64,000 bases of DNA. Source: Dicyema japonicum (Eukaryota > Animalia > Dicyemida). Positions 1 to 64,000 of this stretch are shown here, piece by piece; the stretch's first letter is position 1, and the number at the start of each line of letters is the position of its first letter. The DNA lies in assembly GCA_011109175.1 (NCBI GenBank), contig RDEW01000059.1, positions 62,001 through 126,000 on the forward strand, given 5' to 3'. The notes under the pieces are model-generated. The model did not search any database. It was not told where the DNA came from and was given only the letters and a program-made list of their open reading frames with translations. The position numbers and the translations under genes were made by a program.

Positions 1-1260
1 TGACCAGGACATGTCCCCGAGAATCTTCTATACTTCGGTTTATGAATGTCCTCACTGAATGGACAGCGGCCTCGCATCCCAAGCGAATAGCGACGCCTAC
101 TTGAGGGGGTTCAAGAATTTTGTGACGAGTGGAATAGAATGTCTGAAGGCAATTTTAGCAGCCAGTCTTCTGAAGACAAACCCGACCGCAACTGATCGTA
201 CTTCGCCGCCTTTCTTATCGAAGGCTATCAAATTGGCGGAAAATAAGACATGGCGGATCCAGACAGAATCCGGTTCATAAGTGAAGTAATTGAATTCTTA
301 AGACGAATTCCCTGGTCTCCTACGGACAAAGAGGTTAGATCCTTCAGGTAGGCAGGTCTCATTCCGTCGAACCCGCCACTGCTACTAGGGGCAAAATGCC
401 GTATTGCGAGAAGGACTTCATCGTTTGATGCAATCAGGGGACTCACTCCGGATGGGGGAGTGACTTGGCGTAGGTTTTGGGGTGGCAGTGGATGCTTGTT
501 CAGCAAAATATTGTAGGCGTCTGGAGTCGGTTTTCGTTGTCTACTTAAGGAAAGTGCCCTGATGGCTGGTGCCACCTTCGATAAACTTCGACCGGACAGT
601 TCTCTTGAGACGGAGCACTTCGACTTCCTCGTTCTGACCACGTGTCTCCCTCGTACGGTTAGAAACCATAGGACAACTGGGGATGTGGATACCTCCATAA
701 AGAACGAATGTTGGTCCTCATGGTGGTAGCGAGAGACTCCTTTCCGTGACTATCTCGATCAAGTCCCAGTGTGGAAAGCGCAAAACTGAATAAGCGCATC
801 AAATCATGTACCGCGTTAGTCCGGAAGGCATCTTCGATCGTTTTGGAAAGGGCTTCAGCAGCGACAGGTCGCACGGCCTTGGGAATCCTCACAGGGATAA
901 TCCGTAAAAAACGTAATTCAGAGATGAGACGTAAAAACGTTTCAGAGTGCGTGGTTGGTGGGTAATTAACGGGAGAGTTAACATTGGCACGGACACGGGG
1001 AACCTCTCTGCATAGGCCGAGGCAGTGCCATACTCTAAGCACGCTCGCTGCGGCTCAGGATAGTTTGATACACTCGAGGTGGAAAAAATCTAAGCAGAGC
1101 AGGAGATCCCACGCTTCCGAGCTCTGACAAGCCGACAGGACGAACACATCTCAGTTGACTTGGCTGGTACCTTTTTCTCCTAAGTGGGAATATTCTTTCA
1201 CGTGCTTTTCTCACAACAGGCATAATCACAACAACGACCGTCCACAACAACACGTATTTC
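1..1260 (-). mobile_element. CRE-like non-LTR retrotransposon, 5' part (PHD-like finger + start of RT), decayed, runs off the window start
   Basis: Minus-strand translation gives FAPSSSGGFDGMRPAYLKDL, DKKGGEVRSVAVGFVFRRLAAK and QVGVAIRLGCEAAVHSVR, matching CRE-clade RT motifs; frameshifts and stops present. Confidence 0.8.
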
Positions 1261-1399
1261 AATTTATTGTTAATTGGGCTCCTAAATTTCTCCATTCTCT
1301 TTAATTATCTGATGCAAATAAAAGTATTCTCAATACATTCTAGGATCTTTTTTGCGCAGTCCTGCAATCTGTCTGATAAACTGTGCCGTGCTAATTCCA

Positions 1400-1600
1400 A
1401 GCATTTTGAAACCTCTTCAAGTGAGAGTCTAACCCTCCTGAACCGTATCGGATCTCCCATCGCAAGGAAGAAAAAAGATATTAAAGAAATGAATTGGCTT
1501 ATTGAGTGTATTTTCTTACAAATCGTCATGGGAAATGGGGCTTTTAATTCCTAGAGAGACCCACCTTTACTGAAAGGAACTTGTAGTAGTTGTTAAGTGT
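1400..1600 (+). mobile_element. 3' terminal fragment of CRE-like retrotransposon
   Basis: TLLNRIGSPIARKKKDIKEMNWLIECIFLQIVMGNGAF parallels the C-terminus of the copy at 24100-24240. Confidence 0.65.
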
Positions 1601-1786
1601 AGTTACTGCAACTTTTGCAGTATCGAGTGACTATTGAAGCGCCCAAAATTTTCTAGAGTAAATATAATGTTTTATAATAAATTTATTTTGTCAATTTATT
1701 AGTTACTATAAAAATTACATGTTTAAATGAATGACATTAAAAATTGATAAATGACAAAATGTTGGATATAAAGTAAATTGGACAAT

Positions 1787-4328
1787 TTATTGAGTATTCA
1801 GGCATAGAGTGGAGAGGAGATTATCAGGAACAGCACTCTTTCCTTTATGGACAAAGACAGTTATATTCATATGTGGTTCTGAATCATAAATGGTTGACTC
1901 ACATCCATAATACTCAGCCATCTTCTCAATAATAGAGCACTTATCAAAGTTCATTATTGGGAAATCATAGACCATACTATTTTGATCACTCTACCATTAC
2001 ATAACAAATAATACTAAATTAATCCACGTGATCAAGTCACACAGTGTCTTCTCCACATACTTAATAAACTTTATATTTTGCCTACATATTCATAAATACT
2101 AACTTTGCAGTCTGAATGAACACATTATTGAATGCGTAAACAACATTCATCTCAGAAACACCAAAGAGTTTTGTTAAAGCGTTCATCCTCCTCTGTTTGA
2201 CACAAAAATCATTACATTCCAGTTCACTACATGTCATAACACAACTGAACCTCTTTGCTTGAGAACAGATCGTCTTTTCCGAGCGACATTTGCACTCACA
2301 GTAGACGTCCACCTATACTAGTCACAAACGATTACCATTTTACTACAAGGTTCTACACAACACTCAGTGTGACTACTACACTGGGTAGCACACATGTGAG
2401 GGCAATCAGTCCTTCTTGTGTTGCATAATTGATTGCAGACACCACAGGGACCCTTAATATTATATTTTGAATACTCTATGACATGTGAGGATGCACTTGT
2501 GACGACCACAGGAAAGAGGCTTATTGCACTTATCCCCACAGGAAAATGACTTTAGGTAACACAAAACAGAGTCAAGTTTCTATATAAGACAACAACTAAC
2601 CTTATGTCCACCATAACACTCTGCTGTTATGCGTGCATTACAGGGGGGACACTGACCGGTTAGGTGACAGTTGTGATTCACTAATAGTAAAACAAAGCCC
2701 AACCAGGATGAATACCACATTCGTGAATTCTAGCACAAGGATGTGAGCAGACCGGTGGTTGAGTCCCACATCGTGTTGGAGGACAAATCACAGTCTTTCC
2801 ACAGTGACAACTCAATTCATCGTGATCTAACACTATAAATAATATTTACTGAATTGACTGCATGGCTTACACTTTCCTGAGTGACAAGTCTCCTCACATT
2901 TGTGATTTTTACAGTTTAGTGGTCTCTCACAAGTATTACTGCAGTAATGCAGAACTAAACTTGCCATAAATAATACCCAAAGGACAGCAACTTTGGTTGC
3001 ACGTGTGTCGTTTACACATTTTTCTACTATTGCATAAAATCTTGCATTTTATAGTCAAATTATCTATAATTGAACAAACAGCCAACTTTTGAGGTTATCA
3101 TGGACTTCCCTGCACGTGATTAAATTTTTGTCTTTTTACAGACACAGTACACGAGACATGTATTATTGAGACAGTAGTTCGGACAATCACCCACGTGGCA
3201 TTTTAAAGGACATGTGTGACTTTCATTACTGATATCCTCTAGTCCACAAAGAAGGGTTCTTCCACATATTTTGTCACAGGTTGGGAGTGAGGTTAAGACT
3301 CCAACTTTTTCTTCAAAAATTTCAGAGATAGGAGTCTTCCCACAAGAACAGGTCGAGAGATTCTCAATGTGGAAAGGACAAGTGGGACATTCTCCGACAT
3401 GACATACCTCCCCACACTCGTGTACACCACAAGCCAGCTTACGGCGACAAATCCCATAACAGGAAAACTGATTAGTTCCTTCACAACAATTAATCCGTCG
3501 TGTTTCTCTCCCACAAAAGCATTCTAGTGATAAAATTCAATTTACTCAAATCCACCTCCTCCTCACAGCTCCCACATTCCCCAGGATGGCATATTCGACC
3601 ACAGATATGTACTCCACAGTCCATGAAACGTCCACATTTGTTTTGTCTGACATGAAAATCCAGTCATTTGGCAGATCTCGAGTTTACTGCCCTCTAAAAA
3701 CATAACAACCTCACTCTCCCACAGTAGCAAGTAGTTGTGATGTTAATGACACAACTTGGACATTTTCCTGGGTGACAAAGAGCCACACATTTGTGAGAAC
3801 ATTGTCTAACTCTGCCACAAATCCCACCACAGCTGTGAGCAGTTATACTGTAGTCGTTCATAGGAGGGTCCTTCATTTTCCCACAGAAACACCCTCGATT
3901 ATACAAGATCTTACATATAGTTGTTGGGAATAATGGTCTTTCTTGATTTACAGGAAGGACAATCCCATACTTCTTCACGTAGACTTGACCGAGCCCACTC
4001 TCTGATGCACTTAATGTGGTACACATTATAGCAGTTGAGACAACTCCAAATCCTAGAGTTTCTAGTGATCCCACTACAACAAATTGGACAGTCGCAGCTT
4101 TCATTATCAAGTTCTTCAATCAGTCTTTCACGAAGATTTAAGTTATTTTGACTGTATTTACAACAGGTTCTGTCTTTTTGCAAATAATTTTGCGTTATAA
4201 ATTTCTTATTATATTGAGGCCTCCATCTGCCAGTTTGTGTTGAATGAGCTTCTCTGATTTCTGTAGTCTTTATTTTTGTTGTAAGTAAGTGATGGATCCA
4301 CGTCACGATGATCTCTAGAATTCGACAT
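1787..4328 (-). CDS. NFX1: NF-X1-type zinc finger protein with N-terminal RING, NF-X1 repeats and C-terminal R3H domain; many micro-introns
   Basis: RING CPICC...[21 protein letters not shown]...WDCPSC; repeated C/H-rich units ([26 protein letters not shown]); R3H-like [22 protein letters not shown] ending TAA at 1787. Start codon (4328) and exon joins approximate; indels present. Confidence 0.88.
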
Positions 4329-4429
4329 TAATGTGACACTAATAATGATATAAATTTTAATCATTTTTAATTTAAATTTAGTATTTATGTTTATTTTTTA
4401 GTTGTTGGATTTTCTTATCGTTGGAGCAT

Positions 4430-4690
4430 CTATATAAACAATTTGTTATACGGAATATCGAGTATGTCTTTTCTGCATGGATTGCCGCTCTCACTATTGG
4501 CGCAGAGCAAGTGGAAGTGCTACAAAATCGATATCAAACTATATTTGGACGCCTGCCCAAGATAAGAGAAGAAATCTTCCATTTTATGGAGATTAATTAA
4601 GGACTCCAAGACTAACCGCTAAAAAAGGACTGGTATGGACACCGGGATCACTTACTTAAAAGATAACTCTTTTCCTCTTTCTTGTGATTC
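4430..4690 (+). mobile_element. LINE RT C-terminal remnant
   Basis: LYKQFVIRNIEYVFSAWIAALTIGAEQVEVLQNR resembles the LINE fragments at 14000-14100 and 47850-47950. Confidence 0.5.
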
Positions 4691-5918
4691 CGGAGTTAAA
4701 TTTAATTAAATTTTTTAGTTGTTAATATTGTTATTTTGTTTGACCAAGAGAAGGAAGTACTAATCATTTCGAATGGTTGGAAGACATTGTGAAATAGTAC
4801 ATCATTACCAGCTCAACCAAAAAGAAGAGGCTAATAGAATCGTTTCTGGTGCCGCGCGTGTTTGAATATACCCATATTTTATACGTTCTGTTGTTAATAA
4901 TGAATATTTTTATGAGAGATAATATTATTCTTAAGAGATCGGAATCGAATTAAGAGTCATGTAAATGAGGAAGGACGGACATTGCTATTCATTCTTAAAA
5001 TTGAGAGCGAAACTCCTTATAATATCCAGCAGCAATCGTGAAGATGTGGAAATCGTCTAGATAACATATGTTGAAGGCCGAAGTTTTGTGATTCTTTCGA
5101 TTGCAAGGCAGTATAGCAGGAGTCCACGGGAAGTTTTCTAGATGTGCTCCAGAGAACTATTAGGTAGTATCCGAATAGTAGGGATGACGGCAAACTATAG
5201 GACTGGCTGATAATTCTGATGATATTAAGAGAATATATGTTTTCGGTAATTTTCTATGCTGCGGTTTTTTTAGTCGAATGGAATGGACAGTGTCCTCGTA
5301 TCCGAGACATACTCCGACTCTCACTCTAAGAGGCTTTACGAATTTTGTTACAAAAGGAATATAATATCGAGAGAAACTCTAGGCACCCAGCCTCCTAATT
5401 AGGTGCACTTTCCTCCATTTTATCAAGGAGATCTAATTGGCTAGCAGGACTGGCAAACCACTTCGTGAAGTCCTCCAGACAAAATCCGGTTCTTATGTGA
5501 GGTGATTGATTTTTTAAGACAAAGTCTGATCTTCAACTGACCGGGCTCAATCTGTCGAGACCACCACTGCTTCTGGGCAAATTCTGTATTGAAAGTATTT
5601 CATCATTTGATAGGATGAAGGAACTCACTTTGGCGGGAAACTGACGGGGTGCAGATTGTGAGGTTGTGGATGTTTGTCCAATAGAGTGTTATAAATGTCC
5701 AGAGTTTGTTTACACGGTCCTCTTGAAGAAAATGGTTTGATGGCTGGATGGGTTTCACCTTATGTAATAGTAAACTACCAGACAATATCATCGAAATTAT
5801 GTAATGCTATATTAATAAAAAAATAAGTTCTCTCAAGTTTTGAACAGATTCCTAGTACCACGACAATGAGAGGAAGGGCCTTTTAGTGAGACCAAATTGA
5901 CATATTAGTTAGAGATAA

Positions 5919-6732
<814 letters not shown>

Positions 6733-7664
6733 AAGAAGAAATAATATTAATTTATATATTTTCAAAATATACTATTAACTTTAAACAAAATATATTATAT
6801 TATCAGAAACTAGAGAGTTTCAAGGCCAGCTAGTGCACATTCTCGGAATAATTGTCAGGGCTACACATCTTTGTATCTTTCTCCAGCACTGCTGTAGTCG
6901 CAGTTACACGACTCCAGGTTATTTGCCTAACATTGATCTTTAATCCGATGTCGATATTATTTTACTTCTGATGAGTTCTTTTCAGGAATAGTTTCGAAAG
7001 ACAGCTAGTTGTTGCTTTTAAAACAATACAACCATCCGTTGGACGTCTTAAATTATTGTAATATCAGATAACTTCTATTTTCCTTGCAATACTCTTTATG
7101 AAAAGTTCAGAAACAGAAATCACATCGACTCGGTTTCCAAAGACGGGAACATCGAACAGGACGCATATAAAAATTGTACTTAAATTTTGGATGTGGTTTC
7201 CCCCAAAACGGCTTTTTGTCATAAACGCCTTTAATGAGTTTTTTTTTGATTTGAGATTTTGTCTCCCCAATTTCGTAGATTTGTATAAGCGCATCAGAAA
7301 AACTAATAACCCTTTCCAGAGGAGTAGTAATGTTTACACTACAAAACCTTCATTTGGACAGGACATACTTTTATTTTAAGAGGAAAAAACAGTTCTGCTA
7401 ATTAATAGTGAAAAAAGGGGTCAAGGAATCAAAATTATTATTAACTTCATTTTTGGTTATTGCAAATCCCTTTAGACGATCCAGTGACGTATCATCCCGT
7501 CTATGGTCATGAGAAAAGGAAGACAGAGGCTTTTATCCACCATAAAGCAAAGTAGACATTTAGTGCAATAGATGTATGTCATCCCTTAACCTTCCGATCA
7601 ATTAACTGACAATGGAGAGGATACTGTGATCATTATTATTTTTTAATCAATCGATGCTGCACAT

Positions 7665-10563
7665 TGGTTAAGGTGGTGACGTCCCTCTTGAAAAGTATGT
7701 CTGAAAAACACGAAAATTGCAACCTAAATGACTTCTCTCTTTTAACGTTCAATGTCAGAGGACTCTCTAGTGCATGGAAAAGAAAAGAACTTTGTGAAGA
7801 CCTTTCAAAATACAAGATATCAGTCGGATGTCTCCAAGAGACAAAATATCAAAGGAGTTTGAAGAACAACATAGAAAGTTTAAGTTAATCTTTCTCTCTG
7901 GGGGATCAAAACATTACGGACTCGGATTGCTGTAAGAAAGGACCTACTCCGGCGCATATACCGTTATTGGACAATCAATGAAAGGATTGGGATTCTACAA
8001 ATAACATTGGACGATATAACTCTCCGAAGAGTTATCTTACTATTATTAACGCATATGCTCCACATAGTGGATGGATCAATAAGAAACCCGAGGAAATTGA
8101 CGACTTTTATGAGAATCTGTCTGATGTTTATTCCAATTATGCAAATTCCACATTAATATTGATTGCCGGTGATAATGCAAAAGTTGAAATCGAATCACTA
8201 TAGAAGAAGCATTCATTGGAATACATGGAAGGGGAAAAGGAACATTGCAGGAACCTTGTTAGCTAGCTTTTGTCAAGCAAATAATCTATTCCTTTGTGAC
8301 ACATCCTTTATGCACTCAGCAAGACACAGGACAACTTGGTCAGACAATAGAACTAAATCTGACAAAAGCATTGCGAAAATCTACAATCAAATAGATTACA
8401 TTATTTGCAGACAAAAAGACCGCAGTATTGTCACTGATGCCCGTGCTTATAGAGGGTCTATAATTGACAGCGATCACAAGACGGTTATTGCCAAAATGTG
8501 TATAAAGAAACTTATGTTTTTGCAAGGGATTCAAAGAAAGTGCAATGGACACACGGAACTGCGGGGGAAGGGATACGTTTAAGACCATCTAAAGAACAAT
8601 ACTATCCAGGGAGATGAATTCAGAAAATACCTCGATGAGGATTGGAAGAAATATCAGTAGATTTGACACCGCAAATTGCGTGGACCTTGGTCAAACAGAA
8701 GATCATGATTGCTGCTGATATATACCTGAAAAAGGACTACGTAACTAATACACCCACTGAAGAAGCAACCGTTTTGAAATCATTGTTAATCAACAAAACG
8801 ATATGGATACAATGTCTAAATACAGATGACAAAAATACGAAACAGCGGCTACAAAAGGAAAGAACAGTCATCAAAAGAAAATAAAAAAGCTGCACGTCGG
8901 ATATTAAAGAACAAAACAATAAAAAATAGAGAAAATCGAAGGCCTTAAAGACAATACGAAGTTTTATGAGCTGTCGGACAATCAAAACTACTTATAGCGG
9001 ATTATTTTGAAGCACAATTCGTATCAAAAAATAGCAAAAAACTCACATTAACACGGATCAGGGAAAATTATACGAAGAAATAACTTTGTAAGAAGTGATG
9101 ACACCAAGTTACAAACTGAAGGACAATAAGAGTCCCGGCCAGATGGCTTAAATGGTGAATTTTTCAAATATGAACTCAAAAGATATACATGATAATTGCC
9201 TGGATTCTAAACGAAACGTACGTAAAGGAGCACTTTGCCACTTGGAGAAGGACTATTGATACCAGTACAGAAGCCAAACAAAAAATCGGGGAAAGTTGAG
9301 AACCTAAGACCAGTGGTATTACCAACACATTACGGAAGATAGCCAATATTACGCTTCAAAGAATGGAGGGACGCCTAGACTCGTACCTGTCGCTTATCAA
9401 AGTGGCTTCCGCAAAGGGAGATCAACGTCAGATGTTATATGGAGCCACAAATGGAGAAGTGCGACTGTTCAAAAATTTAAATAACGACAACCATTCTGGG
9501 GATTGATATGTCAAAGGCCTTTGATTCCGTCAACAGGAACAAAGCTGCTGCAAATACTGGAAGCACTTCTTGGAAGGCTCAACGATTAGGATGGTCAGGA
9601 CACTCTTGACGGACACGAGTTTGATGGTCAGGACTGGGAAAGCTTTATCGAGGACATTTGAAACAACAATTGGTACCCTCAAGGAGATCCATTATCATTT
9701 GTTCATTATTTATCTGGAGGCAGCTCTACGAGACTTGAAGCCTCATATCGGAGAAGGAACGAGCATAATAGCATATGTGGATGACGTGGACTTTATTTCG
9801 AATAACAAAGAAGAGTTTATTGCAATTTTGGAGAAAATGCCTGATAAAATGGCTGAATGGTCACTAAAAGTAAACACAAACAAAACCGAAATCACGGAGC
9901 TAAAAAAAGTGAAGAAAGGACCGAGGAGAATTGGCGTAGATAAAAAAACAAAGATCTCTTCTTGGTGACCAAAGATATAACACGAAGGAAGACACTAACT
10001 AACGTCGCTTCCAACAAAATGAGAAGACCTGCTCTGCAAAAGGGCTTGACCCTAAAACTCGAATGAGACTATACAATGCCCTAGTGAGGCCATCCTATTA
10101 TATAATGCCGGTACATGGGCATGTACAGGGCAGGAACTCGAAAAGTTGAATTCTTTTCACAGAAATCATCTCCGACACTCCTTTCTTCCGAAGCTTTTCA
10201 AAATTCCGTCCGAAATCTTATACAAGAGAACAGGAACTGAGCCAATATCATATTACTGATTTAAGGTGGAGGCTGTTGGACACATACCACCACGATATGG
10301 GGACCCCTGCCAACATAGCAATGGAGGAGTATTTTGTCTTAGAAGCTTCTCGTTTCCGCGGCCGGCCGAGGACAACACTGCCGGTTATTCTAGATGAAGA
10401 TCTCAGAGGATTGGAAAGTGCCTTAAAGATGGGGACGATCTAGATATGCTACGGAACATGGCAACGGATCGAAAAAAATGGGGGACGTTAATTAGATTGT
10501 TAATTTTTCGTGTTGCACATGCTTTGTCATGATCTTGGCATCGCGTACGTGCCTATAATAATA
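7665..10563 (+). mobile_element. RTE-like LINE (APE endonuclease + RT), near full length, with frameshifts
   Basis: APE motifs TFNVRGL, CLQETK, INAYAP, NQIDYII, DSDHK; RT motifs SPGPDG, ENLRPV, GIDMSKAFDSV, YVDDVDF, LLYNAGTW; (TAA)n tail; 11-bp TSD ATGCTGCACAT at 7654-7664 and 10564-10574. Confidence 0.9.
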
Positions 10564-11382
10564 ATGCTGCACATACAATTTTGAAGATGTTTAGGCGAGG
10601 ATCAGCTAAAACCATCTTGAACATACATGATGAGTTCACTCACTTTGATCGACATTAAACGCTTTATAGTTCGTATAGTCGACTACTTTGGCAAGTAATG
10701 TAATCGTAGTGACATTTTACCTTTTTATATTTCGAAGGAGATTTTCACTCGCTTGATTTAATGTTCATTTCGAAATTATAGAAACAGTTAAATGTTTATT
10801 GGTAATAATTGAGTTATTGTATACTATTTTTAACTTATGGCTTTTCATTGTGAATATTGGTATATCCCTCACTATTTTTCACATCCATTGTCTACAAATA
10901 CTACTTGTAAGTAATCCCAATCTCTATGATAGTTATGTCCTCCAATCATAATGTATGACTCGCAACAAAGATTCACTGGAGAAGTCACCGAGTCTCACGA
11001 GCGTCGTGTCTTTTATAGCTAGATGTCCAAGTTTATTTAAGAAACAAAGCGATTCCCCATGGTTAGAGAATTATCGAGTGATATTGAAGATGCTATTTGT
11101 TAAATATAATTTTTCCACACTTCATATTTGGTTTACGGGGAGTATGGAGCGAAGTATAGGAATTTGTCCCCTGTACGTTAGGGGGAAAATTCCGGAACGT
11201 ACGTACGACGATAATATTAAAATAAAAGAATTTTCAGCCAAATTTATTATTCGAAGCAATATTGGTAGCAATGGGGGATTCAAAATTGAAATGGGAACTC
11301 GAAGACAGTATCTGAACAGTTATTTCAAGAGTTCATATGGAGACAAAAGCATAAGAACACCGAATTTGAAGCAATGTTGGTA

Positions 11383-13074
11383 TTATTATTATTAGCACTT
11401 TCACGAGAGCCATAATATTTATAGCCCCGCATGTGCAGCAAAAAATATAAGAGAATTAGTTAGGTTGCTCCAAGCTCTTCTGTTCTTTGCTAGGTCCCTC
11501 AGTGAGTCCAGGTCGTCACCAGATGCCAATGTTTTCTTCACGGCTTTCAGATCGTTTTGTAAACAAGGATTGTTCTCGGTCTTTCACGAAAGCGTTTTAC
11601 ATTGGAGGAGTAGTAATCTTCCATTGCGATATTCGGAGGGGATATCGGGTCCAACCTCAGGACGTGTCCAAAAAGTCTCCAATGAGAGCTAATGATCTCG
11701 TGGCTTAATGGTATACAGTCACACTTATTGTACAGTCCATTCCGCAAGATCTTGGATGGCCAGGACATTCCAGTTATGTTTCTTAGATGATTCCTGTGAA
11801 ATGAGTCTAGCCTCTCCAATTCCTCTTTAGAGGTGGCCCAGGTCCCAGAGTTGTATAGTAGAATTGGTTTGATGAAAGTGTCGTATAACATAATCCTTTG
11901 TTTTATGTTATATCCTTTCCGTTTTAGCCAAAGATTTTTCAGCCTTTGTAATGCCGCATTTGCCAATGTTTTTCTCCGTATGATGTCTTCGTTATCTCCT
12001 AGTAGTGAGCCCAGTTTCTTTTAGTGTCCCCATTTTTTTCGAGTGAGTTGTTCATTCTTTTTATCTCTGTCCGTTCTGTTTTTTCCCTGTCCACGGTGAG
12101 AAACCATTTCTCAAGTATATCTGGTGATTTTTCTAGTACATGCTCCAGGAGTTCTTTGTCTTCAGAAATTAGGTCGACATCATTTTTCCTTGATATAATG
12201 GTCTCAGTTCCCTCATAGCGGCCTCCAAGTATATTGTGAATAGTAGGGAGAGAGGGAGTCTCCTTGAGAAGTACCTGTGTTTGTTTCAAATTTTCTTGAG
12301 TAGGTTTTTCCAACTATCACAAGGAGTTCTGTGTTAGATAGAAAAATTTGAATCATTCTTAGACTCGATTCGTCAATAAACCTTTCCAGCATGTCATCAA
12401 TTTTTTCATATTAACCGAGTCAAAGGCTTTTGATAGATCTATTCCCAGAATGTGGATGGCATTGCAATATCTTTGATGTGTTGCACATCTCCATCTGTGA
12501 CTCCAGACTGCATCAGCTGTTGATCTTCCTTCTCTGAACCCACTTTGACTTTCATATATGGGTCCTTTTATTCATTCCAATACAATGTTAGCTAAGACTT
12601 TCCGTAGAGAATTTGATAATATAATAGGTCGTAAGTTTTCAACCGGTCCTTTGGGTTTATTGGTTTTTGTATAGGTATTAGTAATCCCGTTCCCAGGGCA
12701 AGGTTGAGTTAGTTGAAAACATTTCATTTAGTAGTGTAGCGATTTTTTCAAAAAGGGGTCAGGCCCGTATTTCAGTAATTCTGGGTTTATCGTATCTGGT
12801 CCAGGGCTTCTGTTATTTTTTAGTTTTTGACATGCTGTTTTTACTTACAAAATTGAAATTGGTTCTTTTAAGGTCTAGGCTTTCTTTGAATGGGGATTGC
12901 TGTAGTCACATTAAAAAGTTTCTCAAAATTGTTGCAATTACCTCCGCTTGTTCTTCAGTATTCAGTAATGTCTTGTAATTTTTGTCTTTGATGATTATTC
13001 GTTTTTTTCCGGTTTGTGTGGCGTAGTAAACGAGCGGCTATATACATTTGCGAATGGTAGCAATAAAGAATTTT
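11383..13074 (-). mobile_element. 5'-truncated RTE-like LINE of the same family
   Basis: SPGPDT, ENLRPIIL, GIDLSKAFD, YDTFIKPILLYNSGTW, WRLFGHVLR; (TAA)n tail at 11383-11395; candidate 11-bp TSD CAATGTTGGTA at 11372-11382 and 13075-13085. Confidence 0.88.
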
Positions 13075-13127
13075 CAATGTTGGTAGCAATAGAGAATTTT
13101 CGGCTTCCAACAACTAATTACTACTTA

Positions 13128-13603
13128 CAGGGTTTTCCTATTTATTTAATAGGTTTTCCTACTTTTGTCAAGGGTAGAATTAAAAAAACCAATTTTATAA
13201 TTAATTGAAAAAAAAACAACTGTAAATTAAAATTCATCATTAGCCAATGCTTTAACTAAATAGTTCCGCATGTGGCTATACAAATTATTGCACACATCTG
13301 ATGGAATTTCTCAGATGTTTTGGATTGTGTTTTTATTCCTCAGAGTTCCTACAATTTTTTATGTTATTTTCCAAACAGAAAAAAACTCTTCAATTGGATA
13401 AAGTTGAGGAGTATAAGGAGGCAAAAAATACAATTCATACCCTATACACTTAAAAATTAATTGGATACCAGTTTGTTTTTATAGGGACTTAATAATCCAA
13501 TAAATATAAATAATGATCCCAAAATATATAAATAATAATCCATAAATATTTTACAAAGTTATTAAACATTTGACAAAGTTATTAAATAAATAGGAAAACC
13601 CTG
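13128..13603. mobile_element. Non-autonomous MITE, Tc1/mariner-type termini
   Basis: Perfect 24-nt TIRs CAGGGTTTTCCTATTTATTTAATA; TA directly outside both ends (13126-13127, 13604-13605); AT-rich non-coding interior. Confidence 0.8.
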
Positions 13604-13689
13604 TAATAATAATAAAATTTTAAAAATTTACTATTAAATTTTCAAATTATTCGTAAGCGAATAAAAATTCAATATTTAATTTTCAACTA

Positions 13690-14380
13690 AAAGAATTATC
13701 CAAAATGCTACAGAAAGATTACAAATTAACCTGGACCGACTCAACGCCTGGGTAATGAAGAACGACTCACGATAAATTCCAGAAAGTCGGTCACGTCTCT
13801 GTTCACTTCGGACAAAAGGTTGGGGAAGATGACTGTCAAGTTAAAATTGGACAACGTTGAAATCCCCTTCACCAAATGTCAGAAGATCCTGGCGTGACAC
13901 TGGATACAAACCTATATTTGTCACCACACGTGGCAAACATTGTTCTGAAGTGCGAGAAGAGGATCAATGTATTAAAATGTTTATCTGGAATATGGAAGAC
14001 AGGTACCACTCAGTCTTGATGAACATTTGCAAACAATACATCGAACCATGCTTCTCGTACGAGTGTGCTTCGTGGGGACCTTCATTATCATGGACGAACA
14101 CTAAAAAAATCGAGGACGTTCAAAAGAAGCTTTCAGAATGACGGAGCGGTGGTCTTGTGGGAGACACAGAACCGAACCGACTACTCTGGGAGGCCCTCAT
14201 TAAACAAAACTCCGGCATGCGGGAAGGTGGCTCTGCAAATACAGTCAGCCGCCCAGTACGAGCTTGTGTGGGTACGAGGGAGGAGCACCGGGAAAAAATG
14301 AGGATTTTGGCGGAACGCATCGGGATCACGTGATAGTTAGTTTTGGTTTTACCGTGGTCTTGGATGTTAAATAAATAAAT
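13690..14380 (+). mobile_element. 3' fragment of an APE-type LINE ('family A')
   Basis: KILGVTLD...HVANIVLKCEKRINVLKCLSGIW...KQYIEPCFSYECASWG; ends in the GGGATCACGTGATAGTTAGTTTTGG terminal motif and an A-rich tail. Confidence 0.75.
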
Positions 14381-15750
14381 CATGCCGATAAATTGCTCTG
14401 TAGTTCATTTGGATAGATTGGTTCCAAGTATCTTTTGATCAAAATTCTATCAAAACTCTTAGTTATTTTTACTCTATTAAAATTTTTTATAAACAACAAC
14501 ATTAGAAGAATTAAGATAATATCCAATACCTTTAAACAAGTTTTTTAAACTTTATTGTTCAACTAATCAAGGAAAATCACATTCTACTAAGCATTAGTGA
14601 CCTTATTGATTCTAGAGTCGGTGGATGGAGTGAGAAAATCAGTTATTTTTACAGTGGCTCCTGTGAAAGACTAATAAAATGATAAATCTGTAAGTTTGAA
14701 ATGTTTATTTACGAAAAATTCAATAAAAAGCTTATTGAACGTGAATAACAGATGACACGTTAGTATTTTATTCAAAAACTCGAAAAATAAAAAAATTGAC
14801 TTTATTGACCTAAAAATAGGGAAGGATGCACTCCAACTCTGACAAGGAAGTGAGTAAAACCTATTCCTGGTATACCATGGGTTAGTAAAAAATGCTCTCT
14901 CGGTGGATATCCGTCAGAATGTCTGGGCTCTGGATATCATTATTCTGGCATGAATGCTTCAATAATTCAGTTATCCAAGACTGTGTGCTTTAAGTTCAGT
15001 ACAGACTTTAAATCAGACATCCAAGTTGAGATAGAAGGGATTCGAATCTAGACAGTGTGCATTCTATGTCTCTTGAATCAATTAAGAACATGGACAAGAA
15101 GTTATCTCCACCTTGAGAAGACATTAAGTGTACAGGAACTAAGTGATAGTAACCCTCCAACCAATTATAATTTGAATAATCTTGTGGAGTACCTTTGTAA
15201 AGCTTGTAAATAAAGTACATGTATATCATAGTAAAGTAGAAGTTATGGTTGTCAAAAAATTATGGGTAAATGCCAACCAAATCCATCTTCCAATAATACA
15301 TTACAGACTTGGCTTACCCTGTTCCATTTTCATCACACATCATTCTTAGGTGGAATAGTTATCATAATGGTAATCTTCACCAGTTGAGTTGGTCAGAAAG
15401 AAGGTAGGAAGATTCCTTTCGACAACTGTGTAAGGAAGTCATTAATGGATGATTGTTAATTAACATTGACGTTTGTCTAAAAATTATGTCAATTCAGACA
15501 CCATCATCTTAGTGATGGGAGAAGATAATTATTTGTTAAATTATTCATTCTCGAACATTCTATAAGTATTTGAATAGATTATGAGTTATCGATGGACCAA
15601 TGTTCTTGTAAAATCATTGGCTCGTAATTTCGTGCTTGAAGTAATCATGAATTATATATTTCGTGGAATGGAGGTACTTCACCAGTTCAACCAATTAATA
15701 TAATGGAATCCAATTAAACCACAAAACCATAACTTTATTATAATTAAATG

Positions 15751-16185
15751 TTAGGTTCTAGAATAACAGAGATTAGCAGAAACGCAGGTTTTTCCGTCCG
15801 CAATTCGTTTTATAACAGTTTCTACAAAAGCCATGGATCTCCCAGCTGACTTTACTGTGCTCAATATTTCAATTTCCTTCGCATAACCAACTTTACTGAC
15901 ATAACTAAATTCAAGGGACCACCAAACTTTAAATTAATGTCTACTAGCTTGTACGATTTGTCTGAATAGGAATTTAAAGCCTTTTGAGATATCCAATTCA
16001 CAGCAGTGGCACCAAATCCACCATGCATTGTATCAAATGCATTTAAGTGCTCATTATTTAACTGGAGTACCCCATATGCTGTCCCATCATGACACTTTTG
16101 TAAGTCAAACTAGAATATATTAATTTTTTACATTTCTTAATGTTCTATTAAAATTATGGACTTGACGAATTATAGGTCGAAACAT
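15751..16185 (-). CDS. ACOT13: Hotdog-fold acyl-CoA thioesterase (THEM2/PaaI type), 129 aa, 3 exons
   Basis: Removing GT-AG introns 16110-16131 (22 nt) and 15905-15927 (23 nt) gives an unbroken ORF: MFRPIIRQVHNFNRTLRNFDLQKCHDG...EHLNAFDTMHGGFGATAVNWIS...VDINLNYVSKV...AGRSMAFVET...RT*. N-x4-HGG motif; Arg-rich N-terminus suggests mitochondrial targeting. Confidence 0.85.
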
Positions 16186-17528
16186 TTTATTTTAATAATT
16201 TTAAATATATATTTTAGAATTATTTATTTTATTTTTTGATAACTGGATTTAATGGGATTGATGAGTGATGTCGTCATACCTCACTGTAGAACCTGATTGT
16301 CTATAAAGCCAAAAGAAAGAAGTTGCCTTCACCACTTACAATAACTGTTATTTACTTATACATGTGAGGTTATAAGTTCTATGGTTCTCGTGAAAGTGCT
16401 ACCATTATTATCTGGGTTAGTTTTGTGAAGAATGTTATAAATTTCTTGCTCTATCTTTAGGAGAAAATAACCTCCATTCTGCGTCAGTTAATATAATAAT
16501 TAGTACACGTTTAGTGCGGTTTTATGCTTTTCAACAGCGTGATGTCGCCCAGAGAACACCTAATTCACTCAATCGGGAGACAATCCCTTAAGCGAAGCGT
16601 TCATTGCTCGGCTGTTTCCTGTAAAATCAATAATTTAATATCTGTGAGCCAAAGACAACAACTAGAAGCAAATATATATTATTTAACATCCAAGATTACG
16701 GTTAATCAAACTAATTATCAGTGATCCCTATTCGTTCTATTAGTGACCTCATCTGAAATATGTGGCCACATTCCTGCATTGTGTAGTCTAGTCTCAACAG
16801 TTGTGAAAACATATTATATCGATATCCTTGTTCAGTTTTATAATAATTAGTAAAACTCAAAAAGTTTCTGTCAAGTTACCTATGCATAAATTTTTTACAC
16901 TTTTCGGGAAGAGTAGGGAGAAGTAAGATGATATCCAATACCATCAAACAAGCCTTGTAAGTCATTACTGTTAAACTTAGTAAGGACAATAAGATTCCAC
17001 TAAGCCTTAGTTACCTTATTGATCCAAGAGTAGATGGAACAAGAAAATCAGACATTTTACAATGGCACCTGTGAAATTGTAGTAAAATGACAAAATGTGA
17101 TTATTGTGAAGGCACCTCTTTGTGCACGGGAGAAAAGAGAGAATATAGATCGGTTACGCTAAAGTCCTATGAGGAGCTATGAGTAGCCTTTAACGATTGA
17201 GTAATATTTAGCCAATAATATATCTCCTTATTTATTTTACTAAGACCAAGAATCACCGACAAAATAAAAGAGAGTGGGGGCCGTCAGGTGATCCCGGCCT
17301 CCTTAAGCAGCCGTCTCATCCTTTCTCGATGCTACTCCCGAGATCCGACATACTTCCTGTATGGACGAATCACTTTTCGGAAGTTTTGAAATTTCAACTC
17401 CTCGAGTTTAAATATATTTTCATATCTCCTTGGAGTTTAAAATATATTTTCATGTTAGTCTTGTATGAATTATTGTTTTATTTATTATTTTAAATTATAT
17501 AACAAATAAACATATAATAGATTAATAA

Positions 17529-19012
17529 ATGCCGATAATTAATGCACCGATTAGTAATGGGAAAAATAAATGGACTTTATGTTTTTTTCTTGGTTCAATT
17601 GTCGTTTACATGTCCCGATCTGTTGTCCCCCTATCAATGCCCCTCATAGTGGAGGACCTACAGTGGAATAAATTCCAAGCGGTTTTTTTTATTATTATTT
17701 ATAGTCTCTGGCTATGGCATCATTCTTTTTGGGTTATTCTGTTTCCCAATATTTTGGGGGGAAATTTGCCGATGAATACAAAAGTGAAGTTATTATCTTC
17801 TTTTCGAGTTTTTCGTGGATTATTTGTTTATTCGCCACTTCCGCGTGTCGGCTCTTTTTTTCTACTGAAAGTTACATTTTCGACTCGTTTGTCATCTTTA
17901 GAATGATGACGGGGTTATTTCAGGGTTTCTTGTTTTTGATTCCTCAGGGGTATTCTTTCCTTCAATAAGCAGTTTTGTCTCAAAGAATATAGAGTTTTCA
18001 AGTCGTCCATTTACATTTGTTACAATCTCTTCTGGTAGTTATTTAGGGTTTTTGTATTTTTAATCAAACAGAAATTTCCTAGTTTCCTTACTGAGCTCAC
18101 AGGCTGATAAATCGACCTGGCCTTCATTCATATGTGTCGTGGGTTTTATTTCACATAATACCAAAGGTTTATTGGCCATGATGTGGCTATTCCTTCTTTA
18201 CTTGCTGATTGGTAATGGGTTAACATTGGAATGACCGTGGGGAGTTTAACAACAAGAATATACGGACATTCGATCTGATTACACTATTCAGAACCTCAGC
18301 TTTCAAGTATTATTTATAATAAACAGAGCTCTGATTTATTCCCACTATTCAGCCAATAACTGCATATATGTCGTCATTTCATGGGTGCCCATGTATATTA
18401 GTACCATGTTCAAAAGAGATGATGTATTTTCTAACCAATATTATAGAATTGGATATTTTACTCCCTTCCATGGTTTTTATGCTTCCCAATCTCACTGGGT
18501 CTCCCATTCATAAACAATTTGTTGACTCGTAAAGGTTTGACTCTTTGGGTTGATCCCAGGGTACTCTGTTACTTTCATAAGGAAGTTCTTTCAGGTGAGG
18601 GATCGTAGTATTATTCCGTAGGGGTCTGGTCTGTTGGGACAGGGTATTTTCCTAATTCTCTTTTGTTGTTCTACCAACTACAACCAAGCCCTCTTCTTTG
18701 CGGTCTTTATTTTGATATTTTCCACGTTTCATTTAATCGGGTCTTCCATAAATCCAATGGACATTGCTCCCAACTACTCTGGAGCAGTTTATGGTAACAA
18801 ATTGATATTTTATAATGTAGGAATCATTAATATTTTTAGTGCTTTATCTGGTTAGTATTATTGTGACTTTAGGTTTTTTTGGTGTTTACATTTCTGGACT
18901 TATTTTATCATATACTGATAATTGGAAGATTATGTTCATCACAAACGCTTCTCTTTGCATTTCCTCAGGAATTTTATATATTTGTTATGGCAGTGCCTCT
19001 CAGATTATTTGA
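17529..19012 (+). CDS. SLC17A9: SLC17 family MFS anion transporter, vesicular nucleotide transporter-like; multi-exon
   Basis: WTLCFFLGSIVVYMSRSVVPLSMP...WNKFQA; FFLGYSVSQYFGGKFAD; RMMTGLFQG; NPMDIAPNYSGAVYG; ends YGSASQII*. Exon joins not all resolved. Confidence 0.78.
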
Positions 19013-19099
19013 ATGTTTTTTATTAGTCGATATTTTACAATATCTACTTTTCTTGCTTTCTCAAATTATTAACCTTTTACTAACCACGTCGACACTAGG

Positions 19100-19680
19100 C
19101 AAGCAAACAAATCCATAACTAATTTCCAGCAAGGATGATATCGCAAACGAGAAATTTCCATTCTGATGCCCCTCGGAAGAAACAGTTCTGAAGGACTAAT
19201 CTCAGGAGGTCTAAGCTCAGTATCTTGTTTTTTTCAAAGGATTGTATAGTATGCGCAGTCAAAGTCATGTATACTTTTGGTTCAGGTTTTGTCTTTTGCC
19301 AGACCTGAGTGTTCTTTGGAATTCAAGTAATGTCAAAATTAGGCGATTTGGGTCAAGCGATTTGGATCAAGCGATTTTCAGATATTGTATGCTCTTCGTT
19401 TCAATGTGATCACCCAAAGTCAGGATTTTCGACTCCCAGTATAAGTGCCCAACGGGGGATGATTTTAAACAGCCCATACAGCTCACAACGCTGAATTTAG
19501 GATCTGTTGCAGCTTTTGTAGGATGGAGAGTGATATGTATGGAGCTCGGCTTGGGAGAAGCATAATTCAGTATCGTCATGATGAATTGTATGGAGGGTTA
19601 GAGACTCCATTTGTTGCAGTTCGAGTGACCAGCTACTGCTCTAAGGATATTTGATGCAAAGTTGTTCAACGAACTCAATA
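19100..19680 (-). mobile_element. LINE RT C-terminal remnant
   Basis: LNILRAVAG...ILNYASP...GCLKSSPVGHL...LTLGDHIE, typical post-RT region of APE LINEs, with frameshifts. Confidence 0.55.
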
Positions 19681-21949
19681 TGACTCAAATGAAAATATGG
19701 TCTTGTCACAAATTTGTAATTTAAGTAACAATAATTTTTACTGATTGGGCAGTGCAATCAACTCAAAAAAATATAAGTTTATTCTAATTTGAATCTTAGA
19801 CATTTTAATCGTCATACAGTTTGTGATTGAATCATTTCTGTATTCGAAAATGATTTCTTGAGGAATAGTTAAGTCTTTATTGAATGTTCTATTTTGGCAA
19901 CCAAAAATATTTAAGGCAATATCTTAAACCCGACTGTCCTAGTTAATGAATATAATCGTCACAAAATGATGATGAACTCAGAAATTATTCCCATCTTGTA
20001 AGAGTTATCGACCTTCCAATATACCTCTTCTATCATCACCAAATTTATTCCAATGCTCTATCTTGACTCATCCCATTGTTCAATAGCACATCATTAAATA
20101 TAATTTTATAAATTGAAAACCATCCCACGTTAATAAAATTTTGATATTTTTCATGAGTAAAACTTGGTTATCCACATTAGCTTGTATGTACCTCGATGAC
20201 ACTCATGTGGTTAAATAACTTAATTCTCCAGACTCATAATTGTATAGAATTTTTTAACTTAATAACCAAATTAGGACATAAATAATCAATAAGTCCAATT
20301 AAGTAATTATATTTTCTTATTTCCCAACCTCCTTCGCTTGGAGCCACTACCCAGCTCGTCTAGCTACTGTTCATTCGAGCATTTTGGTCCCATGAGCGAG
20401 TTCAGATCTTCCTCTTTTCGTTCAAAAGACTTTCGTTGGAAGTATCGATTAACTTAACCAACATCACTCTCTCGAAAATACAGTCATTCTCCACATACTT
20501 TCAAGAGTCCTTTTGACCGTGACAGATTGAATATATACCCTTGAGAGTATACACCCAAAACATCCATATAATCTATAGTATTTACTTAACACAATGGAAA
20601 TAATCCTAACTTTGCGCTGTATATTCGAGACAACTCTCCAACGAGGAAGTCGTATTTGTGGAGTTTTCTATCTCAATACCTTCAACCTCTAAAGTGATTC
20701 CAACCTCTTTTAGAGCAATCTCATTTGTTATTTATCCAAAAAATGTCAGATTAATTATATTGTAATTTAGCATCAGTCAATAGTGTCAATTACATGTAGA
20801 GAATGAAAAAAGCTTTTGTAATTGACCGAGATATAGTGCTCTTTAGTTATTCTCCAGTTTGTGGGCAGATTGTACAGACTGGGAGCTACAATTATAACCA
20901 ACAAACCCACATTATCTATCTTATCAAGAACTATTTATTAGTTTGTCTGGTAGTAGTTACGGGACTAATTAATACAAACAGTCATAACTAACTAATCCAA
21001 GGAAGAATATCTGCTTTTGCCGACCAAATCTATCTTCCAATACTTCATTGCAGGCTTCCGCTTCCAAAGAGAGGTGAGGAAGTAGGTCCGCCCTCTTTCA
21101 TTTTTGTCCTACGTCCTACCGACGCGGACATCATTCTTTGGCGGAATAGTTTTCATAATGCAATCTTCATCTAGAGGATTTGTCAGGGAGAAAGGTAGAA
21201 AAGTCCTTTTTAACTACTGTGTGTGCCAGAAGGACTCGTCGCCTCACGGGTGGGATCTGTTTGACAAGAATTGACCTTTGCTGAAAACTCCATCTTTCGA
21301 ATTTGAACCCACGACCATCAGATCCGATGTCATCAGACGTTAAGTCCATAATTCAATTAAAAAGCGAATAAAAAAATCAACAAGGACGTGATCAAATATT
21401 AAAATTATAATAATTCTGATATAATGTTAAGTTATAAATGTATATTAAAAAATAAAATTTAAATCATTTTGTACGCAATGCTTTTACTTGCATTTCTGTT
21501 TCACAGTGCAATATTTGCTGTATTTGTTATTAAATATGATAGAATGATGCTGCGGATGAGTCCCATCCTTTCATTGTGCTCGGCATCACAATTGCTTTCA
21601 TGTCTCCCTTTGTGATGATTATTATTTACCTTGTAAACAAGAGATTTTCTGAAGATTTTACAGTATTGCGTATTTTTATTGCATAAACCCGACGAGACTA
21701 GAGTGGAGAGTAAAGTGGAGACAAACTCAGAGCCAACTCAGAGAAGACGGGCTCCCAGAATGGATTAATTTCTTTCATTTAATTTACTTCATTTTATTAT
21801 AGAATATACGTAAATTATGTTGGCTACTAATAATGTAGTAAACGCCCTCATTTTCTTATGTATCCCTCATCCCCTGTGAATGGGGAAATGACGGACTCCT
21901 AGATTAAAAGCACTCCCGAAAAATCATAAACTACTTAAGTTTTCCTTAT

Positions 21950-23400
21950 ACGACGTTCAGTATCCTACTGCACATCCTCACATTAATGCGTAGTAATTCT
22001 GTCTGAGACGGACTACACCGGGATATAAGATCATACATTGGATTACAAATCGACTGGCTGTTGGGAAGATAATCCGGCAGTAATTTCTAATGTTCATTTG
22101 CCTACTATTTTCGACTAATTTAGGCAACATATGGATTGCATTGTTCCAGGTCTCGTGCGAACTTAAGTTATTTATACATAGGATTGAGGTATTTAGGGTG
22201 CCAAGAGAGAACGGGCTAGTAGATATTCAACGTGAAAAGACATTTGTGCGAGAGGCACCTCATCAGCTCAACCAGAAACACTACATGTTTTCATTCTTGC
22301 TAAATGAACGTAATTTGTCGTTCTCTTTTCCTTTGGCATGAAACCCTAATCAACTTGATTGTCTTTCTCGAAGATACCAAAATAAGAACTAACTTATTAA
22401 TTATCCAAGTGGAGAACTATAAGTATCTATTTCTCCCAAACGAGTTGTGAATACACTGGGACCTCCCCAAAGTAGAAGGTAAGGTTGTAAGTTTAAACCG
22501 ACATGTATGCCACTTGCAAAGGGATAACATTGTTAAAGTCAGTATCCCTAAAAATCGGGATAAATCTAGAGAACTCATACATTTTAAGGAACACCAAAAT
22601 AAGTGTTTGTTTTCGACCATTATCTCCTTTTCTACTCTAGCCAGCCGTCAGACACTGGGGAATGTAACGATATCATCACTACTTATATCAATACAATTCT
22701 GGCATTACGAGATCAGGATACGCGACGGGATAGAATTTGGTCTAAGGAATACCAACTATCTCTCTTTTCAAATCATAAAAAAGACTAGGAATGTGAATGA
22801 TCGTGTCAAACGATACCAAAATCCCTCTTCAACAAATTCCATAAAACCTTGAGGGTAAACTTTTACATGCACATGTGTTACAAGTGGTAGGTCAAAAATG
22901 TGTTGATAAAACGCGAGAAAACTAACATATTGAAAAACCTCTAAAAACAGGGGATGATGGGGAACCATTATACAAGCAATCATGCATTCCTCTCATGGAC
23001 ATAGTGGGGACTAGCCATATTATGGACAAATGCCGATGACATCACATATTTGAAAAATCGAATCACTGTAGAGTAATCATTGCTACAGAATACTCTGGAA
23101 ACTGTAATTCGTATGTGGGTGCCCGTTACTCGGTGACCGGGTTTTTGTGATATCAAGGTAAGAACACCGGGCCATGTTGAGGGCTCTGCAGGGAGGGACG
23201 CATCAAATCCACATAGTTATCTTGTTATAGTATTCATATGTTTATGATTCTATTCTTGTCTTCTTCAATCTTTATTGAGTGTCATGTGGTCTACCTGTCC
23301 GAGTATGCTAGTGTCGGCTGGCTCCTCCCTACTCCATTGGAGTGGGTTCCATAGCGGCGGATATGGATGAATATGCTGAAAGGAGGCGTCTCACTCTGAC
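21950..23400 (+). mobile_element. Heavily decayed LINE
   Basis: Remnant RT-like strings VKVSIPKNRDK, FRPLS, ADDI, GALQGG scattered over frames. Confidence 0.4.
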
Positions 23401-23609
23401 TATGAACCGAAATCACTTAGTTGAGGACTTTCTCATTAACATAATGGTAAAAAGGATAGTCACAAGCCAGATCCTAAACTACATTAACGGATAGTGCATA
23501 GCTCGGAAAGTCTGAACACGACTGAGTGTGGGATCTTGAAGAATGCTAATAAATAAAGAGAATGAGACGAGCTTTTATGCTCAAAGATCATATACGAGAT
23601 AAAACCTGA

Positions 23610-24245
23610 GCTTTACCTGCATCGTCTGGCTTGTGCATGGCTCAGAGCATTACATGCACCTCACTTGGTACACTATTGAATGACGACGCGACGATGATTT
23701 GAGCTTCTGTCGCCTCGGAATGGATGTTTGCACGATCCATCGCTGTAGATATTAAGGAATGGTCGACGTGAAAGGTCTTCACGCTCTTTCCTGCTGGAGG
23801 AGTGCTGGAAGTCAAAGATACACGGAGTTATTGCTTGGGAACTTGAAGCGGCCAGATTTCCAGTCTCGGACACGCCCTAGCCAACCAAAGACTCTCTTCC
23901 CATGAAAGCGGTAGATACTTTTCCTGGGACGCCACCTGTGTTGATAGCCTCTCCCCTCCAACCTTATTATGACAGCAATTAACCCAGGCTCTGCTTCAGA
24001 GAAGGCTGAGACCCTAGGGATGCAGAAATACGCATGTCTCTGTGGACAGTTCATTTTTAAACCAGTCGCCGTGGAAACGTCAGGAATCATAGGAAGAAGA
24101 TCACTGATCCTGTTAAACAGAATCGGATCACTCATCTCGAAGGAAAAAAATGATAGGATAGAAGGGAGATGACTAATTGAGCACATTTCCTCGCACATCG
24201 TCAGGGGAAATGCGTTCTCAATTATGAGAGCAGCCAGTAGTTGTT
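23610..24245 (+). mobile_element. CRE-like retrotransposon 3' fragment: CCHC knuckle + restriction-like endonuclease
   Basis: AWLRALHAPHLGTLLNDD; C-x-C...HALSC; TLFP*KRGRYFSWDATCVDSLS; FKPVAVETSG; LLNRIG...HIVRGNAFS. Confidence 0.8.
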
Positions 24246-24660
24246 AATGTTAGTTTTTGTATCAAACCGTTTTTATTAAGTGCTAATAACTAATAAACAA
24301 AATCGATTTGACGATGATTGCTCAGAGAAAATAAGTTTCGTTGTTACCCACGACTGACATTCCATATTTTCTAAAATTCAATTTATCGGTTAATAATCGC
24401 GCAGAACGATCTTTAATTTTCATTAAAAATGTAACCCACTAAACACACACGTTCTATGCGATCATGTCTGCATTATTATCACACAAAGCATGAGCCAAAG
24501 TCAAATATAGTCAACACTAAGGAGGATATTCATTAATTTAATGGTCCACTCTAGAGAAGACATGAGGTACAATATGAGTATATAAATATATTAAATTTTG
24601 TATTAATAAATTTAAAAATAATTTTATAAAAGAATTAAAATTTAGATAATCATACTAAAA

Positions 24661-25239
24661 ATGCCAGAACCAGGTATTATTCGTTTAATAATTCTAGTTG
24701 CTAAGAATCACAAGTCGTTCAATCTAAAATCCCGTATTATAAAGAAATTGCTGAGTAAAATGACAAATCGGTTGACTCTACAATACTTGGATACCCAAGT
24801 GTTTGACTTGTTCACTTCCCTCTCAGATCTCATTTCCGCGTATTTAGAAAGTCCCGTATTGGGGGAGAAAATTACAATCAATTTTATCAGAGTTATGTTG
24901 AAGCTAAATTACTTCACCAGTCAAGACACGATAACGAGTGTCGACCAGGACGACATGGAAATAATGGAAGCATGTATTCAATCCCTGATATCAATATCTG
25001 TCACCTCCTTGGAAGAGAGGAGACCCAATCCTGAAATACCTCATCATATGGCCACTGTATACGACTCTCTAAGTCGGATAGTTTGCAGACATTTGAGTTC
25101 CAAAAGTATTGAAATAGTCCTACGATTCTACAATATTGTCTCTAATAATCACTTTATTGAGTCATGCTATGATGAGTCAAGGTTACTACACAAATTTACT
25201 TTATTTATTGATTCTCTTACGGATGTCATTATTCTATGA
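24661..25239 (+). CDS. Uncharacterised helical protein, first exon (192 aa open frame; probably continues after a 23-nt intron)
   Basis: ATG-initiated 192-codon ORF after an AT-rich promoter-like gap; possible intron GTCATTATTCTATGAAATAATAG contains the apparent stop. No family recognised. Confidence 0.55.
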   Translation: MPEPGIIRLIILVAKNHKSFNLKSRIIKKLLSKMTNRLTLQYLDTQVFDLFTSLSDLISAYLESPVLGEKITINFIRVMLKLNYFTSQDTITSVDQDDMEIMEACIQSLISISVTSLEERRPNPEIPHHMATVYDSLSRIVCRHLSSKSIEIVLRFYNIVSNNHFIESCYDESRLLHKFTLFIDSLTDVIIL

Positions 25240-25639
25240 AATAATAGTTATTCAGAATTTACTTAACATTAGAGCCTATTGAACTCATCCACTGAGACAC
25301 GTGTTTAGAGTCAACACCATTTGTCCTCACCAAATTAATCAGATAACCGCAGTAGCTCACTGATAGGTTTCATCATTAGTGACTTTAATAGTTGAAGGAT
25401 GTCAAGTAGATCCGCAAAGTGAGTTATCATTAAGCACTCTCGAACTGTTGCCCCAAGAAACTAACAACAAAGTCATCTTTGGTTATTAATCAGATTTTGT
25501 GATTTTAATCAGATTTCGTGGTTAAAGTTTAATCAAAATCACCAATTTTGTAAAATCAATAATTTATAAAATTAACATTTAAACACTACACCTAAGACAA
25601 ATACAACCTATAATTAGTAAGCAGTTATTTTGGTTGAAA

Positions 25640-25865
25640 GCGCATCCCTCATGATTTGTATGTGTTCAATCAGCCATTCCCCTTCTCGGCTGTCCCTCCT
25701 TCTTTTCTCTAACAAAGGTCAAGACATCTGTTAACTGATAATGCCTATAATAATGATCAATCAAATGACCAATTAATTAAGAGAGGTCTGACTGAGGCAA
25801 CGAATTGGTATCGCAGTTGTCCGCGGAAACGCTTACTCCTTGATCTCAGCAGCCGCTCTCCTATA
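25640..25865. mobile_element. Two short CRE 3'-end fragments in opposite orientation
   Basis: Minus strand ~25640-25720 reads EGEWLIEHIQIMRDALS; plus strand ~25790-25865 reads LRQRIGIAVVRGNAYSLISAAAL. Confidence 0.55.
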
Positions 25866-25959
25866 GATAATAAATAATATTTTTTTGTTAATAAATTTTT
25901 CACATTAAAAAAAATTAACAGAGATAAATTTTATAAGAAAAGTGATCACCGTGTGGTAA

Positions 25960-26275
25960 ACTGCACTTATACGCAGAGCAATATTAACATGACACTCAGG
26001 CAGGACACACACTTTATTTAAGTAAAGAACAGTTATTATAACTAATCGTAGAGGGAGAACCAATGAATTCTCTTTGCCCCTTTATTATTTTTGCTGGGTA
26101 TATCATTTATGGACAATCCGGTTCCGAAGTGAAATGTTCACTGATGACAGGGTCACTCGTCAAGCCAAAGCATCATAAATGTGTGAAAACTTCAACCGAA
26201 ATGTACAGCAGTGGGATTCGAACTAGGGCCATCAGGCCTCTTGCCCGACACTCGTAACACTGAGCCAACCGCGTG
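25960..26275 (-). mobile_element. tRNA-derived SINE
   Basis: Head 26205-26275 has A-box TGGCTCAGTG, B-box GTTCGAATCC, intact D and anticodon arms but unpaired T and acceptor stems; 3' body shares CTTAAATAAAGTGTGTGTC with 60444-60462. Confidence 0.6.
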
Positions 26276-26678
26276 TGATAAAGACTCGTAAAATAAAGCA
26301 ACCAGAGTGAACCTCAATGTAAGGTAAAATACTTTATAATAATCTCAGTCAGATTAGCAAAATATTAAGACTAATCATGGATTAATCTTAAATTATTATT
26401 TGCAGGAAAGAATGATGGCGTATTGATGTTAATTTGAAGTCATTCTTAAATAAATGACGTTCAAAGTAATTAATCTATTTGGGAATTAAACACTCTGACA
26501 TATGACCTGCTTTAATCATCATTTTGCGGTTTAGCACTCACACGCAAGCACACTATTATTATCAAATTATTTTTAAATAATAAAAAATTAATATATTAAT
26601 AGTTTTTTTAATATATAGTTTATAAGTGAAAATGCGCAATAATTTTAATATTTATACACAAAGTAGCGTCATACGTAA

Positions 26679-28889
26679 ATGGAAAAAGTCGACAGTAAAT
26701 TGCAATATAACCTCAATCTTGAACAGGAGCTAACGAACCTCCCGTTTCCCGATGATTTCCGACCAGAAGATTATTTAATAACAAATGTAATCAATCCACC
26801 CACTCCTCCAGATGGCGGATTTGGCTGGTTAGTGGTGGGAGCTTCTTTAATTATGAACTTTGTAATTGACGGTATTAATGGATCTGTGGGGATTATCCTC
26901 CCTTCTATACAGGAGTACTTCCATAGTAGTATTGGGGACACCACTCTTGTTTTGTCGATGCTAATTCTTTTCATTTACATTATGTGTTGGATATTATCAT
27001 AATCTTAGCCCCTGTTGCTGGAATTCTTCTGGACAAGTTCAAAACGAGGACCCTGGTCACATTCTTTGGGTTGGTTGCCGCTCTTTCCATAACTCTGAGT
27101 TATTTTGTCAAGTCTCTGAGTGTTATTACCTTCACATTTGGGGTTCTTCCAGGTTTTGTTTACCTTAATTGAGGGTCTCTCGTTCTCCATTTGTGTAATG
27201 GCAGCACAAGTAATGATCAGTTTATATTTTGACAAACGGAGACCCCTAGCCTACAGTATATCAGGAATTGGGAGTGGAATTGGGTCAATTCTTATGCCTT
27301 TCCTTACCTCTATAATAATCACATATAATGAATTCAGGACTTTATATCTGTTCTGGGGAGGGATCTGCTTTCTATTGGTTTTGATTGGTCCTCTCTATGT
27401 ACAACTTAAACTCGTGGATGAGGCAGGAACTGAAATAAATGATGATTCCGAGGTTGTCACAACTGGAGAGGAGTCAGCACTGTACATGAGGGAACTCAAA
27501 CAGGCTAGTGTCGATTATGGGTTTCTGTTTACATTACTCTAGTAACTTGGACTATGTTGTCTCTTCCAGGAGAAGCCTGTCTCACCAATTGCTCTCCTTC
27601 GAAACGATACCACTAAGATCCCTCATTACCCCCAGGGTACAGGGATGACTTAATTTAGAACAAACTAAAGCAAAATTTTTCTCTGATTAGTAACCTGAAC
27701 AGAACAGCAGTCTTCTCAGTCAAACCAACCGCCCTAAGGCACAACTCTACTGTCAATGAATTGGGGAATATTTACAATGTCCTGAGTTCTCGCAGAAGTT
27801 ATGTCGCCAATTCGAACGCCAGAAATATGAATCTTTTGAAAAACAACGAAACAAGCTTCTATAATCAAATTTTAAGTTGTTATACTGGGAATGCGACCTT
27901 TTCTGGACTACTTTCGAGAATAGATGGCATCATTGAGTGCTTAAACAAAAGGAGGAACATTAAGGTCATGAGTTACAGTGAGGGAGACCTCTTCAGGAAG
28001 AAATACGGCAACAACCATGTTATTCAGGCAGAAAAACCCTTAATCGATAAAAAGTCCTTGACTTTCCTGAAAAAGTGGATTCATGATTTGATGCTCAAAC
28101 CAATGAACAGAGCAGACATTTTCTATAAAGGATCAAGGAAGCAGTTGGTCGACCAGGGACTAATAGATGCCCACCCGGACATTAGAAATATAATCCACGT
28201 GCCCAAACTGGAAGAACCAAAGACATTATATGGAAGATTTAGTCATATTCTCTCAATAATCATCGATTTGTCGATATTTAAGAACAAATGCCTTATCATT
28301 TACTTTGTGGCTGTCTCCTTATTCAGTTGGGCCAGTTATATCCCCATGTTCTTCATTGTTGTGTTTGCCAAGACTTTCACGAAGCATTCCATGTATTTCC
28401 CATCCATAATAGGTCCTTGTTGGTTATTTATTTAAGGAGTGGGCTCTGTTTTGGGACAATTATTTTGTGGAGTATCAGTTAGTTATTTTAGGATGACTCC
28501 CATTGTGCTGAGTGAGGTAGCTTTCTATTTGTCCGGGATTTTTACTGCCGGAATTGCAGCTTTGGATGGTCACTTTTACCCGATGGCTGTTGTTTGCCTA
28601 TTTTTTGGTTTATGTTACGGAACCTTACTCACCACGTGGCAGTCAATCTTGTGTGATATTGTCGGGATCCGTAAACTCACTCCATCCATATCCTTTTACC
28701 TATTTTTCAGAGGACTGTCAATATTTGTTGGTCTCTACTCTTCAAGTAACGACAATTATTACTTTAGGCATAATAAGTGAGAAAATAAACATAAGGAACA
28801 CGATTTATTTGGCTTCTTCTATTTTGGGGTTGTCTGCTATAATTCACACTTGCATGAGAATTAAAAAGAATAGTTTATCACAATTATAA
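26679..28889 (+). CDS. Monocarboxylate transporter (SLC16/MCT family)
   Basis: PPDGGFGWLVVGAS motif; YFDKRRPLAYSISGIGSGIG; long cytoplasmic loop; second TM half; 22-nt intron before the last exon. Confidence 0.88.
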
Positions 28890-29254
28890 TGTATATGACT
28901 AACTTTGTGTCCTTTTAAGTCCTTTCTTTGATAAAATCCTTTGTAATACTGTTTATCCCAGGATTATCAGATTTTGATAATCTTTCGACAACTGAGAATT
29001 AATAATCTTAAAGCAGACTAATTAGGATTCGAGACCTTCGTGTATCCCTCTTGGTTCACTAAATTCGTGTATCATCTGAGTTATCCAAACAAGTGACTGA
29101 TGACATTTAATCATAAAAATATTATAAAAATTGTAAATATGATATAAAAACGACAATTTCCATATAAATCAATTAGTCAAGCTTCTATTGAGAATAATTC
29201 TAAAAATGTCCTACAATGGCTTATCAGTTAATTTCAACAAGAAAAAGTAATAAA

Positions 29255-29811
29255 TTAAATTTTTGTAATATCAGCACAAGTGTACTTGGTCTTACCAAAG
29301 TCAAACGGAATATATTTATAGCGAATCATCTCCTACAAATAAACAACCAGTTTACCCTTATTTTGTTGAGAAATGAGAAAATTGTGAGGAAAATAAAATA
29401 AAACAACAAAAGAGGCCAGAACACTGGAATATCCAGAAACACTATAAATGTGCAGAAAATAGCTGCGGAAACAGACAAAAAACCCCGAATCCTACAATTA
29501 GTCGAGAATTTACCAGAATTTGAACTCAGGTAATTTCCTAACAAATGGTACAAACTCATCTCCCACGTGTTCAGCCAAACATGGGCCAGATTCGTTTGGC
29601 ATGAAGCGAGGAGATATAAACTGAAGACACCAACTCAGCAAGTGGAGATTCAAAATATAGGCTACTACGTAGAATCCCTGACAGTGGATGACTCTAAAGT
29701 GGAAGAGTAGGAAAAAGGCAGAAAAGGCAGACCATCTGAGTTTGATATGTGGAGATATGTAATCAAGCAATTTATTATAGTTCTAGTGAATATTAAGGTT
29801 ACTAATACCAT
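29255..29811 (-). CDS. RER1: RER1 ER retrieval receptor, 161 aa, 4 exons
   Basis: Introns of 26, 22 and 23 nt give MNYNKLLDYISPHIKLRW...QGFYVVAYIL...DEFVPFVRKLPEFKFW...LDIPVFWPLLLFYF...MIRYKYIPFDFGK; spliced length is an exact multiple of 3. Confidence 0.93.
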
Positions 29812-29976
29812 GTGAAGCGTATTACTAAAACGAGTGACGAAACAGAATAATAATAATTTTTATTTAATATTTTATTATTTAAATTTTAGAAATTATAGAT
29901 AGCATGTTTTAAATACAGAGTCTAATAATATGTAATTAAGAGAAAATATCATAATAAAAGCAAAGAATAAATATAT

Positions 29977-32900
29977 TTAACAAATCCATTTTCTGCAGTT
30001 TGTAGTATTGCACATGCAAGGAATTAAATTGAGAACATCATTAAACATGTAATCATATGTAATCTAACATTACTACAACTCGTACCTCATCCCCACTATT
30101 AATTCTCTGTTTTGAAACAATCAATATCTTTGGGGATCCTTCAAACGTGATGATATCTGTAGCACAGTTCGGAGAACACGAATGATTAGCGTATCTAGCC
30201 AGTCCCCCACAACAGGAAGCGTCAATAACAAAGTCATCATTTATTCTAAACATATAAACTCCTCTATTCTGACAAATATATATTACTAATACATTCCCCT
30301 CATATATTTCCTCTCTCCTGTTTGCCACTTCATTTCTGATAATCTCCCCAATGTACTCTACAATCACTGTCCCTTTCTCAATATCCCGAGTAGCAAACAG
30401 TCCCAGTCCTTGTATGGAAGATCTCCCAAGTCGAATTTTGTCGTTTCTCCTTTCAACCAGCATTCGTCTGTACTGTGAGTGTTTTGATTGAGTTTTTCTC
30501 CCAGGACTCTTATCCTTTATCCCTGTTATTCCTCCACTTTTTGGTTGTTTCTTTGATCTAAGGGTCATTCACCAATCAACCTCCTCAAAACGTACATATC
30601 AACTCCTTCCGTTCTGGCACAACCACTAGAATTGTACAATAGTGGGACTAAGGACACGTGATTCTTTCCATGACGAAACTTATACTTTGATAAGCTAGTG
30701 ACACCAGGGAACTAACGTAAAGGACAACAACAACCGACTCAATGACCACCCTCACATTCTGATTGGTCAGTCCAAACACACTCTCCAAACACGGAAGAAA
30801 GTAATCATTGGCTGGGTCGTATAGTGGTGGAGGGTAATTACTATAAATAGCATTTTGAAGAGATTTTATATCATCATCCTCAAAATGGACGACGTTTAGT
30901 GGGTCAGTCAGGTCTTCCACAGTAAAGAAGGGTCTCTCGTTCACTTCTGTTATAGAGAATCTAAGTTTCGATCTCTTCCCTTTATCCCAGGGACAAATAC
31001 AAAATCTGATCGCCTCATATCCACTCTATTATCTCAAAAGACAATAATACAGGGTATATGAAATCCGTGGTGTTGAATCTCCCACTAAAGATTTGTTGAG
31101 GCAACAATTCCCCAAAGCTGGCAATAACGAGGGAACCAATCCTCATAATAAAGTTATGATTTTTGTTTAGAATACTAAAATTATTATAGCTTTACCTAAT
31201 ATGAGCAGTCATATCATAATTATCGTAATTGGGGACATAGACCTGTCTAATCACTGATATATCATCCATGGGTGTCTCCAAACTCTCCAAAGAGTGTTGA
31301 GAACAGTAGAAGGACTGTTATAAGCACAATTACACCTTTGAGGGACAAAACACACAGTTGCACACTTTGGCACACTCAACGTGGTATGCATTTGAACAAC
31401 GACAGTAAAAACATATCAGTGAGGCACCACGACGACCACACGTGCTACAAATCTGTCGACTGGCCTTCTTTAGGGCCTCTGTCACGTTGATTAGCGCCCC
31501 ACATGTTGTCTCATAGACCATATTCGACCACAGAGCACAGTTTATGTGAACCCACTCGTTCAATCCATAATAGAGAAGTCTACCTCCTCCATTCGACTCT
31601 AAATCACCAGTTTGTCCACAAAATAGACACGTACGTGTATCAATGAATTCATCCGATTTGATAACATGTCCATAATTAATGTTGAGCTCACTCTGGGAAT
31701 AACCACCAATCAAACAGCAATTTTATCAATCTTGGGTTTATAAATAGGGGTGGCAGAATATCGTTTCCATTGGATATCATTTCCCCTGTTCAATATCTTC
31801 CCCCATATATAGAAGTATCCTATTTGTTAGTGGAGGAATTACAAATTGTTTCCTCTTAGCCTTCTGTCCCTTCCCAATAACATCAGAAGGACACGAATGA
31901 TCAAACTCGAACAAATCCTCAAAATTAACAGTCATCTAGCATAAGCCAATTAATACATTATTAGACCTCTGCAGTCTCGCAAAACACTGCAATGAACAAA
32001 AGTTAATGTACTCCTCAAAAAGTCCCTTCAGTTATATAGTAATAGTACAAATTCGTCACAATGGGTAAACCAGGTTGGGGTACACCGAAGTGAGAAGGAA
32101 GACAGTATATTTCTGCAATATGCACAGACCAAACAACTATTCTTTACAATATTAGACAAAAGAATTATATCTTCATATTCTACAATAAATAGTAACCACC
32201 TACCTGGTCTGCTTTTTAGTTTAGAAATAGTCTCTGGATTTGGATTCCTCTGTGTGTAAATGGATGTTGGGGCGTCAATGTTAAGAAAGGTGGCAAATTG
32301 TCTGACAAGATTTGAAATATCCACATTCCCTACATTGGGATCCATAACCATAGTTATCCTCACCTTGCAATATCAAAATCACCAACCTGTCCTTCCTCAG
32401 GTTCCATCCATCTCTCAAACGATCCCTCTTTATCACTCTCAAAGTAATTTAGTACAATCTACCAAAATACTGACATTTCGTCTGCCACGTCTCCTTGGAG
32501 TAGAACTGACTTGCTGATTCCCGACCTCATAATGTTCTTCATCTCTATCGGATGCCTCCACATAAACTTCCCTACTTCGACTACCATAAACAATAATCAA
32601 ACCTGACACTCCTAATGAATGGTGGAGAAGGAATTCTCAGTGGAAATAAATCCCGTCTAGTAGGATTTTCTAAATTAGAGATAATTTATACTCTGCTGCT
32701 GATCATATACATGTTTGATTAAATTCTCATAATAATCCCTATCACCGTCCACAAACACCTCATCCCCGATGTCCCCCATTACACAAGTAAAAATTTTATC
32801 AGGCTTCGAAAAAGGAAACGACGACCTGAGTACTGGCTGCTTTAATTTTGGTTCAAATGGCTTAGGCTACATTTTTTATTAATTTAAACATTGTTATCCA

Positions 32901-35900
32901 TGTTTGGAGCTGGAGTTCCTCTAAAGGTTTCAATCTTCTCTGGTCTCATTTGGGGGGACGACGTAGTAGAAGAACCCGTCATTGAGTGGACATCTAAATT
33001 ACTCCCCCAACCAAACATTCATCCCTCTGTGGTTGGCAAATTGGTCGGTCAAACTTTCCTTTGAATGTCTTGGTCCCTCCCTGAGCAGGACTTTGTCCAT
33101 CAATGCATATTGAGGGGTACAAATCTTCTCCATGCCACTCAACTCCATACGATTCCTAAATATAAGCCAATAATACTTTGTGTAATCGTCTATACTCGTC
33201 AATTTGACTACATTCTTGCTTATACTGATTTCTAGCAACATCCACGTTCTCCTGGGCTTGTTTTATCTCCAATGTTGACTTTTTCAACAATTCCATGTCC
33301 GCTTCCGAAAGTTCTCTGCCACATTTACGAGCCAAACTTTAACAGAGTGTACTCACCTGCCTGTGTCTCCCAGTAATGGACTTTCGTGCCCTTCTGAGTC
33401 TGTCAATCACCAACTCACAATCCCTCAGATTCTCCAACGTCCTTGATAGATTTGTCAAGAACGTCTTCTCTTGCCTAAGAAAATTGCTCAGATCTTCTTT
33501 GTTCACTTTCTTAAAATCTACAGAATAACCAACTATCAAACAGTTATCCTCATCGTTAGCACCATCGAGATGTCGAGAATATTGAGGACGAGTCACTGAA
33601 GGGAACGAAGAAGGTTGACAACTTTGGGGTAATTCAGAAGTGGGTAGATTGTGGACTCTATATCCAAATTCAGGCATTCTGGGAATCTACAATAAAGCAT
33701 GAGTAAACAATTCTTGGTTGGTAATATTGTCCATAATAATTTGGATTATAATAATTCATATATTGAGGGACATTTACCATTCTGTAATTATCACTTTGAT
33801 AGTTATATTGAACGGGTTGTTCCCTATTTGCCTTTGCCTTCTCTATGTATCTCATCTTCTCCTCTGGTTTAACCAGACCCCAAATCCTCCCAATCTCACT
33901 AAATCGGTCCTCCAAATCTAATCTCCTTAAATATAACAACTCGTAGTGAGCAATTCAGTCTTGTTTGTGTTCGAATACAGTATTGCCGGATGTATTGACA
34001 TCATACCCCGTCTTTCGTCCTCTGCATAATCGTCCAGTCCATAAGACCCACTAAGAAATCCAGAATTCCCAGCAGGTTGAGAAGACTCTGGAAGAACTAA
34101 CCAAATAAGCGATAATAAACGGCTTGAAGATAAACCCAAAATATCGTCTAATGTCTCGTCCTGTGGTAATTCAGGATTCATTCTGGAAAGGAATAATTCC
34201 GCCCTCTCTTCAAAAAACGACGGAGGGAGAATGTTTTCTAGTTGACCTCCTTCAATAAACATATAAAAAACCAATATCCCCTGCCAAATCCTCAACCCAC
34301 TTGTTTGGGACTTCAATGCAGTTATTACGTTGTTTTTTATGTGGAATAAAGTCATCATTTGTCACATCAACGTCTTCAGAAACAAAAAAATCGTCCTACA
34401 AATAATAACCAATCCAACATTTTGATCCGAGTCTTCCAAACTGGATTTCTTTTTACTATACCGTCTACTCTCCTCTGATTGTGAATCTTCAGCAATGGAA
34501 GAACGACGAGTTTTCTGTTTTATTTTAGAAGAGTCTCCAACAATGTCATCCTTAGTGACACTCTTGTATTTTCCGCCAAAATGTAATCGTTCGTTCCGAA
34601 ATTGCTTAATCCCCTTTTCCGACAAACACACTCCGTCGACTATATTGAGTAATGAAACGTTTGGGGTATTCTCTAAAGTTCTTCGACACTTTGGACAGGA
34701 GTAACCGACACTACAGATCACCTCGGCCTCCACTGGATTTCTAATATTGTCACATTGAGCATGGAGCCACCTAAAATGCTAATATTCAAGTAACCTATCA
34801 CATTCACCACACTTTATTAGTAGTTGCCCCTCCGTAGTGGGTTCTGTGCAGCAGATGTATGCTTTCTGACTATAACAAGACATGCACATGGTGTAATCCT
34901 CGTAACAAGCGTTAAGACGACCACATTGAAGACAGTGGGCACAATCAGCACACTTCCATACGCCAGAAGGAACACAACTGAGTGGAGGACATAGACAGTA
35001 TGTATGGTATGTCTTGTTACAGTCATCGCACATCAACAAAGACGCCTCGTTGTCTGCCTTATTGCACACAAAACAAACTGTACAGTCCAAACATCGCCAC
35101 TCTGATGTCTCACTCTAACCATAATTTGTTATATTACAGAAATGTCAGCACAATAATAATGAAACGTCCTTCCACATTGCGAACACAAAATCATATACCC
35201 TTCCTTCCCTATTGACCCACAAATACAGCACACGTCCTATCATTTATCACAGTACCTACCTGGTTTGTGTAGAAATGCTCAGTTTTGTCATAAATAATGA
35301 TCTTTGACAAATCAATGGTCACTTTGTAGTCTTTATCACTCTCACACTGTGATTATCACACAAACTAACCTTCATTTGAGTCTTTCGGCGGGATTTCTGA
35401 ACTTGTTTAGAATGGCTGTCCCAGGAATATCGTTTCCTTGCGGAAGACTTCATCTCAGAGGGTTCATTCCCCCTTTTAATAAATTTTCTCTCACACAAGG
35501 ATGAGGATCTCTTGAGATATTACAAATTTATAACTTTATTGCACAACGGGTCATCGTACTGCTTGAACTCGACGATCTCACATAACTAATGTAAAAACAT
35601 CAAATTACCGAACAGAAGAAAATCGCCTGAGAGTTTTCCGTTGTGCAGTAATCGTGGAAATGACGGAGACATCTCTTGCATGTCAAATTCTGTTTAAAAT
35701 TGGACACATGTTCACTACCATGAATACAATAATAACCTGCAAACAGCACATCTTCGACATTCAGAGCACGACCACGGTAATTTGGCCACGATGTCATCTA
35801 GGATTGGTGGAGTAACACACTGCAAATGAGTGTGTCGTCCACAAAAGTCACATAGCAGAGACTCTGATCCTTCAACCTCTACCTTGCAGGCACAACAGCA

Positions 35901-36568
35901 AATGGAAGGGAGACCACTCCCCTCCAGACCACCAGTTTTGTGATTTATGCAGAGACATATGGAATTGATAGTGTTCTGTAATTAATCAAATTATTACATT
36001 AATATGTATTATACAATTAAAGTTAGTCTCCATTGCTATAAAACATGGGTAATGGAATGTCCTGTGGCACCCAGCGTGACTAGTGCATTGAGGCGCCTCT
36101 TTGCCCACAGAAAATGCAGGTTGCCTGCAAACTAAAGTTCAAAGTTTGTCTGATTCCTTCCACTTTGGAGAATTTGTAATTTCCACTGATGATTACATAA
36201 CAGTGTCTACTTTCCACATTTGTCCGGCATTTCGGGAGATTTGTCGTATATGGTGATTCCGGTCGCCCAAAAAAGACAGCTCCAATGAGCCACAAAGGTC
36301 TTCCCTACAAAATTACTACCTTTTGACCTTCATTAACATTAATCAGGTCATCAATCGTATTTGGAAACCATTTTCGGAAACCAACATTTTTGAGGAATAT
36401 AGATTTGATGGTCTTCTCGTCATATGACTCTACAGTGCCCGGCATTCTATTGGGGATCTCATATTCTGTGATTTCGGTGGCATCAGAATTCAGTTCAAAC
36501 ATTTTTCCAAGGCAGAACCCACTTCTTAGTGATAAATTGCAAAAAATGCAGTTCCCATCTTCGATCAT
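29977..36568 (-). CDS. KMT2C/D: Histone H3K4 methyltransferase KMT2C/D (MLL3/4, Trr+Lpt type)
   Basis: Order ePHD, PHD cluster, HMG box (FSEIGRIWGLVKPEEKMRYIEKAK), ePHD (WVHINCALWS), FYRN/FYRC, Win motif SGCARTE, SET (IQGLGLFA, YMFRI, RYANHSCSPNC), 22-nt intron 30064-30085 joining GDE to ITYDY, post-SET CMCNTTNCRKW. Confidence 0.92.
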
Positions 36569-37039
36569 CACAGGTTACTGTATTTTGTATTGAATAATTA
36601 ATAATATTTATCGTAAAATATTATTTTTAATTTATATTAAAATTATAACACATAATTTAAATTGCCTTCCATAATTTTTATTGAATATCCATTAAAATTG
36701 GAGAACGAATTAATACAAGTCATCTAAGGACTCTTTTCTTAAAATGAGAGGCGGTAATCGGAAGCGCAGAATTATAAAAATTAACATTTCAACAACTTTC
36801 GCTTTTTCGAGCGGTCAAGGTAGATAAATTGTCAATATAATTCAACTCGTTTTCTATAAGGGTTCTTCCTAACAGTTTATTTATTCTTAAATAAATAACA
36901 TTTATTCCTTACTAAACAGTTCATCTTCAAAGTTTTTTTCTATCGCCACATTTTGAATAATCGTTTTTTTAAAATTATTGAATGCCTTTGTATAATACTA
37001 AATATTATTTTAATGAATAATAAACTACGAGGCTGCAAC

Positions 37040-38270
37040 TATGGAGGAGACGGTTGTAAATATGGTGGATGATATCCTTGTAGCGAATCTTGTTTTGCAT
37101 TTTAGGCTCCCCCATCCGTTCCAAAGTTTGGATTCTTGCAATAGTGAAATATCAATGTGGTCTCTAAAAATTCAATGAGTTTATTTTTGACTCATTTTAT
37201 ATTTAGTTGATCGATTTTAATGCTGAAGGAGGATTCTAAACAGTGAATGAGTTCTCTTGAGATATATTTATATTCATAATCGGTTAGACAGAAGTTTAAG
37301 TGTAATTTATGAAACATTGATTGAAGGGTAATTCGATTGACTTATTTACTACCGGTTTTTTCAACTGAAGAAAGTCGGTGGTTTAATGGAAAGCAACTAC
37401 CAAAAACGGAGTTCTTAGAGATCCGTCGTGTGTATCTGGTGTGGAGCAAAATTCGAAGGCAGACCAAGGCTATAGAAAAACCTGTCCATCTTTTGATCGC
37501 CTGGAAGGCAGAATGGGCATAAAGACGAAACTGAGTCCTGCAAATAAATATAGTGATCCCAACAGACAAATGGATTTCGGGTTTATCGGTAACCATAATA
37601 GATTGAGGTTGAGTAAGGGTGGAGAGAGAACCGAGCATTAATGAAAGTATTGATAACAAAGTAGGTTGACATGATGATCGGCAAGGTAGTCAGAGAAGAA
37701 ACTGAATAATCGTCTCTTGAATGTCCACAGAATAGACGTATAGGAAGTTGAGTAGATCAATACAATTATTGGATAGTATGGTGATGTTCACATGGCCTAT
37801 TGTCAAATTTTGTTAGATTGACTTTGTTTAAGTTCAATACACATGATTTAAAAATATGGGAACGGTAGTAATCTCGTAGCCACTACGGATGAACTATTTT
37901 TTAGTTCTTTAATAAGAAAATGTGGTTAAGTCTGTTGGATAAAAATGTAGGCAGGTTTTTCATGAGCAGACAACCTACATGAAAACAGTAATCTAACAGG
38001 GAGTGTTTTATCTTGCTTCTTGAAAAATCGAGGAGAGTAGGGATCAAGATTGCCTTATACAAACTGATATACGAGACTTTAAATGAGGATGAAGATTTTT
38101 ATTAGTGTCGATCAGAGATGCAACTGAGAAAAGGATGGCAAACTTGCCGGAAAGAAATCCCATCCTTGACTAGTATGTCACACAAAGGAATAAACCATTA
38201 AAGGAGTCTGAGGTAGCAGAGAGTCCATGCTTTGTCAGGACCTATAAAGTAGCGTTAATCCTAGTAATAA
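37040..38270 (+). CDS. Possible uncharacterised intron-rich gene divergent from KMT2C/D
   Basis: Higher-GC block with open stretches (MEETVVNMVDDIL; LLLEKSRRVGIKIALYKLIYETLNEDEDF) bounded by AT-rich spacers; no consistent splice model obtained. Confidence 0.3.
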
Positions 38271-39581
38271 TATTCTAAAATTGTCTTTAATATTTTACAC
38301 CATTTTTAATGTATGCTGCCGATATTTTTTAACGAAATAAATATATTTTATTTTGTAACGAATAATTTTTTAACGAATAAATGGCAACCTCTCCAACAGA
38401 TTCCATATATAGCTCATTATCTTCGGCACTAAGGCAGTTTCCTTTCTAAGATCGCAAGTCATTGATATCAAAATTCAGTAATGACCATCAGGAAACCGAA
38501 TGGCTGTTCCAAAAGAATTCTCTAGCAGTTGTCAGGGGAAACAACCATTCCATCCTATCAGCCAGATGATTTTATTGTCATGTTACGTAATAATTTTTTT
38601 GATCTCTTGATCAGGAGTTCCCAACCTTTTTAGTACTCGCATTCCTAAATCTTTCTTCATAAACTCTCGCACCCCAAGAACATTTTTAATTTATATAATT
38701 ATTATTTGTCACCGTCCGTTGGAGGAATGTCTAGCTTACTTCCAAAAAATAATTACAAAAAATAAATAAGGGAAATTCATTAGAATTGTTATTAAAAACT
38801 AAAAAATATTATATTAAAAAAAATTAATCACACAGATAAATCATTCTTGTGGGTTAACATAAACTGACAACACAAGAACTTAACGAAATTAAGAGATCTC
38901 AGTCGCAAGATGTATTGCCGAGCAATATACAAAGAATGAAAATCAGATTTTTAGCAAAAATTTTAACATTTGAGGATTAAATTTGTTATTTAACCTCAGA
39001 TTATGTAAAACTCCGCTTTTTTACAATTCAAGAGAGAACTGAAAACGATAATGATCGAGGTAGTTTTTTCCATGTTAGTATTATGAACATCAATTGATCC
39101 ATTTCGGACGCGATCGACTATACAGCCCCCCGCCGTAGTGTGACTTCTTATCGACGATTGGGTTTATGCTTTAAGTAAATTTTGGATAGGATTCGTTCTA
39201 TATTTTTAATAAGAGTCAGTATCAAACACTCCGCGGACAAAGTCCGCGTAAAAGAAGTGTTGCCATCTTAAAGCCTAAATTTGGGTTTGTTCTATAAGCA
39301 ATGAGCAACGATTTATAAACAAAAGAGTTAAGGAGTTTTCTGGAGGGTATTACATCTGAGACCTACCATAAAGCTTGGACTCCACATCTGGACCCTTCCT
39401 CCTTTTTTTATTAATTTTTTTGCAGGACGTTTCTCCCAGCTTTATATACGTGTCCTGGATCTTTGATCACCTCCTGAAACCATTGATCCGATTCACTACA
39501 ATCTTGCTGATCAGTTCTAAGAGCTTGTTTTTGTCCTCGCTTATACAGTCTTTCAGTTTCTTGTTTAAGAGGAGCTTAATT

Positions 39582-41516
39582 TGTCACATGGCGGCGCGTA
39601 ACGCATGGGCAGCCTGTTACATTTTTTCGACCTTGAAAAGGTCTTTTGATTATCCGACATTATTATTATTAATGTCGGATCACTGGGTCAAAAGAAAGAA
39701 ATAAAAGTTCTCATCTAACTAAGTGATCCCAGACCGACAAAGATGAGGATGAGTCCCTCATCGGATTATCCGACATTTAATTTTATATATCCGATTTATA
39801 TCGTGATTTAATCCTGTTAAATTAGTTTTTTATTTATAAATGTTATGATTATAAAGATTTTATTTTTTATAGCGGTAAACCTAGATTTCTAGCGTGATTT
39901 ATAGCATGGAAGATTATTTTGTTGCAATGGCTTCTTACAAGGGTTTTGTGAAAGATTGCGTTGAATATCAAACTTTAAAAGATGCTTTGCATGATAAATT
40001 TCCCGAAAACTTCCGAGGCACCGAAAATATAGGCTTGTAAAGAAGATAGAGAATTTTTCTATTATCAATGACAGGCATTGTAAATTTTCAATAATTTTAG
40101 ACTGTATCTTAAATCAACTGATCCCAAGTTAGTCATATCCCTGGATAATGAAACCGAAATGGAGCATGTTGCGAAATCGTTGCACGAGTTTTCACACGGA
40201 GGAGTCAATAAAATTGAGTATGAATGTCGACAAAGATACTTCACTGTAAAGAATGAGATTATCAGAAAAGTCATTCGAAATTGTGAAGTCTGCAAATTTT
40301 CGCGTCCTTTAAAAGTTCGTGATTTTTTATAATTGTAGATTGGAGATATAAATCACCATGTGTTTGCTTCTTCTCCAAATGAACGTTTTCAGATAGATCT
40401 AATAGACCTGAAAAAATTTTCAACATTAAATGAAAATTTCAAATGGATTTTAACGGTCATTGACATATATCGTAGGTGGTTTTTTTTTAATTTATAGATT
40501 CGCTTTTGTACGACCACTCTATAATAAGTCTGGTAAAGAAGTATGTGAAAACTTAAGATCTTTGTTCCGCCTGAATGGGCCATGTAAATTTCTTCAGTCG
40601 GACAATGGTTCTGAATTTAAAAATCAAGAAATAACAAAACTTTGCGAAGATTTTAACATTAAGCAAATTCACGGAAGGCCTAACAATCCACGAGCACAAG
40701 GAATTGTCGAAAGATTTAATCAGACGATCACGAGGAAGTTGTCAAAAATGCTGGATAACAGTGAAAAAAAGTGGCTTGATAAATTAGAAAGTGCTGTCTA
40801 CAGTTACAACATATCGGTCCATTCATTTTCTAACGAAAGTCCTTTCGAAAGATATCGAGGAATTAAGGGAATAAATTCAATAATTAATGGTTATACTTAT
40901 ATCATTATGACTTAGATAATTTAAGTGATGAGTGTGCGATTCCAGAACAAATTGACGATTTGGTTAATTGTTCGACTCCAGAATCTATTGAAAAATCACG
41001 TAGTTTGATTTAAAAAATTTATATCTAGATAACTCCCAGTCAGATAATTTGCGTCCGAATGCGAAGAGATTCAACTTCGAAATTAAATCGATTGAAGAAA
41101 ATTCAAATTATTACAAAGCTATGAACAGGAAAATGAATGTTCATAATAGTAAATATACTTTTAACATGGGAGATAAAGTATGAATCAAAAACATTAATAA
41201 ATAGGTTCGGGCTAAAAAGGACTTTGGAACAAATCCCTCATTGCGACTGGATAAGTTTGAGTCTCAGTATTATCCAGTTGCAGAAATAATTAATATTTTA
41301 TCGAATAATCGCGTGGAGGTAGTTTTAAATAGTTTAATTTGATAGATAAAAAATTCGAAAGGAGAAATATCGACTGTATTAATGAGTAGACTAAAAAAAG
41401 TTACTTAAATTTAATTTTTTGTGGTTAATAAATCATTTATAAAATTAATTGAAGTTAATCTTGGTTCAAGGTTAATGTAACAGGCTGCCCATAGGTAACG
41501 CTTGGCCCATGTGACA
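39582..41516 (+). mobile_element. Ginger-like DNA transposon, 1935 bp
   Basis: 40/41-nt TIRs starting TGTCACATGG (34/41 identical), TGT...ACA ends, perfect TSD TAATT (39577-39581, 41517-41521), internal retroviral-type integrase gene. Confidence 0.88.
39906..41408 (+). CDS. DD35E integrase/transposase (HHCC + rve core + C-terminal GPY/F-like domain), ~440 aa, 8 exons, one 1-nt lesion near 40005
   Basis: Introns 40075-40100, 40315-40338, 40476-40497, 40890-40915, 41000-41028, 41178-41204, 41319-41345. HEFSH...CEVC; QIDLID; SDNG-35 aa-E (VERFN); FNMGDKVRAKK. Spliced length 1322 = 441 codons minus 1 nt. Confidence 0.88.
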
Positions 41517-42039
41517 TAATTGCAGCTCTGTTAGTCTTCTCTAGGAGGTTAGGATCTTCTCCCTCTTTGTAGAGAAGAACCACCCCTCGCACCCATAAAG
41601 TAGGCTAGGAAGAATAACTCTCTTTAAGATGAACAGGTAGGTGTCGCTGCTAACTTATAACTTCTGTGTACATATGAGCGACTGAAAGGCTCTTTTTCTC
41701 TTCTCATTTATGTCGTCCATGTAATCTCATGCGTGTCCATAGTCGACCCCAGGTAGCGCAGACTGAGTGTATTCTTGTTTCAGGTGCTCTTTCACATTGC
41801 TTACTAGGAGTGCGCAAGATTTTTCAGCAGAAAGCTTTAGCCCTATCAAGTTGTTAAAAACTTATTTGTCGAGTAGCTACACTTTCACTCTATCACAGTT
41901 AAATTTAATTTATTACAAATTTAAAAGAATTTATTTGTTTGTAATAATTGTTTGGCAAACCATATAAAACAATAGATATACTAATCGATAGCGATATGCA
42001 CACTATGTTGGTTATGGTTGTGAAATTAAATTAAAATTT

Positions 42040-42290
42040 TTCCAAAGACCAAGGGTAACCAAACTAACTAACTCCTCGATCCTGACTCGTTCCAGCATTC
42101 CAGAACTTTTCACCAGGTAACGACTTTGTCCCCGGGGAAGAATTGTTGGATACTCTTGATGCCGGCCAGGCATTGGGCGCCTCCTCAATAAGTTGGGTCC
42201 AGTGACGCCATCGGAAGGAAGGAAAATACAACTACGTATCACCACATGGCGCCACGCGACAATTCGCAATATTGTGATCCGTAAATTGTA
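42040..42290 (-). mobile_element. LINE family A 3' end
   Basis: Carries the terminal motif GGATCGAGGAGTTAGTTAGTTTGGTTACCCTTGGTC plus AT tail. Confidence 0.6.
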
Positions 42291-44039
42291 TTTTCTAATA
42301 TTTTTAAAGAAATTATTAAATTTTTATTAAATTATTAATTTATTTTTTTCTAAGTCCAACAAAAAATGGAAAAAAATTAGTAAAATTCCTTCAACGGACG
42401 GTCACATTATTCAACCAGAAGTTTGCTAATTTATAAAAAAATAAACAATCAAACACAATAAAATTTAAATTAACAAAAAATGAGAACAAAAGTAAACAAT
42501 TAATGGTTTTTTGTTGTTTATTTTAATGATTTTGTCGAATCTCGGGATTTTGTTGCTCATCGCAATACCAATGTTCTGGATTAATGCGATTTCTGTTATT
42601 TATTTTTATTTTCCAAAAAAGCTGAATCCGGATTCACACAAGTATGTCGTTGCAAATGGAATAAGTTCATATAACTCGTTTGAGAAATTGTGGATACGTT
42701 TCATGAAGAAATAATTTTACTTTTCTTAACTAGGGTTAAGGCTTGACCTCGTGAGAGACAGTGAATTTCGGTGTGAATTAATAAAATAGAATGATGGTTG
42801 CCAAGATCACTGCAAATTGCTTTAAAATTTCGATAGTTCAGAGCACAACCTCTTATCCAGTTAATAATTTTTACAGTGATGTTAAGTACATTTTTCAACA
42901 CTGGGGGAGAATTTTAACAGCTAATACATTACGATGAAAAAACAGTATGTAATCGGTATATTTGGGATTCCATTCTTCAATAACCCAGCAAAACCAGACT
43001 TAATTTCCAGCATTGCAGAGCCTATAGTCTTGATATCCAAATCATGCATCATAAAAAATCTCTAACAATGTTAAATACATCTGTTCCTTTCGTGATCATT
43101 TTTAAGTCTTCACAAAACAAAAAATCTTCTTTCAGAGTACCTTCGTGGAAATGTCTCACTAGTGCAATAAGTTGACTGCAATTAGAGACATCAGTAGATT
43201 CGCCCAACTGAAGAGATATATGGAAAGGACTTGATCTCTGTAATAATTTGCGACAAAATATCATAACTTAACTCACATATTCGACTGTGAATTAAATAGT
43301 TGGATAGCAGCAAAGATTCAATTTTGTCTTGTCTCTGTTCCGATATTATTGAGACCATTTCAATGCACGTGGTTTTATCAAATCTTCTCCGACTGTATGG
43401 GACATTTTAGACTGCAATATTATAGGCCACTTTATGAGGCATGTAAAATCGGTTTATAAATACAAATCCTAATTTGGAAAAGTTTATTGCGAATCATGTC
43501 GAGCTCTCTTGATCTTTAGTGATTCTAAATCATTGCGACTATAATCAGATCCACCATGTTTATTTAGAAAATGTTACTTCAGTTGTGGTGAAAAGACTCA
43601 AATTAATACCCTCTTTACATTTCTAGGTTAATAAAGTTTTTTAAACTTAAAAAATATAATAATAAATTTTTGTGTGTCCATTTTCCATTCTTCAGTCCAT
43701 TTTTATAAAATGAGATAAAATATTTTTTGTAAATCGAAAGCTCTAATGAAAATTGTCTCGCGATAATGAGGGGTAACTCCATTGCGTGCTCAATGCCTGC
43801 AGGGGCTAATGGAATCTGTTATAATAATTAACTTATTCAAATAAATAGACTGTTTATCTAAAAATGCAAAGGATTGGTCTCCAAGTTAAAAGAAATCGAA
43901 AAAAATAATTTCTTAAAATAAAAGAAAAATATAATTTTTGGTTTCAGATTAAAGTTAGGGACTTCCTGAGAAGGTGTAAAGAAGAGATCGAAAAAATTAA
44001 TTTCCTAAAATAAGATAAATAAATAAAATTATTTCAAAG

Positions 44040-44340
44040 ACGAAGGGTAAAACCAAATTAACTAATCCTTGATCCTGACGCGTTATAGCGATTCCAGAAC
44101 TCGTCTACAGGTAAAAATAGTTGGATCCTTTTGAATGCAAGCCAGGTATTGGAAAGCCTCACTATGTTGTACGTTTCTAAATTCCAACCCTATCAGTGAA
44201 ATCTTACTTCAAGCAGCCATCAACAGAGAGTGTCGATGTAACCCGAGAAGGACCTATAGAAAATTGTTGACTCAGAAAACCTGTAGTTTTTTTGGGGGAA
44301 ATTCTGAAACTGACGCAATACAAATGATTGCCTAAAGTGC
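44040..44340 (-). mobile_element. LINE family A 3' remnant
   Basis: EAFQYL-like RT remnant and terminal motif GGATCAAGGATTAGTTAATTTGG at 44040-44075. Confidence 0.5.
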
Positions 44341-45120
44341 TGGAGTGATGCCTAATAATAAAGTAAATATTGAAGGTAAAAAATCAAGTAAAAAATTTAT
44401 ATTATAATAAATATTGTCATGGAGTTACAAGATGGTCAAATAGCATTTTGGTTTATTCCCACAAAGTATGGAATAAGCAAGGTTGAGTTTTTTCACGACA
44501 ACTTTACTGAGAAGAGGACTTTAAAGATAAATGAAAAGGTAACAATAATATCACACCAGACAATATATAAGAGTGGATGGAAGTACAAATTGTGCGGGAC
44601 AGTCCAGTTTAATGTAATGAGCTTTGAATATGGCAGATCAAAGATATGAATGTTTGTATTGACATAATTCCCTCCAAAATGATTAATCTGGAATACAATC
44701 TGATAGTGAATAATGTGCCATATAAAGAATATATTGTCATTAATGTCTAAAAAGCTTATGATTTGGGAGATTTCTGGGAGTGAATGCATTACTTTTTGTA
44801 CTTTTGTAAAAATATTTCAGATCGTGACTCTTGTGATCTGTTTGTGAACGGAAAAGAAATTGACTGCGACGTAGACTATAGTTTATTGTTAGATTGAATT
44901 TACTGATGAAGGAACAGACACTCTGTTTTATTTGAACGACCAAGTCTACGTCCTGAAAGGAGTGAATTCTAAGACCAAACGGGGGATTGAATATTCCTTA
45001 TACATCAATGGAATTTATTTTCCCGTTTCGTTTGATTATAATATTGATTATAAAAATATAATTTTCTAGAATTTATTACAGTTCAACAATTTTTAATATT
45101 TTAAGAAAAATTAATTTTAT
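44164..45120 (+). repeat. Left arm of ~950-bp inverted duplication (partner 56821-57770)
   Basis: Near-identical reverse complement by direct comparison; a few substitutions, two 1-nt indels and one 8-nt indel. Confidence 0.95.
44419..45069 (+). pseudogene. FAIM: FAIM copy 1, frameshifted by an extra T near 44734 (or consensus error)
   Basis: Same exon structure as the intact copy; TATATTGTC versus TATATGTC shifts exon 2 into a stop; also GKR->EKR. Confidence 0.7.
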
Positions 45121-45553
45121 TATTAGGGAGCTTGAATGGGCATGCTGTTTCCTCTAGGTATCTGGATTCGATCTCAAAACCATCCAGTCCCATCTAGACC
45201 CTTGGTAACCCTCTATCATTGAGTCGATCCGACGGACTGGTCGTCCACTTGGGTCAAGAATTTTGACGTCTCAATATTAATTAAACTTTATTTATCAAAA
45301 TAAAAAATGCACTTAAGCGTGCAATAAGGAAAGTTGTATGGAAAAATAGTAGAACAAATAGTGAAGTGTTCGTTTTCAAATAAAACTCTAAGTATCTATG
45401 GGAAATGTTGGAGTGCCTTTAATGAACTTATTTGCCCCCATAAAGATTTTCTCTAAATTTGGTGGTTCCTATAAAAAAGATTGTGAAATGGTGGGTTTGG
45501 TTGATGATGTTGTATCCAATAAATATAATTGTAAAGCAATCTAAATAAAAATA

Positions 45554-47051
45554 TTAATCAAAATAATCATTAATATCCACAGCAAGTAATTGATCCCCAT
45601 AAATGTCAAGTCAAGCTGATCGTAAATGAGATTCTCGAACGTTTCCGATAAATCAGTATTCCCACCAACATAGCACCAACCATTTTACCACCACATAAAA
45701 TAACCTCATAAAACACAAACTATACTTTAATGTACTCATCCCCATCCTCCACCCGCAAATGAACGACATAGTCATCCTTAGCCAATCCCTGTGAATTGTA
45801 AAGCCCTAAAAGTACAACCTACATTGCAAACAAAATACACCTTAAATCCAAAAAAAACTGTAGAATGGGAGAAAACTTGAAACAGATGACATGTTGGGAG
45901 AGACTCCAGATCAAGGCTTTTTATTATTGACTGGGAAGCCTGAAAGCCCATTTCTTTGGCTTGACTCCACAACCTTATTTGAAACCAGAGATCACTCGGT
46001 GAGGCCCACACACAGTCACCGGCAGCATAAATGAAGGGATCACTAGTCCTCATATCTCTGTCTACAACAAGAGCCTCCTCTTCTAATTTTGGGGGTTCAT
46101 CAAACAGTTTGGAAACAGAACATTGGACTCCAATAGCACAGACCAGCATATCACACTCAAACTCCTCCCCATCCGTAAACATTGCAGAGACTCCCGAACC
46201 ACAACTGATCAAATCAGCCAACTCGGTGTTGTATTTAATGTAAAAGCATCCTTTCTGGGTTACCTCATGAACAACCAACCTCATTGAGACTGCCTTTCAA
46301 AGATGTCTGCCACTTACTGCCCACAGAACATCCGTAAATGTGATCATTTCCGCCAACTAAATTAGGCTGTCTGGTGGAGGTAAAGCAACTCAATTTCCCC
46401 ACATCAAGAGTTTGGAGAAGGAATTTTGATGCCCCCTCATCAAGAAACTGAGAATTAATATAGTTGTGTCTAACAGCCCAAATGACATCACAACAATCAG
46501 TCAGATGACTTAAATACAAATAAATCTCTACACAACTTCGTTTGCAATGCCTCCGTTCCCCAACACTACTATTCTACGACAGTTCTTCATTCGTTCCTTT
46601 AACTCCTAAAGTAAGACTATAGTGAACCTTCACTGTGGACAAATCCCTCAAATAGAAAACTGAGTCAGGACGGGAGACACTCAAACTTTGGGAGAACATC
46701 CAGTACATACACACAGTCTGTTATACATGAAACTACCACTATTAAGGGTATCCACAATCTGATGGGTAAAATTTGGTACTTTATAGTGTCTGTGAATCAC
46801 AGAAACCCTGTCAATCAAGACCACAACCCCAATGTCATCAGCAGGGACCTCCTCCACGTCAAAGCTCTCAAATAACCTTGACTGTTTAACAACGTTGGTA
46901 ACTCTCTTTACTGTTGATGAAACAGTAATCAAAAGAATAGACAGGTGGGGACATGCTTGTTTAATCTAAGAATCAAATAGGGAGATACGCTTTCAGCACA
47001 TGTAGTCCCAGCTATTCCTCCACCAATTATTACCACGTCATACTTGTTCAT
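45554..47051 (-). CDS. PYROXD1: Pyridine nucleotide-disulphide oxidoreductase domain protein 1
   Basis: MNKYDVVIIGGGIAGTTCAES (23-nt intron) ...VKRVTN...FDVEE...LCVCTG; VVGNGGIA; YAAGDC; WFQIRLWSQAKEMG; DLSETFENLI; ends DYFD*. Confidence 0.92.
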
Positions 47052-47278
47052 TAAAATTATTTTAAATATTTTTATTATTTCTAGTACCAACTGGTTATTT
47101 TAGTATCAAACTTTGTCATGTCCCTCAACCAATTTACCACGTCATACTTGTTCATTAAAATTATTTTAAATATTTTTTATTATTTCTAGTACCAACTGGT
47201 TATTTTAGTATCAAACTTTGTCATGTCCCTCAACCAATTTACCACGTCATACTTGTTCACTAAAATTATTTTAAATAT
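47032..47278. repeat. 104-105-bp tandem repeat, ~2.4 copies, spanning the PYROXD1 start codon and upstream region
   Basis: ACCACGTCATACTTGTTCA recurs at 47032, 47136 and 47241. Confidence 0.95.
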
Positions 47279-47289
47279 TCTAATACAAA

Positions 47290-48240
47290 TTAACCTAGAC
47301 AGGCTTAATGCCAGGATAATGGAAAACCGGCTCTTGGTGAATGCAGAGAAGTCGTCTACGTCACTATTTACCTCGGACAAATAGATTGGGAAGGAAGACA
47401 GTCACCTTGAAGTTAAACAAGGTCGGCATCCCTTTCCACAGATGTCAAAGGATTTTGGGTGTGACAATTGTTATGCATCTCTGTTTAACACCTCATGTAG
47501 AAAACATTCTATTGAAATGCGAGAAGAAACTGAACGTATTGAATAGTTTATCGGGAATATGGAAGAGTGGTACTCACCCAGTCTTGATGAACGTATACAA
47601 ACAATACATCGAGCCTTGTGGGGACTGTCCATATCTTGGACAAATATGAGGAAAATTGAGGAAATGCAAAAGAGGGCTTACAGAGTAACGGAGCGTTGGA
47701 TTTGTGAAGATCATCGACCCGGACCTACGCCCTTGGAGGCCCTTATGAGACTCATCTCACATCGACGGCATTTCTGGAAGCTGCTCAAGAAAGCTAGGCA
47801 TAATCAAAACTATTTTCGGTGGCATTAAAACCCCTTTCCCAGCTTTGAAATTGTTGTACAAACAATTCATTGAGTCATCTGTCAGCTATGTCTGTACGTC
47901 ATGGGGAATCAATCTGTCCTGGACGAACGAACTAAAAATCCGGGACATTCAGGCCTTAACAGCCACTACTATTAGTAATCTCGGGAAACTAGAAAAGCTA
48001 ATACCCTTATCACGTGAAGACCTTATCCGACAAAATGGAAAGGGATTTGCTACCTCTGCAGGCAGTGCAACTCTCAAAATACACAGCCACAACGTGCCTT
48101 ATGAGAAGGGTATACATCACCCCTCTCCAATTCCTATTCCCCAAACCACCCCGCCGAAGTTGTGTTGGATCCCAGAAGGCGCACGAGGAGAAAATGAGAA
48201 ATCTGATTGAGGCCTTCAGATCACTTAATTAATTTAGCAA
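47290..48240 (+). mobile_element. LINE family A 3' fragments (two partial pieces)
   Basis: ILGVT...HVENILLKCEKKLNVLNSLSGIWK...KQYIEPC, then a second LYKQFIESSVSYVCTSWG unit; homologous to 13690-14380. Confidence 0.75.
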
Positions 48241-49437
48241 TTAAATTAACTATTGGTGTTCTTGGGTTAATAATAATAAACTTTGTCATGTCGAGGACGC
48301 TTCAGAACCGTGTGCGAGTAGAGGAGGTGCTCTTGAATCTTGATTGAATCATGTAAGCTAGATGGTGGCTCTTTGGACGTGTATTGAAAATGGACCTCGA
48401 AACCCAAGCTAACATGGTCATTATTATTTCTCTTATGACGCTCCCAGATTCCATGGACGACCAAGGATCACCATACCGATGGTCATAAGAGGCGTCTCAG
48501 AGAGAGGATTCAGATAAACTACCAGAATTGTTCGCGACAGGAACAAGTAGAGGATGATTGCTCTGTCGCTGTATTCCTGTTGCACATGTTTTGTCACGAC
48601 CATGGTATAAAGTACATTATTAATATTTTGGGATGGTTTGGGAGGTGATATACCTCTATTGTACATGTCTTTGTCTCCTCAATATGGATATTTTCGTTCC
48701 CATTCTTTTCATGTGTATAGACAAGGGAAACATCGTATATATTGGCACATTGGATAGATATTGTTATGGACATTTCCCTAAGTGATGATCTTAGACAAGG
48801 GATAGAAAAAGACAGAATATGAATTTTTCCAGCAGTCCGTTTTTGTCTATTTCTTGGAGGGTTTTTGTCCTAATTATATGTTTAAGGTAATGAAGTTAAT
48901 AGATCATAATCTGATTTGATGAGTTTCTCGTAAATGTTATCTTTTTGCTCAGTCTATAAAATGCCGAAAAATGATTTTTTCAACTTTTTTTTCCATTAAA
49001 TCTAACGTTCAATTTAATTAATTATTGAACGTTTGTTTGAAAGATAAGACTTGAGGCAATCCGCATTAAGAATTAACGATAAAGATAAACCGGTTATCTA
49101 TGTGGTTAATTGGTGGAGGTTTGTGTATTTAATGAGGTGTCCACTTTATTATAGATATAAGCCCCTGTCTTCCTTATTGTGAGCATAGGCTAGGTGACAG
49201 ACTCTGGATACATTGGAGATACAAAGTTCTCAACAAAGAAAGTGTCGGAAAAGACTTGTCCTACCCAAAATTAAATAAACTTACCATGCTCACATCCTTC
49301 TCGAATATTGGTAGTCGGGGAAAGTAGGGAGATTACATAATTAGAAGACTGTCACAATTATGTTTTTAAAATTAAGAAATATTTAAAATCATTAATATTG
49401 GGAATAATAACCATAAATTGCATCAAAACATTCATAT

Positions 49438-50547
49438 TTACCCTTTCTCATTCTCCAAACGGTAAAAGTAATCAAAATTGGAGACAATGATAGGAACAGA
49501 AATAGAAAGTGTTATAATTCCACAAATGGCACAAAATGAACAGACAATTTTACCAATTATACTGGTGGGATAAATATCTCCATACCCCACTGTTGTTAGA
49601 GTTTGGACAGCCAACCAAAGTGTTCCAGGGATACTCTGAAATCGAGAGTCAGGAACATTCATTTCAGCAAGATACAACAAACTCGAAAAAATGAAGGAAA
49701 GAATGGTCAAAAAGAAGATCAACATTAATAATTCTTGGTATGACGCCCTCAGAGTTCTACCGAGAATCTTTAGATCCCTAGAATGCCTCGACAGCTTTAA
49801 AATTCTGAAGACCTTGACTAGTCTCAAAATACTAATACTCTCAATACTGTTCGGCCCCCATGATTTTGAATATCTAATTGCGAGAATTACAAAATATGGA
49901 TAAATTGACAAAAAGTCGATGATGTTTAAGCCATTTTTGACAAATTTGAGTTTATTTGGACATAAAATAAGTCGAAATACAAGCTCAAACGAAAACCAGG
50001 CCACACAGCCGGATTCGATGTAAAAAATCATAAGGGAATGTCTGAACTCAGAAATAGTCTCCATACAGAATGTAGCAATCGAAAGTAAAATAACTGAGCA
50101 TGAAAATAAAACAGAAATTTTGGCATAAAACGAGCTTTCCGGGAATTCACAAAGCAACCACAGTTTCTTTAAAACTAGATTTTTTGGCAATTCTGCTTCA
50201 ATGTCTGATTCCGTTGTGTATTCGGACGCCAATTCTGATATAATGAAAGGATCGAGACGAAAAAATGAGACCTCTTCAATGAAGACATCGATGTGAATTT
50301 CTACGGGTTTCATAAGGTGTCCACCACTCTGGTAATACTGCAAAATTGACTCAAAACATGTTCTACTTCTATCAAAGAAATACTCATTTAGATCCCTGTT
50401 ATAAAATTTGTTAATTTTGTCAGGATCCCCCAGAAGAGTGTTTGGGAATTTATTCAATGTGGCATAAAATGTTTCAAATTTCAGTCCACTGACATTGATG
50501 AGTATTTTACTCATATTTGGTGGACTTATAACCAATGGATTGGCCAT
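49438..50547 (-). CDS. Shaker (Kv1)-family voltage-gated K+ channel subunit, intronless, 369 aa
   Basis: T1 domain (INVSGLKFET, EYFFDRSR, ILQYYQSGG), S1-S6, S4 LRLVKVFRILKLSRH, filter TTVGYGD, S6 SISVPIIVSNF. Confidence 0.95.
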   Translation of the reverse strand: MANPLVISPPNMSKILINVSGLKFETFYATLNKFPNTLLGDPDKINKFYNRDLNEYFFDRSRTCFESILQYYQSGGHLMKPVEIHIDVFIEEVSFFRLDPFIISELASEYTTESDIEAELPKNLVLKKLWLLCEFPESSFYAKISVLFSCSVILLSIATFCMETISEFRHSLMIFYIESGCVAWFSFELVFRLILCPNKLKFVKNGLNIIDFLSIYPYFVILAIRYSKSWGPNSIESISILRLVKVFRILKLSRHSRDLKILGRTLRASYQELLMLIFFLTILSFIFSSLLYLAEMNVPDSRFQSIPGTLWLAVQTLTTVGYGDIYPTSIIGKIVCSFCAICGIITLSISVPIIVSNFDYFYRLENEKG

Positions 50548-51251
50548 TAAATACTTTAAATGTACAAAATAGACATTTTATAAATGTATTTTAAATTAAA
50601 TCTATAATCAATATTTTCAAACTATGACTTAAATCTATAATCAATATTTTCAAACTGTCAACTCGTCCATGGCTTTTTATATATCACCATGACGTGTTCT
50701 TTAAATTTATAATTAAGCTCTTCTAGAATCATCTATTTCTTTAAATTCTGTATGGCTAAGACACATAAAGATTGACAATTATTCTCAGTAATAAATAAAT
50801 CTTATGTCTGTAATAAATAAATCTTCCATATGCTTATCTAATTTTGTGTAATAAATCAGACCAAGGAAAAAATCATAATCAAATTACTATTGCAGATAAA
50901 AATCACCACCCTCCTCCTAGAGAAGTCAATCATCCCTTTCTCGCTATTTAAATGAGTTGGCTGTTAGTAATCCTTATTCCCTCTTTCCATATCCGACTAA
51001 TTTAAGAGTTAACTGTCACTCGTCCTCATCCCTCTCTCCACATCCTAATAGTTAAGAAGACTTATCCAATTTCCAGCCCTAGTTTAGAACATAAATCTTA
51101 ATCCGTGTCATTTTGGAATAAACTAATTTGCTTTTCCTCATATTTTTCTCTTTACTTCATTTATTCATTTCTATAAACTATAGAATGTATGTTAAATTAA
51201 TGAAACTCTGAGTCACAAGTAAAAGTAATTAATTTACAACACCAGTCTAGC

Positions 51252-51533
51252 TCAATCTCCTCTTCTAATCTCTATTGCCCATATAGATGTGTTCACGTCG
51301 ACGCACACTCCACATTCAGAGACTACCCTGGGTTGACATTCCGTAACATTTTTCTCTTCACCAAGCATCGATACTCCATGTTTCTCTTCAGTCTGAATGC
51401 TCTCCAGAGTCTTCCGTAGTACTAACGTTTGCATATGCTTACACCGTTTACGGTATCCAAATGGCCCTTGAAGAATCTTGAGATAATTCCACCTCAGGTG
51501 ATGACCACAGGGATTATTTTCACCTCTGGGCAA
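51252..51533 (-). other. Cys/His-containing open frame, possibly a transposase C-terminal remnant
   Basis: GHHL...RKRCKH...ECGVCV loosely resembles piggyBac Cys-rich tails; no termini found. Confidence 0.25.
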
Positions 51534-52321
51534 TGGATAATCTCAAATTAGTTCGCCAATAGGTCATACCTATGGAATTTTATACCTGGTACGATTTGTT
51601 ACCTATTTCAACAAAAGTAATCTTATTGTTTATCTTATGAAAAAAAATATCGGTTCATTATTCGTTTCAAACGTATTAGCACTGATCATCGTGCCCACAT
51701 GAATCTCCACGAATACATTTGCGACAACAGATTGGAATAAATAGGACTTGAGTCAGAACATTATTTTATATAAAATAATTGATTTGATTTATTGATTATT
51801 GAAAATATAAAATAATTTCTTTTAGTCTACGTCAAGAAAACAGGATTCCGTGAGTTTTCCCGCTAATCATTGCTATTTTGAGCCGCAGTCTCAATCAAAG
51901 TTTTTTGCAGTATTGGCTTATCTTCGAAGCGATCCTTCGTTCGATATTGGATAGAAAATATTCCGTCACCTTTCCCATAAATCTACGTTATAATTAAACT
52001 TGGAAGCAATAATTATCGAATTGGAAAATAAGAATTCGCTAATACATAGGGAAAATATTATATCCCCCGAAAATAGTAGTTTTATTATATTTAAAGTTAA
52101 TTACTAATTAAAAATAATCTATTAAATTTAAATATAACATGTTATAGTAAATTTTGTTGTGGTTAGTTGTGGTGTGGTGTGTGTTTGGTTGTTTGTCTGA
52201 AAGTGACTGGTTTATATAATATACTAATATAATTATTTTATTTTTTTATTGAGTGAGTGTGGTTTGGTTTGAGTGAGGTTTGCTGAGTGAATTAATATTA
52301 TTACTATATTTTTAGTTAAGA

Positions 52322-55284
52322 ATGACGGACTTCTCAAATCTATCATTTGTTATTGACTCAGCTGGTCTCATAAACTTGAATGTACTTGACGATGTCGTCT
52401 GGTCAATGTACCACGAGAATGGAGAGAAGCAGATGCAAGCAGTGAAAATCCTCGAACTCATACGAACCCACCCAGAGGCTTGGAGGAACGCAGATACAAT
52501 TTTGAAGAGTCAATACAACGAGACCAAATACTTTGGTCTACAGCTGCTGGAGATTGTCATCAAGAGAAGTGGAGAACCCTCAGTGAACAGGAACGGATTG
52601 GACTTAAGGAATTTGTTATGAGAATTTGTGGATTGCAAGGAGTCGACAAGGTGGCCTTGCAAATGTTGAAGCGAGACTGGTCCATGATCAAGCAACTCGT
52701 TAATATGAGTCTACAAGACGAAGTGGTGTGCATAAACTGCATGAAGATCCTATCTCAACTAACTCCTGATGTCGTAAACTCTCAAAGAGGGGCTCCTCTC
52801 CTTGATTTGTGTCGATTCATATTGGAGAACGCAAAGTCGTCTACTCTACTTCTCAGTACACTCAACACACTAAAAAAACTCCTCTCATTCCTCGACCCCC
52901 CTATTGGACTGTTACATGGCATTGCTGAATGTGCCTCTACTCACCAATTGAGGAACTCTGTACTGGGGTGCCTGGCTGAGGGTTTATCCCACGTGCCTGA
53001 CTTCAGTGGGATATTCCCAATAGCCAGTAGAATACTAAAGTCTCTACAAGTTGATTTATCTCTGAGCAGTGAGTATCTTCAAAGTGTCATCCTTTCATAA
53101 CATCGTTTCTGACTACCTACTATGGAAATTTGAGGAATGCTGCTCCAGATTTGATTCAGATTGGGGTAGAGAAGTTACTTCAGATTTCAATGACGACAGA
53201 TAAGAGTCTGTTTGTGCAAATTGTGGAGTTTTGGCGGCAATATGTTTCCTTGTTATACTCGAATCCGAGTGATGTTAGACAAGAAGTACTTCACGAACTG
53301 AGATGTATGATGATATCTCGGATGGCAAAACCAGAGGAAGTCATTGTTGTGCAGTTAGAAGATGGGAGTGTCGTAAGGGAGACTATGAAGGACACTGAGG
53401 AGGCTAATTTGTACAAAATAATGAGAGAAGTGCTGATTTACCTCGCGCATTTGGACACAACGGATACACTGGCTATAATGGTGGAGAGACTGGAGTCTAT
53501 GGTTGACACTAATACTACATGTTGGGCCATTGGATCTATTAGTGGAGCTCTGATTGAGGAGGACGAGAACAAATTTATAGTAATTGTCATAAGGAATCTT
53601 CTTTCAATGTGTGAGAAGGCTCACTCAAAGGATGAGAAGGCGGCTGTGGCTGCCAATATTATGTATGTAGTGGCACAATATCAACGATTCCTTAGAAACC
53701 ACGTTAAATTTTTAAAGACTGTTGTATACAAACTGTTTGAGTTTATGCATGGTTGTGAGTTGTATTATTGTAGAGTTACACGATGGTGTCCAGGATATGG
53801 CTTGTGAGACCTTCTATAAGCTGGTGCAGAGATGTCGATCAAAGTTTTTGGAGCCTTTAATGTCTACCACGTGTTGTTTGGCTATTGAAATTATATCCAA
53901 TCTGGAGGTAATAGTATCTGATTTGTCCCTTCAACAGGTATTAATTCTATATAGTGTAGTTACTATGTGTTTATGAAGCATTGGCCTCTGCTGTAAAGGC
54001 ACATGATGGGGGACTCAATTTTATTGACACTTTGATGCAGCTCCCTAACCTTGAGTGGAATCATGTAAAAAACGATTACTCTAACCCACATCAGGTAATC
54101 AAAATTATAAGAATAAACACGTGTGTGTGCAAACAGGCTGGGAATATGTACAAGAGACAGGTTATGAATCGGTAAATTATGGTAGATGGACTTGATATTC
54201 GATGATCTGGTTGAAATATACAAGTTTCTCAGCACAACAGAGGACAGACTGGCTTATACTATCAGAACAGATATATTAAAACTGATATCTACCTATCTTG
54301 ACTCATGTGAAAGTCAAGGAGATGTAATAAATATTGTAATCTCTAGATGAGTGTTGGAGTAATCACGAATATTATTGGACTAGTACTCCCCATCATTGAC
54401 CCCCCAATGGTAATTTTGATGACTTCGTTTGTAAGCCATTTAAAGGTAGAGAATGTAGTTACACCAGGAATCTGCTAAGCCTTACATTTATGACATATTT
54501 GGACTGGTCTTTACTTCCACATTGAAGTTGATAAGTCAGGACTATGTGAATATGCCTGAGTTGAGGGTGGAGATGGTCAACTTCCTCAATTGTTGTCTGC
54601 GGGAATTGTCTGTCTGGAGTTGTCGAGTTTAATGATAATAATCTGGGAATGATAATTCAGACTATTTTGTGGTTCACTCAACATCCAATGCAGCAAGTGG
54701 CAATTACTGGACTGGACTGTCTTAGATTGTTGTTTGGGGGAAAATTTCGTATGATTAACCCTCCAAAGTTTGTTGAGTTTTTGAGAACTTACTTTATGTC
54801 GACAATCGACCATATTATTAAGCTGATTGTTGAACCAATACATACTTCTGGAGGAGTCAAACCATATGCTTTGCTGTTGGCCGATATGATGACAGTTATT
54901 GAGGAATTGAAGGACAGAATCAATCCCACGTGCGAAAATGTACCATACGTCTACATTACTCTTACGGAAATTCTCGAAAAGAGACACCCTAATTCAGCTT
55001 TGTAGTTTTGTGTGTCATTTGTAGAATCAAAGTTTTTGTTGAAGGGTTGTTCAGTTTTGATAGAGACGCTAAGAAGCTGAAAAAACACCTTAAGGACTTT
55101 ATTGTGCAGATTAGAGTTGTGCTGTTTGTTATTGTAGGATGAAGTGGGAGATGACACTATTGACTTGTATTCGGAAGAGAAGGCTGAGGAGATGAGTAAG
55201 GCACGACAGGAAAAGACATTAGCTAATTCTAAGGTTCCTGGTCTGCTTGATAATGATGACACCTTCGATAACACTTTGTGGTGA
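52322..55284 (+). CDS. XPO1: Exportin-1 (CRM1), shortened and divergent
   Basis: TKYFGLQLLE; MISRMAKPEEVIVV; LYKIMREVLIYLAHLD; CWAIGSISGA; NLLSMCE...NIMYVVAQYQRFL; KLFEFMHE(22-nt intron 53752-53773)LHDGVQDMAC; KKHLKDFIVQIR(22-nt intron 55116-55137)...VPGLL; ends TGA 55284. Confidence 0.95.
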
Positions 55285-55589
55285 TTATTTTTCTTTTTCA
55301 ATCAATTTAATAATTATTTCAAAATTATTTGTTTTTTAGATAATATTGATAACCTTTTCCGTTAAAAATAAATATTACCATTGTAATTTAGAAAATCACT
55401 TACTCGTGTACATTGTTAGTTGACCACTGATTTTACTTAGTATAACGGGTCTTATAATTTTCGCATGATCTTAGTTCAATTTCTTTTCAAACATCATTCT
55501 AAGAGAATGCTTGATGCCTTTTTCTTAGTCTTCTTAATAGGTCAGAAAATTCGTTCTTTCTTCGTGGCTTTTCATTATGACTTTTGAGG

Positions 55590-56180
55590 CGTCTGGATTC
55601 CCGTCACCTCTGGAACCAGTGGGCTTGGATTGTGGATTTTTCCTTTTCGCGATCCGATTCTGGTTAGCAGCTCAATGACCTGATTCATGTGCTTACTGAC
55701 ATTTCACGAGACTGGTTCAAAAATGAACTGTCCACAAAGAAATTCGTATTTCTGCATCTCTAGGGTTTCTGCCTTCTCCGAATTAGAGCCTGGGTTACTC
55801 GCTGTCATAACAAGGTTGGAGGGAGAGAGGCTATCCAGGCAAGGTATCTACCGCTTTCATGGGAAGAGAGTCTTTGGTTGACTGGGCGAGTCCGAGTGGC
55901 TACAATTGGACAGGAAATCTGGCCGCTTCTAGTTCCCAAGCAATAACTCCGATGATTGAGATGTGTCTTGGACTCCTTCCAGCACTCCTCTGACAGAAAA
56001 GAGAGTGAAAACCTTTCGCGTCGACCATTTCAACGATCTACAGTTATGGACTGTTTTATCTATAGTCTTTGAGCATATAAATTTATCCCAGTCTCGTTGT
56101 TTATTAGGGTTCTTTGACAATTTCGTACTTAGACGCGTCCAAACTTCCCGACCCGTGGGTACATGTCACGGTTAAGCGTC
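55590..56180 (-). mobile_element. CRE-like retrotransposon 3' fragment (RLE domain)
   Basis: Reverse-complement homologue of 23670-24240 (TLFP*KR, SLSPSNL, KYEFLCGQFIFEPVS, RGKIH). Confidence 0.8.
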
Positions 56181-56820
56181 TGATCCATTAATGTAGCGTA
56201 GAATTTGATGCATTGACCAAAGACAGGAAAGCCAGAAAGCGAGTAGTAAGTGTATTCCATTCTTCTATAGCGAAGCGGTAATTTACATTGGATCCATCCA
56301 GTTTTATCAAATAAAATATTAAGCTTTTTTAATCAAAAACAATATAACATAGTAATAAGTTAAATAGAACCGGGTCGAGAACTGATTCGTGATGAACTCT
56401 ATTTGTACGTTAGTGAGTTGGCAAGATCCAACTGATAGGATGGAAGAGAAATGAACAAAATATAGAGTAGGTATTAACCTCCTTGAATTTTTCAGATCTC
56501 GTCAGACGGGAGAGAATGTGAAGCCCTTTAACTATGACTATTCCTCCACAGGACGCCCTCAGGAATAGGATTTCAATCTACTCTAGGATATAAATCACGT
56601 CTCCCCAAATCATTTCCGGAAAACGAGAATAATTCTAAAAATATACACAACTGACTGTTAACAAATGCGATCCGAAGATTTGAATTAAACGAGTTTCTCG
56701 GTCGTCCTCCACCGGACATCTATATCAGTGAATCTTCTTTTCATCGTGTGATATTCGGGAAACCTGGAACGCCCCCGCTGCGGTTACCAACGCCTACCTG
56801 TACAAGACCGGGTTAAATTT

Positions 56821-57770
56821 ATTTAAAATTAATATTTTCCTTAAAATTTTAAAATTGTTGAACTGTAATAAATTCTAGAAAATTATATTTTTAGAATCAA
56901 TATTATAATCAAACGAAACGGGAAAATAAATTCCATTGATGTATAAGGAATATTCAATCCCCCGTTTGGTCTTAGAATTCACTCCTTTCAGGACGTAGAC
57001 TTGGTCGTTCAAATAAAACAGAGTGTCTGTTCCTTCATCAGTAAATTCAATCTAACAATAAACTATAGTCTACGTCGCAGTCAATTTCTTTTCCGTTCAC
57101 AAACAGATCACAAGAGTCACGATCTGAAATATTTTACAAAAGTACAAAAAGTAATGCATTCACTCCCAGAAATCTCCCAAATCATAAGCTTTTTAGACAT
57201 TAATGACATATATTCTTTATATGGCACATTATTCACTATCAGATTGTATTCCAGATTAATCATTTTGGAGGGAATTATGTCAATACAAACATTCATATCT
57301 TTGATCTGCCATATTCAAAGCTCATTACATTAAACTGGACTGTCCCGCACAATTTGTACTTCCATCCACTCTTATATATTGTCTGGTGTGATATTATTGT
57401 TACCTTTTCATTTATCTTTAAAGTCCTCTTCCCAGTAAAGTTGTCGTGAAAAAACTCAACCTTGCTTATTCCATACTTTGTGGGAATAAACCAAAATGCT
57501 ATTTGGCCATCTTGTAACTCCATGACAATATTTATTATAATATAATTTTTTACTTGATTTTTTACCTTCAATATTTACTTTATTATTAGGCATCACTCCA
57601 GCACTTTAGGCAATCATTTGTATTGCGTCAGTTTCAGAATTTCCCCCAAAAAAACTACAGGTTTTCTGAGTCAACAATTTTCTATAGGTCCTTCTCGGGT
57701 TACATTGACACTCTCTGTTGATGGCTGCTTGAAGTAAGATTTCACTGATAGGGTAGAAACGTACAACATG
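56821..57770 (-). repeat. Right arm of the ~950-bp inverted duplication
   Basis: Reverse complement of 44164-45120. Confidence 0.95.
56875..57523 (-). CDS. FAIM: Fas apoptotic inhibitory molecule, intact copy, 193 aa, 4 exons
   Basis: Introns of 23, 22 and 22 nt give MELQDGQIAFW...KVEFFHDNFTGKRTLKINEK...WKYKLCG...LEYNLIVN...LFVNGKEID...EFTDEGTDT...KRGIEYSLYING, collinear with FAIM (AVW, KIEFEHGTTSGKR, WMFKLVG, EFVDDGTET). Confidence 0.85.
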
Positions 57771-58189
57771 GTCAACTAGTTATGAGATTATTTCCTTAAC
57801 TTACTAATAATTTTTGAAATTTAAAATAAAGTTTTTTAAACAAATCACCAATCATTAACATATTTATGCGCCAATTTTTGTGCTGTGGTAATCCACCTCT
57901 CCATCCTAGCATTCTGATCCTCATACATCCATTCAGCGAATATATTAACTCTTGATGATTCAACATCCATTACTTCAATTGATATATTGTCTAATCTATA
58001 TTTTCCTTTTTACTTTTATGTTTGATGTTAGAACTAGTATCCATTAAAACAACAAAGAAGCAAATTTAAATATTTAAATATTATTAAAGGGTTTTAGGAT
58101 TATTATTATTCAACAAATTAGTAAATGCCAAAATATTTAATAACTCGGATTCTTCCCAGTCTCCAATGCCTCTAGAATACATGATACGC

Positions 58190-58360
58190 ATGAACCGTAA
58201 ATGTGCCCTCGTGACTACGAAGATTCAGTCATTCGGCCTATACGTGCTTGTATGGGGTCGAGGGAGGAGCATTGGGCCAACTTGAGGTATCGGCAAGAGG
58301 GTGCTGGGATCACGTGATTAGTTAGTTTGGTGTAACCGTGGTCATTGGGATTATTATTGA
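58190..58360 (+). mobile_element. LINE family A 3' end
   Basis: GGGATCACGTGATTAGTTAGTTTGG terminal motif at 58306. Confidence 0.6.
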
Positions 58361-58369
58361 GAGTTCATT

Positions 58370-59300
58370 AAGTTTAACATAAACGGCCTTGCACAAAAAA
58401 TTATTAAGCTTATTGTCTTTCTCACCACCCACAAAATCGATATTGCACTCTTACAAGAAACTAAATATCCAGAAATCAATTCTTACTTAATTCAAAGACT
58501 ATTAAATCATCCGACGTGACCGACCTAATTCATAAATGGGAGACAGGTGTACTCATCCTTCTATTCCATTCTGTGATACTTCTACTCTGATACATACTCT
58601 GATTGATGATGGCAATCACATCAAGCTTACTTTCATCCTTGTCAAAAAAAACTGCACAGCCTACACATTGGTAAATATTTACATCCCTCCACCCGGTCCA
58701 CATGTGAAACAATATTCCCCCAAACTGGCTGACCGAACTATCCAACCTTAATAGTGAAATTACAGATTTAATCAATAAGAGGAGATTGGAACGGTGGAAT
58801 AATTGCATCATCAAAATTTACTACCGGACAAACTTAAGGATTTCTGGGGGACCCTCCGTCCATGTAAATTTAAAAACGTTCAAACTCCTCAAGAAAAACC
58901 GATTTTAACCAGTACGACTTATATTGAAGACTTTATCAAAAACGCAAAAAACTCTCCTGTCAAAGAGCTCTATGGAATCTCTGCATTTAAAGCCTGCACT
59001 ATGGAAAATCTAAAATAATCCCAATTCTGAAGACCAAAAATATCTGTCAGATCCAGGATCTTAGGCCGAATTCAATTACACCTAAGCGGTATTCCAATCA
59101 ATTTTAAGACACTTCTCATATCATATGCAGATGACCTGAATATCGCCTCCACGAAGGATGTCCAGAACCACTTGAACTCTCTTTAAGAGTGACTTGGAGC
59201 AAATCATCTATCTCCTCCGTTGAAATCCACCGTCACTGTATTTAAACCCAATCGCCGCCAACTAAATTTTTTAATCAATTTTAACAATTCATGAACCTGT
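58370..59300 (+). mobile_element. Internally deleted APE LINE remnant
   Basis: FNINGL...IDIALLQETK (APE) and SYADDLNI (RT). Confidence 0.65.
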
Positions 59301-60649
59301 CTCGAATGCTTTTGTAACCATACCAAGTTGAGAGCAAACCACCTTTTTGAGTCTCCTGAATTAGTACAATGTTCATCTACAATGCCAAGACTGTCCGATC
59401 TATGGGAGCGAAAGGCGCTTCTATTACTGTGAAAGGTTTAATAAATTTCCTTTTTATATAATCACTAAAAAACGTAACTACAATAAGCCAAACATTGGAT
59501 ACATTTGGATATAACTTGAAAAAAATCTTATAGCCAGAAATTCGGAAGATAATAAAGAAAGATTTTTGATATGCCCGTAAAATTATTGAAATCGAAAATC
59601 ATCATGAAATGAGAGTGAATTATCAATGCGATCGAAATTCTGAAGGGCAATTAAAGGAATGACTCCAAAAAACCATAGAAACATAAGGGAAAATTTTTTG
59701 TTGTGATACTATTTCCGTAGATGGCTTCGTCCTTTATGAAATTAGGTTGGAGAGATCGGTTGATTTGTTATACATCTCAATTTTTAAACTAGAAAATTTA
59801 GGGAAAAGGTATAAATATGTGTTACATTGATGTTGACATGTGACAATGATTCAACTAACTGAAATAACAACTGAAAATGTTGTATTTCGAAAGGCACACA
59901 ATTTGTAGCATGTACATGGCATGAATCGAGTTTACTTCTTTATACTACACAACCGCGAACGGAACAAACGAAAAATTGTGTAATTTCCCTGTTTCACCTC
60001 TCGACCTTCTCAACAGTAGACATACTCCAGAGGTTTTGATGTAGGTTACAAGGGGCGAATGTGTCGGTGCAGGTGACGTCGTAGCTTAATCCCTTAATGG
60101 TAGATATCACTTCCCACTTTGAAATATCCAAGTACTCTTATTGGAACTTTATTACAATTCAGTCCCACGTCATCACAAAAAATAAAATGGACTTTAAAGT
60201 ATTATTCCTATTTTGTTTTCAATAAATCTTGTTCTCTCTTAATATACGGTTTTACGGGTAATGACCGCTCCTTTGAAGGCAATGCCCTCAATGACTTATT
60301 ATAGAGGATAATATCTGGTTTTATGTACAATAAATAAGCTTTTGAGTTCTGGGTCCATCCTTGCACTCTATGAATAACTTTAGGGAACATTAAAGACCAT
60401 ACGATGTCTTGGCCTTTTTCCTCAATACATTAGCTGTTCTTTTCTTAAATAAAGTGTGTGTCATGTCTAAACGGAGGTTTAAATATTTGCTAGTCCTTGG
60501 TGGAAGGACTGATATAAAATATAGGCCGATGACTTACATTTCCATAATGATGAAGCATTGATACTTATATGATGGCATCAAAAGACTATGAACGTCATTG
60601 ACGGTCTTTCCCTTAAATTTTCAATTTAGATTCAAGCATGTTTAGTACG

Positions 60650-62130
60650 TCGACCTCACTTCACTTTTATGGATCCAATTCAACAACCCCACATCGTTCA
60701 TTTACTACCTTATGACTTGGGTGATTTTTATTAAACCATTCGACTAGTCGATCGAAGTGTTGTTGATTTTTCCCGGCGCTGTTTGAATGTTCTGATCTCG
60801 TGAGGCCAAAACGATATCGTCTGCATAAGCCAGAAGCAGGTCGTCTTCTCCATTCGGCGTCGGAATGTTAGCCGTAAATTAGTTGAATAAAAATGGTGAT
60901 AGCGGCGAACCCTGGAGTACTCCATTTGGGAATAAACGGAATACAGAACGAATGTTTCCAATGCACACTCTTCCTTTCCGTCGGCTAAGGAATTTAGTCA
61001 GCCAGAGTTTGAGGTTTTCAGGGATATCTGATTGGTAGGTTTTCCATATTAGATTTTTTCTCGGCACAGAGTCAAAAGCAGTGGATGTCCAGTGAACATA
61101 ACACAGTTTTCTGGTGTCTTTGCTTGCACAGAAATCCAGAGCGAATAAAGTTAGGGAGCTGAGGAAGCTTGTTGTGGACCAATCCTTATTGAAACCATGC
61201 TGGAGCGGTTTATCTGGACTCTTTTTAGTTAATTTTGTAAAAAATTTGTTACATGGAGCACAAGAGAGAAATAGGCATGAGAGAAACTGGGTCTTCTTTC
61301 GATTTTCCAGGTTTCAATACTGTGCGGATGTTTGCCAATTTTCAAGATTGTATATGCAGGTTTCTTCTTTCCACTGGTAATTTCTTTTTTGATTTTTAGC
61401 AATAGGGTTATGATCACTTCGGGTGTCGTAGATGATGGACCAATTAAGTGTTGTTGAAAGCTGTGGTGAACAGAGTGTGATATCTGGGAAGGTTGATTGT
61501 CAGAGTTCCTTTGAGGTGTTCTGTGTTTTTTCATGTGTCATTTGTCAGTTTGCCAGACTGCGTCAACAGCAAATTTCCTCTTGTATCTGCAGACTGATTT
61601 AACAGCCAGAGAGGGTGTTTGCCATCAAAATCGCCGCATATCACAACTTCGTTCCAACTCTCCAGTACAGATAAGTCCAGGCATAGTGTAATGGTTCGGA
61701 CATGAGCCAAGTGAGGGAATATACATGTTTATAAAATATAGTCTTCCTCTTGTTGTGCCAACAGATATTCTGATTATCTAGGTGGTTTCATCACTTCCCA
61801 AGACTTTCTTCACTTCGAGTGCATAGTCTTCATACTTTAGGCCTTTTCTGATTAATGTAAGTAGTCCTCCATGTTTCTTAGTGCGATCGGCACATATGTT
61901 GTATCCGAGAAAAAGTGCGTAGTATCTCTTGCTGATAGCTTGAATTCTTGGATGAGCACAATGTCAATTTTGAGTTTAACAATCAGAGTTCTAAGTTCAA
62001 TAATTTTACCTTAAATTCCGTTCACATTTAGTTGTATAACAGAGATCCGGTCAATTTACTTTTGTAGATCACGAATCCGAGAAGTTGATGCCAGACCAGT
62101 AATCCGTCGACCAGGGGCGACATATAAGAA
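60650..62130 (-). mobile_element. Decayed APE-RT LINE
   Basis: QLNVNGI...IDIVLIQE; KHGFN; FDSVPR; GVLQGSPLSPFLFN; AYADDIV. Confidence 0.8.
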
Positions 62131-62464
62131 AAAACTAATCATAAACTTTATTAAAATACAAAATGTTTTCAGGTTATAAATTTCGGTTTTTAGATAATAA
62201 TTTTACGATAATAAAAATCTTTACTGAATAGATAATTATTTGGAAGGAAATTTTTACAAATAGTCGTATATGCATGGATAAATATGTTGTGTTTCCATTT
62301 GTAATAGACTAAACTTATTAACAGAAAATCTAGATTCCAGATATTTCTTAATTTCGTATAAATTGTTACTGAAATGGAAATTTTGAATATGTTAGCTAAG
62401 TTTTCTACGGCGAAGTAATTTTTTCCTGTCATCTTTATCAATTTATAAACGAATATTGACACAG

Positions 62465-62980
62465 TTAAGAGCTATTTAGCCCTAAAAGGGTTTCGCTTAA
62501 GCCATCCTTTGGAGCTATCTTCCTCGCCATTCTCGCCCACGTCATCTTGTTTCTGGCCCTCATTCTAACATTTCCCAGATCGTCTGCTGTCACCAATTTA
62601 CGACCGATTGTTTCGTAGTCATCCTTTAAGCAAATTGGAAGTATATTCTTGGTCTGCCTCAAACTCCATGACTTGCGGCGCAGTAGAAATATTCTTCCAA
62701 TATTCTGTCACACGGCGTAGTCGGGTCCGGTCTAAGAATATGTCCAAATAGTTGCCATCTCGATAAAATAACGTCCATGCTAATTGGTGTATATTTAAAT
62801 AGAGAATATAGTTTTTCCTTTGAGATTTTTCTCGGCCAGAAGATTCCAGTCAATATGCGCAGTAGCTTCTGTGAAAAGTATCTAGCTTCTCTAAATTTTT
62901 TTCAAAATTCTCAACGTTCCGGAATTGTATAGCAATATCGGCTTAACAAACGTGTCGTAATAACTTTTTATTTATAATAT
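62465..62980 (-). mobile_element. RTE-like LINE 3' fragment (same family as 7665 and 11383)
   Basis: YYDTFVKPILLYNSGT, FHRSYCAY, RWQLFGHILR, ILEEYF. Confidence 0.8.
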
Positions 62981-63732
62981 ATTTTTGTTAAAAATAACAT
63001 TTTTATTACTTTAGTGACAAAATTTCCCCACTAATTAGTCCTCATAAAATCTAAAATTTGGTTAAAAACCACATTATTAGATTTTCCACGTCAGAGAATG
63101 TAAACCGCATTAAACAAAAATGATGACAATTACAAACTCTTCAATGTTACACCGGACTTACTCACACGTGAAAGGCAAGAAAACTATTTGAAATGATAAT
63201 GAACATTTTCGAGTAAAAATAATCGAAATTGTGGAAACTTACGTAATTGCTTTAAAGGTCGTATTTTTAACTGCCGTTACAAATCATAAGAATATGCATT
63301 CCAAGAGAATAAATAAAAAGCATAATTTGTTTTCCTGATTGCAGTAAAGCCGTAAAAGAGAATGTCCCTGAGACTCATCCATGGTTTGAGCACAGTCAGG
63401 TAAAATTTGAGAACGACCGCATGAGCTATCAACTGGGAGGACACATTGAGGAGATCGACAGAATGAAACACAAATCCCTTCAACAACACAGATTAAAAAT
63501 CGAAGAAAAAAAAGTTTATTTATATTTTTACATAAGAAAGTTGACTTGAATTCTAAAATCAAAGCCAATAGTTATGTCATTTCGAAGTTGTTGCAATTTC
63601 AGAAAATTAAAAGTGATAAACTCAACGACAAGGTTAAACAATTCATGAAATGACAGTTAACAAATATTAGTCTAAATATTATGTCTTTTAACTTTACATA
63701 ATAATTTACTCAATATTCACGATTTTGTTTCC

Positions 63733-63999
63733 ATGGAACCATCCGAAAACTCTATTTTAACAAAATACTACTCCTCCCCCAATCGACCAATCAAAAATCT
63801 CTATATCGATGGACATTGGGTAAATCTGACTCGTCTACGACGTCGAAACCACTCTTGGACACCAACATACGGATATAAACTGGATGATACGAAATATGTC
63901 CCCTTCTTTTTAACCTCTGACAGAAAATCACCTTTTCGAATGTTCAGAATATATACTTGTCCATCTAGTAACCCGAAAATGACCGATCTATGGGAGTGA
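63733..63999 (+). CDS. Hypothetical protein at the window edge
   Basis: ATG-initiated 88-codon ORF after an AT-rich gap; no family recognised. Confidence 0.3.
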   Translation: MEPSENSILTKYYSSPNRPIKNLYIDGHWVNLTRLRRRNHSWTPTYGYKLDDTKYVPFFLTSDRKSPFRMFRIYTCPSSNPKMTDLWE

Positions 64000-64000
64000 C

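What the first reader, a model, noticed from the sequence alone, without database searches (positions are those of the whole stretch)
39582..41516. Ginger-like DNA transposon whose integrase gene carries seven host-style micro-introns
Seen: 40/41-nt TIRs (TGTCACATGG...), TGT...ACA ends, perfect TAATT TSD, and an HHCC + DD35E + C-terminal integrase gene. Seven introns of 26, 24, 22, 26, 29, 27 and 27 nt each restore the frame, giving ~440 aa with a single 1-nt lesion. The ORF track shows only a 151-aa piece. Known: Ginger transposons use Gypsy-like integrases, have TGT termini and 4-5-bp TSDs, and some contain introns. Inference: a 1.9-kb element with about 16 introns per 1000 codons, all near the host's minimal size, means either long co-evolution with the host's shrinking spliceosome or intron gain inside a mobile element. 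It could be a vehicle for, or a record of, micro-intron evolution, and may be an undescribed family.
Basis: partly seen in the sequence, partly recalled or inferred. Interest (0 to 1): 0.85.

Follow-up and report, generated by a model that had tools for sequence, protein, structure and literature searches.

The report
Ginger2-type transposon with seven micro-introns
A 1.9-kb jumping gene in the tiny-intron parasite Dicyema japonicum has an integrase gene split by seven 22-29-base introns, while its closest relatives elsewhere have none, so it records introns arising in a mobile element, though no RNA data could be reached to prove splicing.

Summary
Window 39582-41516 is one copy, broken by a 1-nt deletion, of a multi-copy cut-and-paste DNA transposon of Dicyema japonicum. 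It has TGT..ACA ends, about 43-nt TIRs (37/43 matching, not 40/41) and a 5-bp TSD. Nine paralogous empty sites prove the TAATT duplication. Twenty-three of 25 copies carry their own TSD, consensus TAWTA.

Removing seven GT..AG segments of 26, 24, 22, 26, 29, 27 and 27 nt gives a 440-aa H2C2 + DD35E + C-terminal-domain integrase. It aligns end to end with intronless homologues.

By termini, TSD, target, domains and tree it is a Ginger2/Tdd-type element, not a Ginger1, GingerRoot or LTR element. Its nearest relatives are compact intronless elements of microsporidia. The Dictyocoela muelleri element also has TGTC ends and a TATTA TSD.

A sister lineage in the same genome shares intron 6 exactly and intron 1 approximately. 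It lacks introns 2, 3 and 7 and has two introns of its own, so intron positions turned over inside this transposon clade. Gain in the dicyemid lineage is the likelier reading.

Splicing is untested because no RNA runs were reachable. First-stage readers of this scan noted similar elements on other pieces of this genome.

The parts
39306..39576 (.). Left part of a roughly 610-bp host repeat into which the element inserted
   Evidence: At least 40 genomic copies at 87-93% identity. Paralogues run uninterrupted across the insertion point.
39577..39581 (.). Target-site duplication TAATT, left copy
   Evidence: Nine paralogous repeat copies carry a single TAATT at this site.
39582..39623 (+). Left terminal inverted repeat, TGTCACATGG... 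(42 nt here; one G lost compared with the other copies)
39650..39777 (+). 5' subterminal non-coding region with three copies of TTATCCGACATT (39650, 39671 inverted, 39766); two of them form a 14-nt palindrome
   Evidence: Their function is inferred: a possible transposase-binding or promoter element.
39906..40074 (+). Exon 1 (starts at ATG), broken in this copy by a 1-nt deletion between 40009 and 40010
40075..40100 (+). Intron 1, 26 nt, phase 2; donor is GC in this copy, GT in 11 of 12 other copies
40101..40314 (+). Exon 2, H2C2 zinc-binding domain
   Evidence: Pfam Integrase_H2C2, 3.8e-7
40315..40338 (+). Intron 2, 24 nt, phase 0
40339..40475 (+). Exon 3, start of the catalytic core, with the first D (D148)
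40476..40497 (+). Intron 3, 22 nt here (20-24 nt in other copies), phase 2
40498..40889 (+). Exon 4, the rest of the rve core, with D209 and E245
   Evidence: Pfam rve, 4e-9
40890..40915 (+). Intron 4, 26 nt, phase 1, at the start of the variable linker
40916..40999 (+). Exon 5, variable linker
41000..41028 (+). Intron 5, 29 nt, phase 1, in the variable linker
41029..41177 (+). Exon 6, linker and start of the conserved C-terminal domain
41178..41204 (+). Intron 6, 27 nt, phase 0; same position and phase in sister lineages L063 and L064
41205..41318 (+). Exon 7, C-terminal domain
   Evidence: The family profile aligns to Ty3 integrase through its C-terminal domain.
41319..41345 (+). Intron 7, 27 nt, phase 0
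41346..41408 (+). Exon 8, ending in the TAA stop codon
41474..41516 (-). Right terminal inverted repeat, ...CCATGTGACA
41517..41521 (.). Target-site duplication TAATT, right copy
41522..42130 (.). Right part of the interrupted host repeat
   Evidence: The right-hand limit is approximate.

Best explanation
The feature is one copy of a young, multi-copy, autonomous-type Ginger2/Tdd-class cut-and-paste DNA transposon of the dicyemid Dicyema japonicum.

**Mechanism (inferred from the family)**
- A 440-aa integrase-like transposase has an H2C2 zinc domain, a DD35E RNase-H-fold core and a C-terminal domain homologous to that of Ty3/retroviral integrases.
- It binds the roughly 43-nt TIRs and cleaves at the TGT..ACA ends.
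- It joins them to target DNA with a 5-bp stagger, preferably at TAWTA. Repair then gives the 5-bp duplication.

**Gene structure**
- The gene is interrupted by seven spliceosomal introns of 22-29 nt. This matches the host's own intron size class and its own intron density.
- The host spliceosome must remove them before the transposase can be made.

**State of this copy**
- It is dead or crippled by a 1-nt deletion in exon 1 and a GT>GC change at the intron-1 donor.
- It sits inside another repeat.

**History (inferred)**
- The lineage is nested among intronless elements of microsporidia and unidentified organisms.
- Its introns were therefore most likely gained after it settled in the dicyemid lineage.
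- Intron 6, and probably intron 1, arose before two Dicyema sublineages split. Introns 2, 3 and 7 arose later in the window's sublineage (intron 5, in the variable linker, could not be compared reliably), and two others arose in the sister sublineage.

**Shown versus inferred**
- Shown: element structure, mobility, copy number, domain content, gene model by homology, differing intron positions.
- Inferred: actual splicing, the catalytic mechanism, and the direction (gain versus loss).
For: **Host**
- The assembly has 67,542,437 bp in 377 pieces. This matches the D. japonicum assembly: 67.5 Mb, 377 scaffolds, GC 36.7% (PMC6736024).

**Mobility**
- About 45 or more copies and fragments at 93-100% identity to the window copy.
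- 23 of 25 copies with both ends have a perfect 5-bp TSD that differs between loci. The consensus is TAWTA.
- Nine paralogous empty sites carry a single TAATT.
- An internally deleted derivative (226 bp lost, same breakpoints) is present in 7 copies.
- Pairwise divergence of full-length copies is 0.4-4.1%, median 1.9%. One of 13 has an open spliced frame.

**Protein**
- Pfam H2C2 + rve; HHCC and D-60-D-35-E.
- The family profile hits PFV integrase (1e-26), and Ty3 integrase over positions 32-429.
- Foldseek matches the PFV intasome at 1e-19.

**Introns**
- GT..AG ends in nearly all copies.
- Junctions 1, 2, 3, 6 and 7 fall in conserved blocks of 11 intronless homologues without a gap.

**Class**
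- TGTNR ends, TIRs, a 5-bp TSD as in TDD-4/5, an AT-rich target, H2C2 + DDE, and no YPYY or GPY/F. These fit the Ginger2/Tdd definition (PMC2836005; PMC10045372).
- Trees put it with KRBA2/SCAND3-like proteins, apart from Gypsy and Copia pol. Those proteins derive from Ginger2 according to the abstract of PMC3575427.
- The D. muelleri relative is a 1796-bp TIR element with TGTC..GACA ends and a TATTA TSD.

**Intron history**
- The Dicyema clade has support 98/94. It is sister to Dictyocoela inside a 100/99 clade.
- L063/L064 share I6 exactly and I1 within 4 nt. The two I1 sequences share a 10-mer (264 of 20,000 shuffles reach it).
- L063/L064 lack I2, I3 and I7 and have introns at about residues 154 and 284.
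- Another Dicyema family (L049) is intronless across residues 5-303 and at the I6 and I7 positions.
Against: - No RNA evidence. No RNA run was listed, and the four runs laid behave as DNA libraries with no intron-sized joints among those shown.
- No Dicyema protein or transcript is in the protein collections.
- Copies show no codon-position or synonymous excess, so selection on the spliced frame is not visible within the family.
- No Ginger2 reference sequences (TDD-4, Ginger2-1_NV and so on) were available. Membership rests on defining features and on KRBA2/SCAND3-like proxies.
- The sister-lineage gene structures come from two single, decayed copies. One junction (C) does not restore the frame exactly.
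- The AU test does not reject the window family grouping with Dictyocoela (p = 0.12).
- The databases hold only uninterrupted ORFs, so intron-bearing relatives in other animals would be invisible. This biases towards 'gain'.
- In CACTA transposases intron loss, not gain, prevails (PMC4158355).
Confidence: 0.8

Rival explanations
1. The element and its introns are the same, but the introns are ancestral. The common ancestor of the Dicyema and microsporidian elements was already intron-rich. The intronless relatives arose by reverse-transcriptase-mediated intron loss, for example as a condition for working in intron-poor microsporidia. The two Dicyema sublineages differ by differential loss.
For: - Intron loss through cDNA is the prevailing mode in CACTA transposases (PMC4158355).
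- The protein databases list only uninterrupted ORFs, so intron-bearing relatives would be missed.
- Many short hits of 114-280 aa could be exons.
- The AU test leaves the topology inside the 6-row clade open.
Against: - The Dicyema clade is nested within more than 20 intronless lineages when rooted on KRBA2-like proteins. Many independent complete losses would be needed.
- The closest outgroup contig, P0007, is intronless at I1-I3.
- Another Dicyema family of the same group is intronless at I1-I3, I6 and I7.
- The ancestor would need nine or more introns in 440 codons.
Confidence: 0.22
2. The seven interruptions are not introns but decay: random small insertions in a dead integrase pseudogene family.
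For: - No RNA evidence of splicing.
- Copies evolve neutrally.
- 12 of 13 full-length copies are broken.
Against: - All seven are shared by all copies. They are GT..AG-bounded, 22-29 nt long, and each restores the frame.
- Five sit gap-free in conserved blocks of homologues.
- One copy has an open 440-codon spliced frame.
- The family and a deletion derivative amplified recently, which needs a working transposase.
Confidence: 0.03
3. It is the integrase part of an LTR retrotransposon, or a domesticated host integrase gene such as GIN or KRBA2, rather than a DNA transposon.
For: - The integrase is homologous to Gypsy/Ty3 and retroviral integrases.
- Source annotators call the microsporidian homologues 'Gag-Pol polyprotein'.
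Against: - The unit is 1.9 kb, bounded by TIRs, not LTRs. It has no RT, RNase H or gag.
- There are dozens of copies with their own TSDs, and empty sites exist.
- The tree separates it from pol integrases.
Confidence: 0.02

Closest known systems
Ginger2/Tdd DNA transposons (TDD-4, TDD-5 of Dictyostelium; Ginger2-1_NV and others; Bao, Kapitonov & Jurka 2010, PMC2836005)
   Same: - TGTNR termini and TIRs within the 45-297-nt range.
- A 5-bp TSD as in TDD-4/5.
- An AT-rich, palindrome-like target.
- A single transposase with H2C2 + DDE, and no YPYY or GPY/F.
- No protease domain.
- It groups with KRBA2/SCAND3-like, Ginger2-derived proteins.
   Different: - At 1.9 kb it is shorter than any listed Ginger2 (2.75-6.7 kb).
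- Metazoan Ginger2 were reported with 4-bp TSDs and an RTATAY target. Here the TSD is 5 bp at TAWTA.
- It has seven micro-introns.
- A conserved C-terminal domain aligns to the Ty3 integrase C-terminal domain.
- Its nearest relatives are microsporidian.
Compact integrase elements of microsporidia (Dictyocoela muelleri/roeselum, Nosema granulosis, Pseudoloma neurophilia), annotated 'Gag-Pol polyprotein' or 'transposable element'
   Same: - 57-59% identity in the catalytic core, and the protein aligns over its full length.
- Same size: the D. muelleri element is 1796 bp.
- TGTC..GACA ends and a 5-bp TATTA TSD.
   Different: - The microsporidian genes are uninterrupted ORFs.
- The D. muelleri TIRs are about 203 nt, against 43 nt here.
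Ginger1 DNA transposons and the GIN1/GIN2 genes derived from them
   Same: - Integrase-type transposase, TGT ends, TIRs.
- Some Ginger1 genes have 1-4 GT-AG introns.
   Different: Ginger1 has 4-bp CCGG/CCGT TSDs, YPYY and GPY/F motifs, and a C-terminal OTU or Ulp1 protease. None of these is present here.
GingerRoot/IS3EU, IS481EU, Polinton/Maverick
   Same: DDE transposase related to integrases.
   Different: - These lack the HHCC motif (PMC10045372).
- GingerRoot has 6-bp TSDs and TA..TA ends.
- IS481EU has 4-, 15- or 25-bp TSDs.
- Polintons have 6-bp TSDs and a DNA polymerase.
Exon/intron evolution in CACTA transposases (Buchmann et al. 2014, PMC4158355)
   Same: Intron number and position vary among related transposase lineages within hosts.
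   Different: - CACTA has 1-6 exons with ordinary plant introns, and loss dominates.
- Here there are eight exons in 1.3 kb, with introns at the host's minimal size, and gain is the likelier direction.

Membership tests
Ginger2/Tdd | Cut-and-paste structure: TIRs, no LTRs, no RT/RNase H | tested here: met
   - TIRs match at 37/43.
- Only H2C2 + rve are found.
Ginger2/Tdd | Termini 5'-TGTNR ... YNACA-3' | tested here: met
   TGTCA...TGACA in all 13 full-length copies.
Ginger2/Tdd | TSD of 4 or 5 bp (5 bp in TDD-4/5) | tested here: met
   - A perfect 5-bp TSD in 23 of 25 copies.
- Paralogous empty sites with a single TAATT.
Ginger2/Tdd | AT-rich target preference (RTATAY in Nematostella Ginger2) | tested here: met
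   - Consensus TAWTA; TATTA/TAATA in 13 of 23.
- It is similar in kind to RTATAY but not identical.
Ginger2/Tdd | Transposase with an H2C2 zinc finger and a DDE core; lacks YPYY and GPY/F | tested here: met
   - HHCC and D148/D209/E245 are present. No YPYY or GP[YF] string.
- A conserved C-terminal domain is nevertheless present.
Ginger2/Tdd | Groups with reference Ginger2/Tdd transposases in an integrase tree | tested here: inconclusive
   - No Repbase or TDD-4 sequences were available.
- By proxy, it lies in a 99-supported clade with KRBA2/SCAND3-like proteins, apart from Gypsy and Copia pol.
Ginger1 | 4-bp CCGG/CCGT TSD; YPYY and GPY/F motifs; C-terminal OTU or Ulp1 protease | tested here: not met
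   - The TSD is 5 bp and AT-rich.
- The motifs are absent.
- There is no protease domain, and the protein ends at 440 aa.
GingerRoot/IS3EU | 6-bp TSD, TA..TA termini, no HHCC | tested here: not met
   Definitions come from PMC6839031 and PMC10045372.
Gypsy-type LTR retrotransposon | Integrase fused or adjacent to RT/RNase H, flanked by LTRs | tested here: not met
   - No RT or RNase H in the element.
- Inverted, not direct, terminal repeats.
- It is separated from the pol integrases P0004 and P0019.
U2-type spliceosomal introns of the host | GT..AG (rarely GC..AG) boundaries; length in the host's 20-30-nt class | tested here: met
   - Boundaries and lengths for 13 copies.
- Host values come from PMC6736024 and PMC13644364.
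U2-type spliceosomal introns of the host | Removal restores a frame that aligns in order, without gaps, with intronless homologues | tested here: met
   junctions 1, 2, 3, 6 and 7 lie in conserved blocks. Junctions 4 and 5 lie in the variable linker.
U2-type spliceosomal introns of the host | Spliced transcripts exist | not testable with these tools
   - No RNA run was listed.
- The laid runs are DNA-like contigs.
- No Dicyema proteins are in the collections.

The most novel reading that the evidence does not exclude
An integrase-type DNA transposon entered the dicyemid lineage as an intronless gene, possibly by horizontal transfer. All of its named close relatives are intronless elements of microsporidia, which are also parasites. 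It then acquired at least nine micro-introns at lineage-specific positions, until its gene reached the intron density of an average host gene. If so, in a genome whose splice signals have shrunk to 'GTa...AG' within about 25 nt, short insertions are easily turned into introns. Transposon families would then give a datable, replicated natural experiment on how introns are born.
Probability: 0.45. Interest if true: 0.8.

Novelty: new variant of a known kind. Interest (0 to 1): 0.66.

Why it matters
**Intron origins**
- How new spliceosomal introns arise is a long-standing open question, and clear recent gains are rare in animals.
- Here related transposon lineages in one genome differ in intron positions. 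Their outgroups are intronless, and each lineage has many datable copies.
- Gains or losses can therefore be ordered on a tree and tested with RNA.
- The case also shows that a selfish element depends fully on the unusual splicing machinery of a host whose introns are among the shortest known in animals.

**Transposon biology**
- The work defines a compact Ginger2/Tdd subgroup (about 1.8-1.9 kb, 5-bp TAWTA duplication) shared by a dicyemid and microsporidia. This hints at horizontal transfer among parasites.

**Annotation**
- These elements escape ORF-based annotation. The longest plain ORF is 151 aa, although the genome is 49% repeats.

Tried and rejected
- **RNA evidence.** The look-up of sequencing runs listed four runs of one sample, none on record as RNA.
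  - Laid on the element, they cover TIRs and flanks evenly and carry Nextera mate-pair adaptor ends.
  - The joints shown are internal deletions only, none intron-sized.
  - So they are DNA, and splicing was not tested.
- **Transcript-derived proteins.** An exhaustive exon-4 search found nothing above 59% identity. A word-index search found only a Dictyocoela fragment. Dicyema is not in the protein collections.
- **Selection among copies.** Variants are spread evenly over codon positions. Synonymous fractions are 20-28%, against 20% expected. This is uninformative, as expected for copies that decay neutrally.
- **More copies of the sister lineage.** L064 proved to be a single copy, with other hits at only 66-75% identity. 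I did not try to get round this.
- **TIRs of L049, L048, L063 and L064.** None of 20 nt or more was found. Whether these decayed loci are TIR elements is open.
- **Host micro-intron in the window's CRM1 gene.** I looked for a worked example but did not resolve it. Host intron statistics are taken from the literature instead.
- **Readings rejected.**
  - A ciliate host with a reassigned code: no in-frame TAA or TAG occurs in the exons, and the assembly statistics match Dicyema.
  - An intronless 64-nt or 38-nt alternative for the first junction: ruled out by the other copies.
  - Ginger1, GingerRoot, Polinton, an LTR element and a domesticated gene: see the membership tests.
Full report
**Host.** The window is part of an assembly of 67,542,437 bp in 377 pieces. 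This matches the published Dicyema japonicum assembly: 67.5 Mb, 377 scaffolds, GC 36.7%, 49% repeats, 6.2 introns per gene, mean CDS 1155 bp, mean intron 38 bp (PMC6736024). A 2026 survey finds D. japonicum and myxobolid myxozoans to be the only animals with introns mostly under 30 bp. Their splice signals are reduced to 'GTa' and 'AG' (PMC13644364). The exons use the standard genetic code, with no in-frame TAA or TAG.

**The observation.**
- The element runs from 39582 (TGTCACATGG...) to 41516 (...CCATGTGACA) and is flanked by TAATT on both sides.
- The TIRs are about 43 nt long with six mismatches: 37/43 in the other copies. This copy has lost one G in the left arm.
  - I1 40075-40100 (26 nt)
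  - I2 40315-40338 (24 nt)
  - I3 40476-40497 (22 nt)
  - I4 40890-40915 (26 nt)
  - I5 41000-41028 (29 nt)
  - I6 41178-41204 (27 nt)
  - I7 41319-41345 (27 nt)
- The product is 440 aa. It carries H85-x3-H89-x28-C118-x2-C121 and D148, D209, E245, giving the DD35E spacing.
- Pfam finds Integrase_H2C2 in exon 2. It finds rve split between exons 3 and 4 at the place where intron 3 lies.
- The 1-nt lesion is real. All 12 other full-length copies have one more base (T in 11, C in one) between 40009 and 40010.
- This copy also has GC instead of GT at the intron-1 donor.

**It is a mobile element.**
- The genome holds about 45 or more copies and fragments at 93-100% identity to the window copy.
- Thirteen full-length copies each lie at a different locus with their own 5-bp duplication.
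- Over 25 copies with both ends, 23 have a perfect 5-bp TSD: TATTA/TAATA in 13, AAATA/TATTT in 4, TAATT in 2. The consensus is TAWTA.
- The window copy sits inside a roughly 610-bp host repeat that has at least 40 copies. Nine paralogues run straight across the insertion point with a single TAATT. This is direct proof of insertion with duplication.
- A derivative lacking element positions 723-948 occurs in seven copies with identical breakpoints. It must have been moved after the deletion, presumably in trans.
- Full-length copies differ by 0.4-4.1%, median 1.9%. One of 13 keeps an uninterrupted 440-codon spliced frame. I do not name it.

**Are the seven segments introns?**
- No RNA could be reached, so splicing rests on sequence evidence.
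- The boundaries are GT..AG in nearly all copies. A GC donor at intron 3 marks one subgroup of four copies.
- Lengths lie in the host's own class.
- The spliced protein aligns end to end with 11 uninterrupted homologues.
- Junctions 1, 2, 3, 6 and 7 fall inside conserved blocks without a gap. Examples are FSIINDR|LYLKS, PLK|IGD, DIYR|RFAF, GDK|VRAKKDFG and NNRVE|IKNSKG.
- Junctions 4 and 5 lie in the variable linker. Removing them is still needed to reach the conserved C-terminal domain in frame.
- So the segments are insertions relative to the homologues, not intronised coding sequence.
- Seven introns in 1323 bp equals the host average of 6.2 per 1155 bp, about 16 per 1000 codons.

**What kind of element is it?**
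- An exhaustive search with exon 4 found 17,546 relatives.
  - The best are 400-470-aa stand-alone proteins with the core at residues about 170-300, the same layout as here.
  - Pol polyproteins score far lower, at 27-34% identity.
- The named close relatives are all microsporidian: Dictyocoela roeselum and D. muelleri, Nosema granulosis, Pseudoloma neurophilia.
- More distant named hits are 'KRBA2-like' and 'SCAND3-like' proteins. These are reported to derive from Ginger2 (PMC3575427 abstract).
- All carry only H2C2 + rve. The long hits are Gypsy or Copia pol.
- In trees, the stand-alone integrases form a clade (support 99 and 91 in the two runs) apart from Gypsy and Copia pol.
- The family profile matches PFV integrase (1e-26). 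It matches Ty3 integrase over nearly its whole length, including the C-terminal domain. An AlphaFold model of the closest homologue hits PFV intasome chains at 1e-19.
- The features match the published definition of Ginger2/Tdd (PMC2836005; PMC10045372):
  - TGTNR ends and TIRs;
  - a 4-5-bp TSD, 5 bp in TDD-4/5;
  - an AT-rich target;
  - HHCC + DDE;
  - no YPYY or GPY/F.
- Other families fail.
  - Ginger1 has a CCGG TSD, OTU or Ulp1, and YPYY and GPY/F.
  - GingerRoot has a 6-bp TSD, TA ends and no HHCC.
  - Polinton and LTR elements also fail.
- Direct placement against Repbase references could not be done.
- The D. muelleri homologue is itself a 1796-bp element (L043:2793-4588). It has roughly 203-nt TIRs, TGTC..GACA ends, a TATTA duplication and an uninterrupted 450-aa ORF. 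This defines a compact subgroup shared by microsporidia and Dicyema.

**Intron history.** After first-stage notes of this scan pointed to other intron-bearing Ginger-like elements in the genome, I searched the genome with a KRBA2-like protein. That search found at least five integrase lineages.
- Two decayed loci, L064 and L063, form the sister lineage of the window family. They share about 50-56% amino-acid identity with it. The joint clade has support 98/94, is sister to Dictyocoela at 91/83, and all lie in a 100/99 clade with the intronless contig P0007.
- Their gene structure differs from the window family.
  - An intron sits at exactly the I6 position and phase, in both loci.
  - In L064, an intron lies 4 nt from I1. 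It shares the 10-mer TTTTCAATAA with I1; 264 of 20,000 shuffles reach this.
  - There is no intron at I2, I3 or I7.
  - Both loci have an intron at about residue 154, and L064 has one at about residue 284. The window family lacks both.
- A further Dicyema family (L049/L048) is uninterrupted over residues 5-303 and at the I6 and I7 positions.
- The intron-bearing clade is nested among intronless lineages, so gain in the dicyemid lineage is the simplest reading. Under it, I6 and probably I1 arose before the split, and the rest after.
- Several caveats apply.
  - The databases list only uninterrupted ORFs, so intron-bearing relatives elsewhere would be invisible.
  - The sister structures rest on single decayed copies.
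  - The AU test leaves the inner topology open (p = 0.12).
  - In CACTA transposases, loss through cDNA prevails (PMC4158355).
- I put gain at roughly 0.65-0.7.

**Verdict.**
The element is a Ginger2/Tdd-type family with a distinctive gene architecture.
- It is a new variant of a known kind.
- Its value is as a tractable record of micro-intron turnover.
- The decisive missing piece is RNA evidence.
The broken frame was read with X at the break.

Noticed in passing
window 39306-39576 and 41522-42130: The element is nested in a roughly 610-bp interspersed repeat that has at least 40 copies at 87-93% identity. The class of that repeat was not determined.
   Followed up: partly
window 39650-39777: There are three copies of the 12-mer TTATCCGACATT (one inverted, forming a 14-nt palindrome at 39652-39680). 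They lie only in the 5' subterminal non-coding region. They could be transposase-binding or promoter elements.
   Followed up: partly
G000 C35:575507-577248, C312:66737-68438, C312:748807-750516, C179:11623-13331, C68:1143039-1144747, C356:35430-37162, C356:486428-488129: Seven copies share one 226-bp internal deletion (element positions 723-948, which is window 40304-40529). It removes the end of exon 2, intron 2, exon 3, intron 3 and the start of exon 4. This is a non-autonomous derivative that amplified. A second subgroup lacks about 100 bp of the 5' non-coding part (element 81-182).
   Followed up: partly
L064 (G000 C43:31752-35156) and L063 (G000 C37:31542-35024): This is the sister lineage of the window family, with about 50-56% amino-acid identity and a different intron set. 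It shares I6, has an intron near I1, has its own introns at about residues 154 and 284, and has none at I2, I3 or I7. Both loci are decayed single copies.
   Followed up: yes
L049, L048, L053, L057, L058; L046, L047, L050; L055, L056, L059, L065: At least three further integrase lineages of the same stand-alone type occur in this genome. Their catalytic region is read in one frame. L049 is open over 328 aa and has candidate introns only in the linker. No TIRs were found in the two loci scanned (L049, L048).
   Followed up: partly
L043:2793-4588 (Dictyocoela muelleri SDVU01000034.1): This is a complete 1796-bp microsporidian relative with roughly 203-nt TIRs, TGTC..GACA ends, a TATTA TSD and an intronless 450-aa ORF. 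The source annotates it as 'Gag-Pol polyprotein', which is probably a misnomer.
   Followed up: yes
L013 (G000 C223:1777278-1782278), intron 7: One copy carries a 55-nt insertion ending in an A-run inside intron 7, making it 82 nt. It also has a 35-nt insertion near the 3' end that is shared with L008.
   Followed up: no
L010-L013, intron 3: Four older copies have GC instead of GT at the intron-3 donor. This is a subfamily marker, and GC-AG introns may be tolerated.
   Followed up: no
window 24661-25236 (+), 30056-30568 (-), 49441-50547 (-), 52390-56300 (+): Host genes lie near the element: a TNFAIP8-like protein, a SET-domain protein, a Kv-type potassium channel (BTB_2 + Ion_trans) and CRM1/exportin-1. 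The last is split into many short exons.
   Followed up: partly
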